From positions 1-64,000 of the IMG/VR virus record IMGVR_UViG_3300023174_000133: a stretch of DNA of 64,000 nt. One strand, given 5' to 3'. Positions 1-64,000 of this stretch are shown here, in pieces. The notes under the pieces were generated by a model. The model was not told the DNA's origin and did no database searches. It saw nothing but the letters and a program-made list of their open reading frames with translations. The position numbers were made by a program, and so were the translations under genes. Origin of the DNA: a virus. Numbering within the stretch: the first letter of the stretch is position 1; each line of letters starts with the position of its first letter.

Positions 1-108
1 CTTGAGCACCAATAGCACCCTGAGCGCCTGTGGTACCTTGAGCACCAATAGCACCCTGAGCGCCTGTGGTACCTTGAGCACCAATAGCACCCTGAGCGCC
101 TGTGGTAC
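1..108. repeat. three perfect 36-bp tandem repeats encoding GTTGAQGAIGAQ
   Basis: cttgagcaccaatagcaccctgagcgcctgtggtac at 1, 37 and 73. Confidence 0.95.
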
Positions 109-745
109 CTTGAGAACCTTGAACGCCCTGAATACCATTAAATCCTTGAGCGCCTGTAGAACCCTGGGTGCCTTGAAGGCCTTGGGTGCCTTGAAATCCT
201 CTTTCACCTTGAAAACCCTGCGTACCTTGGGTTCCTTGTGTTCCTTGAGCTCCTTGAGCTCCTTGATAACCCCTAGTTCCTTGAACACCTTGCGCGCCTA
301 CTGGACCTTGTGACCCTATCTTTGTCCAAATTGTTGTATCATAAGGCAAATCGATATTAGTTGCAGCGATGTTAACATATGATTCGCCATAGTATGTTAT
401 AACGTCATATGGAACATAGTCGACTCCTAAAATCCATTCACCTTTAAGTGTAAATCCTTGACCGGTCTCTCCTGCAACGCCTTGAGCTCCTACTGCGCCC
501 TGAAATCCCTGGGGGCCTGGGGAAGGAGAAACCCACGACATAGAACCAAAAGAATTGACTGAAAGAACATCGCCGTCGCTCCCTAATCCGGCAGGAAGAG
601 TGTATGTTATATTTGAAGTTTGCGCCTGCGCTTGTATCGCCGTATAATTTTCGCCTGAGCCTGTGGGTTCATATAAACGAATTTGTACAGGAGCACCCGT
701 ATTTTTTAATTCAAAAGGTCCATTTTTAAAAATATATTTTGGCAT
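1..745 (-). CDS. collagen-like tail fibre protein (partial, runs off the window)
   Basis: Not in the ORF track. Manual translation from ATG at 745: MPKYIFKNGPFELKN...TYTLPAGLGSDGDVLSVNSFGSMSWV...GPQGFQGAVGAQG...(GXQ)n, open to position 2. Confidence 0.85.
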   Translation of the reverse strand, partial: MPKYIFKNGPFELKNTGAPVQIRLYEPTGSGENYTAIQAQAQTSNITYTLPAGLGSDGDVLSVNSFGSMSWVSPSPGPQGFQGAVGAQGVAGETGQGFTLKGEWILGVDYVPYDVITYYGESYVNIAATNIDLPYDTTIWTKIGSQGPVGAQGVQGTRGYQGAQGAQGTQGTQGTQGFQGERGFQGTQGLQGTQGSTGAQGFNGIQGVQGSQGTTGAQGAIGAQGTTGAQGAIGAQGTTGAQGAIGAQ

Positions 746-759
746 AATTTATAAGTTCC

Positions 760-3700
760 TTAAACTTTAACACGCGTCATATTACCTGACACTGCGAACT
801 TAACAGATGAATACGTTCCGGAAGCCGGAACTCTTGCTGTTATTTTTAAATATCCTGTTGTCGAATCAGCAGAAACGTCGATTTCCCAAGCCTCGGCGGC
901 ACCAGTAGTACTATCCGTTTGTATTGCCAATGAACCTATTAAAGAAGTCGAAGCAGCATTAGCTAATTTAGATATTCCACCTGTTATATCCCACCACGCA
1001 GAATCACCTGTAGTTGTTGAAAGAGCAATAACTTTAATTTTAAACATATACGCGCAATAATTTTCGAGCGTAAAAGTCTTTAGTTCTGATGGATTGAGAT
1101 ATAGCTCCGTGATTACTCCATTCGCAGGAACGGTATTTTGCCAAAGTACAAAAGATTGTTGCGCAATAGCATCGTTTGGTTGACCAGGACCTTCCAAAGT
1201 CAATGCGCCAGCTATACTAACACTACCTGAAGTTTGTAACGTTATATTTCCGCCATCTGATCCTGATATTTGATTACTTATGATGACTAATTCGTTTCCG
1301 AAATAAATGGGCGAACCACCGAATAAAGTACCGGAGATGACAACGTCGCCGCCAAAAACAGCCGTTCCCTGAGTTGAATAGTCAGGAGCACTGGACGGTT
1401 TCGAAGATATATTCCCAGAAACGTAGAAAAATGCATCTTGACCGATGTCAAGCGGAGAATCGATGGAAGTTTCTCCCCCTCTAAAAGCCATCGCACCAGA
1501 TGTATAGATAGAACCATTTGTCGTCGATGAAAAGAATGAATCTCCTGCAACACCTTGTGGGCCTTGAACACCTTGCGGTCCCTGTGGACCTTGAGCACCT
1601 TGTGGTCCTGCAGCGATAGAAGTCCAAGTCAAAACTCCTGAACCATTATTAGTTAAAAATGTTCCTGCTGCGCCTTGCGATTCTGGTAATGTGTAAGTAT
1701 GTGAAGCAAGACTGGACGTAGTCTGTAGCGTTAAAATTCCACCAAAAACGCTTCGAAGTTTTAATGGCGAATTATCAAATACCACACCCTGAGACGAGCT
1801 AATGTTTAAAAGCCCAGAGCCAGCATTTATGAACGTCGTCGATGTCGTATTAGTAGAGCCTATAGATACAGTTTTTGAACCGGCGCCAGTACCAAAACTT
1901 AAACCTTGCGCTGCAGAACCAGTGCCTATGCTAACATCACCAGCCAATGTATTATTTGCTATATTAACTGGCGTATATGTCGCGTCAGTTGCGATATTAA
2001 TACCTGCAACATCTCCGCCTCTAATCGTTACTTTCGATTGACTATTTGTATTTTCTCCGATATTTATAGTCTTCGCACTTGTTCCGCCCGTTCCAACATT
2101 GATTGTTCTTGTTGATGTGGCCGAAGCTCCAACGATATTGACATCACCCGTTCCCGTGTCATTAAATAAATTAAGGACTCCACTCGAAGTATTTGTTACG
2201 TTGATGTTGCCTATAGCTCCATCGGTTGTAATATTGATACCACCTGCTCCACCACTTACATTAGTCGTTGAAGTTGTATTAATAGAACCAATAGATACAG
2301 TTTTCGCTCCGACTCCAGTACCAAAATTTAGAGTTTGAGTAGCAGAACCCGTGCCTATGTTAACTGTTCCTGCCGTTGTATTGTTCGCTATATTAACAGG
2401 CGTTGCAACAGCAGCAGTGGCAATATTCACACCACCCGTTCCACCGTTTATCGTAGTAGTAGATGTAGTGTTAGTAGAACCTACAGAAACTGTTTTCGCA
2501 CCAGCGCCAGTACCAAAACTTAACGCATGCGTCGCAGTTCCTGTTCCAACGTTAACAGTACCAGCGGTTGTACTATTTGAAATATTAACCGGAACAGCTG
2601 CTGCTGATGTTGCTATGCTTACACCACCTGTTGTTCCTGCGTCGATAGTAACGCTGGAGTTGATACTACCTGTGGAACCGATTCTAATATTTTGAGCTGA
2701 TGTGACTGTCGACGTATATCCGATAAGAATATTTTGTTGACCAGAGTTAGAACCGCCAATATTAATATACGGGAATCCAGTTCCCTGTCCAATAAAAATT
2801 GCATTATATCCATCGATTGTTGTGGTTGAAGTTGCATTATTCGAACCTACAATAACAGTTTTATTACCAAGACCTGTTCCAAAGTTAAGCGTCTGAGTAG
2901 CAGAACCCGTGCCAATGTTAACCGTTCCAGCAGTCGTATTATTTGCTATATTAACAGGTGTTGCAACCGCAGCAGTTGCGATGTTAACGGTGCCTGTTGA
3001 ACCAGCAGCTATAGTGACTGACGAACCTGCCACCGTATTATCGCCAATTGTTACTGTCTTAGCGCCAGTCCCACCAGTACCAACGTTAATGGTTCTTGCC
3101 CCCGTTGCTGCAGCGCCAACGATATTGACAGCTCCTGTTCCTGTATCATTAAATAGATTGAGGACACCAGTCGAAGTATTTATTAAGTTAATATTACCTG
3201 CAACACCATCGGTTGTAATATTCACACCACCCGTTCCACCGCTTACATTAGTAGTGGATGTAGTATTAATTGAACCAATAGAAACTGTTTTTACTCCGAC
3301 TCCAGTACCAAAATTTAGAGTTTGAGTAGCAGAACCCGTGCCTATGTTAACTGTTCCTGCCGTTGTATTGTTCGCTATATTAACAGGCGTTGCAACAGCA
3401 GCAGTGGCAATATTCACACCACCCGTCGAACCACCGGCTATAGTGATAGACGAACCTACTGTTGTATTGTCACCGACTATTACCGTCTTAGCACCAGCGC
3501 CGGTACCAAAATTTAGAGCTTGCGTAGCAGAGCCAGTGCCTATGTTAACTGTGCCTGCGACAGTATTGTTTGCTATATTAACAGGCGTCGCAACAGCAGC
3601 CGTAGCGATGTTAACAGCGCCCGTTGTACCTCCGGCTATAGTGACCGACGAACCTGGGATAGTATTTTCACCGATTGTTATAGTCTTAGCGCCAGTTCCA

Positions 3701-6051
3701 CCGGTACCGACGTTTATTGTTCTTGCACCTGTTGCATTAGCGCCTGCAATGTTAATTTGTCCCGTGCCAGTGTCGTTTCCAAGGTTCAACCAACCTGTTG
3801 CAGAAACTACAACGCCAGTCGTCGCCGTCGCTCCGGAACCACCTTGAATAGTCGTAACAGAAGTTGTATTCGTAGAACCTACGGTAGTTGTCTTTATACC
3901 TGCACCGGTTCCTACGTTAGTCGTCTGTGTCAATGCGCTTGTAGCAATATTGATTGTCGGACTTTGCAACGTGCCGATGCTAATCGAGGAAGGCGCTTGA
4001 ATAGAAACAGTATGACCCGTGCCACTACTCGGGCCGATATTAATCGTTTTTGTACCAGTAGGACCCGTACCAACGTTAATGGTTCTTGCCCCCGTTGCTG
4101 CAGCACCGACAACATTGACAGCTCCCGTTCCAGTATCGTTAAATAAATTAAGGATACCGGTTGAAGTATTCGTGATGTTAATATTACCCGCGACTGCATC
4201 TGTAGTGATATTAATACCGCCTGTTGCACCGCTTATATTTGTAGTTGATGTATTATTAATCGAACCTATAGATACTGTCTTGACCCCATCGCCAGTTCCA
4301 AAGTTTAGAGTCTGCGTCGCAGATCCAGTACCAATGTTAACTGTTCCCGCTGTTGTATTATTTGCAATATTGATAGGAGTAGCAATAGCGTTAGTCGCAA
4401 TATTGATGCCACCAGAGGCATCTGCGCTTATTGATACTGTAGAACCTGAAATAGATACGCTTCCACTTGAAACTGTCAAGTTTCCATAGACAGAGACATC
4501 TTTAGCGTATAAAGTCCCACTTGAGTATGTATTACCAGAGATCGAGGCAGTCGGTGCACTCACTTGACCTGACAGCGAAGCATTCACTGCGTTAACGTCA
4601 CCTGTCAATGTGATTGAGTGCGTTGTCTTGTTAAAGGTAAATCCCGAGTCTCCACCGAATGTATTGTCGTCGTTGAATTGGACATAAGTGTCTAATCCAC
4701 CGGGTAATGTTCCACCACCAGCTCCACCGAATGATGCTCCCGCAGAACCTCTAAACAATCCACCTTGATATATTTTCGCATCGAGCGTGTTAAGTAAGTT
4801 TAGGGCATTTCCCTTAAGACAAATATAACCTACTAATATTGCAGAACCTGCTGTATTATCACCCTCGATAAAATTCTCGGTTCCTATACCTGCGACTGCA
4901 TCATCCATAGTCGTGTATTTTGCAGTACCATAATATATGAAAAACGCACGATTAACGGATCTTGGAAACCAAAAGACTCTTTGGACTGTGTATTCACCGT
5001 TACCGACAGACGCGAGTGTTCCATTATTGTTGTATTGACCCGGGTCTAATACTGTATATCCTGCATTTGCAACACCTGTGTCTATAATAGGCGTTGAACC
5101 TGACACATACTCGCGATAAATTTTACTTACTGTGACAGCTGTATCAGTGTCTGCCGTAACGATGTTCGGATTATTGGGGTCGTTAGCATAATTTCGCCCT
5201 TCAACGTAAGATAGACCCGCAGTTTTAGTTAAAGATAACGTAGGCGCTGAACCACTCGCCGCAAGATAGTGTCCTGATATTTTTAAGGGACCGAAAGCTC
5301 TAACAAAATCGTTCGTGTTCTGCGAGACGGCGTAAGCAGTTGTTGGAGTATTCGTAGAACCGTTTGTGACTGAACCACTCTGGTGTAGGACGCGTCCGAG
5401 AACAATTCTATCTTTGAATTGCGCATCATTAAATGCAGTTGGACTCTGTAAAATTTCACCGTGTTGGTCGATTGCGATGTAAGTAATTTGCGCAGAACCA
5501 GAATATTGTAGAGACTGACTAACATAAGCCGGCCACTTGGCGAAAGCTATTGTCGGATATGGGTCTGACGAGGTCGACGCATTTTGATAAACGATGATAC
5601 CGGAACCCGATGTTATAGAAAATGTCGTCGTCCCATTTTGTGTCGATAAGATACCACCATGCAATAGACCGGTTGATAATGAGCTCTCTAACCAACGAAG
5701 ACGTGTTGTGTTCGTGTAAGGACCTGCATATTGCGTAAAATACATGTCATTAGTCGAACCCGACGTGTAGATGTAAGATGCCGTTGTATTTGTTGGAATT
5801 CTTAATTCGTTAACTGGTAACATTTGGACGTAATCGCTTACACCAAGACCACCGGTTACGAATACGTCTCCGCCAAATATAGCGATAGCGCCAAGTGGAC
5901 CATTAACATCTCTTGTACCTGAAACATAAAACTTAGCGTTCGGTGGCAGAGAAGGAAACTCACCAGGTGGCCTATCTGCGATGACGACCGACCCAGAGAT
6001 TGCAGTTGTGGATGTCCCGTTACTTCCAGAAATAGTTCCAATTAACGCCAT
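760..6051 (-). CDS. large tail fibre/spike protein with long G/T/N/I beta-helix-like repeats and a short collagen segment
   Basis: 1763 aa; repeated NIATAAVATPVNIANNTTAGTVNIGTGSATQTLNFGTG; VQFND..TFGGDSGFTFN fibre motif; GPQGAQGPQG. Confidence 0.75.
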   Translation of the reverse strand: MALIGTISGSNGTSTTAISGSVVIADRPPGEFPSLPPNAKFYVSGTRDVNGPLGAIAIFGGDVFVTGGLGVSDYVQMLPVNELRIPTNTTASYIYTSGSTNDMYFTQYAGPYTNTTRLRWLESSLSTGLLHGGILSTQNGTTTFSITSGSGIIVYQNASTSSDPYPTIAFAKWPAYVSQSLQYSGSAQITYIAIDQHGEILQSPTAFNDAQFKDRIVLGRVLHQSGSVTNGSTNTPTTAYAVSQNTNDFVRAFGPLKISGHYLAASGSAPTLSLTKTAGLSYVEGRNYANDPNNPNIVTADTDTAVTVSKIYREYVSGSTPIIDTGVANAGYTVLDPGQYNNNGTLASVGNGEYTVQRVFWFPRSVNRAFFIYYGTAKYTTMDDAVAGIGTENFIEGDNTAGSAILVGYICLKGNALNLLNTLDAKIYQGGLFRGSAGASFGGAGGGTLPGGLDTYVQFNDDNTFGGDSGFTFNKTTHSITLTGDVNAVNASLSGQVSAPTASISGNTYSSGTLYAKDVSVYGNLTVSSGSVSISGSTVSISADASGGINIATNAIATPINIANNTTAGTVNIGTGSATQTLNFGTGDGVKTVSIGSINNTSTTNISGATGGINITTDAVAGNINITNTSTGILNLFNDTGTGAVNVVGAAATGARTINVGTGPTGTKTINIGPSSGTGHTVSIQAPSSISIGTLQSPTINIATSALTQTTNVGTGAGIKTTTVGSTNTTSVTTIQGGSGATATTGVVVSATGWLNLGNDTGTGQINIAGANATGARTINVGTGGTGAKTITIGENTIPGSSVTIAGGTTGAVNIATAAVATPVNIANNTVAGTVNIGTGSATQALNFGTGAGAKTVIVGDNTTVGSSITIAGGSTGGVNIATAAVATPVNIANNTTAGTVNIGTGSATQTLNFGTGVGVKTVSIGSINTTSTTNVSGGTGGVNITTDGVAGNINLINTSTGVLNLFNDTGTGAVNIVGAAATGARTINVGTGGTGAKTVTIGDNTVAGSSVTIAAGSTGTVNIATAAVATPVNIANNTTAGTVNIGTGSATQTLNFGTGLGNKTVIVGSNNATSTTTIDGYNAIFIGQGTGFPYINIGGSNSGQQNILIGYTSTVTSAQNIRIGSTGSINSSVTIDAGTTGGVSIATSAAAVPVNISNSTTAGTVNVGTGTATHALSFGTGAGAKTVSVGSTNTTSTTTINGGTGGVNIATAAVATPVNIANNTTAGTVNIGTGSATQTLNFGTGVGAKTVSIGSINTTSTTNVSGGAGGINITTDGAIGNINVTNTSSGVLNLFNDTGTGDVNIVGASATSTRTINVGTGGTSAKTINIGENTNSQSKVTIRGGDVAGINIATDATYTPVNIANNTLAGDVSIGTGSAAQGLSFGTGAGSKTVSIGSTNTTSTTFINAGSGLLNISSSQGVVFDNSPLKLRSVFGGILTLQTTSSLASHTYTLPESQGAAGTFLTNNGSGVLTWTSIAAGPQGAQGPQGPQGVQGPQGVAGDSFFSSTTNGSIYTSGAMAFRGGETSIDSPLDIGQDAFFYVSGNISSKPSSAPDYSTQGTAVFGGDVVISGTLFGGSPIYFGNELVIISNQISGSDGGNITLQTSGSVSIAGALTLEGPGQPNDAIAQQSFVLWQNTVPANGVITELYLNPSELKTFTLENYCAYMFKIKVIALSTTTGDSAWWDITGGISKLANAASTSLIGSLAIQTDSTTGAAEAWEIDVSADSTTGYLKITARVPASGTYSSVKFAVSGNMTRVKV
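2307..3426. repeat. 133-bp exact intragenic direct repeat (2307-2439 = 3294-3426)
   Basis: ctccgactccagtacc...caccacccgt is identical in both copies, offset 987 bp (in frame). Confidence 0.9.
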
Positions 6052-6075
6052 ATTAAACCGTCCTTATCTAAGTAT

Positions 6076-6106
6076 CAACGCCGGATAACTGAATCACCCG
6101 GCGTTG
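6076..6106 (-). terminator. stem-loop, probable terminator
   Basis: caacgccgg-N13-ccggcgttg just after the stop of 6119..7336. Confidence 0.5.
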
Positions 6107-6118
6107 ATTAATCTTTAT

Positions 6119-7336
6119 TTAGACTGGTTCGAGAACGAACTTGAACATCTTACCAGTCTTATTATTTCGAATGCTTAAATACTCGGTCTCTTCGATAACG
6201 GTCCAATCACCACGGTCGTTGCGAAGGTGCAAGTCACCCGTGTACATATTCGCCCAACGATATGCAGGAGAACCTAAGTCATATGTCATGTCAGCATGAG
6301 GAAGTATGCTGGAACTTACATGGGCGTTGAATATAACCTTATCACTCGAACTATCACCGAATGTCGCGTCTGCATCGACTCTTAGGCTGCCAGACGTTGC
6401 AATGCTTCCACCGAACAAAGCTATTGAAGAACCATTCGTAGAACCAGAAACATAGAAGAATACGTCAGAACCCTTATCTAACGGTGAATCGATAGACTCA
6501 GAACCAACGAATGCAGTTGAACCTGTAGTGTAAATTGAACCTAGCGTTGTAGAACTAAAGTACGAAGGAGGAGTGATTAACCCAGCTACGTCGATAGTTA
6601 TTTGACCCAAAGAACTTGTTGTTAATTGAATATTGGAACCGGCTATTAAATAATCAGAACCGTCAATTAATTTAGTCAAAGAACCTGTGAGAGCTGCACC
6701 TTTAATAAGTGAACCTGTTAATGTACCAACATGTAAATCGGCATAAGAAATAATATTGATGCTTGTAGCGTCGGGCGTCGAATTCGTTCGAACGACAGCA
6801 AATTCAGACTCTGAATTATCCCAAAAAACAGAGGCATTATTACCAGTAGCCAACCCACCTACAAGACCACGATCACCATTTGTTCTCGCGATCGAGCCAG
6901 ATTCAAAACCTATGCCTATCAATTGATCGAATATTACGAGATTCGAACTACTAACAGTCGTAGTAGTTCCTTTAATCGTTAGATCTCCCGGGATAACTAC
7001 ATTCGAACCTGTAAATTCAATTACAGTAGCTCCTGTCGAAGACTTTATATAATCTCCGCTTACTTTCAAATCTCCTGCGATTCTTAAATTACCACCGATG
7101 TCGAAGTCGCCAGAACCACTTACTGTTGTGGTTTTCACTCCGCCAGATACTACTAACTTGCCACCGAATACTGACGCAGCTGAACCATCGAGCGCGCCAG
7201 AAACGAAGAACGTCGTATCAGAACCAGGAAGAGACGGGAATAATGAATTAGGACGATTCGCTACGATAACAGAACCGCTGATTCCTATAACGGAGTTCGA
7301 TTGCGAACTACCGGATATGTGTCCAACTAAAGCCAT
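6119..7336 (-). CDS. tail fibre-related structural protein
   Basis: C-terminal YDLGSPAYRWANMYTGDLHL..GDWTVIE..NNKTGKMFKF domain typical of myophage fibre proteins; N-terminus paralogous to 760..6051. Confidence 0.65.
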   Translation of the reverse strand: MALVGHISGSSQSNSVIGISGSVIVANRPNSLFPSLPGSDTTFFVSGALDGSAASVFGGKLVVSGGVKTTTVSGSGDFDIGGNLRIAGDLKVSGDYIKSSTGATVIEFTGSNVVIPGDLTIKGTTTTVSSSNLVIFDQLIGIGFESGSIARTNGDRGLVGGLATGNNASVFWDNSESEFAVVRTNSTPDATSINIISYADLHVGTLTGSLIKGAALTGSLTKLIDGSDYLIAGSNIQLTTSSLGQITIDVAGLITPPSYFSSTTLGSIYTTGSTAFVGSESIDSPLDKGSDVFFYVSGSTNGSSIALFGGSIATSGSLRVDADATFGDSSSDKVIFNAHVSSSILPHADMTYDLGSPAYRWANMYTGDLHLRNDRGDWTVIEETEYLSIRNNKTGKMFKFVLEPV

Positions 7337-7388
7337 TTTAGAACCCCATGATGCAAATGTATGCTATCGATTCTATATATGTTTTTTT

Positions 7389-9191
7389 TTAGTCATCTAA
7401 AGGCGACATCGATATTTTATAACGTTTTCCTGTTTTGTTATTTCTAAGAGTTAGATATTCTTCCTCTTCGATAACGGTCCAATCGCCTCTTTCGTTTCGA
7501 AGATGTAAGTCACCAGTATAAACATGCGCGAATCGATAATCGGGTGTTCCGAGCGTGTAAGTAGAATCAAGAGATGGTATTATATTCGAATCAAGAGATG
7601 CGCTAACTACGAGTGTATCAGTCGATGAATTACCGAGTGTAGTATTACCGGTAACAATTGCGCTTCCGCTAATTGCAGTATAAGAATTGCCAAACTCAGA
7701 ACCTATAATAACATATTGATTAACAGAACTTACATTACCTAATTTAATCGTTCGTTGATATTCCTGTTGACCGATTAAAATATCTCCTGTATCATACAAT
7801 GAATTAGAGCCTAAGCTAATACCGCCTGCATTATCAGAAGTTATATCAATCGAATTAGTCGCAGAATTTCCATCAGACTGGATTAGAACGTTGGGAGTCG
7901 AACTAAACGCATTCGAAGCTCGTATTTCTAAAGTTTCATTTGAAAATGAATTCATCTGAAAAGTCATATGTCCATTGGTGTTAACATAGACTCCGTTCGA
8001 AGATTCGATTACAACTTCACCACCCGCAGGATTAAAACCTACACCACCTGTAGATTTCGCCAAAAGTTGAATAGATCCAGCAGGAGGATTATTGCCGACT
8101 GGTCCACCAATATTCGCCAAGAGCTGTATTTTTCCATCGCCGGCCGCGACGATATTTGTTAGATTGCCCAAGGCACCGATGTTGATTGAAGAAGTAGATA
8201 CTGTAGTAGCAATATTAACCGTAGAACCTTGTAGATCTACTAAAGTTCCTACACTTGATAATGAACCTGTTATTTGAACATCATCGTGGTGTTGTGTAAC
8301 TCCACTTACAACAAGTTTTCCGCCAAACAACGCGGATGCCGTATCATCATTTGCACCCGAAACATAAAAAAATACGTCAGAACCCTTATCATAAGGAGAA
8401 TCGATCGATTCGTCACCTACGAAAGCTGTAGAGCCTGTTGTATAAATTGAACCCGCAGTTGTTGAATCGAAATATGAATCGCCACCACCACCGCCACCTG
8501 AACCTATCGTCCATTGTCCTGTCGAATCATCGAAAGTAGCATTTCCAACGAGAAAGTCTGTCGTCATTGCCTCGTCGACGTAACGTATAGATCCAGTAAT
8601 ATTTCTCGCAATCAATGAAGCCGTTACGTGTAATGAACCACTAAAGATACCATCACCGCATACGTCTAATTTAGCATTCGGATTGTGTTTTCCAATTGCA
8701 ATGCGTTCAGATGATGCAGAAACGACGAGTAATCCATGATCACCGCCATATTTTCCTTGCACCAAAAACGTAGATGAAGCAGCGTTATTTCTGCCATAAT
8801 TTATAATAGCGCCAGTGTCTGTCAAAAAACCCGGTTCGTTTGTTCCACCAACATGTAAAGTAGATTCCGGGTCAGTTCTTTTGATACCCACACGTGCAGA
8901 AAGTGGATTAGAACTTGCGGTAGCATAAATTAATGAATCTGTAATATGTGGACTAACAACGAAAGTACCAGAGACTATTGTGTCTCCACCAAACACAACG
9001 CGTTCGTTAGCATTTATACCACCAGAGACGAATAACCAACCATCGCTACCAGTTCCCGTGATTTTAGTTAATGCGCCTAATTCATTAAGGGCAGAACCAG
9101 AAGGATATATTAATAAATACGGTTTCGAATTAGAGCCGGAAGCAATAATCTTATTCGTTCTAATTTGCGATGCTTTAAAATCTATCGGCAT
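7389..9191 (-). CDS. tail fibre-related structural protein
   Basis: VGI..TDP..TLHV repeats; same C-terminal YTGDLHLRNERGDWTVIEE domain as 6119..7336. Confidence 0.65.
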   Translation of the reverse strand: MPIDFKASQIRTNKIIASGSNSKPYLLIYPSGSALNELGALTKITGTGSDGWLFVSGGINANERVVFGGDTIVSGTFVVSPHITDSLIYATASSNPLSARVGIKRTDPESTLHVGGTNEPGFLTDTGAIINYGRNNAASSTFLVQGKYGGDHGLLVVSASSERIAIGKHNPNAKLDVCGDGIFSGSLHVTASLIARNITGSIRYVDEAMTTDFLVGNATFDDSTGQWTIGSGGGGGGDSYFDSTTAGSIYTTGSTAFVGDESIDSPYDKGSDVFFYVSGANDDTASALFGGKLVVSGVTQHHDDVQITGSLSSVGTLVDLQGSTVNIATTVSTSSINIGALGNLTNIVAAGDGKIQLLANIGGPVGNNPPAGSIQLLAKSTGGVGFNPAGGEVVIESSNGVYVNTNGHMTFQMNSFSNETLEIRASNAFSSTPNVLIQSDGNSATNSIDITSDNAGGISLGSNSLYDTGDILIGQQEYQRTIKLGNVSSVNQYVIIGSEFGNSYTAISGSAIVTGNTTLGNSSTDTLVVSASLDSNIIPSLDSTYTLGTPDYRFAHVYTGDLHLRNERGDWTVIEEEEYLTLRNNKTGKRYKISMSPLDD

Positions 9192-9442
9192 TATGCCCTC
9201 GTACTTATGACTTTATAAGTAAATCGACGTTCTGGTACAGAGGAACCCGCTGTAAAGCCCGACGCTATTTTATTTATAAGAAAAATGTTAAATGAATCGT
9301 CATCAGGGGTTAATAAAATGTTAATGTTTGAATAGTGTACAACTGAATAATTCACCACAACTTGCCCAGTAGAATCAGTAACTGCTGTACCAACTTCGGT
9401 CATCAGATCAGTTATTGAATCACCAGGGAATCTTCTTGGCAT
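9191..9442 (-). CDS. small beta-rich hypothetical protein (possible fibre accessory)
   Basis: Translationally coupled within the fibre operon. Confidence 0.5.
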   Translation of the reverse strand: MPRRFPGDSITDLMTEVGTAVTDSTGQVVVNYSVVHYSNINILLTPDDDSFNIFLINKIASGFTAGSSVPERRFTYKVISTRA

Positions 9443-9765
9443 TATTCACCAACCGTTACGATTTGATATGAAATACAATTATTCGTATTCGTCGATGCTC
9501 TTATGATCGCAGAAGACGCAGTGACTGCTTCAACCCAGACATTAAAGTCGTCGCCCTTAGCGGTTATCAATATATTCGGTATCGAAGAATAGGTAGTTTG
9601 AAATGTCAAAGTTACAGTATCATTATTTGAAAAACAAATTTCGCCTATTTCATAAGAAACAGGCGGATCGTTAACGTATGAATATTTGGGCGTTCGAACT
9701 ATGAATGGATACGTTTTCGCGTATCTATTTCTATCGATTCTCTTAGATCTCGAAACCTTCGACAT
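9442..9765 (-). CDS. small beta-rich hypothetical protein (possible fibre accessory)
   Basis: VTLTF...Y...P.I.IT pattern like small fibre domains; coupled to the next gene. Confidence 0.5.
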   Translation of the reverse strand: MSKVSRSKRIDRNRYAKTYPFIVRTPKYSYVNDPPVSYEIGEICFSNNDTVTLTFQTTYSSIPNILITAKGDDFNVWVEAVTASSAIIRASTNTNNCISYQIVTVGE

Positions 9766-9772
9766 ATTTCAC

Positions 9773-9800
9773 CCTTCAGGACTATATATCGTCCTGAAGG
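9773..9800 (-). terminator. stem-loop after phoH
   Basis: ccttcaggac-tatatatc-gtcctgaagg, 10-bp perfect stem. Confidence 0.55.
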
Positions 9801-9807
9801 TTTACGT

Positions 9808-11127
9808 TTACAGAATGCTACTTGCTAATGTCGCTAATTGTGATCTTTCGCCTCTATCAAGTTTAATATGTCCGAATAGATCCTGACCCTTAAGCTTTTC
9901 GATAGCGATAGTCAGACCGTTCGAGTATCTATCCATATATGGAGTATCTACCTGATCGATATCACCAAGAAGCACCATCTTCGTATCCTGACCGCAACGA
10001 GTGATGAGCGTCTTTAATTCATGTATCGTTAAGTTTTGAGATTCATCGACGATGATATAAGATTTAGCAAATGAACGCCCTCGAACATAAGTGATTGGAG
10101 ATACTTCGATTTCTCCCTTCTCTCTCATCATTTCGAACCATGAAACGTCATGGAATGCGTTTCTAAAGTTGTCTACGATAGGCATTAACCAAGGTGCCAT
10201 CTTTTCATCGACAGTACCTGGCAAGAAGCCGATATCACGACCAACAGGTTCGATCGATCTGGTGATAATAATTCTATCGTAAATCTTGTTTCGAAGACCA
10301 GAGATTCCAACCGTGAGCGCCAAGAACGTCTTACCAGAACCAGCAAGACCAGTCAAAGCGACGAGTGGAACGTCAGGGTCAGTCAAAAGGTGCATCGCTG
10401 CCTTTTGTTCTTTGGAACGAGGCTTCACTTGAATCATACTGTCACCAAGTGTCCTCGGGGGCACGATTTTATCGTCTTTTACCATACCGATTAAAGACTG
10501 ACCCTCGGGAGTTGTTCCAACTACAAGACTGTTTTGTATAAACAGCTCAGGATTCACTCCTGTGGCGTCTAAAGGCACACCATCATCGGCATAAAAGTGG
10601 TCAATGGCATCTTTGTCAAGAGTGACGTGGAGTACGCCAGAGTGAATTGGATTGCCATCTCTAACAGATATTGGCAAGTCTCTGTAATAGTCCTCTGCCT
10701 CTAAACCAAGCGCATCACACTTGACTCTGAGATTGATGTCTTTCGTAACTACTTTGACTTTTTTATCTGGGTAATTCGCACGTAATGCTAAGGCCGAAGA
10801 TATAATCCTGTTATCGCCTTGATTTGCAGGAAAAGCGTCAGGTAAATCGTGTCGACGCTCTTCGTTCGAAACTCTAATTACGATGTCTTTATCTTTTAAA
10901 TTTATGCCGGTCGATAAAGAACCAATTTCTCGTAATTCATCGAGATATCGATTGACTAATCTTGCATTGCTTCCGACAGTCCCTTGTTTTTCCTTGAATC
11001 TATCGAGCTCTTCCAAAACTATCATAGGAAGAATAACGTCATTGCCTGTAAACTGATAAATTGACTCTGCATCGTACAACAAAACGCTTGTATCGATGAC
11101 CAAAAGTTTACGTTCACTCAAACACAC
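9808..11127 (-). CDS. phoH: PIN-domain PhoH-family ATPase (PhoH2/YlaK type)
   Basis: N-terminal PIN (VIDTSVL, EELD, DNRI, TKDINLR); Walker A GLAGSGKT, IGFLPG, RGRS, DESQN, GDIDQVD. Confidence 0.92.
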   Translation of the reverse strand: MCLSERKLLVIDTSVLLYDAESIYQFTGNDVILPMIVLEELDRFKEKQGTVGSNARLVNRYLDELREIGSLSTGINLKDKDIVIRVSNEERRHDLPDAFPANQGDNRIISSALALRANYPDKKVKVVTKDINLRVKCDALGLEAEDYYRDLPISVRDGNPIHSGVLHVTLDKDAIDHFYADDGVPLDATGVNPELFIQNSLVVGTTPEGQSLIGMVKDDKIVPPRTLGDSMIQVKPRSKEQKAAMHLLTDPDVPLVALTGLAGSGKTFLALTVGISGLRNKIYDRIIITRSIEPVGRDIGFLPGTVDEKMAPWLMPIVDNFRNAFHDVSWFEMMREKGEIEVSPITYVRGRSFAKSYIIVDESQNLTIHELKTLITRCGQDTKMVLLGDIDQVDTPYMDRYSNGLTIAIEKLKGQDLFGHIKLDRGERSQLATLASSIL

Positions 11128-11195
11128 CTCACATAATGACTGTCAATAGTAAATGCGACTTAGTAAATCTTAGAACGACACATTATAATCTAAGT

Positions 11196-11459
11196 ATGCA
11201 AAACGATAACATCATTGAAGGAACAACTTGTTTTAAAGAGCACAAAGATAGAAAACTTCCTTGCTGCAAGGAATCTTGTCGCAGATGGATGAATAACCCC
11301 GATAACTTGAATTGTGCCATAATCGCGAGTGAAATCGGCGAACACACGCTTCAAGAAATCGGAGATATTTTTGGAGTGACAAGAATGCGCATTTGTCAAA
11401 TGGAAAAAAATATAATGAAAGATTTATATTTTCAAAGACAAATGAAAGCTACACAGTAG
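11196..11459 (+). CDS. stand-alone sigma70 region-4-like HTH protein with Cys-rich N-terminus
   Basis: HTLQEIGDIFGVTRMRICQME matches the region 4.2 consensus TLEEIG..FGVTRERIRQIE; Cys cluster CFKEH..CC..C..C; ATG 11196 preferred over 11136. Confidence 0.75.
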   Translation: MQNDNIIEGTTCFKEHKDRKLPCCKESCRRWMNNPDNLNCAIIASEIGEHTLQEIGDIFGVTRMRICQMEKNIMKDLYFQRQMKATQ

Positions 11460-11460
11460 A

Positions 11461-11742
11461 TTATTTCTTCTTCTTATCAAAAGATTTAGAATCGACAGGT
11501 GCAACTGCTGGTTTTACTAATGGTTGCGCTTCAAAGATAGGTTCAACTATGACTTCTTGTTCAACTTCGACCTGTTCGATTACAACAACAGGTTCAACTT
11601 TAGCGGGTTCGACTACAACGATAGGTTCAACTGGCGCTACAGCAGGTTGTTGGATAGTATCTTCTAAATATCCACACGCTCCTGGACCGAATCGTGGGCC
11701 TTTTTTATAAGAATCGCGCTTCATAATTTCTCCATTATGCAC
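11461..11742 (-). CDS. hypothetical V/E/P-rich protein
   Basis: ORF on the coding strand, low complexity. Confidence 0.45.
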   Translation of the reverse strand: MHNGEIMKRDSYKKGPRFGPGACGYLEDTIQQPAVAPVEPIVVVEPAKVEPVVVIEQVEVEQEVIVEPIFEAQPLVKPAVAPVDSKSFDKKKK

Positions 11743-11782
11743 ATTTGAAAATCAAAGGCATTTTTATATATCTTGCAAAAAA

Positions 11783-11822
11783 TAATCGGGAATGACAGAA
11801 TTTAATCTGAACATTCCCGATT
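11783..11822 (-). terminator. stem-loop after the Hc1-like gene
   Basis: aatcgggaatg...cattcccgatt inverted repeat, followed on the minus strand by a T-run. Confidence 0.6.
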
Positions 11823-11827
11823 GTTTA

Positions 11828-12034
11828 TCACTCTGCTGCGTCTTCTTTCGCAGACTTTTCTTCGTTTAGCGTGGTCTTAACTAGCTCACTGAGCTTATCA
11901 CGAAGAGCACGAAGACCCTTACGAGCGCGAATACCGGCCGAAGCATTACCCTTCGCATTCTTAACGACATCGACATCGAGTTCAGTAACGGCGAGCTTAA
12001 TGGCAGTCCAGGCTTCGATAATATTCTGATTCAT
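11828..12034 (-). CDS. histone H1-like (Hc1-family) small protein
   Basis: KGNASAGIRARKGL signature. Confidence 0.75.
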   Translation of the reverse strand: MNQNIIEAWTAIKLAVTELDVDVVKNAKGNASAGIRARKGLRALRDKLSELVKTTLNEEKSAKEDAAE

Positions 12035-12273
12035 AGTATTAACTCCTTTTTTTCTTTTACTTGTTGTTCCGACGCATCTATCGTAGTCCGCACAGCGTCA
12101 GTTAACGCGAGCATCACGCTCCTGTCCTCTACTTCGAGAGCCAGGGACTCGATAATCTTAAGAATTTGAAATTGACTTACACCAAAATCAAGTATTTTTC
12201 TGACAATTTCTCGAGACTGTTGAATTTGATGCAACCATTTTACGTCTCCCTTTAATTCATCATTTTCACTCAT
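12031..12273 (-). CDS. hypothetical protein
   Basis: ATGA overlaps on both sides. Confidence 0.6.
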   Translation of the reverse strand: MSENDELKGDVKWLHQIQQSREIVRKILDFGVSQFQILKIIESLALEVEDRSVMLALTDAVRTTIDASEQQVKEKKELIL

Positions 12274-12734
12274 AAAGTCTCCGAAAACGTAATGGGTTCA
12301 ATTCTAAACTTAGCTGGTCCTTCAATGATCAATCTTTTTCCATTAGTTACACCATCATCGTACTCTCGAGATACGATAGTAAATTCTCCCCATTTTTCAT
12401 TCGAATAAATAAATTGCACGTGTTCCCACGTCGCAATATCACACTTATATGTTGTAAGAATGGAAGACAATTCTGATGGTATTGAAAGAGATATATCTGA
12501 AAAAGTTTGAATCATAGGATGTTGTTCACGTTTAATCAATTCTGACTTACAGACGTCATAAACGCGATGTATTATGCCACAATTATTACATTGCGCAAAT
12601 TTTTCTAATATTTGACCTTCGTCATTTTCTATTGAAAAAACGACGAAAGAATGAAAAACAGGCGGCGTCTTTCCACGCATTTGAGGAAGAATGCAATTGC
12701 AATCCACTAAGTGTTTGACGCCGTTCATTTTCAC
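12270..12734 (-). CDS. hypothetical protein, probable Zn-binding
   Basis: H..DCNC, QCNNCGIIH, VCKS. Confidence 0.6.
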   Translation of the reverse strand: MKMNGVKHLVDCNCILPQMRGKTPPVFHSFVVFSIENDEGQILEKFAQCNNCGIIHRVYDVCKSELIKREQHPMIQTFSDISLSIPSELSSILTTYKCDIATWEHVQFIYSNEKWGEFTIVSREYDDGVTNGKRLIIEGPAKFRIEPITFSETL

Positions 12735-12931
12735 TTACAACTTTTGATGATCGCCGACAAGCCATTTCCTCCTGAGGCGTCGATAGTAGCTTGCGCAGTG
12801 TAAATTAATTTACGTAGAAGATCGGGAGAAATGTCTTCTCCTCTCGTAGCTTCTACTAAATTATTAGCTACTTGATCTTTTACCATATTAAGAACGTCAA
12901 AGTACGTTTGACCTAATTTAACTTCATTCAT
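12731..12931 (-). CDS. hypothetical protein
   Basis: GGAG ribosome-binding site before the ATG at 12931. Confidence 0.55.
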   Translation of the reverse strand: MNEVKLGQTYFDVLNMVKDQVANNLVEATRGEDISPDLLRKLIYTAQATIDASGGNGLSAIIKSCK

Positions 12932-12978
12932 TTTAGCTCCTGAAATAAACTTACACTGAAACACGCCAGAGTTAAATA

Positions 12979-13419
12979 TTATCTCGCCTGTCTATCTGCA
13001 ACGCAAGATGATGCCCACGACTCGGGCTTACAAGATACTTCAAATCCCATACCCATCACGTACGAAGAAACATTACTGTGAAATTTAGAAGACATCGTAT
13101 CTCTTGAAGAGACGTCAACATGGACTTTTGCTTTTCTACCCGTCGTCTCTTCAATTTCTTGAGCAATTTCAACGGAAAGATACGCTTCGTAAAGTAACCT
13201 GTCAACAAGAGTTTTAAATTGTTCTTTAGGAAAGCGCATGCGCTTTGTATAAAATCGCCCACCCCGCCCAGGAGTATGACAACAAACTACAGTAGCAAAA
13301 AGCCAATCTTTTCCATAAGAATGCGAATCGGTACCGACATATGTTTTATTTTCTTGTACTTTTATATCTTCGAACATCTCGATTGTTCTATCGCGCTCAC
13401 CAGAAGGTTCAAGCCACAT
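12979..13419 (-). CDS. RNase H-like YkuK-family protein
   Basis: YVGTDSH, GGRFY, EAYLS, VHVDV, KPESWASSCVAD. Confidence 0.8.
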   Translation of the reverse strand: MWLEPSGERDRTIEMFEDIKVQENKTYVGTDSHSYGKDWLFATVVCCHTPGRGGRFYTKRMRFPKEQFKTLVDRLLYEAYLSVEIAQEIEETTGRKAKVHVDVSSRDTMSSKFHSNVSSYVMGMGFEVSCKPESWASSCVADRQAR

Positions 13420-14608
13420 TTTTCACCAAAAATGTATGAGATAAATTATTTTTCAATGAATTGAAAGAATTATTTGCGATATTAATCGCTTCGATAGGAA
13501 TTGTGATCGATTTGTTTTCTATCATGACTTCAACACACCCGCTTTTTCTAGAACGAATTAAATTTCTATTAATATAATCGATTCTATCAAAAATAACATC
13601 GACGGTATTTCCAAATTCTTTCCCAATTCCGACTTCTATTCGTCTCGAAGATAAAAATTTGATCCTTTCTCCAACGATTTCTTTTAAACCATTGAATTCT
13701 ATAGATTCTTTTAAAATTTTAGAAATTAATTCTTTGGAACTTTTCGATAGTCGTTCGTCTTGAAGTAATAATTTCGAATCTTCGATTCTGATATTTTTAA
13801 TCAAAAATCTTTCTTCTAAAAGTAGATTGTTGTTCTCATTCCCAAGACACGTCGCCAAATCTTTTATCACGAACTCAGAATTTAAATCAACCGTTGAAGT
13901 TATTGGTACAATTTTTGTTTTTTGAGAACGCCAGTTGTGCAATAACGTACTAACAACTTCGTATCCAAATCCCCTTGTTAATAAGACAATTGTCGACTCT
14001 TTTTTAATGTGTTCATTAATAATCTTGTCTATTTGAGATGCACGCTCGATTACACCATCGTATATGACAAGGTAGCTATTCGAAAAATTTAATTTTTCTC
14101 CAAATTCCTTTATTTGAATTATAGGAAAAGAAAAGCAATCGTCACATGAAACGTACGACTTGCGAGTATTTTTAATAATACTCATCGAACAATTAGAACC
14201 ACCTAATTCTATGGCTTTTAATATCGAATCTTGAAGAATTTCTATTTTCGCGTCTTCAACAATCTTATTGACGAAGCTTCTATCAAGTAATCCTGATTTT
14301 TTAATCTTTAATTCTGCTTCGACAATTTTCGACAATAAAATCACGGCAGAGCCTGGACATGTTTGTTCTACCTTGTAGAGATTACGAAGTAGTATATCTT
14401 TGGCCGCCGATTCGTCTTCTTTTATTTTTAATTCGACAAGGATTCTAAATAAATCTTGTGGTCCCAAAAAAACGATTCGATTATCAAAAAACAAATGGGA
14501 ATCACCAGCAAAGGTCTTTTGAAAAACCTCTGAGGCGATTCCCTTTATTTGAGAGAAAAGAATAGTTTCTTTATTCTTAACTGTCTCTCCAAAGATTGTT
14601 CGACGCAA
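13409..14608 (-). CDS. highly diverged GroEL/chaperonin-like protein
   Basis: LVIYDGVI...IVLLTRGFGYEVVSTLLHN resembles the GroEL apical domain; ERIKFLS..IEVGIG resembles ERVAKLAGGVAVIKVG; no GDGTT motif. Confidence 0.5.
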   Translation of the reverse strand: MRRTIFGETVKNKETILFSQIKGIASEVFQKTFAGDSHLFFDNRIVFLGPQDLFRILVELKIKEDESAAKDILLRNLYKVEQTCPGSAVILLSKIVEAELKIKKSGLLDRSFVNKIVEDAKIEILQDSILKAIELGGSNCSMSIIKNTRKSYVSCDDCFSFPIIQIKEFGEKLNFSNSYLVIYDGVIERASQIDKIINEHIKKESTIVLLTRGFGYEVVSTLLHNWRSQKTKIVPITSTVDLNSEFVIKDLATCLGNENNNLLLEERFLIKNIRIEDSKLLLQDERLSKSSKELISKILKESIEFNGLKEIVGERIKFLSSRRIEVGIGKEFGNTVDVIFDRIDYINRNLIRSRKSGCVEVMIENKSITIPIEAINIANNSFNSLKNNLSHTFLVKNVA

Positions 14609-16502
14609 ACGTTAAAATCTCCTCGGCAGATTCTGCTGTATAACCATACGAGTCGATCATCGTTTGTATCATTTCTGAATATTTCTTTTGTTGTTCGTTA
14701 TCGCGGCTCTTCGATTTGGTAACAATTCGAGCCATGTCTTTTACTGACGCGATAAGGTAAGACTCGATAGCTTCACGAAGAGGTTCATATGACTTATAAT
14801 CAACCTTCGTACCGCGACGAACCTTGGCAAACATGAATGCTGTCACGTCGGCTCTAAAACCATCGCGAGCCGAACCAGTGATACCAATTTGCTCTTCAAG
14901 ATTCTTCATGAACTTTTCATCTGGCTCGCGTTCTTCTGAGGTCACGCGATCCTTAAGACGTTGGCGCGTCGTGTAAGCCTCAGCGTTATCGAGATAGTTA
15001 TCGAATAGCGCCTGGGCTTGTTCTTCGTAAGCGGTCACGAACGCCTTCGCGATTTCACCTTCAAGAATCTTGAGGTATTCTTCACGAATCGTTTTTTGTA
15101 GAATTTCGAGGTAACGCTTCTTATCATCTTCGTTGATGATTTGTTCCTTTACCTGCTTAACAAGAACATCAACGACTCGCATTGGTGTGATGAATCCCTT
15201 ATCAGAGTCAGTGAGTGCAGAGTCGATGGCCTTGGTAATGAATCGAGTGGAAATACCATCCATGCCCTCATGCTTTGCTTCGTCGCGGAGGTCACGAATG
15301 TCGACCTTCTTAGTGCGACCCTTCTCGACAATTTCTTGACCATCATAAATCTTCATCTTAGTGATGAGATCACACTTTTGTGAAGGCTTGAGACGGCTCA
15401 TAACTGAGAACATCGCAGCAGTCTTAATCGTGTGAGGCGCAAGATGATAACGGAAATCAGACTTACGAAGCATCTTCTCGTAGATCTTCATTTCCTGAGT
15501 GAGTTCTAAGACGTAAGGTACTTCAATCTTAACAACACGATCAAGAATCGCTTCATTTGTGTGTTCGGACTTAAATCGATTCCACTCTGCTTCGTTACAA
15601 TGCGAAAGAATCACGCCGTCGAAGTAAAGCATCGAGTTCTTTCCCGGAGTTGGAACACTCTTTTCCTGCGTCGCAGTGATAATCGTGTGTAAGAATTCAA
15701 TTTCGTTCTTAAAAATTTCTACGAATTCTACGACACCACGGTTACCAACGTTAAAAGCACCGTTCAAATTTAGAACGCGAGGATCATCTTCACTAAATTT
15801 ATCGAGCTTAGAAATGTCTTCTGAGCCGATTAGAGCAGAAACGTCCTGAGAGTTGGCATCCATTGGAGGTACAACTGCAATGCCTCGGCGGCCACGCTGT
15901 GAAAACGACGAACGTACAACTGGGAACTTTTCATACTCACCTTTGTATTCCTCCATTAGACGATGACGACAAACTGGACAAAGATCGCCTTCGATGTGAA
16001 TGCCCAAGATCTCCTGGAACTTATCCCTGAGCGAGCGGGGAAGTAGGTGTAATGGTTCTTCACGGATCGGACACCCGTCGAGGTGGTAGACCGGCTCAGC
16101 AGCTTTCTCGAGCGCCTTTTTAAGGTGGTCAGCGAGCGCAGACTTACCAGAACCGACAGGACCCATGAGCAGGAGAACCTGACGACTTTCTTCGCCCTTA
16201 AGTGACGCTGACTTCAAAAATCGCATGATCTTAGCGATTACACGTTCGTGACCATAAAATTCGTCCTTGAAATAGTTGTAGGTCTTTAGACGATCACCAT
16301 CGAATAATTTACGGCATCGCGGGTCAGATTCGTCGAGCACTTCGACACCTAAACCTTCAATTGAATCGACGAGACGACGAGCTGCTAACTTAACAACTTC
16401 TGGGCTCTTTTGAATTTCGCCAAGATAGTCTACGAAGGTACCCCTCCACGCTTCCTTGACAGATTCTTTCCTTTGCTTTTTAATAATGTCTAAGAAATCC
16501 AT
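14577..16502 (-). CDS. prkA: PrkA/YeaG family AAA+ ATPase / serine protein kinase
   Basis: 641 aa; Walker A GPVGSGKS, GCPIREEPLHL, GDLCPVC, GNRGVVEFVE, GMDGISTRF. Confidence 0.95.
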   Translation of the reverse strand: MDFLDIIKKQRKESVKEAWRGTFVDYLGEIQKSPEVVKLAARRLVDSIEGLGVEVLDESDPRCRKLFDGDRLKTYNYFKDEFYGHERVIAKIMRFLKSASLKGEESRQVLLLMGPVGSGKSALADHLKKALEKAAEPVYHLDGCPIREEPLHLLPRSLRDKFQEILGIHIEGDLCPVCRHRLMEEYKGEYEKFPVVRSSFSQRGRRGIAVVPPMDANSQDVSALIGSEDISKLDKFSEDDPRVLNLNGAFNVGNRGVVEFVEIFKNEIEFLHTIITATQEKSVPTPGKNSMLYFDGVILSHCNEAEWNRFKSEHTNEAILDRVVKIEVPYVLELTQEMKIYEKMLRKSDFRYHLAPHTIKTAAMFSVMSRLKPSQKCDLITKMKIYDGQEIVEKGRTKKVDIRDLRDEAKHEGMDGISTRFITKAIDSALTDSDKGFITPMRVVDVLVKQVKEQIINEDDKKRYLEILQKTIREEYLKILEGEIAKAFVTAYEEQAQALFDNYLDNAEAYTTRQRLKDRVTSEEREPDEKFMKNLEEQIGITGSARDGFRADVTAFMFAKVRRGTKVDYKSYEPLREAIESYLIASVKDMARIVTKSKSRDNEQQKKYSEMIQTMIDSYGYTAESAEEILTFASNNLWRDS

Positions 16503-16517
16503 AATACCTCCGAGTTT

Positions 16518-17840
16518 CTACGAAACTTCAAAATCTTCTTCTTCAATTATTGTAAAGAGCTTAACCGGACCCTTCCAGAGCTCTCTAACCATTCTAACAC
16601 TATTGTCCGCGTAATCTAATTCTAAATCTCTTCCATCATGTTCATGACGTAAAATTAATTCTCCGTCCTTCATTTCATCGACGTAAATAATGGGTATCAT
16701 ATTACCGCCGACTTGTCCCATGACAACCTTTCTAATTTCTTGAAATGAATCTTCGTCATCAACAATTTCGTCGATGGTCCAATCACCACTTCTTCCCTTT
16801 CCTTTTTTGCTATAAGTAAAAAGATTTAGCTCTCGAGCGAGATCTTCGTTAAGATATTGTCTTATAAAGCTCTCATCATTACATACTTCTCTGGCAAAAA
16901 AACATTCCGCAAGACCAAAATCTTTTTCGATTCTCTTAAAGATTTCGAATCCAAGGTGATATGGATTGATTCTTAATCCCCACGGACGCAAAACAAGGTT
17001 GTGCGTCTTTAAAAATGGAAGGTGATATTCATCGGGCAGATCAAGTTCATGCAAAAGTTTATAGTGCCAAAAACTTGCCCAACCCTCGTTCATCACCTTA
17101 GTTCGAATTTGGGGCATAAAGTAAAGTGATTCTTCATGAACAATATTAATCAAATCCCGTTCCCAGTCTGTAAGACGAGGATTTTGTTCCATGATGAACT
17201 TTAAAATATCGTACTCAGGTTCAAGGGGAATTTTTTCGATATCGAAATCCTTCCATTCTCCCTTTTCATCATTTTTAATAAGATTGTGATACTTCTTACG
17301 TAATTCTCTTTCCGAAAGACGAATTCTTCCTCGTCGATCGTGTTGATACTGAAGCACATGACAAGCATCAAGAATTTTTTCGACTGCTTCTACACCTATA
17401 GATGGATCTTCGATATAACCTTGTATGCGATTTCTTGCGGCTCTAAAACGAAGAGCAACCGTATCAGCGTCTGTATCTTTAAAGGTCCTATTATTTTTAA
17501 AGAAATCACTATGACCGACGCAGTGAGCCATAATAAGAATCTGTAAATACAACGGATTCTCGAGCATAAGATAGGCTATTGAAGGGTTAGAATTGATAAT
17601 CAATTCATAAGGAAGCCCTTCGTTACCTGAATTGTACATCGCGTGGGTTCTTTCGAACGACTTTCCATAAGACCAATGTGAATAGTGACTCGGCATACCA
17701 TGATAACTCATGGCACCGATCATTTCATGATAATTGATGGTCTCATAAGCAATTTCGTACCAATCTAAACCGTAACTTTTGGCAAGTTCACATATTTTTT
17801 TGTCCCATTCTTCGAGGTCATCAAGCGTATAATCAGACAT
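16518..17840 (-). CDS. spoVR: SpoVR/YcgB family protein
   Basis: HWSYGK, YELIINSNP, AHCVGHSDFFKNN, TKVMNEGWASFWH, NPYHLG. Confidence 0.95.
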   Translation of the reverse strand: MSDYTLDDLEEWDKKICELAKSYGLDWYEIAYETINYHEMIGAMSYHGMPSHYSHWSYGKSFERTHAMYNSGNEGLPYELIINSNPSIAYLMLENPLYLQILIMAHCVGHSDFFKNNRTFKDTDADTVALRFRAARNRIQGYIEDPSIGVEAVEKILDACHVLQYQHDRRGRIRLSERELRKKYHNLIKNDEKGEWKDFDIEKIPLEPEYDILKFIMEQNPRLTDWERDLINIVHEESLYFMPQIRTKVMNEGWASFWHYKLLHELDLPDEYHLPFLKTHNLVLRPWGLRINPYHLGFEIFKRIEKDFGLAECFFAREVCNDESFIRQYLNEDLARELNLFTYSKKGKGRSGDWTIDEIVDDEDSFQEIRKVVMGQVGGNMIPIIYVDEMKDGELILRHEHDGRDLELDYADNSVRMVRELWKGPVKLFTIIEEEDFEVS

Positions 17841-19017
17841 TTATTTCTCCTCCGAAGAAATTCATGAACACTTTCCAAATTTCAGTTTTATCTCCAATCG
17901 TCGCAACCTTTACGGGCGCGCCCAAACCAGAGAGCTGCGTGTATAGTTTCGACACGAAACCTTCTTTTTCCCATGCCATTCTATCTTCGTGTGGTCTAAT
18001 TTCGACGTATCCAACTAACTGCGAAATAGAACCGAGCTCTTTGAATTGATGAACGGCGCCATCGTTATCTTCATCAAAGTTATCACCATCCGAGCAATGA
18101 AACGCGTAAATATTCCACGCTGACGGGTGATAACGTTCTCTAATAATTTCTCTTGCGAGTTCTGGTGCAGAAGAGACAAATGTCCCACCGGCCGATCCAC
18201 GCTTGAAGAATGAGTCTTCGTCAGTTTCGAAAGCTTCGGTGGTGTGCGCGACGAACACGATCTCAACTTTCTCGTACTTGTGACGAATGAATTGATATAA
18301 AAGAAAATAAAATGAGCGAGCAAGAAACTTTATATTTTGCGTCATTGAACCAGAAACGTCCATCATAAAAAAGATAACGGCGTTTGTGGCTTCCTTCGGA
18401 CGATTCTGGATATGATGATATCGAAGATCGTTATCGTGAAAAGGAAAAATTTCATCGCCAGTCTCAGGATCGATTTCAACAGCTCCTGCACGTCGAGCAG
18501 CAGATAACCTCTTGATTCGCTGGATAGCCGATTCACGTTTGTCCAAGCGAGGCTTAATGCCAGAAGTTCTTGTTCCATGTCGTCGAGGTTTTTCTTCAAG
18601 AACTGTTCGAAGCTTCTTGCGTTCTAAATCCGGAAGGTTGAGAGAATCGAATAGATATTCGGCTAATTCGTCCAAGTCGATTTCTACATCGTAGAATTCT
18701 TCGCCCTTATCGTTACCAGCCTTTCGACCAGAACCTTGACCTTTTTCACCGCGTCGAACAATTTGGTCTTTTTCAAGATCCGTACCAGGACTTGAACCTG
18801 CGCTTTTTTGATTATTATCGCCGTAAACGAATTGCCATTCTTTAATTCCTTTAACAGGAATTCTAACTTTTTTCTTTCCGTCTTGTCCGATAATAGACTC
18901 TTCGGAAACAATATCCACTATACCTTCGCGAATTGCCTTTTCTATCTTTTGTTTATGTCTCGCTCGGTCAGAAGCAGAACGATCTGCTGTAGTTTTATGT
19001 TCTTTAAAAATAGACAT
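17833..19017 (-). CDS. yeaH: YeaH/YhbH (DUF444) vWA-domain protein
   Basis: DRARH, LPDL, DLRY, MIDAS motif MMDVSGSM, GGT.VSSA, WNIYAFHCSDGDN. Confidence 0.93.
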   Translation of the reverse strand: MSIFKEHKTTADRSASDRARHKQKIEKAIREGIVDIVSEESIIGQDGKKKVRIPVKGIKEWQFVYGDNNQKSAGSSPGTDLEKDQIVRRGEKGQGSGRKAGNDKGEEFYDVEIDLDELAEYLFDSLNLPDLERKKLRTVLEEKPRRHGTRTSGIKPRLDKRESAIQRIKRLSAARRAGAVEIDPETGDEIFPFHDNDLRYHHIQNRPKEATNAVIFFMMDVSGSMTQNIKFLARSFYFLLYQFIRHKYEKVEIVFVAHTTEAFETDEDSFFKRGSAGGTFVSSAPELAREIIRERYHPSAWNIYAFHCSDGDNFDEDNDGAVHQFKELGSISQLVGYVEIRPHEDRMAWEKEGFVSKLYTQLSGLGAPVKVATIGDKTEIWKVFMNFFGGEINV

Positions 19018-19440
19018 TTATGACCTCTTCTTGCGTGGCATAACGGCCGTTAAAGCAAGACCATGAAATAATGCAGGCTTTAAAAATTCTGGCGATCTAT
19101 CAATCGCCTTACGCCAAGGAAGCCAAATTGCTTTATCATGTTCTAAAATACCCGTTTTAGGATTTCGCGCAATTGTAGGAACGCCATCCCAAAAAACGTA
19201 ATAAAATTGAATATTATCAAAAATTCCTGGCTGATCGCTTACCAATTCGCAATCTTCTTCGCGTATGCCCGCTTCTTCGTGTGCCTCTCGAAACGCCGCC
19301 TGAAACGCAGTTTCTCCTCGTTCAATAGCACCTTTGGGTAGGTCTAATCTTTCACCAACCCAAAGTGTTAACACTTTTTTCATATCATAAGACATAGCCA
19401 CAAGACCTGCCCCATTGATTTTATTATTTCTATTCCTCAT
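19018..19440 (-). CDS. NUDIX hydrolase
   Basis: LPKGAIERGETAFQAAFREAHEEAG Nudix box. Confidence 0.9.
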   Translation of the reverse strand: MRNRNNKINGAGLVAMSYDMKKVLTLWVGERLDLPKGAIERGETAFQAAFREAHEEAGIREEDCELVSDQPGIFDNIQFYYVFWDGVPTIARNPKTGILEHDKAIWLPWRKAIDRSPEFLKPALFHGLALTAVMPRKKRS

Positions 19441-19531
19441 GGGACAATCTTAGCTCGTAATTGTGAAATGTTATAGGTTTTGTGCATATAATAGACCTTA
19501 AAATGTGCGACTCCTGCGGAATCTACATAGA

Positions 19532-19873
19532 CTATCTATTATAATCGTCCTCTAATCTTACAACGTCGTTTGGATAATACGTGCTCACTTCTAATAGCTT
19601 GACTTCCACTTGTTCTGCACAAAATCTATGGATTGTTCCTGGTTTGACGTGAAAAGATTCACCAGGTATCAAAAACTCTACACGTAAATCATCTTGCGAA
19701 CCGACTTCTAACCTAAGCACGCCCTCGAGGACTCGTATCGTCTCTTCTTTATTAACGTGATATTGTCTTGATAATCTAAAGCCCGGGTTAATTGTGATAA
19801 TCTTTCCAAGATATGCTTCACATTCTGCCCAAATTTCCTCGTTACCCCATGGCTTTTCAATAAATTTACTCAC
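19532..19873 (-). CDS. cupin-domain protein (mannose-6-phosphate isomerase type II-like)
   Basis: KPWG, LSRQYH..KEET, PGTIHR, EVST, DVVRLEDDY. Confidence 0.85.
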   Translation of the reverse strand: MSKFIEKPWGNEEIWAECEAYLGKIITINPGFRLSRQYHVNKEETIRVLEGVLRLEVGSQDDLRVEFLIPGESFHVKPGTIHRFCAEQVEVKLLEVSTYYPNDVVRLEDDYNR

Positions 19874-20300
19874 TTTCTAACTCCTTTTCATATACTTTGT
19901 TATGTCCCATAACTTCTGTGAAAGCATTTAATAACTTGCCAGCGACTTCGTTCGCGCCATCTTCGAGTTCTGACGAGAAATGCAAATCGCTTTTTTTAGG
20001 ATGTAATCCACTTTCGAGTTGTTTTAAATGAAACATTTCGTGTGCGATACTTCGTAGAACATCGGGAAGCAATCTACCACGACAAAATATTTTTATTTTC
20101 TTTAGTTCGAACTGACAGACTGCTGTTGTTTCTATGTTGTGTTTCTTACGATCTCCAACAAGATAACATTTGTATTCGTCGTGCAGCGAAAGCGCTCTTG
20201 AACAATATTGAACGTATAACTCCAATATTCGTTTAACTTCATCGTTAATACGAAGGTTCTTTTCAAGAAAAATTCTTACGCTTACATTATTTGTCGACAT
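19866..20300 (-). CDS. HExxH zincin-like hypothetical protein
   Basis: LRSIAHEMFHLKQ...ELEDGANEVAG. Confidence 0.6.
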   Translation of the reverse strand: MSTNNVSVRIFLEKNLRINDEVKRILELYVQYCSRALSLHDEYKCYLVGDRKKHNIETTAVCQFELKKIKIFCRGRLLPDVLRSIAHEMFHLKQLESGLHPKKSDLHFSSELEDGANEVAGKLLNAFTEVMGHNKVYEKELESE

Positions 20301-20799
20301 TTGATGCTGACTCTATTAGCCACGATGACGACTGGATTTTGCCACCACCTACTCCGAAAATTACTTTACAACCGATTTCTTCGCATAAATCGAATTCAGG
20401 CACATTCGCAGCAGCGTCTCTATCGCCACCTTTTGTAAATGCAACGGGCTTTAGTATTGCTATAGCTCCGACAACTGTTTGTGAACCATCATCCCATGGG
20501 ACAACATAATCTACACCACGAACGCCAGCTATAATTTCAATACGCTCAGCCTCAGGCATAAATGGTTTGCCTTTTTTGCGCACTAAAAATCCGTCGCTAT
20601 TAACGATAACTGCAAATTTAATTTTTTTTCCCTTAAAATATTTTTGCTCTTGACAAATTTTCGCGCTCTCTTGAAGACAGCGAAGATGTCCAATGTGCAT
20701 GGGATCGAATCCACCTGACGTTACGATAAGTTCTTCGTTAAAAACGTCAGCGTGCATCCTAAGTTCTTGCACATCTTTAAAGATATTGTGTTCATTCAT
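20287..20799 (-). CDS. cytidylyltransferase-family nucleotidyltransferase (TagD/RfaE-II-like)
   Basis: SGGFDPMHIGH, RKKGKPFM..ER, KGGDR, KIQSSS. Confidence 0.88.
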   Translation of the reverse strand: MNEHNIFKDVQELRMHADVFNEELIVTSGGFDPMHIGHLRCLQESAKICQEQKYFKGKKIKFAVIVNSDGFLVRKKGKPFMPEAERIEIIAGVRGVDYVVPWDDGSQTVVGAIAILKPVAFTKGGDRDAAANVPEFDLCEEIGCKVIFGVGGGKIQSSSWLIESASNVDK

Positions 20800-20827
20800 G
20801 TGATCCTCGCAATTTAATACTAACTAT

Positions 20828-22465
20828 CTATTGTAAACTCTTCTTAAATGTCTCTGGGAATAGATGCGAGTTACTACCATAAAATCGTTGCCAGTCGACA
20901 TCAAGAATGTAACTCGCAGCATGATCGTTTTCGTTTCTAATAGAACGACCTAAGGACTGAACAACAGTTTTCGCGGTCTCAAAGGCGTACCACCAACCCC
21001 AGCGGTGCATACGCTTCTTGACAATTTTATCTCCAAGATAAGGGTACGGAACCTTGCAAATAATTTGAAAGCGAGATAAATTATCCTTCAAGTCTACGCC
21101 TTCCTGCATCGAAGGAGACACGATTACGGTAGGTTCTTTTGAGCGCATGTGCTCTTCTAATTTCTTGTGTCGATCCTCAGAACCATGGAAAATCAGTCGT
21201 TTATTCTTAATGTGTTGTTTAATGTAAGAGGCGATTTTATAGCTATGAGCGTGAATGATTCCCTTCTCTTTTGGGTGTTGTTCAAGGATGCTTTTGATTG
21301 CCTCGACCAATTTAGGAAGGTCAGCATCGATCGTCCCAGCTGACATTTTAGCGATTGGAAAAGCGAAAATTGGATGATTGTTAGAATCGAATGGAGACGG
21401 AATCGACATAAACGAAACATCGTCGTCGGCGATGCCAAGCATTCTACAAAAACCTGTTTGATTAATAATGGTAGCAGACATCATTAATACCTTACGACCA
21501 CTTTTAAACAAAATTTGTTCGGCGTATGGCGAAATGTCGATCGACTTAAACTCGAGTTTTCGCATTCCCTTTCCTTCGCCATCAGAAAGATTAAACACCC
21601 AATTCTCTTCATCGTAGAGCGAAAGGAATTGCTCGATCTTCGTAAGATGTTTACTCAACATATCGTACTGTTTCGTAATTTTTTCGAACTCTCCGTTACC
21701 TTTTTCGTTGAGTTTGAACTTCTCGATAATCATTTCATATTGAGCAACATGAACTTTCAACTGCTGAATATAAACGTTTTTAACCCAATCAAAAGATTGC
21801 TTTTGAGTAGAGAGTTCTGGCATTTCAAGCTTGAGCGCGCTCAAAGCGAATCGCTCAGATACCGAGATTTCGATGAACTTACACAGCTCGCCGTCTGCGT
21901 TATGCGCTTCGTCGACGACAAGTAGGTTACGAGGCTCAAGCTTTCCGGAATACGCAGTTTCGGTTAGAAAATAACTGAAATTTGTCACCGACTCGTCTGA
22001 TGAAATAAACTTCGTCTTTTCTTCTCTGTACGTACAGTGAAATTTGCAGGTGCGATAAAACTTCGACGTTGTATCAGTCTCTGCCTTTAATTGTTGTAGG
22101 GATTCACCACAGTTTTGTTTTTTGTGATGCTTGCACTGATAATTTGCAGCCGACATAATTTGTCGCATGCCACCGTCAGGTTCACCGAAATCGTGGATGT
22201 ATTGTTCTTGAAGCAGCTTCTGAGTAGTCAAAAAATAAGCACCGTTTTTATACCCAGAGTCTGAGTTTTGCGGTTGCGTCGCAGTGAGGTAACGTGCGAT
22301 AGTCATACCGATAGCAGATTTTCCAACGCCCGTCGCAGCTTCCAAAACCATGAAGCGTTTATTTTCTGTAACGAATGCGTTAAGAGCAGCGTTAATCGCA
22401 TTTTCCTGCGCTTCACGACACTCGGCATAAGGAAAATACTGAATCCAATCGCTCTTCGTAATCAA
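20828..22465 (-). CDS. DinG/Rad3-like ATP-dependent DNA helicase
   Basis: Q motif REAQ, AATGVGKS, DEAH, SAT, EGVD, QSLGRSIR; Cys cluster. Confidence 0.88.
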   Translation of the reverse strand: MITKSDWIQYFPYAECREAQENAINAALNAFVTENKRFMVLEAATGVGKSAIGMTIARYLTATQPQNSDSGYKNGAYFLTTQKLLQEQYIHDFGEPDGGMRQIMSAANYQCKHHKKQNCGESLQQLKAETDTTSKFYRTCKFHCTYREEKTKFISSDESVTNFSYFLTETAYSGKLEPRNLLVVDEAHNADGELCKFIEISVSERFALSALKLEMPELSTQKQSFDWVKNVYIQQLKVHVAQYEMIIEKFKLNEKGNGEFEKITKQYDMLSKHLTKIEQFLSLYDEENWVFNLSDGEGKGMRKLEFKSIDISPYAEQILFKSGRKVLMMSATIINQTGFCRMLGIADDDVSFMSIPSPFDSNNHPIFAFPIAKMSAGTIDADLPKLVEAIKSILEQHPKEKGIIHAHSYKIASYIKQHIKNKRLIFHGSEDRHKKLEEHMRSKEPTVIVSPSMQEGVDLKDNLSRFQIICKVPYPYLGDKIVKKRMHRWGWWYAFETAKTVVQSLGRSIRNENDHAASYILDVDWQRFYGSNSHLFPETFKKSLQ

Positions 22466-22541
22466 GTGACTCTCCAGGTATAATTTTAGACACTATGATA
22501 GAATCAAAGACTATATCACAGTTACATTGTAGCGATAAATC

Positions 22542-22862
22542 TTAAATTTTATATTGTATGAAATTAGCAGGGAAATCTTTTTCACCCTGCATTTTCTTTA
22601 GACGTTCTTCGGAGCGCTTTCTTGCGTAAAATTTTGCTTCGGTCTCGTCTTTAAATGACATCGATTCGCTATTTTCTTCATCTTCTTCGTCGTTTATAAC
22701 AACTCGCCATGCTCCATGAGCAACATCAGGCGAAATATTTGCGTCGACGCCAGGGACACTTCTCCAATTAAACATACTATCTTCCGGCGGAAGTGTTGTT
22801 TTATAACTTCTACCGATTTCTTCTGCTATAATTTCGCGAACAAGGGCCCTGAGATTTGTCAT
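22542..22862 (-). CDS. hypothetical protein with N-terminal LRxxxRE tag
   Basis: MTNLRALVREIIAEEI. Confidence 0.6.
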   Translation of the reverse strand: MTNLRALVREIIAEEIGRSYKTTLPPEDSMFNWRSVPGVDANISPDVAHGAWRVVINDEEDEENSESMSFKDETEAKFYARKRSEERLKKMQGEKDFPANFIQYKI

Positions 22863-22892
22863 ATTATTAACTATCTCAGGGCCCAAGAAAAA

Positions 22893-23309
22893 TTACTCTA
22901 CTGAAATTTTTCGCTTACTTGGGCGCTTCACAGGAACTTCTAAATGAAGGACACCAGCTTCATACTTCGCAGAAATATTTTCATAGTTTGTACCGTCAGG
23001 TAGAGACCACGACTTTTCATAAGTCGCCTTATTCGTCTCCGAATTTTTCGCAGCATTTACAGGACTCGGAATAAACGAATACATACTCGACGAATTTCGA
23101 ATTTCACGAGATGCACTAACTCGTAGTGTATTCGAAACGATCTCAACGTCGATATCAGAACGAGAAAGGCCGGGCAAATCGATGTCGATTTCAAACCCTT
23201 CATCCGTCCTACGAACGTTTGAATTCGCAAGCCAGGAATTTTCGAACGTGTTCTTGGTATTGCCAAACATATTATCAATCATATCGTAGTGAATAAGACC
23301 AAACATCAT
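22893..23309 (-). CDS. small heat-shock protein Hsp20
   Basis: DLPGLSRSDIDVE, SWSLP, ISAKYEAGVLHLEVP. Confidence 0.9.
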   Translation of the reverse strand: MMFGLIHYDMIDNMFGNTKNTFENSWLANSNVRRTDEGFEIDIDLPGLSRSDIDVEIVSNTLRVSASREIRNSSSMYSFIPSPVNAAKNSETNKATYEKSWSLPDGTNYENISAKYEAGVLHLEVPVKRPSKRKISVE

Positions 23310-23397
23310 TTTCTCCTAATTTTGCCGAATTCTATCATTCGGACCCATATAAAGTAATCACGCTGGAGAAAAAGAACATAGTCTTAGAGAAAAATTA

Positions 23398-23889
23398 TTA
23401 GAAAAGTTTACTCAATAATTCAACTCTTTCTTTCATTTTCACTTTCTTATCTTTAGGACGTAAAACAGTCGAACAAATCATTCTTGTAGCCTGTTTTTCT
23501 CCCATTTTATTGTAATTTAATTTTTGATCGTTCATAAAATCGACGATCACGTTTGTCGACGTTTCAACATCGAACATCTCTTTACGAGACATCTTATAGC
23601 CCAAACCATCTACATGTAGTTGAAATATTCCAAACGATTTATGACCAGGAGAAGTCGCTCTCGGATCGAGCTCACTTTCAGCGAATGCGTTAACGATTAG
23701 ACCACGAATGACATGTTCCGACTTAAATCCTCGCTTTCTTGCTACTTTTTCAATAGCACATGCTACGATTCTTTGTTTTTCCGTCACGTTTGCTTTAAGA
23801 CACACTGGTTCAATAATCTCGCTCTTATCCAAACCAGGTGCATACGCCATTTTAGTAAAAAATAAACACAGAATTAGAAAATTCATCAT
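23398..23889 (-). CDS. exported lysozyme-like / transglycosylase-like protein
   Basis: Signal-like N-terminus; GLIVNAFAESELDP...GIFQ. Confidence 0.6.
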   Translation of the reverse strand: MMNFLILCLFFTKMAYAPGLDKSEIIEPVCLKANVTEKQRIVACAIEKVARKRGFKSEHVIRGLIVNAFAESELDPRATSPGHKSFGIFQLHVDGLGYKMSRKEMFDVETSTNVIVDFMNDQKLNYNKMGEKQATRMICSTVLRPKDKKVKMKERVELLSKLF

Positions 23890-23950
23890 TTTCCTTATTG
23901 TATTTGTTTAATTATACAGCGAAAAGCATTTGAATGATACAGAAAAAAGA

Positions 23951-23972
23951 AAGGGGAGCAATTGCTCCCCTT
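23951..23972 (-). terminator. rho-independent terminator
   Basis: aaggggagc-aatt-gctcccctt, followed by a T-rich run on the minus strand. Confidence 0.75.
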
Positions 23973-23991
23973 CCTAAAGGATTTATTTAAA

Positions 23992-24252
23992 TCACTGCGT
24001 AACTGTCGTAGAGGTAGCACCGACCTGTGGACATACGCCATCGACAGGCGTTGAACCATCGGCGCAGCTCGTAGCTGGAGTCGTAACAGTCGACGAACCC
24101 GTTGCAGTTACTGTGACGTCAGCAGCAGGAGAAGTCGCATCTACTGGCGCGGGAGTTTGCGTAACACTATCGGTAATTTGGTCATTGACCGCGGTTTCAG
24201 AAGCACAACCAGCAACCATCATGAAAACTACTGCACTAAGACTCTTGAACAA
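23992..24252 (-). CDS. T/S/P-rich lipoprotein
   Basis: Hydrophobic leader ending in lipobox VAGC; GGAGG ribosome-binding site. Confidence 0.6.
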   Translation of the reverse strand: MFKSLSAVVFMMVAGCASETAVNDQITDSVTQTPAPVDATSPAADVTVTATGSSTVTTPATSCADGSTPVDGVCPQVGATSTTVTQ

Positions 24253-24317
24253 TTTGCCCTCCTTGTTAATGTGGCATACAGATTATTATCAGACATCTCA
24301 AATTTTATATCGAAAAG

Positions 24318-24408
24318 TGGCGGGTGTGAGGTGATTCGAACACCTGACTGCCTTTCGACAGTGCCACGGTTCCAGCGTGGTGCATTAGACCAACTATGCT
24401 ACACACCC
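24318..24408 (-). tRNA. tRNA-Ser(GGA)
   Basis: Cloverleaf, anticodon arm CCACG-CTGGAAC-CGTGG, long variable arm, CCA. Confidence 0.92.
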
Positions 24409-24483
24409 AAAGTTACAAACATTTACAACAATAATTATTCTCGAGACTATGTAAATAAATGAGCTGCGTCACGAGGTGATTTT

Positions 24484-25218
24484 ATGAGGGTAGCTTCGAC
24501 ATTATTCTTATTATTCTCTATATTTTTTCTCACCTCGTTTAGTGAAGTGAGAACTATCGTTAGACAAGACGGAATTAACCCTCCATCTAATTCATTTGGA
24601 TTTGTAGTTTCGATAGTCACTATAAAAAATGCTGAAAAATGTTTAAAAGATGGTTGTCAAGAAGGCATGACTGCTGTCTCTTCTGCGTCTTCAACGATAG
24701 TACAACAAGAGAACGGATTTACAAGATTACTCACGGCCGGTCACGCATGCGCAGTATCAGAAGCCGGAGATACCGTAACGATGATCGAGGATTTCGAAGG
24801 ACAAAAGCACTTCGTAACATCACAAGTCTATTCGGGTGATCCTGATTTGTGTTTACTCGAAACAGATGGGACTTGGGGCACTCCCCTCGGCATCTCGCTT
24901 GTAACTCCACAACATGGAGATAGGGTTTGGAATATGGCTGCGCCAAGTGGAATATTCGCACCAGGCATGTTATTAATTTTCGAAGGATATTATTCTGGCG
25001 AAAAAGACGGGAGCGACTACTACACAGTTCCAGCCGCGCCAGGATCTTCAGGCAGCGCCATACTAAATTCTAAAGGCGATATAATCGGAGTAATACATTC
25101 TGCTATACTAAAGTTTCCAAATTTAGCAGCTTGTGTAACTCAAGAACAAATTATATCTTTTTTGAAAAAAGCAACCGCGATTCTGGACGAGAGACACTCA
25201 AATCCTGATCAGGAATAG
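24484..25218 (+). CDS. exported trypsin-like serine protease
   Basis: Signal peptide, LTAGHAC, DLCLL, PGSSGS. Confidence 0.88.
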   Translation: MRVASTLFLLFSIFFLTSFSEVRTIVRQDGINPPSNSFGFVVSIVTIKNAEKCLKDGCQEGMTAVSSASSTIVQQENGFTRLLTAGHACAVSEAGDTVTMIEDFEGQKHFVTSQVYSGDPDLCLLETDGTWGTPLGISLVTPQHGDRVWNMAAPSGIFAPGMLLIFEGYYSGEKDGSDYYTVPAAPGSSGSAILNSKGDIIGVIHSAILKFPNLAACVTQEQIISFLKKATAILDERHSNPDQE

Positions 25219-25386
25219 AAAAATAAACGCCGCTGCACAAGTTATAAGAAAGCTCGTTGTTTAACATTAAATGCCCACTAACAAGCTCAGCGGGTCTATT
25301 AAACGGGCTTACAATAACTCCAAAACTAAATAATAAATTTGTGAGTAACAAAGTGACTCCAAAAAAGTTGAATGCGTTTTTATATA

Positions 25387-25758
25387 TCAACCAAGAGTCA
25401 TTTCTTCCCACTCACCATCCCAATTTGTGTATCGAACGACTTCAACACCACGCAATCGAAGAAATTTTTGACAATGAATACAAGGTTTGGCCATCGTAAT
25501 TTCGCCCGTCGACTTAAAACGAGTAACAAAAATTTTTCTTGGGATATTTTTTCCCATCTTTAGTATCAAATCGACTTCTGCATGTCGTTCATGACAAGAA
25601 CCCTTCCATCCTTGATACCATTTTTTATATTTTGCAGTCTGTTTCCAGCTACAAATACCGCGAGTCTCACTTTTTTTATCCGCCCAAGCCACTACGTGGA
25701 ATGGATGACCATTCGCAAGTGCAGCGTTGAGCAGTTCATAGTAGAGAGTTGGACACAC
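25387..25758 (-). CDS. Zn-dependent deaminase-fold protein
   Basis: HAEVD and KPCIHC motifs. Confidence 0.7.
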   Translation of the reverse strand: MCPTLYYELLNAALANGHPFHVVAWADKKSETRGICSWKQTAKYKKWYQGWKGSCHERHAEVDLILKMGKNIPRKIFVTRFKSTGEITMAKPCIHCQKFLRLRGVEVVRYTNWDGEWEEMTLG

Positions 25759-25772
25759 CCACCTCCAAAACT

Positions 25773-25800
25773 AATATAACTCGTATTTAAAAAATGAACA
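25773..25800 (-). promoter_or_regulatory. class A promoter-like motif TGTTCA-N16-TATATT
   Basis: Recurring motif, upstream of the deaminase. Confidence 0.55.
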
Positions 25801-25805
25801 TCTTT

Positions 25806-26693
25806 TTAGAAAAGATTACTGAAATATCTCTCGCCCCGGTCGCAGAGTACGGTCGCGACATTTTTAGCACCTGTCTTACGAGCCCATCGTTCTGCGGCTA
25901 TCAAATTTGCGCAAGCAGAAAATCCAACAAATAAACCCGACGACGCCGCCAATATTCTTGAGCGTTCTTCGGCTTCATGAGTCTTGACAAGGATTATATC
26001 GTCGACTTTTTTCAAATCCACGAGAAATTTTGAACCATCGCCGATTCCCTGAATGCCATGAAGACCTTTTTGTCCACCACTCATAACTGGAGATTCGGCT
26101 GGTTCGACAGCAACTAATTTCGTATTGGGAGAAAGCGTTCTAAATACATGCCCGACTCCCATCAATGTGCCACCTGTACCAGTCCCGGCTACGAAAGCAT
26201 CGAGCGTAATACCTTGTTCACGAAGCTGATTCCAGAGCTCACTACCTGTACCATCAATGTGAGCCCTAATATTCCAATGATTATGAAATTGATTACCGTT
26301 AAACCAACCATTCGTCTCAGCCATTTCGTTCCTAAGCGCAATCGCTCCCTCAAAATCTCCATCTCCCACCTCTATGAGCTTTGCACCATAAGCCTTAAAC
26401 GCTTTCTTCCTTTCCTCACTCATGTTCTTCGGCATAATAAGCGTGCAAGAAATTCCATAATACGCGCAAAACATCGCAAATGAAATACCTGCGTTACCAG
26501 AAGTCGCCTCTATGAGATTTCCACCTCTGGCAAGTTTACCTTCTCGCATTGCCTCTTGCATAATTCTTAACATCGGACGGTCTTTTATCGAACCACTTGG
26601 ATTTAAAAATTCTGCCTTCGCCCAAATAACTAAATCGCCCAAGTCAAATTTTAGTAGTGGAGTATTTCCAACAAGGTCGGGTAACGTTAACAT
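25806..26693 (-). CDS. cysK: cysteine synthase (PLP-dependent, CysK/CysM family)
   Basis: GNTPL, KAEFLNPSGSIKDR, EATSGNAG, GTGTGGT, HGIQGIG, CDRGERY. Confidence 0.93.
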   Translation of the reverse strand: MLTLPDLVGNTPLLKFDLGDLVIWAKAEFLNPSGSIKDRPMLRIMQEAMREGKLARGGNLIEATSGNAGISFAMFCAYYGISCTLIMPKNMSEERKKAFKAYGAKLIEVGDGDFEGAIALRNEMAETNGWFNGNQFHNHWNIRAHIDGTGSELWNQLREQGITLDAFVAGTGTGGTLMGVGHVFRTLSPNTKLVAVEPAESPVMSGGQKGLHGIQGIGDGSKFLVDLKKVDDIILVKTHEAEERSRILAASSGLFVGFSACANLIAAERWARKTGAKNVATVLCDRGERYFSNLF

Positions 26694-26728
26694 AAGGATA
26701 AGTATTTAGAAATATCTGGAGATTTAAA

Positions 26729-27745
26729 TTGTTATTAAAAGAATTTCGCGCACTAATCAGAGAGATCATTCTTGAATCGACCCCAAGAATTCCTGACCTA
26801 TCAAGGGAAGACATAATCGAAGTACTACAAGACATCTTGGGTCGCGATCCTCTAATTTCTTATACTGAAAAATTAGCAGGTCAATTCCTGGAAATCAAAA
26901 TACAAGACGGAGAAGTCGGAAGCATATTCAAGGATGCAAAAGAAAAAGGAGTCCCGCACGGACTTAGATATGACACGGGAGGTACTGCGCGCAGTCTTCG
27001 TTCGATAACGCTGCCACCTGAAATGGAAGGAAAAACATATCAGTTTGAAATCCTAAAACCAGATAATAGGCCTGACTATGTCAATTATACTGTTGGCGAC
27101 AAAACTCTCGCGATTGAATTTACGGGAGCGTTAACACCAGAAGTCGCGTCGAAATTGAACGCTGCACAACCGCATGTTACATTTATGTCGAAGGCTGATA
27201 TTACTCGCAAACCAAAACCTCTTTCGCCTGAACTCGCCGAAAAGGTTAAGGCTGCATTAGTTGGCGTCTCATCTTCTCCGAAAATGAAGAGAGCCGATAA
27301 AGAAGCTATTGAATCTCTAATTTCGACAGCACTCGTAGAAATATTTGGAGACTCGATACTTGGCGGTGCACCAGAAGGTATATTCGCAACTGGCACTTCG
27401 AAATCATTTAAAATACCAGAAGCTTCTTACGCGTTAGTACAAAGGTTACAAGCTCCAATTTATGCCGTATTCTCAGAAAAGAGCACATACGATCTCCACG
27501 AGCTCGAAAATAGGATAGCTTCATTCACACCTGAAGATAAAATGGCGAAGCAAATAAAACAATACTTAGAAGCCACTGCTAACGGTTTACCGAAAGGATT
27601 CAGAACGTTCTTCACGCCTGAAGAAGCATCAGGATTATTGCAACAATTAGAATCGATCCTCACGGGCGACCCGACAACCGCTTCAAGTTTCTATAGGCAA
27701 TTCCGCCGCCGCGTTAGTAACAAAACACAGTGGGTCGCGACCTGA
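26729..27745 (+). CDS. hypothetical ligase-fold-like protein with N-terminal tag
   Basis: LKEFRALIREIILE tag; TEKLAG, EGIF and FKI resemble ligase motifs I, IV and V. Confidence 0.5.
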   Translation: MLLKEFRALIREIILESTPRIPDLSREDIIEVLQDILGRDPLISYTEKLAGQFLEIKIQDGEVGSIFKDAKEKGVPHGLRYDTGGTARSLRSITLPPEMEGKTYQFEILKPDNRPDYVNYTVGDKTLAIEFTGALTPEVASKLNAAQPHVTFMSKADITRKPKPLSPELAEKVKAALVGVSSSPKMKRADKEAIESLISTALVEIFGDSILGGAPEGIFATGTSKSFKIPEASYALVQRLQAPIYAVFSEKSTYDLHELENRIASFTPEDKMAKQIKQYLEATANGLPKGFRTFFTPEEASGLLQQLESILTGDPTTASSFYRQFRRRVSNKTQWVAT

Positions 27746-27747
27746 TT

Positions 27748-27822
27748 TGGTAGGGCCACCAGGATTTGAACCTAGATTCTCAGAGTCAAAGTCTGATGTC
27801 CTACCCTTGGACGATAGCCCTA
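27748..27822 (-). tRNA. tRNA-Gln(TTG)
   Basis: TCAGA-CTTTGAC-TCTGA, T-loop GTTCAAATC, CCA. Confidence 0.93.
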
Positions 27823-27826
27823 AAAT

Positions 27827-27901
27827 TGGAGCGGGCGACGTGGATTGAACACGCGACCGGGAGGTTGGAAACCTCCAGCTCTACCGCTGAGCTACACCCG
27901 C
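27827..27901 (-). tRNA. tRNA-Gly(TCC)
   Basis: GGAGG-TTTCCAA-CCTCC, 3' TCCA. Confidence 0.93.
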
Positions 27902-27947
27902 ACAAATAAAATATAAAAAGTTTTTATTCTTTGTTTATTATGAATAA

Positions 27948-29264
27948 TTAGACTTTCGATTTTAGAATAGAAACTTTCGAAGCCGCAGCTATAAGAGCTT
28001 TTAAAGCCGGAGCTGTGATTACTAATTTAGCCACGCTAGTAGTCCCAACAGTCGTTGGAGCTATGCTTTTTGCTATTTGCGAAGTCGAATCAGGAACTGA
28101 AGAAATCGTTTTTTCTGCAGTATCTTTCGAACTTTCTATAATCTTCTGCGAATTATATTGTTCAAGTGTGGTAGAAATTAATCGATTAATAAGAACAAGA
28201 CCACCGTAGTCTTCATTCAACGGGTCACTTGACATTTTTTGAGACACTTCGATTGCGCAATCAAGTCCTGAATCTACGACTTTTTTGGCAAACTCGTAAG
28301 ACAACTCTGTGTCTTTAAGAGCTTCGGGCGTCGGTTTCGACATCGACGCAGTCTTTTTGAAAGATTCAATATCATTAACTAGAGCTTTCTTAAGAGTTTC
28401 GAAAAAAGAATCTTTGTCGATTGAGTCAAACAAACTTTTATCAATCACGACTTGCTTCCCACCACGTCTTGCTGCGATATCTGACACGACGCCCTTCGCA
28501 ACCTGTCGCGCAAAAACAGCAAATTGAAAATCTAAAGAACCGATTTCATTCGATGGTTTATCTAGAACCTGCCTCACAGATTCTACTGAAGAAACAGACT
28601 TTAAGAAATAATTCAGCGTCTTCGAATCATAGATGCTCAAACCTCGCGTAGACAAATTAATTTCTTGCTTTAAGATTGTAATAGATTTTTCAATCGTATT
28701 CTTTAATAATTCATCGTTACCAGTATTAGATGTCCCAATGTCAATATGAGTATAACTCTTGGTATTAACGTAATTAGTGCTTACATCTTTAAGAGATAGA
28801 TAACTTGATGCAGCCGACTGAACGATGGATGCAACTCTACCATCTACTGTGCTCAAAGACGACGGTGGACTAACCAAATATTTCTTTATCGCGTCGAGGC
28901 TCTTCGATATAGAATACAAAGACATTCTCGTTGAATAATCCATCGTCGAACTTCCATACCCAGCCAACGTCGTCTGTCTCGTATACGTGTCTAATAACAT
29001 CTTCTGCACACTCGCGAGCATCTCTGGCGTGATATCTTTCGAGTCGAATGGCGTTAACTTCGTCGACGATGCAGCGTCCGCCTCGACCTTTCCCGTCGCT
29101 TCTAGAGCCGCCTGACTAATCGAGACAATGACTGCAGGAGTGTTATCAACTGTTTGACTCGCTGCAGCTTTAATAGCAGTTGAAGCTGAAGGAGTAAGAG
29201 TCTTCATAATACTCGAACTCGGACTAACGAACTTCATCCCACTCAACGTTGCAACACTCGGCAT
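27948..29264 (-). CDS. hypothetical S/T/A/K-rich protein
   Basis: 438-aa ORF, GGGG ribosome-binding site, ATACTTA motif upstream. Confidence 0.7.
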   Translation of the reverse strand: MPSVATLSGMKFVSPSSSIMKTLTPSASTAIKAAASQTVDNTPAVIVSISQAALEATGKVEADAASSTKLTPFDSKDITPEMLASVQKMLLDTYTRQTTLAGYGSSTMDYSTRMSLYSISKSLDAIKKYLVSPPSSLSTVDGRVASIVQSAASSYLSLKDVSTNYVNTKSYTHIDIGTSNTGNDELLKNTIEKSITILKQEINLSTRGLSIYDSKTLNYFLKSVSSVESVRQVLDKPSNEIGSLDFQFAVFARQVAKGVVSDIAARRGGKQVVIDKSLFDSIDKDSFFETLKKALVNDIESFKKTASMSKPTPEALKDTELSYEFAKKVVDSGLDCAIEVSQKMSSDPLNEDYGGLVLINRLISTTLEQYNSQKIIESSKDTAEKTISSVPDSTSQIAKSIAPTTVGTTSVAKLVITAPALKALIAAASKVSILKSKV

Positions 29265-29320
29265 CTTCCACCCCCTAATACATTATATTATTAAGTATGC
29301 GCTTTATACAAAACGCGAGG

Positions 29321-29406
29321 TGGTGGGTGAAGAAGGATTCGAACCTCCGTAGGCGTAAGCCGGCGGGTTTACAGCCCGCTCCCTTTGGCCGCTCGGGCAT
29401 TCACCC
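29321..29406 (-). tRNA. tRNA-Tyr(GTA)
   Basis: GCGGG-CTGTAAA-CCCGC, long variable arm, CCA. Confidence 0.95.
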
Positions 29407-29420
29407 AAAACTATATTAAA

Positions 29421-29495
29421 TGGTGGAGGATAGGGGAGTCAAACCCCTGACCCCCTGCGTGCAAAGCAGGTGCTCTCTCACTGAGCTAATCCCCC
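29421..29495 (-). tRNA. tRNA-Ala(TGC)
   Basis: CCTGC-TTTGCAC-GCAGG, G3:U70, CCA; atypical T-loop TTTGACT. Confidence 0.92.
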
Positions 29496-29499
29496 GAAG

Positions 29500-29587
29500 T
29501 GGCGGAATCGGCCTGATTCGAACAGGCGGTATCTTTCGATACGGAAGTTTTCAAGACTTCTGGAATAAACCGCTCTCCCACGATTCC
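29500..29587 (-). tRNA. tRNA-Ser(TGA)
   Basis: GAAGT-CTTGAAA-ACTTC, long variable arm, GCCA. Confidence 0.93.
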
Positions 29588-29621
29588 TCTGAAAGAATAT
29601 AATACAATAAATTCTACATTT

Positions 29622-29891
29622 TTAAACTAAAATATCCCAATCATCGCTCCAATCCCGGTCAAGGCTATCGTACGACCAAGTGGTGCCACCCGCCAACACC
29701 GTCCACACGAAACCGTATTCTTCACCACCCTCAATGGCCACCAGCAACGCCCTATCACCCGGTGCAAAGTAGATAAAATCCCCAGGCTCGTTCGGTCCAA
29801 TGGGCGTCACAATAAAATTAATCAAGTGAATCCGACACTTCGCGACTAAAATATCACCGGGTTTGGGTTGACGATTCATTTCGTTATTCAC
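29622..29891 (-). CDS. small SH3/KOW-like hypothetical protein
   Basis: PKPGDILVAK...WTVL...WSDDWDIL; paralogous to its neighbours. Confidence 0.6.
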   Translation of the reverse strand: MNNEMNRQPKPGDILVAKCRIHLINFIVTPIGPNEPGDFIYFAPGDRALLVAIEGGEEYGFVWTVLAGGTTWSYDSLDRDWSDDWDILV

Positions 29892-30268
29892 TCTTCATCG
29901 CTCCCGATTAGGTCCCAATCATCGTCCCATACACTCGGCGTCTCATAATCATAGATGTTCCCATCCGAAAATACACGCCAAATCCCAGTATTAAAAAAGA
30001 TATCGACGATGATAACAGCATCACCCATTTCAAAATCTCGTACGCTGGAATAGGAATAGGTCGTGTGGTTCTTCTCGTCGATGCACGGCACCCATAGGGT
30101 CAAGTTCTCCCTCGCCACGAGGATATCACCGACACGAGGTATTCGAGGTTCGTCGGCACTCATTCCTTCCCCCAACTCACGACGTCCCAATTGTTCTTCC
30201 AGCCTTCGTCGTGAACCCAGAGATTGAACCAATGCACGATTCCACGGCGGGAAGATAGCGTCCAGCAT
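29888..30268 (-). CDS. small SH3/KOW-like hypothetical protein (true start probably MSADE)
   Basis: PRVGDILVAR...WRVF...WDDDWDLI. Confidence 0.6.
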   Translation of the reverse strand: MLDAIFPPWNRALVQSLGSRRRLEEQLGRRELGEGMSADEPRIPRVGDILVARENLTLWVPCIDEKNHTTYSYSSVRDFEMGDAVIIVDIFFNTGIWRVFSDGNIYDYETPSVWDDDWDLIGSDEE

Positions 30269-30402
30269 CCTGGGTAAGGTCTCTTTGAAACCTCAAGAAG
30301 TAGAAATCGCTCGCCACGCTCGGTCGACGTCCACTCGTTTAAACCGAACGAGAGGTCATTCTTGCACCGGGCATTAAGAATCGTTCCGGACGGAGGCGAC
30401 AT
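30160..30402 (-). CDS. small SH3/KOW-like hypothetical protein
   Basis: PPSGTILNAR...WTLS...WKNNWDVV. Confidence 0.55.
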   Translation of the reverse strand: MSPPSGTILNARCKNDLSFGLNEWTSTERGERFLLLEVSKRPYPGCWTLSSRRGIVHWFNLWVHDEGWKNNWDVVSWGKE

Positions 30403-30424
30403 CGTGACACCTTAATCGTGGTTA

Positions 30425-30468
30425 CAAAATAATATAACCCGCGAATCCAAAAATGGACAGGCGGGTTA
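30425..30468 (-). repeat. 44-bp promoter/stem-loop element, copy 1
   Basis: Identical to 31393-31436; TAACCCGC...GCGGGTTA stem overlapping TGTCCA-N17-TATATT. Confidence 0.9.
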
Positions 30469-30495
30469 TGAGATTGTATCAAATTAAGTAGAGAA

Positions 30496-31314
30496 CTAGA
30501 CTCTCGCGCAAATCATCTTGCCTCGAGCGTTCTTACGGAACTCGTCACCAGCTCGCTTGACCAATGCGCGTAGTTCTTCGAGCTCAGGAATGGTCTCACC
30601 TGTCGCATCTTGATTGTAATGAAACCCTCGACCCGTAATGAGTTCCTGACACATAATTTCTGAGGAAACATCTTCAGTTGAAGACTCAGGTAACGTGCCA
30701 TCTCTCGCCGATGCCATCGTCAAAGCTTTAAATTTCGTCGCGACAAGACACTTTTTCTGGACTAGTCTAAAAGTTGGTGCCAACTTATACGCGATATCAG
30801 AACCACCACCAGACGCTTGCGAATCAAATATTGCGTGCATTACCATCCAAGGAGACGGCAACGCACCCTGAAACATATTGATGTTTGAAATAAGTATGAT
30901 TAAATCATTAGAACCAACTTGATTCACTAATGCGGGGTCGTACCCAACAGTTATGAGAGCTTCCTTGCCATCCTCAATGGGCATAATCATCGCTCGGCCG
31001 GCCCAATCATCACTATCGTCAACATTGATTCCTACTTCCTCGAAAGCGCTCCCACCGCCCGCGATACCCGCAACAGTCGCAATCCATACATTAAATGGAA
31101 TATTCTTGTAGTAAGCAGACGCTTTCTTCAACCAAGAACCAGACTGCGTGTATTTTTTTACTGCGAGTTGCTGCTTGGCGTCAGCAGGTTCTCCACCAAA
31201 ATCCGTACCATCGACCGCGCCAAGACTACCCGCAAATGCCATCTCATCCAGACTACGCTCGATTTCCTCTCGAACGATTCGTCGCAATCTAGACTCTGTC
31301 AATCTAATCGCCAT
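30496..31314 (-). CDS. hypothetical protein with N-terminal tag (possible virion internal protein)
   Basis: GAGG ribosome-binding site; MAIRLTESRLRRIVREEIERSLDEM. Confidence 0.7.
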   Translation of the reverse strand: MAIRLTESRLRRIVREEIERSLDEMAFAGSLGAVDGTDFGGEPADAKQQLAVKKYTQSGSWLKKASAYYKNIPFNVWIATVAGIAGGGSAFEEVGINVDDSDDWAGRAMIMPIEDGKEALITVGYDPALVNQVGSNDLIILISNINMFQGALPSPWMVMHAIFDSQASGGGSDIAYKLAPTFRLVQKKCLVATKFKALTMASARDGTLPESSTEDVSSEIMCQELITGRGFHYNQDATGETIPELEELRALVKRAGDEFRKNARGKMICARV

Positions 31315-31333
31315 ATCATAACCTCGCAGCGTG

Positions 31334-31369
31334 GAAACATTCAACACACTTATTGGTATATATGGGGCA
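31334..31369 (-). repeat. 36-bp upstream element, copy 1
   Basis: 34/36 identical to 31833-31868; contains ATATATA. Confidence 0.85.
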
Positions 31370-31392
31370 TTGTGGCATGTTGGATGCGGTTG

Positions 31393-31436
31393 CAAAATAA
31401 TATAACCCGCGAATCCAAAAATGGACAGGCGGGTTA
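31393..31436 (-). repeat. 44-bp promoter/stem-loop element, copy 2
   Basis: Identical to 30425-30468. Confidence 0.9.
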
Positions 31437-31465
31437 CAAATTTTATTTAACGTTTTTAGTCGTTA

Positions 31466-31813
31466 TCAGACGCTGGAGATGAGAGCCGAGTCCCATAACA
31501 AATCGATATCTACGTCTTTGCGAGAACCCGTTTCATCTTCAATCGTCGCAAGACCCTCTTCTTCATCGACAGCGACAACCTTAAAAGAATCAGCAACCCA
31601 GCAACGTCTCTGCCCAACCTTTAATTCAGGCGCAGTCTCTTTCGGAGCATTTGCCCAAGGAGCATAATCCATAGGGTCATCATAACCACCCGGAGCCATC
31701 GCACCCTTACCAACTCGTTTCTTATATCCAGCGGCGACGCTAATCTCACTAATCCTACGAGCTTCTTCCCTAATAATCTGACGCAACTTAGACTCTGACA
31801 ACTTAATAGCCAT
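31466..31813 (-). CDS. hypothetical protein with N-terminal tag and C-terminal SH3-like domain
   Basis: MAIKLSESKLRQIIREEARRISE; LKVGQ..FKVVAVD. Confidence 0.7.
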   Translation of the reverse strand: MAIKLSESKLRQIIREEARRISEISVAAGYKKRVGKGAMAPGGYDDPMDYAPWANAPKETAPELKVGQRRCWVADSFKVVAVDEEEGLATIEDETGSRKDVDIDLLWDSALISSV

Positions 31814-31832
31814 CTTGTAATCCCCCGGCGCT

Positions 31833-31868
31833 GAAACATTCAACGCGCTTATTGGTATATATGGGGCA
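31833..31868 (-). repeat. 36-bp upstream element, copy 2
   Basis: 34/36 identical to 31334-31369. Confidence 0.85.
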
Positions 31869-31881
31869 CAGACTATCAGAA

Positions 31882-31954
31882 TATCCCCGACACGAATTGA
31901 ACGTGCGACCTACTGATTAGGAATCAGTTGCTCTATCCACTGAGCTACGGAGAC
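31882..31954 (-). tRNA. tRNA-Arg(CCT), CCA not encoded
   Basis: ACTGA-TTCCTAA-TCAGT, D arm TAGCTCAGTGGATAGAGC. Confidence 0.9.
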
Positions 31955-31958
31955 AAAA

Positions 31959-32630
31959 TTAAAAATTAAATTTTCTACCCTTAATCCATCCTTGAGAAAG
32001 CCACTGCTCAAGTTCTTCTTTTTTGATTTTTTTACTAACCTTCTCTTCTAAAGAATGGACCCAACAAGTTCCATATTGCGAATTCTTTTCACCTAATTGA
32101 CTAATCGCATTCGCTTTACCAATTTTTTCTTTGGTTTCTTCTCGATGCGTTTTACCAGTCCAGTCAGGAGCTTTGAACTTCCCTTCTTTAAAATACTGTC
32201 GATTTCTTTCTGCAACTCGTAAAGATGTATTTTTTCTAAACTCTGGATTTTGCCAACACTTAAAGAAGGCTATAGAACCAGCTTTCGCTTTATTAGCTTT
32301 TATTATTTTTTCATCGCCATGATTCGCAGCGTACCACCCGCCGTTTCCACCTGTTGTCATATTATAAGTTTCATTTGATTTTACGAAATCTTCAGTAACC
32401 AATGACTTTTCAAATAGAAATGCTTCGTCACTAGTATCAAAAAATTGTATTATTTCTTTTTTAAAGTTTTCAATACCATATTTTTTGATAGCTCTATTTA
32501 AAAGTAGACCACTTCCCATATATTCATCGTCGATTTTGGAAGTTGAATGTTTACCGATATAGATTTTACCATCTAATAGATTCGTGATTTTATAGACATA
32601 ATGATAGTGTTGCATATCATTATATATCAA
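31959..32630 (-). CDS. GIY-YIG homing endonuclease with NUMOD3 (Seg-like)
   Basis: YVYKITNLLDGKIYIGKH, YMGSG, YNMTTGG, GKTHREETKEKI, GEKNSQYG. Confidence 0.92.
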   Translation of the reverse strand: MIYNDMQHYHYVYKITNLLDGKIYIGKHSTSKIDDEYMGSGLLLNRAIKKYGIENFKKEIIQFFDTSDEAFLFEKSLVTEDFVKSNETYNMTTGGNGGWYAANHGDEKIIKANKAKAGSIAFFKCWQNPEFRKNTSLRVAERNRQYFKEGKFKAPDWTGKTHREETKEKIGKANAISQLGEKNSQYGTCWVHSLEEKVSKKIKKEELEQWLSQGWIKGRKFNF

Positions 32631-32657
32631 TGATTAGTTCGAATCGCGAAAAAAGAA

Positions 32658-32732
32658 TGGGATTGACGGGGTTCGAACCCGTGACTGTCGGCTTAAAAGG
32701 CCGCTACTCTTCCTAAACTGAGTTACAATCCC
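32658..32732 (-). tRNA. tRNA-Lys(TTT), CCA not encoded
   Basis: CGGC-CTTTTAA-GCCG, GGTTCGAACCC. Confidence 0.88.
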
Positions 32733-32740
32733 GTGAAATA

Positions 32741-32812
32741 TGCGTCCACCTGGATTCGAACCAGGAATGCAAGTTTAGAAGACTCGTGTGATATCCCTTT
32801 CACCATGAACGC
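32741..32812 (-). tRNA. tRNA-Arg(TCT), CCA not encoded
   Basis: CGAGT-CTTCTAA-ACTTG, GGTTCGAATCC. Confidence 0.88.
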
Positions 32813-32836
32813 GCAAAACGATTTAAAAGAAAAAAG

Positions 32837-32911
32837 TGGAGCCAGCACGCGGATTTGAACCGCGGACCTACAGATTACAAATCTGTTGCACTGCCGCTGT
32901 GCTATGCTGGC
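32837..32911 (-). tRNA. tRNA-Thr(TGT)
   Basis: ACAGA-TTTGTAA-TCTGT, CCA. Confidence 0.93.
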
Positions 32912-32926
32912 TTTTAAAGTTTTAAA

Positions 32927-32999
32927 TGCCGAAGGTGAGATTCGAACTCACGCTTGATCGATTTTGAGTCGATGGCCTCTGCCGCTGGGCTACTTCGGC
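32927..32999 (-). tRNA. tRNA-Leu(CAA), short variable loop, CCA not encoded
   Basis: ATCGA-CTCAAAA-TCGAT; 73 nt. Confidence 0.85.
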
Positions 33000-33012
33000 G
33001 TAAAAATTAAAG

Positions 33013-33089
33013 TGGCGTCCGAGGTGTGACTTGAACACACGACCCTCTGATTAACAGTCAAATGCTCTAACCAACTGAGCTACACGGAC
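33013..33089 (-). tRNA. tRNA-Asn(GTT)
   Basis: TTTGA-CTGTTAA-TCAGA, GCCA. Confidence 0.92.
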
Positions 33090-33131
33090 GTTTTATCTTT
33101 TATTGTCTCCTTATTGGCGACTGACAAAGAT

Positions 33132-33159
33132 AATATAACCTGTTTATCCCGTCTTTACA
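33132..33159 (-). promoter_or_regulatory. class A promoter-like motif TGTAAA-N16-TATATT upstream of the tRNA cluster
   Basis: Recurring motif immediately upstream of tRNA-Asn. Confidence 0.6.
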
Positions 33160-33234
33160 GGTTGCCTGCGCACTTTTTTGAGATTATTTTGTGTCCCGGC
33201 GCCTGTATATTTAGTGATATTACGGAGAACTATT

Positions 33235-35121
33235 GTGAGCTATAGAAACTTGCGCCTTATTATCGAGTCCCTTTTATTAGAGGGAGTCAAGGACGACCTG
33301 ATTGAGCTGTATCCAGACCACGCTCAAGACATTAAATTGTTGCAGCCGAAGTGGTTCGGTTGGTTGAGTGCTAGGTTTGGAAAGAATCCAAGCAGGGAAG
33401 AGACCCATCCATTCGCTGATGCATTAGAAACAGTGAAGGCATTTTCAATGAAGGATTCTGCGATAAGTGCAAAATACAAGACAAACGAGCAATTTAAGAC
33501 AGCTGTTGACGAGGCATTCCCACCAGATTCTCGCTCTTGGGAAAATCCCTCCGATCCGTCTAATATGACTGTCGACGAGATGGAGACAATCCTCTCGCTA
33601 TCAGAGAGAAAGAAACAACGGTTCGAAGTAAAGACGGCGGCGGTCGAGAACGATAAGGTAGGGAAGGTTGGTCCCTGGAATTTGTGGTTACCATCTTCTA
33701 GAGACAATAGTTGTTACATAGCCGGATATGACCCAGAGACGATGCAACCGAAGACGACATGGTGCACGGCAAGAATGTCTGGTTCTAATTTATTCTATAG
33801 TTACGCCAGTAATCCAAAATTAATTTTATTTTATGTAATCAAAGATGACGCGATAGATTACAAAGATAGATTGTCTATTGGATTTATGGATGGGAAACCT
33901 GTTCTTGAAGGAACGTATGGTGGTTTGTCAGTTGATGCAACAAACAAAGGATTGACAGATAAAATACTTCGCGAAATTTTAGGTTCACATTACGAAGGGG
34001 TCATGAAGGTTCTCGAAGACAAAGTAAAAGAGAGTAAAGGTGTAAGTCCTTACGGTGAAAAATTCGCAGAAGCAGCAATATCAGTCGAAGCATTTAAGGG
34101 AATGACCACAGGACTTTCAAAGGATGAACAAGCAGACTTGATATCGCAGATTCTAAAAGAGAAAAAAATCTCAGATGAAGTATATCTCTACTGTGCCCAG
34201 AACAAACATCCGAAAGTCGTTGACAGTCTTATGCGAAGCAATGCACCAGCATACATTAAGAAGAAGGTCGCAGAGAGTGACGACCCAGTCGTTATGAAAC
34301 GAACTGTGCATAGCGAGTTCTTCCCAGAAGAGAATTTTCGTAAATTGTTTAATATTGCTATAAAGAATCCTGGTGAATATTGGGAAGCGCTTAAGGAAAT
34401 GTCATCTAATAAAAATACGCCAGAAGACGTTCTAGAAAAATTGGCAGATGTTGATATTGATGATACTAACATGATACAAACCAAGTTAGCAAAAAATCCA
34501 TCTATTCCACATAATATTTTAACAAAACTATTCGACAGAGCGTTAAATGGAAAAGAGCGCATTAATATTAGCATTATTACTGCTATCGTGTCGAACAAAG
34601 GCGCATCGAGCGATATCTTGAAAAAAATGTTTGAGATTCGTTCGAAATTTTCCTCGCCAGAAGACATGGTGGTGCGGATTGCAGGTAATCCGTCGACGCC
34701 AGAGGAAATTTTAAGGAAAATAATGGATGGCGAAGAGTCAAAACAGAATGGTAAGAAAAGATCTTTGCGTGCGAGCCTGGCGTTAGCTGGAAATCCCGCA
34801 ATACCAAACGACATTTTAGATACTCTAGTTAATGAGGGAAATATAGATGTACTTCACGTGGCTATAAGTAATCCTGCAACGTCAGAAAGTCTTCTAAAGA
34901 AAATAATCAGTTTCGGAAACGATGAATTAACCCTACGCATACTTTATGCAGCAGAAAAAAATCTCAATTTATCGAACGAAGTGTTACATGATTTTGCGAA
35001 GTCTACAAATGATAAGTTGAGGAAGGCAGCGAAACAAAGCGTCAAAGCAAGAAAGTTAATGAAATCAGGAGCCAGTCAAAATGAATCCAGACTCAGAGAG
35101 TTCATTAGAATGATTTTATGA
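33235..35121 (+). CDS. leucine-rich-variant (NP.TP..IL) repeat protein tagged at both termini
   Basis: GGAG ribosome-binding site and GTG at 33235; WCTA motif; repeats NKNTPEDVL, NPSIP, NPSTPEEIL, NPAIP, NPATS. Confidence 0.75.
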   Translation: MSYRNLRLIIESLLLEGVKDDLIELYPDHAQDIKLLQPKWFGWLSARFGKNPSREETHPFADALETVKAFSMKDSAISAKYKTNEQFKTAVDEAFPPDSRSWENPSDPSNMTVDEMETILSLSERKKQRFEVKTAAVENDKVGKVGPWNLWLPSSRDNSCYIAGYDPETMQPKTTWCTARMSGSNLFYSYASNPKLILFYVIKDDAIDYKDRLSIGFMDGKPVLEGTYGGLSVDATNKGLTDKILREILGSHYEGVMKVLEDKVKESKGVSPYGEKFAEAAISVEAFKGMTTGLSKDEQADLISQILKEKKISDEVYLYCAQNKHPKVVDSLMRSNAPAYIKKKVAESDDPVVMKRTVHSEFFPEENFRKLFNIAIKNPGEYWEALKEMSSNKNTPEDVLEKLADVDIDDTNMIQTKLAKNPSIPHNILTKLFDRALNGKERINISIITAIVSNKGASSDILKKMFEIRSKFSSPEDMVVRIAGNPSTPEEILRKIMDGEESKQNGKKRSLRASLALAGNPAIPNDILDTLVNEGNIDVLHVAISNPATSESLLKKIISFGNDELTLRILYAAEKNLNLSNEVLHDFAKSTNDKLRKAAKQSVKARKLMKSGASQNESRLREFIRMIL

Positions 35122-35225
35122 TTCGAGTCTATTGCGTTTTATATTAGTTCTTCAAAATTTTACAATTTTTCTAGATAATTTTGACTGTCTGCACACTTTT
35201 TGAGAAATTATTCTACATATGTATT

Positions 35226-35900
35226 TTAAAATCTATAAAGATATCCTGTCGTACAGTTCGAAGTTTTGTCGCAGATAATTTCATCGCCGACGCTGTCGTA
35301 AAAGACGAAGACAGGTTCTCCTAAAATACTTAGGTAAGGTTCTTGATTTAGATTAATTCCTCTACTAGAGAATCCATCATAATCAAAGAGTTCGTTATTT
35401 TCTTTTTGGCTACTATTTGTTATTAGAGCGAATTTTGTCTTTCTTTTGATTGTTTCTAAAGCTCTGACGTTATAACGAGTAATGAGATGTTCTAGTGTGT
35501 GTCGACACATGATAAGGTCAAAGTAACCGTCTTCATATTTTTCTAGAGAATCGATCATATCACCACAGATAAATTTTATTCGATCGTTGGAGAACTTTTC
35601 GTTATTTGTATTCACGAGTGCTTCTACGATGTCATTACCCACGTAATCAGGTAGTTTATCTTCGATGGTTCGCATCCAATTCCAGTCACCAGATGAACAG
35701 TCGAAGATTTTTTTTATATTTTCTCGTCTGATTATATCTAGTAAGTTTTTTCTAAAAGATTGCGTATAGAGCATAGATGACCCAAGACCTGATTTCGATT
35801 CGCCACTGCCCATATTCCATCGATCTTTGACATAAGTTCTAGTAAAAACAATTCTATTAAAATCTCTAAAGTGAAGCGCAACTACTTTTTCATCGTTCAT
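35226..35900 (-). CDS. class I SAM-dependent methyltransferase
   Basis: SGLGS, IFDCSSGD, YVGNDIV, FDLIMCRHTLEHL. Confidence 0.8.
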   Translation of the reverse strand: MNDEKVVALHFRDFNRIVFTRTYVKDRWNMGSGESKSGLGSSMLYTQSFRKNLLDIIRRENIKKIFDCSSGDWNWMRTIEDKLPDYVGNDIVEALVNTNNEKFSNDRIKFICGDMIDSLEKYEDGYFDLIMCRHTLEHLITRYNVRALETIKRKTKFALITNSSQKENNELFDYDGFSSRGINLNQEPYLSILGEPVFVFYDSVGDEIICDKTSNCTTGYLYRF

Positions 35901-35985
35901 GTATACCTCGATTACACTTTTTAAAATGTAATGAGATTATCGAAGCTTTACATATCGATCATAAACTTTTCAGATCGAATGCGTA

Positions 35986-36255
35986 TTAAGTAGACTCTGT
36001 AATTTTTAAGACCAGGTCGCCTCGACCTTTAATCAATCTGTGCCATTCGTCTCGAGGAATCCAGAACTTATCGCCTTCGTTCATCACGCGGGGTAATTTG
36101 TCCTCTAATTGTATTTGCCAGCCAGAAGACGATACAACTTCGACCAGTCTATCATTTGCGTCTCGATGCCAGACGAGTTCTTCATCGATCGTATTGCCTG
36201 AGAACGTTCTCACTTTTACGTCACCAGCGAGCACGTCCCTATAGGGCTTCGACAA
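35986..36255 (-). CDS. small cupin-like protein
   Basis: ELVWHRD...WHRLIKG. Confidence 0.6.
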   Translation of the reverse strand: MSKPYRDVLAGDVKVRTFSGNTIDEELVWHRDANDRLVEVVSSSGWQIQLEDKLPRVMNEGDKFWIPRDEWHRLIKGRGDLVLKITEST

Positions 36256-36256
36256 A

Positions 36257-36826
36257 TTACCACCTGCCCTTGAAATTTAGACCGAGTTGTTTCTTATAAC
36301 GGTGCAGGTTACAGCTCCACCACCGAGCTTTCCAGCGAGGTCCGGGACTATCACAGTTGTGTCTGGCCAAGAATGATTTGACGCGTTCTGGGTTGTGCGT
36401 CTTTATTCGCATCCCTGATTGTCCGAATCCTAGTTTTATGACGTTTCCCTTATCGTTTTTGACATAGACTGCAAACTTTTTGCCACCACCAGAGTCGCGA
36501 AATGGTTTATTGAGCGTGACAGTCTTGCCACGATACTCTGCTTCGTTTAGATTTTCTTCAAATGGACAATCTAACGGCACAACTTGACCTTCGAATATCC
36601 CCCAGCGACCGATGTCGGTGTTTTCTAAGAGCCACGCGTCGTTTTCACAGAGTTGTATTTCGCCAAGTTCCCATAGCATCCTTGCTTCTGACATAAGCGT
36701 GACGTGGCCCAGAGAACCCCAACGATAGACGGATTCGAATAACGGCACATCATTTTTAGCGTGCCATAGTAGGCCTTCGCTGGCTATAGACGCATTTTCA
36801 AGACGGATTTTTTTATTGTTTCGCAT
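36257..36826 (-). CDS. phage hypothetical protein with basic C-terminal domain
   Basis: LNEAEYRGKTVTLNKPFR, KKFAVYVK, FLARHNC, WWSC. Confidence 0.7.
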   Translation of the reverse strand: MRNNKKIRLENASIASEGLLWHAKNDVPLFESVYRWGSLGHVTLMSEARMLWELGEIQLCENDAWLLENTDIGRWGIFEGQVVPLDCPFEENLNEAEYRGKTVTLNKPFRDSGGGKKFAVYVKNDKGNVIKLGFGQSGMRIKTHNPERVKSFLARHNCDSPGPRWKARWWSCNLHRYKKQLGLNFKGRW

Positions 36827-36842
36827 GATATTAAATATCTAA

Positions 36843-37118
36843 TCACACGCCTTTGAAATGTTCTATGAGACGAAGAATATCATTGTGTGGTTCAAGCCCA
36901 GTGCTTTTCATTTTTGCGACTTCATCGTGACATGCGTTTATGAGGTGTTGGCGTTCGCCCCATGCCTCAACGAATCCCTGACATTGGAACGATCTAAGGA
37001 CAGTAAGGAGCGAGAGGAGAGTATCGGGCACATCGGCTTGTGAGCCTGGTTTGTTTCGACGCATCTCCTCTAGCATTTTGTTGATTTCTTCACAATTCAT
37101 GATGACTCCATACTTCAA
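36843..37118 (-). CDS. hypothetical protein
   Basis: ORF on the coding strand. Confidence 0.55.
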   Translation of the reverse strand: MKYGVIMNCEEINKMLEEMRRNKPGSQADVPDTLLSLLTVLRSFQCQGFVEAWGERQHLINACHDEVAKMKSTGLEPHNDILRLIEHFKGV

Positions 37119-37149
37119 ATGTTAAATATGGAGCTAAACAACATGAATG

Positions 37150-37401
37150 CTACGCGAGTGTTCTCGTAGAAATCCACGTCTGTAAAACGCCGATAAAAGC
37201 TTTACGAACGTCAGAGGATTCCAGTCCTTCTAAAATTCCTTTTGCCTCTGTCGCTTCCACGATTTGCTCTTCTTCTGTCAATCCGTCTCTTGACATTTCT
37301 GCAGAAAATGAATCCATCGCTACGATGGGTAGAAGCATGTCTTCGACTGATTCTGTGGCTTCAACTTTTAAAATAAACGTATCGATTCTTTGAGATGGCA
37401 T
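37150..37401 (-). CDS. hypothetical protein
   Basis: GGAGG ribosome-binding site, ATATTTA upstream. Confidence 0.65.
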   Translation of the reverse strand: MPSQRIDTFILKVEATESVEDMLLPIVAMDSFSAEMSRDGLTEEEQIVEATEAKGILEGLESSDVRKAFIGVLQTWISTRTLA

Positions 37402-37427
37402 CCTAACCTCCGGATTTAAATATCAGT

Positions 37428-37649
37428 TTAATTATTGATTTTCTCTTCTGCGATCGGGTCTAAATCATCACCCATGAACACGTAAGTTTCACCATCTCCA
37501 AATAACACCCACCAGTCTCCGCCTTGCCGAAGGTCCCATTCTGTAGCGTCATCTATCTTTCTAACTACGAATCCTACACCCATGTAGCGTAACTCTTCGT
37601 CGTACGCTTTCACGAGCATTCCGGATTTGATTTTTTTATTTTTAGTCAT
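37428..37649 (-). CDS. small SH3/KOW-like hypothetical protein
   Basis: IKSGMLV..GVGFVV..WWVLFGDG. Confidence 0.6.
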   Translation of the reverse strand: MTKNKKIKSGMLVKAYDEELRYMGVGFVVRKIDDATEWDLRQGGDWWVLFGDGETYVFMGDDLDPIAEEKINN

Positions 37650-37867
37650 TTATCTAAATATGGATAGTTCCATTCAAGCTCATTCCACTTTTCGAGCTTT
37701 CCCTCGTTCGTCATGACTGAAAAATACACGAGATCTTCATGACCTATGGTCGGCAGTGGCTCATGAATTTCGACGACGATACCATTTAATCTATCTTTTA
37801 GAAATAGACTGTAATACTGGACTATCTCGCCGACTTTTGGAAGTCGTCGCCCAGTACTATTTTGCAC
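37646..37867 (-). CDS. small SH3/KOW-like hypothetical protein
   Basis: PKVGEIV..GIVVE..VMTNEG. Confidence 0.6.
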   Translation of the reverse strand: MQNSTGRRLPKVGEIVQYYSLFLKDRLNGIVVEIHEPLPTIGHEDLVYFSVMTNEGKLEKWNELEWNYPYLDK

Positions 37868-38519
37868 CCGATTCCTCCTCTAACCTCGCCATGACCCGAC
37901 CTAAAACCGTCTTTCTAATCCCTGGATTGATATGTAGGATGTGTGGCATCATGGTATGACGTATGTAATTCCGGTCGTAATCTGTGTCATCATTAGAAGG
38001 GTCTTGGGCCCATTGGACGCTGTTTTTATTTGCCCATGCGATGAGGTCATCTCGAGTAGTTGAGAGGAAGGGGCGAATAAATCTTTCTCTTTTTACTGGA
38101 ATCGCCTTTGGGTTCCCTCTTAACGAGGTCATGACCCACCATTCTACAGCATCGTCGAGGTGGTGACATGTTACGATAGTGCCTTGTCCCGTAGATTCGA
38201 ACCACTCGTAGCGAGATTTACGCCAGAAGTCTTCAGGTGATTGATTTTTCTCGCACTCTCCGTCGATTTTCCCGACGAGAAGTGGAATATTCCACGTTTC
38301 GCAGTATTTTTTAACGCAAGCCTCGGCTTCTTCTGCGTGTTTTGTCCCGTGGTTGAAGTGTAGGACGGTTAATTCTTTTTTGCCGCGACGTAAAAAATCA
38401 AGACAGGCCATTGAGTCCCTACCACCAGAGACAGCAATGGCCGTTTTAATTGGAATTTTACACGCCAAGTGAATCATTTTGGAGAGCGTGGAAGGGAGTG
38501 ACCGGTGTACTTCGAACAC
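37857..38519 (-). CDS. tilS: tRNA(Ile)-lysidine synthetase, minimal N-terminal catalytic domain
   Basis: PP-loop SGGRDS, HFNHG, R..RY, TCHHLDD, RPFL, DPSN, RNYIRH. Confidence 0.9.
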   Translation of the reverse strand: MFEVHRSLPSTLSKMIHLACKIPIKTAIAVSGGRDSMACLDFLRRGKKELTVLHFNHGTKHAEEAEACVKKYCETWNIPLLVGKIDGECEKNQSPEDFWRKSRYEWFESTGQGTIVTCHHLDDAVEWWVMTSLRGNPKAIPVKRERFIRPFLSTTRDDLIAWANKNSVQWAQDPSNDDTDYDRNYIRHTMMPHILHINPGIRKTVLGRVMARLEEESGAK

Positions 38520-38737
38520 TCTTCTGTCACAATCGCAGGACCACTGTCAGTTTCGAAAATCTCACCAGATTCTGAGCATGAACAGACAACGCATCGATCG
38601 CCACATCGCCAGAAAGTACCAGGTTCGTGTTTGTATCCTCGACTATCAACGCATGCAATGGCATCGATTGCTGTATCGAACGTGTCATTTTCAATCTCTT
38701 GATTCGCGCATGCAAACAAGAAGAGTAACATTGACAT
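38474..38737 (-). CDS. Cys-rich lipoprotein (VWC/pacifastin-like motif)
   Basis: MSMLLFLFAC lipobox; CVDSRG...PGTFWRCGDRCVVCSC..SG. Confidence 0.55.
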   Translation of the reverse strand: MSMLLFLFACANQEIENDTFDTAIDAIACVDSRGYKHEPGTFWRCGDRCVVCSCSESGEIFETDSGPAIVTEECSKYTGHSLPRSPK

Positions 38738-38756
38738 TTTCTTCTCTCTTTTTAAA

Positions 38757-38990
38757 GGGGCCCTGGGTCGCATCACGTCTGGTGCAAACCCTTCCAGTTA
38801 CTTGTGATTAGCTGTCGCCCGGGACCAGGCGAAGTCGAACAAAGACACTCCGACGACCAAGGAGGGATTGGGTACACGCAGCCAATCCCCTGCGACGAGA
38901 ACGGTAAGGAAACAAATCCAAACTCAAAGTGGGACCTTGCGGGGTCGTCGCACTCTTTTCTCGATTTTAGCCGGCAAAAAGCCGACTGTA
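38757..38990 (-). ncRNA. candidate structured non-coding RNA or leader
   Basis: GC-rich gap with six or more stems; G-U pairs and a GCAA tetraloop favour the minus strand. Confidence 0.45.
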
Positions 38991-39018
38991 ACAGTACTAT
39001 TTTATAGAACTATATAAG

Positions 39019-39095
39019 TGGTAGGGCGTCTCGGACTTGAACCGAGAACCCGCGGCTTATGAGACCGCTGCTCTAACCGATTGAGCTAACGCCCT
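39019..39095 (-). tRNA. tRNA(CAT), probably Ile2 (lysidine substrate)
   Basis: GCGGT-CTCATAA-GCCGC, Ile-like D arm, paired 1:72 (not an initiator), CCA; tilS is 500 bp downstream. Confidence 0.88.
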
Positions 39096-39169
39096 TCGAA
39101 ACTAAGTTTTAGCGAATCAACAAATTCTTTTTTATTTCTTCGTGTTCGTTACCAACCAAAGACTTAGAT

Positions 39170-39197
39170 AATATAACTTATTTCTCTCTGCTTTACA
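39170..39197 (-). promoter_or_regulatory. class A promoter-like motif TGTAAA-N16-TATATT
   Basis: Upstream of the tRNA(CAT)-tilS unit. Confidence 0.55.
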
Positions 39198-39206
39198 CGT
39201 CTTTGA

Positions 39207-39518
39207 TTAAATTTTCTTATTTATTTTTTCGCCGTGTTCAAGTGTGTAAGTCACTACCGAAGCGTTTCGAGTGTAGATGTCCAGTCGAACAAAACGAAAG
39301 TTACTAGAAATCAAGTCTAATTGCTCAATATCTTTATTCTCTATCGCGTGAAAACTTGAAAAATACGAGACGTTTTTTGATGCTCGTTTTTTATCGCTTG
39401 TCTCTTCTGCCTCGTCAATCGCTTCATGTGAAATAAGACCTGGTTTAAACTTTCCTTTTCTAAATCGGGACATGTCGACCACAAAGTCAGGAAATAATTC
39501 AATAACGTTGAAGCTCAC
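39207..39518 (-). CDS. hypothetical protein
   Basis: ORF with GGGG ribosome-binding site. Confidence 0.5.
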   Translation of the reverse strand: MSFNVIELFPDFVVDMSRFRKGKFKPGLISHEAIDEAEETSDKKRASKNVSYFSSFHAIENKDIEQLDLISSNFRFVRLDIYTRNASVVTYTLEHGEKINKKI

Positions 39519-39566
39519 AATATGAATCCCCTACTAATTAAATTATTGTATTGAACGTTCGAGATA

Positions 39567-42500
39567 TTAATACTTAATCCACGAAATAGAGTCCAAGAAT
39601 ATAGTACCACCTGGTGTACTTAAGATATATACATCACCGTCTGACTGTACTGCGATAGCAGCTACGCCAGAAGATGTCGGAACTGAAAACACGTGTGTTT
39701 TATCAGGATACAAACCAGTTGTAAGAGTCGATATAACGGTGTGATTATTACCGCCTGTGACAGCTCCTGATAAGCTTACACGACCGGTCACATCTTTAGA
39801 AATCGAAGCATCATCATAATTCCCGCCAGCGTTTGACCATCCATTTTTTAGGTTCAAGGCAACTTTTTTCCTTGGAGAAGCGGGAACTGTTAAAAGATCG
39901 TCAGAGATGATACATGAACCATCGAAGTAAGTTGAACCTTCGGTCGCTTTAGAATCATATCGACCGAAGATGTCTCCGTTAGTTGAAGTTCTATATACGT
40001 CATTTTCAAGCGATAATCTATATTGTTGAGCCCAACCCGCTGGAAAAATCGTGTATGGTGCCTTCGCTTCTTGGATATCTTGGGGCGTAGTAGAAGACAT
40101 GAGCGCTGTATTAGCCATAACTTTAGAACCCTTCGAAGCCCAAATGTCCCAGTTCCAGTCCGCCCCAGCAGGAGCTCCTACTACATTAGTTCTATAAATC
40201 GGCCCTAAATAAGATGGAGAACAATCCTCTAAACGAAAGGCGTACGCCGTCTCATCAAACCAGTTCCAATGCCCACCTTGTGGGTTATAAACTACTTTCG
40301 ACGAAGTTATATCAACGCCCATCATTTCGCGCCAGGTATTACCTGCCCTAAGATTAAGAAGAGAATTCGAAGCCACTACGAATCTATGAGATATTCCACC
40401 GTATCCAGATGGGGTAGAACCGTAGAATATCACTTGCGTTCCTAATACACCGTCGACTGCGACTCCTTCCATCTCGAGAATTCCCGTGTGTCGACAAATC
40501 TGCCAGAACCCTTGATTATAACCGCCACCGTGTGGAGCGAAATAACTTCTTCGTAAATATAAAATTCCACCATTTCTACAACATAAATTTAAATCTCGCC
40601 ATTCAACGCCTACGACAACAACCTGTGAACCACCTGTAATATTAAGCATCGGGCTATCGTAATTGTAAGGTTGCGTATTATTGTAATCAGTAGAACCAAT
40701 CGTGTATGGATTTCCTTTAAAAAATTTAACGCCTGTTAATATAACATCGACAAACTTTAAATCCCAACAATTAGAAATGAATTGAAATCTATCGAATGAA
40801 TATTCAAGAGTAGTTAGGTGTTTAATTAAACCGAGCGTTTGACCCGGGGTCAAAAGACCAGCTTCATAAATTTCGCCTGGCCGTTCAGCTGCACAATATA
40901 ATACGTTTCCGACGTTTTTAGAAACGATTAACCGTCGATACGTAGGCTCGTCTGCATTATTAAACTGTAACAGTCTTCCGCGCCAGGCGTCGTTCTGCAA
41001 CGTGCTACCATCTATAGTTACAATGATAGGTCCAACGCTTAAGTGACCCGTTCTTTGAACAGATAAAATTGTTCTATTATCTTCTATAGCTATTGTGCCT
41101 CTAATCTGTGTAGAGTGCACACCTTCTATAGAAGGTATACGATAAGTTCCTGGTCCAATTTCTATAAATTTAGAGGGAACTCCATGTCCATCACCAATTT
41201 GAAAAGAGTTGACGAGACCATTGGCTCTGGTAGGTACATCTTTGAATCGTTCCAGAGCCTCATTTAACGTTTTTATTTGAGATTTATAGTGTCTACCATG
41301 ATTCGCATCATTTCCACTTGAGGAAACATAAAGAACCTGTTCTCTATCCGAGACTTTCGTATGAGTCCCGGAAGTTTTTTTCATTTCTTTTTCAATCCAC
41401 GATGTTAATTTTTCTAGTTCAACTCTTGTTAATTCTCTATTAAACTGAAAATAGAATCTCATATCGACGTTATCGATATCAACGCTCGAATTACCTGAAC
41501 CGTAATTATTCATACCAAACATGACGAATCGATAGTTTGAAGGGTCGCCGATCTTTAAATCGTCGAAATCCATAGCAGTAGGAACTTCCTGCGGATTCCA
41601 GCTTCCGTCAGAATTATCTCTTAAAGGACCGCCGAAACGATTTTGTTCATAAAATGAAGTTTTATTTGCATGATTGATACAATTAGTCAAAACGTGCCAA
41701 TTACCATCAATCACATCATTACCCTGAAATACGATACCTGCCCCGCTCGCTTTGGCAGTTATAAACGAAGTGTGATTTTGTTCAGTATGACCAGGTTGCG
41801 CAAGATAAAAACTCCAACCTGTATTAATAGTTCCTTGAACGAATGGGTAATCTGTGTGACTTATTAGTAATTGTCCATTTGTTCTGGCTCGCGCAGTAGA
41901 TTTAATAACAGTGACTATCGTAATGCCATTTTCGGATAGACCAAGATTATTATTGGGAGGCTCTATGTGCATGCGTTGATTCCAAGAACGAACGCTGACG
42001 ACGGGAGCGTCGCCAAAACCTTCAGTCGCTTGTAGTATGTTAGGTCTATTCGCGGCCGTTGGTTGAACGAGAAGTCTACCTGCAGGACTTCTATCTCTCC
42101 ATGATTCAACTTTACCGTTAATGTCGAGTGTAATTCCGACGTTACTATCGAACCAAAGTTGCAAACCAGGTATATCAAGTGGAGACCACTGCGTGTCTAT
42201 CCACTGTTGTAAATTAATATCGCCCGACGGGACTTGAACAAGCGAAATACTATTCGCGGACGTAGGAGAAATACTCGGGACCGAAGTAGCCGCCCACTGT
42301 GTTCCATTCCAAACTAATGCCTTGCCGTTATCTTGTTGTCCCAACGTAGCGTTTGAAACAGCATTCCCTCTTATAGCTTTTACGTTCGGATTCGGAAAAT
42401 TGCCATCTAAATCACCGGCAGCTATGCCCGTTGATGGACCAGTCGCACCTTGCGCTCCATTTTGACCAGCTGCGCCTTGAGGACCTTGCGCGCCAGTTGC

Positions 42501-42968
42501 TCCTTGAGGGCCGGAGATACCATCGATACCTCTTGCACCCTGAACTCCTGTAGCTCCCGTATCACCTTTAGGACCTTGTGGACCGGTCGCGCCTTGTGCA
42601 CCTGTAGCTCCCGTATCACCTTTAGGACCTTGTACTCCTGCGCCTTGTCCTGATGGTCCTTGCGGACCTTGCTGTCCCGGATTGCCCTGTTCGCCCTTAG
42701 GACCTCGTAATCCTTGCGATCCACGAGCACCGGCAGGACCCTGAGGCCCTTGTCTACCTTCGACGAGTGTATTAAAATCTACAGCATTAGTGCCCTGATT
42801 TTTAAACTGTAGTTGACCACCTTCGTTGATGTATATCGAAGCAGATACACTACCACTTTCGAAATTTAAAGAACCACTATTGACTAACGTGATATTGTTA
42901 TTTCCAAATCTAAGCTTAGACATGAGTATCCTAATTTGTTGACAGATATACCTATCAATCAAGGACAT
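39567..42968 (-). CDS. tail fibre/tailspike: collagen + LamG-like + beta-helix + C-terminal fibre domain
   Basis: (GXY)n; [45 protein letters not shown]. Confidence 0.75.
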
Positions 42969-43233
42969 CTATATTCGGGTCTATTGGCAACGATTCTGAC
43001 ATTCTTAAAGCATGATCGGCTGCGTTTTTAAATGATTCGGCCATCCATCGACGAGTGGTAATCGACTGTCTTACGTTTTCTTTGGCAAGCATGCCGTTTT
43101 CACAAGCTTTAAGCTCGAGTTTTTCTGCGTCTTCTCTATAAGACGAATACATTTCCATCGCCCACTTCGCGAAGGAAATAAGTCCATCACGATTTCCACG
43201 TTGATACGCGGTTAGAACGACGTCACTTTCCAT
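42955..43233 (-). CDS. hypothetical protein
   Basis: ORF in an operon. Confidence 0.55.
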
Positions 43234-43441
43234 ACTTCATCTCGATTACGCCCGGGTTTCTTTCTTCGCAGGCGCAGTCGTAACCATTAATGCCTTGCTT
43301 TACGTGATAAGCGAGAGGCATACACATAGAATGGCATTCTTTTTCAATTTCTTTATTTTTAGAATGCATTATGAAGAGAAACATGAGTATTAAGACTACG
43401 AAAAATGCGACTTCGATGAATTCTTGTCTGTCTTTGCTCAT
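43223..43441 (-). CDS. small membrane protein with Cys-rich domain
   Basis: One transmembrane segment, C..C...CAC. Confidence 0.55.
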   Translation of the reverse strand: MSKDRQEFIEVAFFVVLILMFLFIMHSKNKEIEKECHSMCMPLAYHVKQGINGYDCACEERNPGVIEMKYGK

Positions 43442-43476
43442 GATTCACCTAAAATATTTATCAAACGCGTCTACTA

Positions 43477-43638
43477 CTACGCATGAACTGATACAAGTCG
43501 ACCCGTGCCGTTAAATTCATTTTGAATTTTAGCAATCGCCTCGAGGACAGTAACGTAAGTCCTTTGAGGCCTAATGACTTCTTCGCGCGCGGGTAAAGAA
43601 GGCACTTGATAGTATTGCTGGATAAAATTGACTTGCAT
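43477..43638 (-). CDS. small hypothetical protein (53 aa, not in track)
   Basis: AGGAG ribosome-binding site; MQVNFIQQ...VSVHA; ends TAG TAG TAG. Confidence 0.5.
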   Translation of the reverse strand: MQVNFIQQYYQVPSLPAREEVIRPQRTYVTVLEAIAKIQNEFNGTGRLVSVHA

Positions 43639-43647
43639 GTTTTCTCC

Positions 43648-43857
43648 TTATTCTTTTCCTAAAACACGACGGCAAATATCTCGCCAGATCCCATTAAATT
43701 GTTGTCGAAGTTCCCTGGATTTTGGGGGAAGTAAGTGTGAAGTTCCAATAGCAATATTTCTAAGTTCTTGTTTCGTTAAGTTCGGGTGTAATTCTAACAT
43801 TTTCTCGAGAGCTTCATCATCAATGGCCAGTTCTTCTTCGAACGTCAAAAAACGCAA
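43648..43857 (-). CDS. hypothetical protein
   Basis: GGAGG ribosome-binding site, TTG start. Confidence 0.55.
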   Translation of the reverse strand: MRFLTFEEELAIDDEALEKMLELHPNLTKQELRNIAIGTSHLLPPKSRELRQQFNGIWRDICRRVLGKE

Positions 43858-43901
43858 TAAAACCTCCCAGTAATTTATTATAGGACAGTTATGATAGTTT
43901 T

Positions 43902-44285
43902 TTAAACATTTCTATTAGTAGCTGATTTTATGAATTCTATCGTAGTCTGGAGATTAGCAACTATCTTGGTCGCTTCGTGTGTCGCGTGGACCCATTCTTC
44001 GTGCGATTCTGGTCGTGTTTCTTCTTTTAAGATGAAAGTGAGAAGATCTTTAAATAGAGTGACCTTCTCAGTATTAGTTTCTATAGGAACTTCGATGATT
44101 CTCGTTTCTAATTTTTCACCACGAAGTTTTTCTTCAAGAGATATTATGTAATTTGCTTGTGAACGAATCACAGACAATAAATCCACAGGAGCAAGATACT
44201 CGTGTAAAGGATTTGATTGATAGTGAGTCTGTGGTGGACATGCAGTTGAATCATGTCGTCGACCACAAAATGAGCAAAAAATCAT
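43902..44285 (-). CDS. hypothetical protein with N-terminal Zn knuckle
   Basis: CSFCGRRH....C. Confidence 0.55.
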   Translation of the reverse strand: MIFCSFCGRRHDSTACPPQTHYQSNPLHEYLAPVDLLSVIRSQANYIISLEEKLRGEKLETRIIEVPIETNTEKVTLFKDLLTFILKEETRPESHEEWVHATHEATKIVANLQTTIEFIKSATNRNV

Positions 44286-44292
44286 ATTATTT

Positions 44293-44565
44293 TTAACGAT
44301 TCTCTGGAGGAAGCGCGCCCAACGCTTCGTCTTTCATCATTTTTACTTTCGCGAGGACTTTATCGATCATGGGTTTTGACATCCCCGCCGCGGCGAGAGC
44401 TGACACGAGAACAGCCGGTGCAATCATACCGAGATCCATGCCCGCCATCGAAGAGCCAACATTGCTGAAAGCAGCTGCGACTTCTGGACCCATTTCGTTT
44501 AACTTTTTCTTTGCAACAATTTCTTCGCGAATGATCTTACGAAGTTGTGACTCTGTGATTTTCAT
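44293..44565 (-). CDS. small tagged protein with hydrophobic helix
   Basis: MKITESQLRKIIREEIVAKKKLNEM. Confidence 0.65.
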   Translation of the reverse strand: MKITESQLRKIIREEIVAKKKLNEMGPEVAAAFSNVGSSMAGMDLGMIAPAVLVSALAAAGMSKPMIDKVLAKVKMMKDEALGALPPENR

Positions 44566-44816
44566 TTGACCCTCTGGTTTGATTTGTTTTGTTGAGTAGA
44601 AGCTAATTTAGCTATGCGATCTTTCATTCGCATCCAAGTAGAAAAAAGAAACGTACCTGTAAGTGCTGCTGTAATTATTTCAATTGCGTACATCACCTGC
44701 TCGGGCGTCGCAGTGGCCTGATTAAATCCACTCACAACTTGAGAAGCGACGTCAGCCGACTCGTTAATACTTTTTAATTCTTTTCTAATAGCAAGTCGTA
44801 ATTCGTTTTCGTTCAT
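44562..44816 (-). CDS. small tagged protein with hydrophobic helix
   Basis: MNENELRLAIRKELKSINES. Confidence 0.65.
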   Translation of the reverse strand: MNENELRLAIRKELKSINESADVASQVVSGFNQATATPEQVMYAIEIITAALTGTFLFSTWMRMKDRIAKLASTQQNKSNQRVK

Positions 44817-44877
44817 CGTTCCGCCATAAAATTATATCTATATAGTATCAACGCATCGGTGTTGAATATTATTCACG

Positions 44878-45177
44878 CTATATTTTATTCTGCAACGAAA
44901 TATCGATTAGGTGTCGACCATCGAACCAATAGTAACCACCACGAATTAATACTTTGAACCAAGACGTCCCGCTAAGATTGTCGCCTCTCTCGACGACCAG
45001 GCCAACTTCGTTTTTGTCAGGAGTTATTTGTTTTTCTTTTGTTGAAGCTCGAATCCACGCATTTTGTAAAGACGTATAGCCACTCAGCGGCTCTAAAAAA
45101 CCCACAGGTGGCTCGATGTCTATACCGAAGTCTACATCCATAAACGAGACTATGTCACCTATTCTGACGTCTTTCAT
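44878..45177 (-). CDS. SH3/KOW-like hypothetical protein
   Basis: VRIGDIV...GLVVE..WFKVL. Confidence 0.55.
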   Translation of the reverse strand: MKDVRIGDIVSFMDVDFGIDIEPPVGFLEPLSGYTSLQNAWIRASTKEKQITPDKNEVGLVVERGDNLSGTSWFKVLIRGGYYWFDGRHLIDISLQNKI

Positions 45178-45574
45178 TTCTGCTCTGTAAACATGATTCA
45201 CAAGTCGTCGACCACCATCCAGCAGTATCCAGTTTACCAGGCGCACCACAATCTTCACACGTCTTACAAGATTCTTTTTCTGCCGTGCCAATCAATTTGT
45301 AGATGTAGTCGTCGCCACCGTTTACGTAAAAACGAAGGCCTCCGAACTTCTCCTTAACTTGCACTGCGACGACTTGAAATTCAGGGGCACCGTTTGTCTT
45401 CTTCTCATCGCAATATGTCTGAATGCCTTCACACAAATTGTCAATGATTCCATACCACCCATCGCCGTGACAGAATCCATAACACATCAAGGTCGCCCTA
45501 TCATCGTTAAGAGTCCTGTCTTTAAAAATTAGAGGATACTTCTGACAAAGCTTTTCATCAAGTTCCGGACTCAT
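45155..45574 (-). CDS. phage protein with QVKEKFGGLRFY motif and CxxC
   Basis: GDGWY, QVKEKFGGLRFY, CEDCG..TTC. Confidence 0.75.
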   Translation of the reverse strand: MSPELDEKLCQKYPLIFKDRTLNDDRATLMCYGFCHGDGWYGIIDNLCEGIQTYCDEKKTNGAPEFQVVAVQVKEKFGGLRFYVNGGDDYIYKLIGTAEKESCKTCEDCGAPGKLDTAGWWSTTCESCLQSRNERRQNR

Positions 45575-45767
45575 TTCTCTTCTCCTCGATAAATTTCGAA
45601 AGCTCACGAGTTAAAATTTCATTCAAAGATGCGTCGTCACCAGGTTCCAGCCCAAACGCACGGTAAAACTCGTCATCTCTTTCTGACTCTATTTTAATTT
45701 CGACACTCGTCCTATTAAGCTCGACGCTCTTCAACCAGTCTGGATTCTTACCCTTCATTTGAGACAT
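45558..45767 (-). CDS. hypothetical protein (paralog of 45748..45954)
   Basis: EFYRAFGLEPGD. Confidence 0.55.
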   Translation of the reverse strand: MSQMKGKNPDWLKSVELNRTSVEIKIESERDDEFYRAFGLEPGDDASLNEILTRELSKFIEEKRNESGT

Positions 45768-45954
45768 CTTGCTTTTGGCTCATGAAATTTTCTAAGGCCT
45801 GTATGATTACATTTCGCAGCCCTTCTTCATCGCCTAACTTAAGACCAAAAGAAGCATAAAACTGTTCTTCCATTCCATCTTCGATCTCCAAATCAAACGT
45901 CCCGTCTTCGTTTTCTACGATGCCTTTGAGTCCTGGTACTTTTTGATCACTCAT
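45748..45954 (-). CDS. hypothetical protein (paralog of 45558..45767)
   Basis: QFYASFGLKLGD. Confidence 0.55.
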   Translation of the reverse strand: MSDQKVPGLKGIVENEDGTFDLEIEDGMEEQFYASFGLKLGDEEGLRNVIIQALENFMSQKQDVSNEG

Positions 45955-46252
45955 TTTTGTTCTCCTTTTTACTCTTGAAATTTTTGATTAATTCTTCGAT
46001 GTATTCGGTATCGATTTCTATTTTCTGGTGGTCTCGATCAGGATTTTTTGCCCAATGTGATTGTAACCATGCTTCGACGATCTTACGCCAGACAGTAACG
46101 TCGATTCCAACGATAAGTTCTCCACACGGAGAGCTCCGGTATTCTACATCTGATACTTTACTTTCAATTTCAAGCCACACTTTGTCAGTGTCGAAACACT
46201 CTTCGTATAGATGATAATCGTCTCCGTATCCAATCGTGCAGCGGGTGCTCAT
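45947..46252 (-). CDS. hypothetical protein
   Basis: MSTRCTI..YHLYEECFD. Confidence 0.6.
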   Translation of the reverse strand: MSTRCTIGYGDDYHLYEECFDTDKVWLEIESKVSDVEYRSSPCGELIVGIDVTVWRKIVEAWLQSHWAKNPDRDHQKIEIDTEYIEELIKNFKSKKENKNE

Positions 46253-46465
46253 TTTCTTTGACCTCTGTAATATATTTTTCGAATTCTGTGTTGAAATCTT
46301 CGACCAACATTTCAACATAAGCTGCTAATACAATAGTAACAAATAGAGCAGATAATGAACACGTCAGAGAAGAAATAATGCATGAAAAAATACGAGACCT
46401 TAGGGTAGGCTTTTCCATACAAATTTACCCCCATATTTAAGAATATATAGTATCAGAAGGACAAT

Positions 46466-47227
46466 ATGAATAAATTTTCTTTAGGTGTATTCGCGGGTGG
46501 ATACAAACCATTCACGCTCGGACATTTTTCTATGCTTGCGTTAGCAGCTAACGAAAATGATAGGGCAGTTTTATTATACGGTTTGTCGGCCCGTGAAACG
46601 CCTGGTTCTGAATTCGAATACACTTCGCAAATGGCAAAAGAAATATTCGAAATAAACAAAACTGCGATAGAAAGAGAGATGGGTAACGTCGAAGTTTTAG
46701 AAGCGAAACCAACGCCCATCGCTGCAGTCTTTCTAACAATTGAAGCGATGAAAGATAATATGACTTCGGGAATAAACCCGTTAGTTCAACTCGGAATAAA
46801 TCCAGCGTCTATCTCAAAATTGACAATTTACGACGGCCCTGATGATATCACAAGATATTCAAAATACGCAGGCGACCCAGTAAAACGAGAAAAATATTTC
46901 GGTGATATGTTAGAGACGGGACGAATTAGGTTCGACAGCGGCCCAGGAGAATCCCGAGGATACGCGGGAATGTTGGCTGTCGTTAAAAAATGGGCAAAAA
47001 AAGACATGAGCGATGTAGATCTCCAACAAATTCGTGGGACAGCTATTAGAAAGATGGTCGCATCGGGAGCTGGACTCGAAGAATTTAAGAATGTAATACC
47101 ACCGATTTATAACGACGAAGAAGCCTCGAGAATATTCGAAATTATGAAAACTGGTGTGAAAAATAAAATACAATCGAATGTTTCTGAAACACTTAGGGCG
47201 ACCATTCGCGCCTTGATTATGGGATAA
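46466..47227 (+). CDS. HIGH-family nucleotidyltransferase with C-terminal tag
   Basis: FAGGYKPFTLGH, IRGTAIRK (SST-like motif); ends SETLRATIRALIMG. Confidence 0.75.
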   Translation: MNKFSLGVFAGGYKPFTLGHFSMLALAANENDRAVLLYGLSARETPGSEFEYTSQMAKEIFEINKTAIEREMGNVEVLEAKPTPIAAVFLTIEAMKDNMTSGINPLVQLGINPASISKLTIYDGPDDITRYSKYAGDPVKREKYFGDMLETGRIRFDSGPGESRGYAGMLAVVKKWAKKDMSDVDLQQIRGTAIRKMVASGAGLEEFKNVIPPIYNDEEASRIFEIMKTGVKNKIQSNVSETLRATIRALIMG

Positions 47228-47229
47228 AA

Positions 47230-48486
47230 ATGAGCGGTGCAGCTGGACATTTAATGCATTTGTATGATGACACCGAATTAACGTTCGCTGAAATCAAAGA
47301 CATATTGACGCGTGCCTCAAAAGGACAACTCGAACAAGTCACAGAAAAATTAGACGGTCGAAACATAGTCTTCACGTGGAATATCGAACAAAACGACCTT
47401 AAAGTTGCAAGGTCAGCTGGAGATATTAAATCGGGTGGCATGAACGCGACGGAACTCGCGCAAAAATTTCAAGGTCGTGAGTCTTTAGAAGAAGCTTTCA
47501 ATTCTGCGTTTTCTGTTCTAAGAACTTCGATATCATCATTAGATGATGCGCAACGCTTCAAAGTATTCGGTTCTACAGGAAATAAATGGTATTCTGCAGA
47601 AATAATTTATGCTGCAAGTCCGAACGTCGTTAGTTATGACTCGAATTCAGTTGTGTTTCACGGGTTCCCAGTATTCGATGTCGATTCTGCAGGAAACGTA
47701 GAACAAATTGACGATTCATCTGGTATAGAGATATTATCTTCGAATATCGAAAAGATGCAGCGCGCGCTAAAAGGAAAAGATTGGACGGTACACGGACCCG
47801 CGATCGTTTCTATGAAAGAAATGTCCGATGGTTCTGCACTATCACGCGCGATTTCTGCGATAGACAATCTGTTAAGTCAAAATCGAATTACGGACGCCGA
47901 AACGATACAGGACTTCATCGAAGTAGCGCTTACGAAAAAATTAATCGAACTAGGGTTTTCCGGCTCGTTACTTAACTCAGTACAATCAAGAATCTTAAGA
48001 AAGCCTGGTGCTCCCGACCTTAGAGTACTCAAAAAGACTGCTCCAAATTCGAGTGATTTGCTTGACAAAACGATAAAAGGCGGAGATAAGATGATAACGT
48101 CTATACTCTTGCCACTCGATAAAATCATAGGAGCTTTTGCTATTAAAGTACTCGAAGGATTAAAGTCATCGTTCATCGGAGACAATGAAAGAGAAGTTTC
48201 GAGATTAAAACAGGCAACTGACGAAGCCATATCGACAATTAATGGTAGCGGTGACCAAGGCGCAATCGATTTTTTGAATAGACAGCTTGAAAGATTGGGT
48301 TCGACAGAAAATATAAAGTCTGCAGTCGAAGGCGTCGTATTCAGGTATAACGGAAAAACATATAAATTTACAGGTGCGTTCGCCGCCGCAAATCAAATAT
48401 TGGGATTTTATAGATATCGCCGACCGGCTAAAGAACCAATCGGCGAATCGTACTTACGAAATGTTATAAGGCTAATGTTATTTTAG
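47230..48486 (+). CDS. RNA/DNA-ligase-fold nucleotidyltransferase with C-terminal tag
   Basis: GHLMH; TEKLDG (motif I), AEII (III), EGVVF (IV), YKFTG (V); ends ESYLRNVIRLMLF. Confidence 0.65.
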   Translation: MSGAAGHLMHLYDDTELTFAEIKDILTRASKGQLEQVTEKLDGRNIVFTWNIEQNDLKVARSAGDIKSGGMNATELAQKFQGRESLEEAFNSAFSVLRTSISSLDDAQRFKVFGSTGNKWYSAEIIYAASPNVVSYDSNSVVFHGFPVFDVDSAGNVEQIDDSSGIEILSSNIEKMQRALKGKDWTVHGPAIVSMKEMSDGSALSRAISAIDNLLSQNRITDAETIQDFIEVALTKKLIELGFSGSLLNSVQSRILRKPGAPDLRVLKKTAPNSSDLLDKTIKGGDKMITSILLPLDKIIGAFAIKVLEGLKSSFIGDNEREVSRLKQATDEAISTINGSGDQGAIDFLNRQLERLGSTENIKSAVEGVVFRYNGKTYKFTGAFAAANQILGFYRYRRPAKEPIGESYLRNVIRLMLF

Positions 48487-48977
48487 TCTACGAAGATAGA
48501 ACGAACTGACATCTGGACAGAAATTAGCCATGGTGTCTTTTCTGAACGAGACACTTCGCCCCATCCAATGCCTTCAGGAAGCGCCTGCATACGCCATTTT
48601 TCAACGTGCGTATCTTCGTGATCAACAATTCGAATGTCAATGCGCTTCGATTCTGAACTTTGCATCCACTTTCGAAAGAACTTACTCATCTTTTGGACAC
48701 CCTTCGTTTCAAAAACAAGGATGCCAGTGTCCGGAGAGCCAACAGTCAATACTGGAAGTTTAAGACCAGTGAGTTCGATTTCGTCTTCCCATCCATCGAT
48801 GGTGATAAATGCTCCTGGAGATTCATCTGGTGCAGAATCATCTTCGACAGATTCGATAATTCCATGTTCAATTAGAGATTGAATGGTCTCTGGACTAAGC
48901 TCATCAGGCGTAATTTCACCGGCAACGAGCTTCTTTCCAATCTCTTCTGGCGTCAAAGTGGAAAATTCAGGGTTCAA
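48483..48977 (-). CDS. tail-tube (T4 gp19)-like fold protein
   Basis: KW....KRIDIRIVD....VEKWRM..LPEGIGWGEV.......ISVQMSV pattern. Confidence 0.45.
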   Translation of the reverse strand: MNPEFSTLTPEEIGKKLVAGEITPDELSPETIQSLIEHGIIESVEDDSAPDESPGAFITIDGWEDEIELTGLKLPVLTVGSPDTGILVFETKGVQKMSKFFRKWMQSSESKRIDIRIVDHEDTHVEKWRMQALPEGIGWGEVSRSEKTPWLISVQMSVRSIFVD

Positions 48978-49020
48978 TTTTTCTCCTATGTTAGTATTTT
49001 ATTACTTTGCTGATTAATGT

Positions 49021-49776
49021 TCAACTTGACTTTTGTTTGGGTTTACGTTTAAGCAATGAACTGAGTGGAAAGACCTGCGACTTCCCATCGATTAATACGT
49101 CAACAGAGACCTGATAAATTCCTGTGCTATCGAGTCGTTTATTCAATACTAATACCGGTTCACCAGCTCTTGAATACATGATTTTGCCAGCAAAACCATC
49201 GGCACCTTGCCATTCTTCTGTAAATCCTTTAAAGATAGAGCGAAGAAAGTTGAAATCGTTCTCGTCAATCTTTCCGGTTTTTTCGAAAAAATTCATGACC
49301 TGAATGGCTCGATTGTAAGTCCCAGGCCGTTCACTCCAGTAATATGATGTCGTTCCAAACCTTACTTTATTCTTAAGTAGAGAGATAAACCCTTCAATAT
49401 CAGGGGTTAATTCGACATATACGGCTTCTGTTCTGGCTCGTTCCATCAATTTTTCGAGAAACGAGGCTTGACGTTCGGTGAGAGTCCTGCCTTGAGAAAT
49501 CTTGCGGGAAAAGTCTCGAAGCGTTTCTGCGTCGTCCGGTTTTTGAGTTTGCGCGGCACACTTTTCAATTTCTTCTACTCGACGTAGAACATCTTCATTC
49601 ATGGGGTCAGGAATTCCTTTCGAAAATATATCTTCAAGCCATTCCTTACCTCGACCTCGAGGCGGTGAGCAACTTTCAACAAGCGAAGTAAGGAATAGGC
49701 CATTTGAAGTCTGGCCTTTGCCTGCTGCATTATAAGCAGACGCAAAAATCTTTACCTTTTCGATATCGAAGCTCAT
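49021..49776 (-). CDS. hypothetical protein
   Basis: GGAGG ribosome-binding site; LTERQ motif. Confidence 0.65.
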   Translation of the reverse strand: MSFDIEKVKIFASAYNAAGKGQTSNGLFLTSLVESCSPPRGRGKEWLEDIFSKGIPDPMNEDVLRRVEEIEKCAAQTQKPDDAETLRDFSRKISQGRTLTERQASFLEKLMERARTEAVYVELTPDIEGFISLLKNKVRFGTTSYYWSERPGTYNRAIQVMNFFEKTGKIDENDFNFLRSIFKGFTEEWQGADGFAGKIMYSRAGEPVLVLNKRLDSTGIYQVSVDVLIDGKSQVFPLSSLLKRKPKQKSS

Positions 49777-49827
49777 CGCAACCTCCTGATGTTAGTCTAA
49801 TAACATCATTAGGAAATAATGTACATA

Positions 49828-51150
49828 CTACTTCGACGTTTCTTTCCACGAATGATAAGCTTCGATTATTTTTGGATCGACATCGGACTCTTCACGAAAT
49901 CTGGAGAAGACCGGGAATCTCATGCATCCGTCGGGCGTTAATAGTTGCGCTTCACACTCTACGATTTTACCGATATATGAATCTGGTCCTTCGTTTTGGA
50001 CCGTGCGTTTAATATCATCGGTGTATCCACCACCAACACGAGTAGTCACACCATTAGGCAACAAAACGTTGAACCCTCCGAATTGACCGGCTCTTTTCGT
50101 GGATTCTTTGGAGTTATACCAACCTACGATGACACCTTCATGAGTAGTGACTGGCTTTAGTTTTAAGATTGACTTAGACCGTTTCCATTGATACACCGAG
50201 TCATAGCTCTTCAGCATAACTCCTTCGTATCCGTCTTCTAAACATTCCAAATAAAAATCTTGAATTTCTTTTTCATTTTCACAATCTTTATTTTTCACAA
50301 GCCGAAATTTAGAGTCGTCCATATAGTTTTCTAAAGAAGCGATAAGAAGATCTAATCTTTCTCGATACGTCATATCACATTTTTGGGCTTTCCACGACTC
50401 AAGCGGGACTACATCAAAGATGTGATACAACATATCAGCATCATCTTTTTTCTTTTTCGACGACATTAGGACGGATGCAGAATCATTCCAATCTCGGCCC
50501 ATGACCTCCCCATCGAAAACAATATCATCTCGGGAAATAGATTCAAGTGAGGATTTCAATGTAGGCAACGTATCTAAGACGGTTCCATTTCTCGTGTAAA
50601 AAGTGACGACGCCAGATTCTTTTACTGCGATTACCCGAAGGCCATCTAATTTGGCCTCGACTCTAACGGGATATTTTACGTCTTCTACGATTTTAAAGTT
50701 TCCATTTTTATATTCGGTTTCTAACGTATCAGCGAGCGCAACAGCGAAAGGAACGACCGTATTTGGCCAAAATTTATTGACAAGCGTAGAAGAAACACCA
50801 CACCTGAGATTTCTCCAGAGGATCCGCTCGAACCACTTCTGCGCTAACTCATCGCCAGAATGAATCCACCTTTCAGCAGCTGCTCGGGCCGCATTTCCGG
50901 TGTATTCTCTGTTATTTAGAGATTCTAAACAATCTAAAAATGATGAAAGGAGTTCATCAGAATGACCACCTTCACCAATCGATTTCGGCTTATCGTACTT
51001 AGAAATCCCCCAGTTCTTCCAGGGGTCAAGAGTTAATGCGAAACAACGTTTAAGCAACTCGTTTGAAACGTTACTCTTTAGAACTGATTCTTTAAAGAGT
51101 CGAGAATTGTCCGATTCAAGTAACTCGAGAATTTCAACTACGCTTGTCAT
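49828..51150 (-). CDS. ATP-dependent DNA ligase (T4 gp30-like)
   Basis: EAKLDGLR, TRNG, FDGE, IFD, EGVMLK, LKLK, RFPVF. Confidence 0.95.
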   Translation of the reverse strand: MTSVVEILELLESDNSRLFKESVLKSNVSNELLKRCFALTLDPWKNWGISKYDKPKSIGEGGHSDELLSSFLDCLESLNNREYTGNAARAAAERWIHSGDELAQKWFERILWRNLRCGVSSTLVNKFWPNTVVPFAVALADTLETEYKNGNFKIVEDVKYPVRVEAKLDGLRVIAVKESGVVTFYTRNGTVLDTLPTLKSSLESISRDDIVFDGEVMGRDWNDSASVLMSSKKKKDDADMLYHIFDVVPLESWKAQKCDMTYRERLDLLIASLENYMDDSKFRLVKNKDCENEKEIQDFYLECLEDGYEGVMLKSYDSVYQWKRSKSILKLKPVTTHEGVIVGWYNSKESTKRAGQFGGFNVLLPNGVTTRVGGGYTDDIKRTVQNEGPDSYIGKIVECEAQLLTPDGCMRFPVFSRFREESDVDPKIIEAYHSWKETSK

Positions 51151-51204
51151 TTTTCGCTCTCGTTTATTATCTAATAACCGCTTTTATGAAATTGAACACT
51201 AAAT

Positions 51205-52134
51205 TTAGCGACTATTTTTAAACCATTCAACAGTTCGAGCGACGCCGTCTTCGAAAGAAATACGAGGCTCCCAATTTAATTGAGATTTTGCTAAATCAAT
51301 ATTAGGCTTACGCTGCGTTGGGTCGTCTTGAGGAAGCGGTTTATGAATGATACCAGCACTATTGTTAGTAAAACGATTGATATATTCTGCGAGTTGTAGC
51401 ATCGTCATTTCGTGTGGATTGCCGATATTACAGGGAGTGTTTAGATTTGATTCCATCAAAGCATTAATACCCCTGACAAGATCTTCGACATAACAAAAAC
51501 TACGAGTTTGTTTACCGTCTCCGAACACAGTCAATGGTTCTCCGTTCAACGCCTGATTGATAAACGCCGGCATTACTCGACCATCATTCGGACGCATTCT
51601 GGGGCCATACGTATTGAAGATTCGAACAATGCGTGTATCAACATTTTTATATCGTTGGTATGCCATCGTCAAAGCTTCGGCATAACGTTTGGCCTCGTCG
51701 TACACACTTCGAGGCCCGATTGGATTCACATTACCCCAATACGTTTCAACTTGAGGGTGTACGGCGGGGTCACCGTACACCTCGGAAGTACTGGCGAATA
51801 AGAATCTTGCGCCATCACTAACGCATCGATTCAAACACACTTCTGACGCTTTCGAACCGGCTTCGAGAGTCTCAAATGGCAATTCAACATAGTCAATCGG
51901 CGATGCTGGAGATGCCATGTGATAGATGCGTTCAAATTTTACATCGCTTGGAATTCCATTGATGACGTTAAATTCGAAAAAATGAAAATTCGAATTATTT
52001 TTTAGATGCGCAATGTTATCTGGTTTTCCTGTGATGAAATTATCAACTCCCCACACCTCGTGACCTTGCAATAACAACAAATCTATGAGATGTGAAGGAA
52101 CAAATCCAGCAGCGCCAGTGACTAAAATTTTCAT
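51205..52134 (-). CDS. UDP-glucuronate decarboxylase (UDP-xylose synthase), SDR family
   Basis: [50 protein letters not shown]. Confidence 0.92.
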
Positions 52135-52364
52135 CAGTTGTCGTCGTCCTCGAGTTGGACGAATCGAACGTTCTTAATCCAGTAACCTCGACGCTTAAGT
52201 GTGCTGACAATCTCGGTCGCATCGCACATGCTGGCGTAACCATACGAGACCTTGATTTCATTTACCATCGTCTTCTGTAGTTCAGATAGATTATGCGCAG
52301 TAATAGTCGTAGCGCCTTGTTCTTGTGGACGGGTAATCATCACTGGGAAACGAACTTCACTCAT
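52134..52364 (-). CDS. hypothetical protein
   Basis: AGGAG ribosome-binding site; class A motif upstream. Confidence 0.6.
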
Positions 52365-52425
52365 GTTTTCTCCTTCTGTTTGCTTAATATAACAATCTTT
52401 TTCTAAATTAACAACTATCGATCGA

Positions 52426-53805
52426 TTACTTTTTAGAGTTTTTTACGATTTTCTTTTTGAGTTCCTTTAGATCTCCTCGATACATTTCAATTGGCAACGT
52501 TTTTTCGACCTTCGAAACTTCTTCTTTCTTTTCTTCGAGCGATTGCTTTAGTTCTTCAAACTTTTCTTTCGTTAGAGTGTGCACTGGAAGCGAAGTCAAA
52601 TAGTTCCAGGTGCCTTCCCGTTTATTAAACTTGAATTTATCCAAGTCGCTTTCTAAATCACTCTTCTTTCTTCCGTTTATTTCGAGTTCGCCGTCGATAA
52701 TCATTTTAATAAAGCGCGCGCGATTATCAAGAACCAACAACTCATCTTTGAGATTCGACAACATCTTTTGTTTGCGGATTTCGTAATAACCAGCACGAAA
52801 CGCTACGAAGTATCGAACGATGTCATGCGCACTATCGAAAATCTTTAGTTTGCCGGACTCGTCCAGAGTCGTAAAATTCTCCGTCTCACGTTCGCTCATT
52901 TTCAGAACATCGTCAAGTTTCTTTTTCTTGATGAGTTCGGAGAGGTTCTGGCGAGGGAATTTAAGGACGTAATTTACCTTTTCTGATGAATTGTCGTCGT
53001 ACGAATGTATGACGCCCTTCTCGATGAGCGAATCGAGGTGCTGTTCATACTTTTCATAAGTAAAAGACGGAGGCACTTCGAAGATTTCGACCGTCGAAGT
53101 ATTCTTCACATCGTATCGACCGCGAATAACCCAGCTCTTAGGAGAGTCCGGGACAGTTGAGTAAGCGCCGTCGAAGCCTTTAATCCACGGATTGAGCGCG
53201 GGCATTTCTTTGTCTTCGAGAACTGCGAGGCAAGCATCGATCAAATCGACAGGATTACGATTCAAGATGTTCGTTGCAAAGCCGACTGCGATACCAGAGC
53301 CACCATTCAAGAGCACAGTCGGAATGATGGGTAAGAAAAACTTCGGTTCAATCTCTTCTCCCTCTTCGAATTGAGGGTCGACGAGGTCGAAATCCTTATA
53401 GAGTAGTCGAAAGTTTTCGTTGAACTTTACGCCGACGTAACGGGGAGCTCCTGCCTCTGGCGATCGAAGCGAACCGAACTGACCGACACCTTCGAAGATG
53501 GGCATTGAGTTCTTAAAGTCCTGAGCCATAGCAGTGATGGCCGACTCCAAAGACCCTCCCCCGTGATGATAGAAGGCTTCTGAAGCCACTCGACCCGCAA
53601 GTTGGAATACCTTAAGGGGCTTCTCATTCCCACTCTTAAAGACCCTATTAGCGACGAATGCGATCTTCCTTTGCGACGGTTTGAAACCGTCGATAACACT
53701 TGGGATAGCGCGCGATGTGATCGTATAAACTGCGTAATTTCGAAGCTCGTTGTCGAAGAAATCGTCAATCTGTCGCGACGGAATCTGATTGCTCTGCACT
53801 TTCAT
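52426..53805 (-). CDS. DNA topoisomerase II medium subunit (T4 gp52-like)
   Basis: RAIPSVIDGFKPSQRK, YHHG, GQFGS, catalytic APRY, GIAVGFAT. Confidence 0.95.
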   Translation of the reverse strand: MKVQSNQIPSRQIDDFFDNELRNYAVYTITSRAIPSVIDGFKPSQRKIAFVANRVFKSGNEKPLKVFQLAGRVASEAFYHHGGGSLESAITAMAQDFKNSMPIFEGVGQFGSLRSPEAGAPRYVGVKFNENFRLLYKDFDLVDPQFEEGEEIEPKFFLPIIPTVLLNGGSGIAVGFATNILNRNPVDLIDACLAVLEDKEMPALNPWIKGFDGAYSTVPDSPKSWVIRGRYDVKNTSTVEIFEVPPSFTYEKYEQHLDSLIEKGVIHSYDDNSSEKVNYVLKFPRQNLSELIKKKKLDDVLKMSERETENFTTLDESGKLKIFDSAHDIVRYFVAFRAGYYEIRKQKMLSNLKDELLVLDNRARFIKMIIDGELEINGRKKSDLESDLDKFKFNKREGTWNYLTSLPVHTLTKEKFEELKQSLEEKKEEVSKVEKTLPIEMYRGDLKELKKKIVKNSKK

Positions 53806-55669
53806 CTCCAGAATTAAATTCTACACCGAGAATCTTAGATTTTCTAACATCAATTCCCGCAGGTGAAAACCAAGAATCTAAAGAAAATTTCAAATCGCTA
53901 CCTGGTGCGATAGAGAACATCTTCGGATTCTGAATAATTTCCTTATATTCTTGGTCATCGAGCGCGGCCAAACCTTTCTTGTATGATACGTCCCACTTTT
54001 CGATGTTCTTGCAAGTTGAGACCCACGCTTCGAATTCTTGTGGAGTATAAAACCACTGTGTATCATTACCTTTTTTCGCGACGACCAATGGAGTTTGAAC
54101 TCGACAAATCTTACCACCAGTCAATAGCTCTGGCCAATATCTTCCGAAGAAATTGACAAGCAATCCCGCGATCGAATCACCATCAGGGTCTGCGTCAGAG
54201 TAGATTAAGATCTTACCGTATCGTAAGTCCTTAGGTTCTTCACCGAGCTTAAGTCCAATAGCCATCAACATTTCTTTGACTTCGTTGTTCTGCATCACAC
54301 GTGCAGCTGTCAGTTCAGACACGTTGATGAACTTTCCACGGAGTGGGAATGCACCCTGCGTCGTCGGGTCACGGAATTTACGAAAAGCTGAAGACGCCGA
54401 ATCTCCCTCAAAGAGTGCGAGTGTACATCGATCGCGATTGAATCGAGCTTTTGCGTCGATTAGCTTAAGAACTTTCCCCTTCGCGAGGTTTTTATTAAGT
54501 TCTCGAAGTTGTTTACGCTCATCGGCCAAAGCTTTTTGCTGCGCCCAGTCGAGAATTCGTTGGACAAGTTCCGATTCCATAATCGACTTTAATGTTTTCT
54601 CACCGATTTCATACTTCGACCCGAACTCTCGAGACTCGGTGATGAGCTTTTCCTTAGTCTGAGACGAAAACGCAGGATTGACTACGTCACACTGCACGAA
54701 TACAAACAAGTGATTTCGAAGCTCGGAGGGCTTCAAGTCAACTTTATGTTTACGTTTGACCTTTTCTCGAAGCCAATCGATGACCTGATTCGCGATGTAA
54801 TCTACGTGTGTTCCACCGTCTTTCGTCTCTACCGAGTTAACGAATGAAACCTGCGAAAACGAACCATTAGAGGGAGCAATTCCAATCTTCCAGCGTTCGC
54901 CTTCCTCTTCGTAAATCACGTTTTCGTCGAATAGGACGCAGTAATCCTTGAACGAAGTGAAGCTTTTTTCGACTGCATTAAAGTAAACTTTTAGTTTACC
55001 GTTGCACGCTGCGATGTCGATACAACGCTTACGCATCATTTCTACGTGCGAATCATCGATAGTTTCCATGCCAAAGCGAGCGAGGTCAGGCTGGAAGGAA
55101 ATTTCTGTATAACCGTCGCCAGGAATCTTACGAACTTCGGCTTTTGTCCTGTCTCGCATATTATTCGTGAAGGTCTGCTCGAATTCATTCTTACCGTCGC
55201 AAGTCCGGACTTCGAAACGAGTCGAAAAGATGTTCGTAAGAGTCGAACCGACACCATTCGTACCGGCGACGAGACGTTCTTCGCTATCGTCGAAGTTCGA
55301 ACCAGCCTTCAAGTTCGAAAAAATGAGCTCTGGGACCCACTCATCGTACTCGGAATGCTTGACGACGGGAATACCACCGTTATCCCAGATGGTAACGGTC
55401 GAATTTTTCTGGTTCACCGTCACACGAATCTCGTTTAACTTTTTATTCCTGCGATGTTCATCGACGGAGTTCGAGACGATTTCATCAAAAATCTTCAGGA
55501 ACGCTGGATTATACGTGACTTTATGGAGTTCAAACTTACCCGTTTCAGGAGACAAAAAGTAGACATCGTCTTCTTTCGGTTTCGTAGACCCAATCCACAT
55601 GCCAGGTCGAGCAAGTGCGTGGTCAATGTCGGATAGTTTTTTATACTTTTCTTCAATAGACTTTGTCAT
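53765..55669 (-). CDS. DNA topoisomerase II large subunit (fused gp39+gp60-like)
   Basis: RPGMWIGS, EIVSNSVD, GTNGVG, EGDSA, PLRGK, DADPDG, KKGL. Confidence 0.95.
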   Translation of the reverse strand: MTKSIEEKYKKLSDIDHALARPGMWIGSTKPKEDDVYFLSPETGKFELHKVTYNPAFLKIFDEIVSNSVDEHRRNKKLNEIRVTVNQKNSTVTIWDNGGIPVVKHSEYDEWVPELIFSNLKAGSNFDDSEERLVAGTNGVGSTLTNIFSTRFEVRTCDGKNEFEQTFTNNMRDRTKAEVRKIPGDGYTEISFQPDLARFGMETIDDSHVEMMRKRCIDIAACNGKLKVYFNAVEKSFTSFKDYCVLFDENVIYEEEGERWKIGIAPSNGSFSQVSFVNSVETKDGGTHVDYIANQVIDWLREKVKRKHKVDLKPSELRNHLFVFVQCDVVNPAFSSQTKEKLITESREFGSKYEIGEKTLKSIMESELVQRILDWAQQKALADERKQLRELNKNLAKGKVLKLIDAKARFNRDRCTLALFEGDSASSAFRKFRDPTTQGAFPLRGKFINVSELTAARVMQNNEVKEMLMAIGLKLGEEPKDLRYGKILIYSDADPDGDSIAGLLVNFFGRYWPELLTGGKICRVQTPLVVAKKGNDTQWFYTPQEFEAWVSTCKNIEKWDVSYKKGLAALDDQEYKEIIQNPKMFSIAPGSDLKFSLDSWFSPAGIDVRKSKILGVEFNSGDESAEQSDSVATD

Positions 55670-55670
55670 A

Positions 55671-55937
55671 TCAACACCCGATGATGATGGTCCTCATATT
55701 CTTATGCCAATGGCCACAAGTGTATCGTAATTCTTGAGCTTTATTTTCCTTACAGAAAATTTCTACGAACTTTCCACCGTCGTCGGAACCTTGCCGGACT
55801 CTCTCGACAGGAAAATCTTTATATAACTCAATGATTTCTTGTGAGAGTCGCTCGGCAACTGGGTCGATTTCTTCTTCGACCTTGATACTAATCGGCTTTT
55901 GGTCTAACAAAAACAGCCTCCATGTAGAATATAACAC
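55671..55937 (-). CDS. hypothetical protein
   Basis: ORF abutting the topoisomerase start; start uncertain. Confidence 0.45.
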   Translation of the reverse strand: MLYSTWRLFLLDQKPISIKVEEEIDPVAERLSQEIIELYKDFPVERVRQGSDDGGKFVEIFCKENKAQELRYTCGHWHKNMRTIIIGC

Positions 55938-55960
55938 ATCTTTGACGAAAAGAACATAGC

Positions 55961-56893
55961 CTAAACGATTTCTACTCGATTTTCGATCTTGTCAAGTGCC
56001 CAATCGACCTGAATGTGACGAGTCTGGCCATACCCGTCAGTGGCAACTTTCTTTGAAATAGTCCACTTATTCAACAGAATTACAATGTCTGCGAGTGAAA
56101 TGTCACCACTGGATAATAACTGGTCAAGAGCTCGCATCATCATTTGTTTACGTGTGTGTTCTGCGTTAAAAATACTCGGCCATTCATCATTTTTAACGCG
56201 AGCGACCCATTCGATAAGTAAGTCTTTCGAGGCATGTGTAATCGCATTGTAATTACGATGCATCAAATATTTCGCAAGACGGCGACCAAGGAATGGCGTC
56301 GAGCTTTTGTTAATCTCTATCACCTTAAATTCTTGAAGTTCAAACCATTTTTTAGGAAATACGATTCTCTCCCCGTCGAAACCAACCATACAATTCACCA
56401 GGTCGAAGTCGGAAATCGTATCGATAAGAGTGCGCTTAAACCCGTCAGGTGGATTCGTTACATACTGAATTTTGACCTCGTTAATGCGATTTTCGTCGAT
56501 GTTAGTCGAAGTGGCATAATTACGAGTAAGTCTATTCGGACGCAGGAGCCAGTCGGTCGCGAAACGACCAGTCGTGTTAAATTTAGGAGACCTAAAATTC
56601 GCTGTAGCATCTTCGTTCGCGTTCTTGGCAGAAACAGCGTCAGGGAAAAAGATATCGATATCGCCAGGAAAATCGACGTCTCGACGGCGTTCAGGCCAGA
56701 TGTAATCTACGATTGATTCACCTGCCAGGATGGTCCTCGCAAATCCCCCGGCAATCCAACCTCCGTTTCTAATCCCGATAGAAACAGTTTGGTCTGTGAT
56801 AATGTGGTAAAAAAGCCCAAACTCTTCAGGTCTAATGAATTCTGACAGAGGACGACTAACAAATTCGAGTGTCATTTTTTCTCCACAGCCCAA
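55961..56893 (-). CDS. Pol-beta-superfamily nucleotidyltransferase (CCA/poly(A) polymerase head-like)
   Basis: IAGGFAR...DIDIFF, DFDLVNCMVG. Confidence 0.65.
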   Translation of the reverse strand: MGCGEKMTLEFVSRPLSEFIRPEEFGLFYHIITDQTVSIGIRNGGWIAGGFARTILAGESIVDYIWPERRRDVDFPGDIDIFFPDAVSAKNANEDATANFRSPKFNTTGRFATDWLLRPNRLTRNYATSTNIDENRINEVKIQYVTNPPDGFKRTLIDTISDFDLVNCMVGFDGERIVFPKKWFELQEFKVIEINKSSTPFLGRRLAKYLMHRNYNAITHASKDLLIEWVARVKNDEWPSIFNAEHTRKQMMMRALDQLLSSGDISLADIVILLNKWTISKKVATDGYGQTRHIQVDWALDKIENRVEIV

Positions 56894-56967
56894 ATTTAAT
56901 GTAACATCATTTTTATTCTTTGGACATAGCGAAAGAGCGAAATACTTAGATATTATTGGGAGTTAAA

Positions 56968-57513
56968 ATGATTGAAACCTTACGAGCATTGATTAGAGAA
57001 TGCGTTTTGGAAGAAGCACGAACGCTTATGGGAATAGATTTAACGGACTTATCTCTTAGCGAAATCGATGAGCTTGAATTATACCTAAGCGGTAACATTT
57101 CGCTTGATGATATCGAAAGCCCTATCGTTAAAAGAAGAGTTACTGGGATGCAGGCCAAGAATCAAAGAAAACAACCCGATGTTTTCGTGAGAAGAAGACA
57201 AGGTGATGATAAAGACGTCGTCGTCAAAAGAAAAGAGCCCGGTAATCAACCAAGTCTCATTACGAAACCCAACATAGCCAAACCGCCACCGCCAATGAAT
57301 AGACTAATAAATGGTCAAACGATGGGGAAAAGAGAGCACACCGTAGACCTCGGAATGATGAACATAACGAATGATTATGGCGACCGTCTTAGAATACGTC
57401 ACAAAGAAAGACAACAAGCTCCAGGATACTGGATATGGGATACAAATCTACGCGACGAAAAGGGTAAGGTCGGCGATTGGGTTTGGGTGCCAGGAAAGAC
57501 TTACGGAAAGTAA
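56968..57513 (+). CDS. hypothetical protein with N-terminal tag
   Basis: GGAG ribosome-binding site; MIETLRALIRECVLEEA; ATACTTA upstream. Confidence 0.65.
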   Translation: MIETLRALIRECVLEEARTLMGIDLTDLSLSEIDELELYLSGNISLDDIESPIVKRRVTGMQAKNQRKQPDVFVRRRQGDDKDVVVKRKEPGNQPSLITKPNIAKPPPPMNRLINGQTMGKREHTVDLGMMNITNDYGDRLRIRHKERQQAPGYWIWDTNLRDEKGKVGDWVWVPGKTYGK

Positions 57514-57518
57514 TTCGT

Positions 57519-57944
57519 TTACGCGTGACAGCCGATTTTAACGAATCGGCCATCTCTAAGTCCGTAAGTATTCACGCAGCAACATCCATATGATCCTCCC
57601 TCCCCCATCCACGAGGGTTCGTCATCATCCGGAAGAATAGACAACCAGTCCTCATCGCCACCATTCGTCGATAACGCCCTGAGCTCGCCTGGGGCGTCGT
57701 AAAACTTCCAGGTAATGATTGAATTTCCTTGTTGTTCAATGGTTGGAACGGGTGGACCAGACCAACACCACTCGTCAAATTCCGAGATGTATTCCGTGCT
57801 TTTATGGTCTGGGTAGTGACGAAATTCGCTCTTACCATCAGCCAAATAATACATATAGACCCTGTCGTACCTTACACCCGCGCGCCAGGCGATGATACAA
57901 CCGCTCGCAGATTCGTCGGGTTCAATCTCGTTCCAATCATACAT
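57519..57944 (-). CDS. hypothetical protein
   Basis: W.F.DAP.ELR.LS..GGDEDW. Confidence 0.6.
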   Translation of the reverse strand: MYDWNEIEPDESASGCIIAWRAGVRYDRVYMYYLADGKSEFRHYPDHKSTEYISEFDEWCWSGPPVPTIEQQGNSIITWKFYDAPGELRALSTNGGDEDWLSILPDDDEPSWMGEGGSYGCCCVNTYGLRDGRFVKIGCHA

Positions 57945-58081
57945 CTTCTTTTCCTCGCCAGAATTCTGTCTCTAACCTACACAAAGGACAAGGATATTCA
58001 AGTGAACATTCTCGTTCAATGTAATCATTAGTGTAAGTCAATCTAACAAGATCTCTAATGATTTCGAGTAAAACCTGAAAT

Positions 58082-58399
58082 TTATTCAATAACTTGGACA
58101 TATGATCGCCGAATCCAACCTTGCCCTTCACCAGGAACGATGACCTTCACCCACCATTCACCACGGGCGAATGCCGTATCGACGAGCAAGGACGACAAAC
58201 CAGCCTTAAATTTAGGTCCTCGAGGTCGCCAATCAGCTGGGTCAACATCGTCTGATGGCACTTTGTTGAAGGTTGTGTAAGAACCATCAACCATTCGAAG
58301 CCTAACGAGGTCGCCCTGTTGCAAATCACATGGAATATCACTTGAATTCACGGTTTCTTCTCCTTCTACATCTTGTAAAAATGCCACAACGTCCCCCAA
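58082..58399 (-). CDS. SH3-like hypothetical protein
   Basis: QGDLVRL...WWVKV...GQGWI. Confidence 0.6.
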   Translation of the reverse strand: MGDVVAFLQDVEGEETVNSSDIPCDLQQGDLVRLRMVDGSYTTFNKVPSDDVDPADWRPRGPKFKAGLSSLLVDTAFARGEWWVKVIVPGEGQGWIRRSYVQVIE

Positions 58400-58635
58400 A
58401 AAGTCTTAAGCTCGCCATTTAACATGACAGTAACATCGACAGCATCGCTTACACTCGCTTTCGATTTCGGGTGTTCAACCCCAGTAACGATACAAGGTCC
58501 ATGAAAAGTATGCTCGGCACCAGTCGAATGGGTCGATAAAATAAATGGGTTGTGTATGAAAACTAAATCCCCTTCTTTCAATTTGTTAGCAGGAATCATC
58601 TTATTCGAATCTTTCGTTACGTCAAAGTTGAACAT
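58366..58635 (-). CDS. SH3-like hypothetical protein
   Basis: LKEGDLV..GPCIV. Confidence 0.55.
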   Translation of the reverse strand: MFNFDVTKDSNKMIPANKLKEGDLVFIHNPFILSTHSTGAEHTFHGPCIVTGVEHPKSKASVSDAVDVTVMLNGELKTFWGTLWHFYKM

Positions 58636-58853
58636 CGTTCTACCTCATCATCGAAATACTCTCTGATTATACCATCACCGAACATAATTGATACAACGTA
58701 TATGGGTTCTCTTGAAACCCGTCCAGCGTCTCTCACACTTTTCAATTCGTGGTCATTCGCGTTAACTACGTTCCAAACAATTCCTGTATTAGGACAATTT
58801 AGATCGTCAAAATAATCGTGTTTGATGACTACAAGTTCACCGATGCTAAACAT
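58617..58853 (-). CDS. SH3-like hypothetical protein
   Basis: FSIGELV..GIV..MFGDG. Confidence 0.55.
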   Translation of the reverse strand: MFSIGELVVIKHDYFDDLNCPNTGIVWNVVNANDHELKSVRDAGRVSREPIYVVSIMFGDGIIREYFDDEVERCSTLT

Positions 58854-59025
58854 GGAAACGTCGCAAATTCGACAGTTTATACCAGCGACACTCGCCGTCG
58901 GGTGTCATAACTTTCCACATTCCATCTAAAAAAGTATCATGACGTAAAACAATACAAGTCGTCCCGTCGCTATCAGAAAATCCACCAGTATCGATCTTCG
59001 CCAAGTCTCCCGTTTTGATTGTCAT
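58846..59025 (-). CDS. SH3-like hypothetical protein (59 aa, not in track)
   Basis: GAGG ribosome-binding site; MTIKTGDLAKI..CIVL..WKVMTPDG..WY. Confidence 0.6.
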   Translation of the reverse strand: MTIKTGDLAKIDTGGFSDSDGTTCIVLRHDTFLDGMWKVMTPDGECRWYKLSNLRRFHV

Positions 59026-59055
59026 TTCTACCTCACAAGAACAATATAACCTGTA

Positions 59056-59400
59056 TCAAACATCTTTGACATAGCAATCTTTGCCTCTATACCAAGTTTT
59101 TCCAGTCCTAATTTTTTTATAGACCGGTTCTACGGCATACTCGCCCCACCCCTCGGTTACGATTCCGTTGGGTAGTAAGAGTTTCATTTCATATCCACTA
59201 TACTCAGGAATGTCTATCCACTCGAAATCGATAACGACACCACACGTATCGTAAGGAATCTGATTGTCGTGTTGATCTGTCCAGCATCCATTAGAATACG
59301 GACTTTCAGTTTTATAAAATTTCATAATGTCTCCAATAGAGACTTTTTTCGGGTTCTTTTTCACGCAGTTTCCCAAGGAATCAGCGTATTCCAGCCGCAT
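59056..59400 (-). CDS. SH3-like hypothetical protein
   Basis: VSIGDIM..GVVI..LLPNG. Confidence 0.5.
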   Translation of the reverse strand: MRLEYADSLGNCVKKNPKKVSIGDIMKFYKTESPYSNGCWTDQHDNQIPYDTCGVVIDFEWIDIPEYSGYEMKLLLPNGIVTEGWGEYAVEPVYKKIRTGKTWYRGKDCYVKDV

Positions 59401-59591
59401 ACAACGTACTCAATTTTTTCGCCTATTAAAACGACATAATACCACATGTTCGTATTTTTTATGTTCGAAGAAAAATCGTACTTATCTGTGTGTTCTGCGG
59501 GTATTAATGGTCCATCGAGTAATACATACGGGCCCATTTTAGAACCATGTTGGTCTATCATCCCAACTAATTCGCCTTGCTTAAGAGTCAT
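59361..59591 (-). CDS. SH3-like hypothetical protein
   Basis: LKQGELV..YYVVLIG. Confidence 0.5.
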   Translation of the reverse strand: MTLKQGELVGMIDQHGSKMGPYVLLDGPLIPAEHTDKYDFSSNIKNTNMWYYVVLIGEKIEYVVCGWNTLIPWETA

Positions 59592-59600
59592 ACAATCATT

Positions 59601-59822
59601 TTATTCTTCTGTAGACGTTTTTTCACGATTCAAGTAGTCGTAAAATTCGAAGGCCAACCAAGTGAAAGTAAACAATTCGATAGCAACAGGCCAGATCGCG
59701 AACCAGTAAAACGTTTCGTTTTTGTCCTTGTCTTCGCTAAAGTCTTCACTCGGGTAAGCCATCCGAAAGCGAGTGAAAAGATAGAACCAGGCGTAAAAAC
59801 AGAAAAGGTGAAACATCAGCAT
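59601..59822 (-). CDS. small membrane protein
   Basis: AGGAG ribosome-binding site; two hydrophobic segments, WP motif. Confidence 0.55.
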   Translation of the reverse strand: MLMFHLFCFYAWFYLFTRFRMAYPSEDFSEDKDKNETFYWFAIWPVAIELFTFTWLAFEFYDYLNREKTSTEE

Positions 59823-59981
59823 CTTTCGTTCTCCTACGCTTTATCTTTAAATAATATAACCCGTTGATCTTAAGCGTGACATGTCATTCTGCATTTATTT
59901 TTAAATAAATTTTGAAATTTAGTGAAGATTGCGAATATCTATATTTAATCGTAAGATAAACTAATAAAGGTAGAAATCAAA

Positions 59982-60359
59982 ATGAAAGATAAATGCTATT
60001 TTTATAGAGCCGTAGTATTGAAAGTCACAGACGGAGACACGATCATGGCCGACATAGACGTCGGATTCGGATTCAAAATGTCGAAGGCCCACGTCAGACT
60101 CGATGGAATAGATGCCGGCGAAGTGCACTCTAAAGACGAAGAAATAAAAAATAAAGGTCTGGCCGCAAAAGACTGGTTAGACAAGCAAATCATGGGTAAA
60201 GAAATCTACGTACAGTCAGGTGGATTCGACAAATATGGAAGAGTGTTAGCGAAAATCTACACGTTAGATGGATTGTGCTGTAACGAAGAGCTAATCAAAT
60301 CCGGACTTGCTTTAGCATATGACGGCGGCACGAAGCATCAGGAATTGCTCAAGGGATAA
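59982..60359 (+). CDS. thermonuclease (SNase) family nuclease
   Basis: VTDGDT, VRLDGIDAGE, DKYGRVLA, NEELIKSGLA. Confidence 0.9.
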   Translation: MKDKCYFYRAVVLKVTDGDTIMADIDVGFGFKMSKAHVRLDGIDAGEVHSKDEEIKNKGLAAKDWLDKQIMGKEIYVQSGGFDKYGRVLAKIYTLDGLCCNEELIKSGLALAYDGGTKHQELLKG

Positions 60360-60552
60360 ATTTTTTAAACTGGAATTCGGCCAGTGACCAAATTTGTCCG
60401 TCGGAACAGAGCACTCTCCATTCGTTACCACCGCTATCGTCATCGCGTATAGTCGTCATTTCCAGTAACAAACCGACCTGCTTTACACCTGGTGGCCTGG
60501 CGAGAGGAAATGCGAGTATAAGCTCTCCTGGTTTATAGATATCGTCACTCAT
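60349..60552 (-). CDS. SH3-like hypothetical protein
   Basis: YKPGELI..GLLL..WRVLCSDG. Confidence 0.55.
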   Translation of the reverse strand: MSDDIYKPGELILAFPLARPPGVKQVGLLLEMTTIRDDDSGGNEWRVLCSDGQIWSLAEFQFKKFIP

Positions 60553-60937
60553 TCAACTTGGCTAATAGATTCATGGGGACGGGAGACGTAAGACCATCTC
60601 CCCACATGACGATAGCCTCAGGAATGTATTCGTATTTAACAACCCACTCGCCTTTTTTCTTCGAAAAACGAACAGAAGATTCATGTCGTGCCCAGTGAGC
60701 GTCGATAACGATTCCCTGTTCGAAGTCTATTTCGAGTGATCCATTTTTGTATCGAAGTCTCGTAACCAAATCGCCAGGTGCAAGAGTCTTCTCATGCGTC
60801 TGGTGTGGTGGATATTCATCGATGGGAAGATATTCACGCGAAGTATCGAAACCATGGCGATTAAGGCTTTCATCAGCCATAGCCATTGATTTCGTTTTTC
60901 GTCGCCTAAGCTTGCTATCGATGTTTTTAGTAGTCAT
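60545..60937 (-). CDS. SH3-like hypothetical protein
   Basis: LAPGDLV..GIVI..VMWGDG. Confidence 0.55.
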   Translation of the reverse strand: MTTKNIDSKLRRRKTKSMAMADESLNRHGFDTSREYLPIDEYPPHQTHEKTLAPGDLVTRLRYKNGSLEIDFEQGIVIDAHWARHESSVRFSKKKGEWVVKYEYIPEAIVMWGDGLTSPVPMNLLAKLNE

Positions 60938-60943
60938 AAAAAC

Positions 60944-61285
60944 CTATAGCTTTGAGACCATCTCGGCAATTTTTTGAATGTTATTAGTTGCCATGGAATC
61001 CACAACAGCACCACTTCGCATCGTCATAATAAACGGTACAGCCTGGATATTGTGTTGCTGCGTGATTTCCATGTTCTTCTCGATATCCATCCAGAACGCT
61101 GTCACCTTATGTTCTTTCGCGATAGCTGGTATCTTCGGCTTTACCATCTTGCAAGGACCACACCATGAAGCAGTGAAAATAATTACACACTTTTCTGCGT
61201 TCAAAGTAAGATAGTCATAATCACTCGTAGTAAGTTCCTTAAAGTCGATGTCTTCCCACATTCGATTCTCCATACTATGCAACAA
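60944..61285 (-). CDS. trxA: thioredoxin
   Basis: FTASWCGPCK, AVP. Confidence 0.9.
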   Translation of the reverse strand: MLHSMENRMWEDIDFKELTTSDYDYLTLNAEKCVIIFTASWCGPCKMVKPKIPAIAKEHKVTAFWMDIEKNMEITQQHNIQAVPFIMTMRSGAVVDSMATNNIQKIAEMVSKL

Positions 61286-62225
61286 TTTTAACGTGTTGCT
61301 TTGAAATGTATTGAATTACTGCGAGTTCTTTCATTTTCGCCTCGATGTCGCAATCGAAAGACAGGCCATAGTCATTAACAGGTCCATCAACAAAATCAGA
61401 ATGCGCCTGCGGGATGACATCTTTGCCTTCACGAAGTGATGCAGATTCGCTGTAGTGCGTCAACTGCCGAACACCTGCAGGCCAAGTAGACGCTGCAAGT
61501 CGGAGTTCTTCTTCCTCGTTCATTCCTTCGCTCTTTCGAAATTTTGCATGGTGGAAATCGTGCACGATGGGAATTCCAACACGCTTGTGAATCATCTCAT
61601 AGAGGTCGAGAGTCGAAAAGAGAGATTCTTTGTCGTCGTTTTCAACGGTGAGTCGAGTCTTGACGCAGTCAGGAAGTCGTTCGAAATTTTTACAAAAGCG
61701 TTCAGCTGCAGACGTTCGATCACCATGGGCACCACCGGCGTGAATGTTAATCAATGCTTCCGGACTACGGGGAAGACCGATGTAATCCATGATTTTACCG
61801 TGGATAGTCAGGTCTTTGATACAATTGAGAACAACATGCTCGTGTGGCGAAGTAAGACAATTAAACTGGCCTGGATGGAACGTGAGACGCTGATTAGAAC
61901 GTTTCGCGATTTCACCAACTTCACGAAGCACCTCACTGATTTCTTGCCAATCTGGGAGCGACTCCATCTCGTATTCAGATGCCCACGGGAAGAGGTCTGA
62001 AGTCATGCGATATACTTCGAAACCGTTCTTCGCATTCCATTCCACAATCCCGCGAAGGATTTTTACATTTTCGAGCGAGAGCTTCGAAGCGTGCGGCAAG
62101 CCTTTCTCAAGCCAGGTGCGCTTGATCATAGACCGAAAGCCGCCCTGCTTTCCGAGGGTAACGTTAAGACACGCATAACCGAAACGAACGTGAGACAATC
62201 GAACCTCCTGTTCTACTAATAACAT
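61275..62225 (-). CDS. uvsE: UV-damage endonuclease UvsE/UVDE
   Basis: FGYAC, RMTSDLFPW, RLTFHPGQF, INIHAGG, ENDD, DFHH, HYS, AHSD, EAKMKE. Confidence 0.93.
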   Translation of the reverse strand: MLLVEQEVRLSHVRFGYACLNVTLGKQGGFRSMIKRTWLEKGLPHASKLSLENVKILRGIVEWNAKNGFEVYRMTSDLFPWASEYEMESLPDWQEISEVLREVGEIAKRSNQRLTFHPGQFNCLTSPHEHVVLNCIKDLTIHGKIMDYIGLPRSPEALINIHAGGAHGDRTSAAERFCKNFERLPDCVKTRLTVENDDKESLFSTLDLYEMIHKRVGIPIVHDFHHAKFRKSEGMNEEEELRLAASTWPAGVRQLTHYSESASLREGKDVIPQAHSDFVDGPVNDYGLSFDCDIEAKMKELAVIQYISKQHVKIVA

Positions 62226-62448
62226 GTTTTACGATAAAAGGGAAACGCTATTCGCAATCTTTTTCAATTTCTTTTTCTAATCGTCGAAGAAGAATAAGAC
62301 AAAAAACACCAAAAATAGTGCAAAAAGATACAAAAGAAAATGCTCCCTCTCGGGTAAACAAGACCCACAATAATAAGTTAGTTAGCAACGTTATTATCGA
62401 ATAGAGCAAGGGATTCCACCCCCTATTCGATACATAGTATGTGAGAGG

Positions 62449-62700
62449 GTGAAAATGAGCGTCGCAAACGAAATAGAGAAAGCACCACTTCAATCGAAGA
62501 AGTTTATAGCCTATGTCTTGTCAAATATGACTTTGAAAGCTCTCATTTTCTATATGACATATAAAAATGAAGGAGATATAGTCATTATGACAAGTCTCAC
62601 AGCTTCAACATTTTTAGATATAGGCTACATTCTTGGGCAGGCCGCGCTGGATCGATATGTTAGAGTAGCATCGATATCAAGGCCAAAACCCAAGCCTTAG
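62449..62700 (+). CDS. small two-transmembrane protein, holin candidate
   Basis: LQSKKFIAY, YILGQAALD; converges on the lysin gene. Confidence 0.5.
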   Translation: MKMSVANEIEKAPLQSKKFIAYVLSNMTLKALIFYMTYKNEGDIVIMTSLTASTFLDIGYILGQAALDRYVRVASISRPKPKP

Positions 62701-63404
62701 ATTTTGGGAATTGTTACACCACGAACTTTAAGTGGCGCTTTCAAATCCCAATTATCTGATTTTGCCAATTCCTCGAGCGCATCCATCCTATATACGGTCT
62801 TCTGCACAAGGGGATTCGAATTGGATAGTAACCAGTCGCGACGTGCCTTGATATATGCATGCACCCAAGCCTTCTCGTTCCCGCCCTTCGAAGGCGACGC
62901 TTCTGGGAACTTCGCACGAATGTTTGCGACCCCAGCAGGACCAGAATGGATACAAGTGTCGTATATAACAAGGTGGCCGAGCGCCGTCGTTAGACCAGCA
63001 TTTTGGGCATGACCCACAGCAGGAATCCAATAACCGGCGTCGAATACTTCGTCCTGCGCTTCTCGCATTAGCGGGTCTGCACCAGCCTGTTTTAAAACAT
63101 CGATAAGGTTTGTAGCCCAGACGGGTTGCTTTTTCGGATCTAACTTCGCAGTCTCGTTCGCAGCCAAACGAGCGAGGAACGGTTTCAATTGCTCTGCAAA
63201 AATACCACCCTTTTCGATGTATAGTTGAACGATTTTATCAAGAGATCCAGCACGATCGGTAGCCTGGTGTTTGCCGTATGAAATGCCAGCGCCATCGGTC
63301 AAAATTGTACAAGTCGAATAAGACGCAGCAGATGGAATCTTGCCAGTCTCGAAAATAGAAAGTACACAATCAACAACGTATTTTTGTTCTTTAGTAATAG
63401 ACAA
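62697..63404 (-). CDS. GH46 chitosanase-like lysozyme-fold protein (probable endolysin)
   Basis: SIFETG...DGAGISYG, ADPLMREAQD, YDTCIHSG, EKAW...YI.AR. Confidence 0.7.
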   Translation of the reverse strand: MSITKEQKYVVDCVLSIFETGKIPSAASYSTCTILTDGAGISYGKHQATDRAGSLDKIVQLYIEKGGIFAEQLKPFLARLAANETAKLDPKKQPVWATNLIDVLKQAGADPLMREAQDEVFDAGYWIPAVGHAQNAGLTTALGHLVIYDTCIHSGPAGVANIRAKFPEASPSKGGNEKAWVHAYIKARRDWLLSNSNPLVQKTVYRMDALEELAKSDNWDLKAPLKVRGVTIPKI

Positions 63405-63443
63405 TTGATTCTCCAGATTATATTCTACAAACGAAAGATTAAT

Positions 63444-63758
63444 TTACACGAACCAAGCGACGTCAATTTTATACATTTCTAATTTATCGATTTGTTCCTG
63501 TTCAAAAATATCGCAATCTCGAGATTCTATTACTTCATCTATGTCGGCATCGAATATGATTAAATCTACACCAGCGTCTGTATATAAAACAGCAGAACCA
63601 GTTTCGAGTTTTTTAACTAATTTCGCATCGCCATCTGGATATTCGACGGCCCAAGACGGAGGTTGCACTAACACGTACGGTTTATTGTCTACCATGATGA
63701 CTACACGATCATTGTTCTGAATCAATAAATGGGCTCTACTACTATCATCCTGGGGCAT
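63444..63758 (-). CDS. hypothetical protein
   Basis: ORF with ATAGTTA upstream. Confidence 0.55.
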   Translation of the reverse strand: MPQDDSSRAHLLIQNNDRVVIMVDNKPYVLVQPPSWAVEYPDGDAKLVKKLETGSAVLYTDAGVDLIIFDADIDEVIESRDCDIFEQEQIDKLEMYKIDVAWFV

Positions 63759-63818
63759 AATAAAACTCTCGCTTTCATATTTCTAACTATCATTTAAAAA
63801 GATATAATCTTTATTATT

Positions 63819-64000
63819 TTACGAAGCGAGTGTAGTTCTAGACACCAATGTAAAATTCTTCGAATCGTACCAACGAGCCTCAGACGAGCTCGAAGAAAAA
63901 AATCTAACGAATAAATCCTCAGTACCCGTGATCGTAGCAACTCGTCTGTCCAAAACTATTCCGTAATCCTTCTCTTCGCGGCGCCAAGAGACGAGGTCCC
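63819..64000 (-). CDS. SH3-like hypothetical protein (partial, 5' end outside the window)
   Basis: Manual translation GDLVSWRREEKDYGIVL..VRFF..RWY. Confidence 0.5.
   Translation of the reverse strand, partial: DLVSWRREEKDYGIVLDRRVATITGTEDLFVRFFSSSSSEARWYDSKNFTLVSRTTLAS

What the first reader, a model, noticed from the sequence alone, without database searches (positions are those of the whole stretch)
38757..38990. Unannotated structured RNA between tRNA(CAT) and the tilS operon, with mutually exclusive pairings
Seen: a GC-rich gap with no credible ORF that contains these stems: 38970-38986 (GTCGGC-T5-GCCGGC on minus), 38945-38952/38891-38898 (8 bp), a CC-GCAA-GG tetraloop near 38935-38942, 38864-38871/38882-38889 (8 bp), 38834-38854, 38815-38832, and 38772-38776/38804-38808 with a possible pseudoknot 38765-38772/38783-38791. 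Segment 38943-38950 can pair alternatively with 38851-38858 (8 bp). G-U wobbles in three stems are consistent only with the minus strand. No tmRNA, RNase P, T-box or hammerhead core was recognised. Inference: a new ncRNA co-transcribed with the tRNA, or a switch controlling tilS.
Basis: partly seen in the sequence, partly recalled or inferred. Interest (0 to 1): 0.72.

Follow-up and report, generated by a model that had tools for sequence, protein, structure and literature searches.

The report
New folded RNA before phage tilS
An uncultured freshwater giant phage carries a previously undescribed, strongly conserved folded RNA of about 230 bases between its own tRNA(CAU) gene and the gene for the enzyme expected to modify that tRNA; what the RNA does is still unknown.

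Summary
Window 38760-38988 (minus strand) is a real, conserved, structured RNA that matches no Rfam family.

Full homologues were found in only three metagenome contigs (L016, L017, L019), with 3' fragments in L014 and L015. In every case a small lipoprotein ORF and tilS follow.

- **Covariation:** 19 of 72 proposed pairs show compensatory changes and 98.6% of cells pair. Controls with partners slid by 1-3 columns pair at 35-45%.
- **Near-identical strain:** 3 changes in 251 nt of RNA against 27 in 264 nt of the adjacent ORF.
- **Pseudoknot:** one metatranscriptome contig carries a double change that keeps a pseudoknot pair.
- **Strand:** 31 G-U cells favour the minus strand.
- **No conserved ORF:** no reading frame is open in all four sequences.

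Against: folding energy is no better than shuffled sequence (z = -0.68 to +1.07). There are only four full sequences. No terminator or ribosome-site-masking helix was found.

Best reading: a cis-acting 5' leader of the lipoprotein-tilS operon, co-transcribed with the tRNA. The rival is a free stable RNA like T4 RNA C/D, to which it is not homologous.

This scan noted this same stretch twice. It also noted other, unrelated folded RNAs beside phage tRNA(CAU) genes on other DNA.

The parts
39019..39095 (-). tRNA with anticodon CAU, encoded CCA and discriminator A. Presumed tRNA-Ile2 and the substrate of the downstream TilS (inference).
   Evidence: ARAGORN; Rfam tRNA 68.6 bits. The same tRNA lies upstream of the element in L017 and L019.
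38989..39018 (-). Variable spacer between the tRNA and the element.
   Evidence: A near-identical strain lacks 17 of these 30 letters (table 4). The spacer is 30 nt in L019 and 65 nt in L017, at 39-69% identity. In one contig of run X4, homology stops at 38988 and a different tRNA-like 3' end follows after 13 nt (table 7).
38969..38987 (-). P1: 7-bp G+C-rich hairpin at the 5' boundary of the element.
   Evidence: The stem is invariant in 4 of 4 sequences and the loop is 5-9 nt. A sigma70-like -35/-10 pair brackets it in the window and L019.
38896..38963 (-). Three-way junction. P2 is 38958-38963 with 38896-38901. It encloses P3 (38951-38955 / 38927-38931), the P3a tetraloop hairpin (about 38933-38946) and P4 (about 38908-38920).
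   Evidence: The only two variable positions of each P2 strand pair with each other (G-C, A-U, G-U). P3a has 2 covarying pairs and P4 has 1. The X2/X4 strain changes C38942 to U (C-G becomes U-G) and the loop GCAA to GCGA.
38864..38894 (-). H-type pseudoknot. S1 is 38890-38894 with 38877-38881. S2 (= P5) is 38882-38889 with 38864-38871.
   Evidence: In S2, 7 of 8 pairs have changes on both sides. For S1, the X19 contig carries 38892 G>A together with 38879 C>T, which turns C-G into U-A on the RNA. One contig of run X4 carries 38892 alone, giving a U-G intermediate (table 3).
38850..38862 (-). Invariant 13-nt block directly after the pseudoknot. It can pair with the P3 internal loop (Pa) or locally (P6).
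   Evidence: Invariant in 4 of 4 sequences. Pa duplex energy is -12.4 to -16.9 kcal/mol and P6 is -5.9 to -7.5.
38795..38858 (-). Three abutting hairpins: P6 (38833-38858), P7 (38815-38832) and P8 (38795-38814). They include an invariant 16-mer and a conserved 8-nt P8 loop.
   Evidence: RNAalifold and covariance-model structure. P7 has a G-C/G-U change and P8 has one compensatory pair. P6 never varies, so it is untested.
38765..38791 (-). P9: hairpin of variable sequence that carries an invariant 6-nt motif.
   Evidence: 5 of 5 counted pairs covary over six sequences, including the L014 and L015 fragments.
38738..38764 (-). Invariant AGGGC (38760-38764), an A/U-rich linker and a purine-rich ribosome-binding region. 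P9 lies 25-28 nt from the start codon in all sequences.
   Evidence: Alignment A4; sequences.
38474..38737 (-). Small lipoprotein ORF (87 aa, lipobox LFAC) with no Pfam match. Its stop overlaps the tilS start (ATGA).
   Evidence: Homologous ORFs of 44-91 aa occur in L014-L019.
37857..38477 (-). tilS-like gene, 206 aa, PP-loop domain only.
   Evidence: Pfam PF01171, E = 1.6e-39, covering residues 12-174. Relatives are named tRNA(Ile)-lysidine synthase by JGI.

Best explanation
Window 38760-38988 (minus strand) encodes a previously undescribed structured RNA of about 230 nt. So far it is seen only in a small clade of uncultured freshwater jumbo phages.

Fold (shown by comparative evidence):
- a 5' hairpin (P1);
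- a three-way junction (P2 enclosing P3/P3a and P4);
- an H-type pseudoknot (S1 and S2);
- an invariant 13-nt block;
- four further hairpins (P6-P9).

Function (inferred):
- The RNA is made on one transcript with the upstream tRNA(CAU). It stays attached to the downstream message as the 5' leader of the lipoprotein-tilS operon.
- Its many invariant unpaired nucleotides point to a specific partner: a small ligand, the tRNA, or TilS itself.
- Its folding state would then set how much lipoprotein is translated and, through the ATGA stop/start overlap, how much TilS. Enzyme supply would be coupled to supply of its tRNA substrate.
- The invariant block has competing partners (Pa versus P6). That makes it the most likely moving part.

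The effector and the read-out are not identified.
For: A real functional RNA:
- 72-pair model: 98.6% of cells paired, 19 pairs with compensatory change, 0 of 500 shuffles reach this, slid controls give 35-45% paired.
- On the alignment not fitted to a structure, 18 of 70 pairs are compensatory.
- Variants that were not used to build the model all keep pairing or lie in loops. These are the five listed sites 38977, 38942, 38938, 38892 and 38879, and they include one double change in S1.
- A near-identical strain has 3 substitutions in 251 nt of RNA against 27 in 264 nt of the adjacent ORF (Fisher p = 5.7e-6).
- Between L016 and L017/L019 the RNA is 84% identical, tilS 71% and the lipoprotein ORF 40-42%.
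- Strand: 31 G-U cells.
- Not coding.

A cis-acting leader:
- In 6 of 6 contigs that show the 3' side, the element is followed by the same ORF pair at a constant 25-28 nt.
- The 5' side differs. It is a tRNA(CAU) with a 30- or 65-nt spacer, a 13-nt spacer in two strains, or an endonuclease-like gene in L016.
- No terminator-like site lies between the element and the ORF on the sense strand. In L016 the only sense-strand hit is the S1 stem itself.
- 46 of 103 unpaired columns are invariant.
- A contig of a freshwater metatranscriptome library holds the element. This is a weak hint of expression.
Against: - Only four full sequences exist (three lineages plus strain variants), so no statistically sound covariation test is possible. 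Alignment A4 was fitted to the model.
- Folding energy is not better than shuffled sequence in any of the four.
- No conserved terminator/antiterminator or start-site-masking helix was found, so the read-out is unsupported.
- A tRNA lies just upstream in 5 of 6 contexts, which suits a tRNA-linked free RNA equally well.
- Twelve other phage tilS loci (L001-L011, L020) have tightly packed ORFs and no long leader. L001 has a 207-aa TilS without this RNA. TilS control therefore does not generally need it.
- The RNA-library contig cannot prove transcription.
Confidence: 0.45

Rival explanations
1. A free, stable non-coding RNA gene cut out of a tRNA-containing precursor, as RNA C and RNA D are in phage T4. 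It would act in trans or as part of a particle, and its position before tilS would be mere synteny.
For: - A tRNA or tRNA-like 3' end lies 13-65 nt upstream in 5 of 6 contexts.
- In T4, tRNA-Arg is followed directly by rnaD (119 nt) and rnaC (139 nt), 264 nt in all, with a homing endonuclease gene (segB) in the cluster. L016 has an endonuclease-domain gene abutting the element.
- Nucleotide conservation is at the level of an RNA gene.
- GOLLD and ROOL RNAs are also often near tRNAs and in prophages (PMC5737381, passages read).
Against: - No terminator or other defined 3' end lies before the ORF.
- Spacing to the start codon is constant.
- There is no tRNA-like domain that RNase P could use.
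- There is no homology to T4 rnaC/rnaD. The best R1 score in that locus is 5.7 bits, and it lies elsewhere.
- The element was never found away from the lipoprotein-tilS pair, although only six contexts are known.
Confidence: 0.3
2. A passive processing and stability element. After the tRNA is cut off, the 5'-terminal hairpin P1 and the compact fold simply protect the tilS message from 5'-end-dependent decay, with no sensing.
For: - P1 is an invariant G+C-rich hairpin exactly at the 5' limit of homology (table 7).
- Co-transcription with the tRNA is likely, because the spacer shrinks to 13 nt in close strains and so leaves no room for a conserved promoter.
- That 5' stem-loops stabilise bacterial mRNAs is recalled knowledge, not checked here.
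Against: About 230 nt with a pseudoknot, a three-way junction and 46 invariant unpaired columns is far more than a stabiliser needs. Purifying selection acts on loops and junctions too.
Confidence: 0.1
3. Part of the conservation is at the DNA level. P1 would be an inverted-repeat operator inside a sigma70-type promoter (-35 TTNNCA, -10 TAAAAT), and transcripts would start downstream of it.
For: - The scan finds a -35/-10 pair around P1 in the window (spacer 17) and in L019 (spacer 18).
- A TTNNCA-like hexamer precedes P1 in L016, L017, L019 and in the variant contig of run X4, despite unrelated upstream DNA.
Against: - The spacer would be 19 nt in L016 and 20 nt in L017, and the -10 is weaker in L017.
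- A start about 7 nt after the -10 would remove the 5' strand of P2, whose two variable positions covary with their partners.
- The motif is not enriched in the window: 1 match against 1.9 in shuffles, and the window's own site does not fit it.
- Promoter-like sites are no more frequent than in shuffles.
Confidence: 0.08
4. A missed small protein gene, or a degenerate copy of a known RNA (tmRNA, RNase P RNA, T-box, group I intron).
For: - Short open frames exist on both strands.
- Opposite-strand peptides share 12-24 residues between relatives.
- A relative (L010) has a tmRNA just upstream of tilS.
Against: - Every one of the six frames has at least one stop in each of the four sequences. Indels are 1, 2, 3, 4 and 10 nt long.
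- The shared peptides lie only over invariant nucleotide blocks.
- No Rfam family appears at E <= 10 in the window or E <= 5 in the homologues. ARAGORN finds nothing inside the element.
Confidence: 0.03

Closest known systems
Bacteriophage T4 RNA C and RNA D (rnaC, rnaD; species 1 and 2 RNAs)
   Same: Conserved non-coding RNA placed directly downstream of a phage tRNA gene on the same strand, of similar total length (264 nt in T4). A homing-endonuclease-type gene sits in the neighbourhood. The biological role is unknown (PMC3014915, passage read).
   Different: There is no sequence or structure homology. The T4 RNAs abut the tRNA within 1-6 nt; a T-arm-like stretch can be read in rnaC (my reading). 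The element here has no tRNA-like part, lies 13-65 nt from the tRNA and runs into a coding operon.
GOLLD and ROOL large ornate RNAs
   Same: Complex-folded RNAs with pseudoknots and multistem junctions, of unknown function, often near tRNA genes and in prophages (PMC5737381, passages read).
   Different: They are 2-3 times larger and widespread. This element has no Rfam match to either, and it always precedes the same ORF pair.
tRNA-responsive or enzyme-responsive leaders (T-box riboswitches; the thrS operator that mimics a tRNA anticodon arm)
   Same: A long structured 5' leader in front of a gene whose product acts on a tRNA. It has competing helices around an invariant block, and a hairpin loop (P8) that shares 5 of 6 letters with the anticodon loop of the adjacent tRNA. 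The mechanisms of these known systems are recalled, not read here.
   Different: There is no T-box match, no specifier/T-box sequence pair and no terminator. The C that would mimic C34 is U in L016. No such leader is described for tilS in the papers listed (listings only).
Inhibitory leader structures of T4 genes e, soc, 49 and I-TevI
   Same: Phage messages in which a long transcript carries an RNA structure upstream of the start site, and a promoter inside the structure gives a second transcript form (PMC3014915, passage read). Here a promoter-like site brackets P1.
   Different: The T4 cases are single hairpins that mask the ribosome site. Here the fold is about 230 nt and no masking helix is conserved.

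Membership tests
Any Rfam 15 family (4227 models) | Covariance-model score at or above the family's gathering score | tested here: not met
   The window at gathering thresholds gives only 12 tRNAs. Window 38500-39200 at E <= 10 gives nothing in the element above 19.5 bits, against cut-offs of 39-65. L016, L017 and L019 at E <= 5 give nothing in the element.
T-box riboswitch | Stem I with specifier codon, plus the T-box sequence whose UGGN bulge covaries with the tRNA discriminator base | tested here: not met
   There is no RF00230 match. The P7 loop reads UGGU in the window but UGGC in L016, L017 and L019. The discriminator is A in the window, L017 and L019; L016 has no tRNA. No conserved AUG/AUA specifier was found by eye.
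tmRNA | tRNA-like domain (acceptor stem, T-arm, CCA) plus a tag reading frame | tested here: not met
   ARAGORN finds no tmRNA in the window or in L014-L019, although it does find one in L010. Rfam gives no match in the element.
T4 RNA C / RNA D | Sequence and structure homology to T4 rnaC/rnaD | tested here: not met
   Model R1, run with filters off on T4 68000-76000, gives no match at rnaC/rnaD. The best score is 5.7 bits, elsewhere in the locus.
T4 RNA C / RNA D | Lies directly downstream of a phage tRNA gene on the same strand | tested here: met
   A tRNA(CAU) lies 30 nt upstream in the window and L019 and 65 nt upstream in L017. The distance is 13 nt in two strain variants. There is no tRNA in L016.
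Cis-regulatory leader (riboswitch-like) | Consistently upstream of, and on the same strand as, the same gene(s) | tested here: met
   6 of 6 contigs with the 3' side visible: the window, L014, L015, L016, L017 and L019.
Cis-regulatory leader (riboswitch-like) | Expression platform: an intrinsic terminator, or a helix masking the ribosome-binding site, alternative to the sensing fold | tested here: inconclusive
   No sense-strand terminator lies between the element and the ORF. The pyrimidine-rich 3' strand of P2 could pair with the purine-rich ribosome site, but that is a trivial 4-6 nt match (my reading). Competing Pa and P6 helices do exist.
Cis-regulatory leader (riboswitch-like) | Binds a specific effector that changes the fold | not testable with these tools
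   This needs in-line probing or SHAPE with candidate effectors.
H-type pseudoknot | Two helices in which the loop of the first supplies a strand of the second, both supported comparatively | tested here: met
   S2 has 7 of 8 covarying pairs. S1 has one compensatory double change (X19) and one wobble intermediate (X4). The linkers are short (0-2 nt), so the end pairs may be open. This is inference; no 3-D test was possible.
Protein-coding gene | An open frame kept in relatives, with indels in multiples of three | tested here: not met
   There is at least one stop in each of the six frames in all four sequences, and indel lengths are 1, 2, 3, 4 and 10 nt. Peptide similarity is limited to 12-24 residues.

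The most novel reading that the evidence does not exclude
The leader is the first riboregulator of a tRNA-modification enzyme. It would sense the phage's own tRNA(CAU), modified or not, or bind the truncated TilS through the anticodon-loop-like P8 loop. It would then switch the invariant block between its Pa and P6 partners, so that TilS is made only while unmodified tRNA-Ile2 accumulates. This feedback would stop a CAU tRNA from being read as methionine.
Probability: 0.1. Interest if true: 0.85.

Novelty: new variant of a known kind. Interest (0 to 1): 0.55.

Why it matters
Complex-folded RNAs with a pseudoknot, a multistem junction and many invariant unpaired bases usually bind something specific or catalyse a reaction. 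New classes of this kind are rare.

This one sits between a phage tRNA(CAU) and the enzyme expected to convert that tRNA into the AUA-reading isoleucine tRNA. It could therefore show how a virus coordinates a decoding tRNA with its modifying enzyme. I found no paper on control of that step (searches, listings only).

Even if it turns out to be a free RNA, it adds a second, unrelated example to the 50-year-old puzzle of the T4 tRNA-linked RNAs C and D. It also gives a compact, well-delimited target for structure probing.

Tried and rejected
- **Known RNA families:** Rfam at gathering and permissive thresholds, and ARAGORN, gave nothing in the element.
- **T4 RNA C/D homology:** rejected.
- **More homologues:**
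  - The isolated-phage collection matched only the tRNA part.
  - The 11 IMG/VR tilS loci lack the element: BLAST and nhmmer on L001-L011, BLAST on 5 whole records, R1 on the own record and 4 others, and R1 on loci L001-L011.
  - An invariant 16-mer gave 65 IMG/VR stretches, none real by nhmmer.
  - A three-block pattern gave 1 IMG/VR and 12 genome contigs stretches, none real by R1.
  - A two-block pattern gave 0 in genome contigs.
  - There is no second copy in the phage's own 82.5-kb record.
- **Folding energy as evidence:** rejected. The window's plus strand scores z = -2.0 and -2.9, but the homologues do not.
- **Leader-peptide attenuation on AUA codons:** the window's element contains no AUA and there is no conserved small ORF (my reading).
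- **Anticodon or CCA pairing of the tRNA with loops of the element:** only 4-nt matches, not conserved (my reading).
- **An RNA cofactor obligatory for the truncated TilS:** unlikely. L001 has a 207-aa TilS and no such RNA.
- **P4-loop/P9-loop kissing:** a 7-nt complement exists in L016, L017 and L019 but is absent in the window.
- **Not seen:** three of the five X19 differences and one of the five differences of the X4 contig that covers the element were not listed. Supplementary files of PMC5737381 (all 224 motifs) could not be opened, so a match to an unlisted motif there cannot be excluded beyond its inclusion in Rfam.
Full report
**Setting**

The window is part of an 82.5-kb IMG/VR virus record that CheckV rates 25% complete. 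It therefore comes from a large uncultured phage. Runs that hold near-identical DNA, and that I laid on the window, are aquatic or freshwater metagenomes. The window has 13 tRNA genes.

On the minus strand the order is:
- tRNA(CAU), 39019-39095;
- a 30-nt spacer;
- the G+C-richer stretch in question (G+C 0.53);
- an 87-aa lipoprotein ORF starting at 38737, with no Pfam match;
- a 206-aa TilS-like PP-loop protein (PF01171, E = 1.6e-39), whose ATG overlaps the lipoprotein stop.

No known RNA family matches:
- Rfam 15 at curated thresholds finds only tRNAs.
- A permissive scan of 38500-39200 at E <= 10 finds only noise.
- A permissive scan of three homologous contigs also finds nothing in the element.
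- ARAGORN finds no tRNA or tmRNA inside it.

Folding energy does not help. The z-score is -1.03 for 279 nt on the sense strand. For the trimmed element it is -0.68, 0.12, 1.07 and -0.59 in the four available sequences. The window's opposite strand scores -2.0 and -2.9, but the homologues' opposite strands do not. By that criterion alone the finding would fail.

**Relatives**

- The isolated-phage collection matched only the tRNA.
- Eleven IMG/VR loci that encode TilS relatives (39-66% identity) lack the element.
- A protein search showed closer TilS relatives at 69-95% identity.
- A metagenome scan with a TilS alignment returned eight loci. Three of them (L016, L017, L019; TilS 72-75% identical) carry a full homologue of the gap, with nhmmer E-values of 1e-43 to 1e-50. 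Two more (L014, L015) begin inside its 3' part.
- A covariance model built on the four sequences (R1: 264 positions, 70 pairs) scores them at 230-301 bits and the two fragments at 27-34 bits.
- R1 finds nothing else in the phage's own record or in four related records, and nothing among the pattern hits. nhmmer finds nothing real among the 65 IMG/VR stretches that share an invariant 16-mer. A two-block pattern had no match in genome contigs.

As far as these collections show, the family is narrow.

**Structure**

The alignment shows islands of perfect conservation (runs of 6-16 nt). They are separated by segments whose sequence changes while complementarity is kept.

With a pseudoknot added by me, the model has 72 pairs in 12 helices:
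- 98.6% of 288 cells form standard pairs.
- 19 pairs show changes on both sides.
- None of 500 shuffles reaches these values.
- Sliding the 3' partners by 1-3 columns drops pairing to 35-45% and compensatory pairs to 1-6.

Caveats: there are only four full sequences, two of them close, and A4 was aligned to the model. However, RNAalifold on the plain MAFFT alignment already gave 18 compensatory pairs of 70.

The best-supported helices are:
- **P2** (38958-63 / 38896-901): the only two variable positions of each conserved strand pair with each other.
- **P3a:** a hairpin capped by GCAA, GCAA, GAGA or GCAA.
- **S2/P5** (38882-89 / 38864-71): 7 of 8 pairs covary.
- **P9** (38765-91): 5 of 5 counted pairs covary in six sequences.

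P1, P6 and P7 hardly vary, so they are untested.

**Independent variants**

Laying Logan contigs of four runs on 38474-39110 gave data that did not enter the model.

A 3797-nt contig of run X2 spans the whole stretch. All 34 of its substitutions are listed:

| Segment | Substitutions |
|---|---|
| Lipoprotein ORF, 264 nt | 27 |
| Element and leader, 251 nt | 3 |
| Spacer | 1, plus 17 deleted letters |
| tRNA | 3 |

The contrast between ORF and element gives Fisher p = 5.7e-6.

The three changes in the element are:
- a change in the P1 loop;
- GCAA to GCGA in the tetraloop, which is still GNRA;
- C-G to U-G in P3a.

A 155-nt contig from a freshwater metatranscriptome library (X19) carries 38892 G>A together with 38879 C>T. 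On the RNA these two positions pair with each other in a 5-bp helix (38890-94 / 38877-81), and the double change turns C-G into U-A. A contig of run X4 has 38892 alone, which is the U-G intermediate.

This helix (S1) uses the loop of S2, so the two form an H-type pseudoknot. The linkers are very short, so the outermost pairs may be open (inference). Three further X19 differences and one further X4 difference were not listed, and I cannot speak for them. The library type is only a weak hint that the element is transcribed.

**Strand and coding**

- On the window's minus strand 284 of 288 cells pair, 31 of them G-U. On the other strand 253 would pair.
- The alignment fold is -63.97 with a covariation term of 6.25, against -58.72 with 1.0.
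- All six frames contain stops in all four sequences, and indels are 1, 2, 3, 4 and 10 nt.
A second ORF shares 12 residues with L016. Both shared stretches lie over invariant nucleotide blocks.

**Alternative pairings**

It conflicts with P2, P3 and S1.
- The second (38943-50 with 38851-58, my Pa) is strong in all four at -12.4 to -16.9 kcal/mol. Its register shifts and it is kept through wobble-compatible changes. It joins the internal loop of P3 to the invariant 13-nt block just after the pseudoknot.
- That block can instead form the weaker local hairpin P6 (-5.9 to -7.5).
- Pa could be a tertiary pseudoknot or one state of a switch. The data cannot tell which.

**Boundaries and context**

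- Homology starts sharply at 38988.
- Upstream of it are a tRNA(CAU) at 30 nt (window, L019) or 65 nt (L017), a spacer cut to 13 nt in the X2 strain, a different tRNA-like 3' end 13 nt away in an X4 contig, or a 277-aa zinc-finger protein with a Phage_endo_I domain in L016.
- Downstream, all six contigs have the lipoprotein ORF 25-28 nt after P9, and then tilS.
- No sense-strand terminator lies between the element and the ORF.
- A sigma70-like -35/-10 pair brackets P1 in the window and L019. The implied spacer grows to 19 and 20 nt in L016 and L017. A start behind it would delete the covarying 5' strand of P2. The motif is also not enriched in the window. I rate this reading low.
- Other phage tilS genes have no long leader.

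**What it most likely is**

It is a new structured RNA, and I put the chance that it is real at about 0.9.

I favour (0.45) a cis-acting 5' leader of the lipoprotein-tilS operon that is made on the same transcript as the tRNA. The reasons are:
- only the 3' neighbourhood and spacing are constant;
- nothing ends the RNA before the ORF;
- the many invariant unpaired bases (46 of 103 unpaired columns) suggest a specific partner.

The read-out is unknown.

The main rival (0.3) is a free stable RNA processed from a tRNA precursor. T4 RNA C and D lie in the same position and their roles are still unknown (PMC3014915, passage read). They are not homologous to this element. GOLLD and ROOL share the tRNA and prophage neighbourhood (PMC5737381, passages read) but not the sequence.

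Lesser rivals are a passive stabiliser, a promoter/operator at P1, and a missed gene.

**Novelty**

I found no paper describing an RNA element before tilS. The searches 'lysidine, bacteriophage, tilS' (32 papers) and 'tilS, riboswitch, phage' (20 papers) were seen as listings only, and no listed title (15 and 10 rows shown) points to one. PMC5737381 has no occurrence of 'tilS' or 'lysidine' in its main text; its supplements were closed.

This scan had noted this same stretch twice. It had also noted other folded RNAs beside phage tRNA(CAU) genes on other DNA. None of those shares sequence words with this one, and I could not test them.

Noticed in passing
L010:2249-2624 (IMG/VR contig of 442 kb): A tmRNA gene (tag ANNNANQMLAAA) lies directly upstream of that phage's tilS (3001-3657), with tRNA-Thr and tRNA-Pro nearby.
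   Followed up: no
L016:110-943 and L001:1878-2843: ORFs of 277 and 321 aa with zinc fingers. The L016 ORF also has a Phage_endo_I domain (E = 2e-8); the L001 ORF was not scanned. They sit immediately upstream of the RNA element (L016) or of tilS (L001), where other relatives have the tRNA(CAU). They look like free-standing homing endonucleases, as segB does in the T4 tRNA cluster.
   Followed up: partly
window 38474-38737 (-); L016:1213-1488; L017:987-1121; L019:1016-1150: The lipoprotein ORF varies from 44 to 91 aa, with the middle part deleted in L017 and L019. It always keeps a lipobox and a C-terminal LPxSPK, and its stop overlaps the tilS start. It has no Pfam family and is probably needed mainly for translational coupling to tilS.
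   Followed up: partly
window 38964-38992 (-); L019:753-782: A sigma70-like -35/-10 pair brackets hairpin P1. A TTNNCA-like hexamer precedes P1 in L016, L017, L019 and the variant contig of run X4, even where the upstream DNA is unrelated.
   Followed up: partly
L016, L017 and L019: P4 loop and P9 loop (A4 columns about 92-98 and 230-236): Seven nucleotides of the P4 loop are exactly complementary to the invariant motif in the P9 loop in these three sequences, but not in the window. This could be a lineage-specific loop-loop contact.
   Followed up: no
window 38801-38808 (-) compared with the tRNA anticodon loop at about 39056-39062: The conserved 8-nt loop of P8 shares 5 of 6 letters with the anticodon loop of the adjacent tRNA(CAU). 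In L016 the C that corresponds to C34 is U.
   Followed up: no
window 38989-39018: In the window and L019 the spacer holds a TATAAAAT stretch, which recalls a T4-type late promoter (recalled motif). A strain whose RNA differs at 3 of 251 positions lacks 17 of the 30 spacer letters, so the motif is not conserved.
   Followed up: partly
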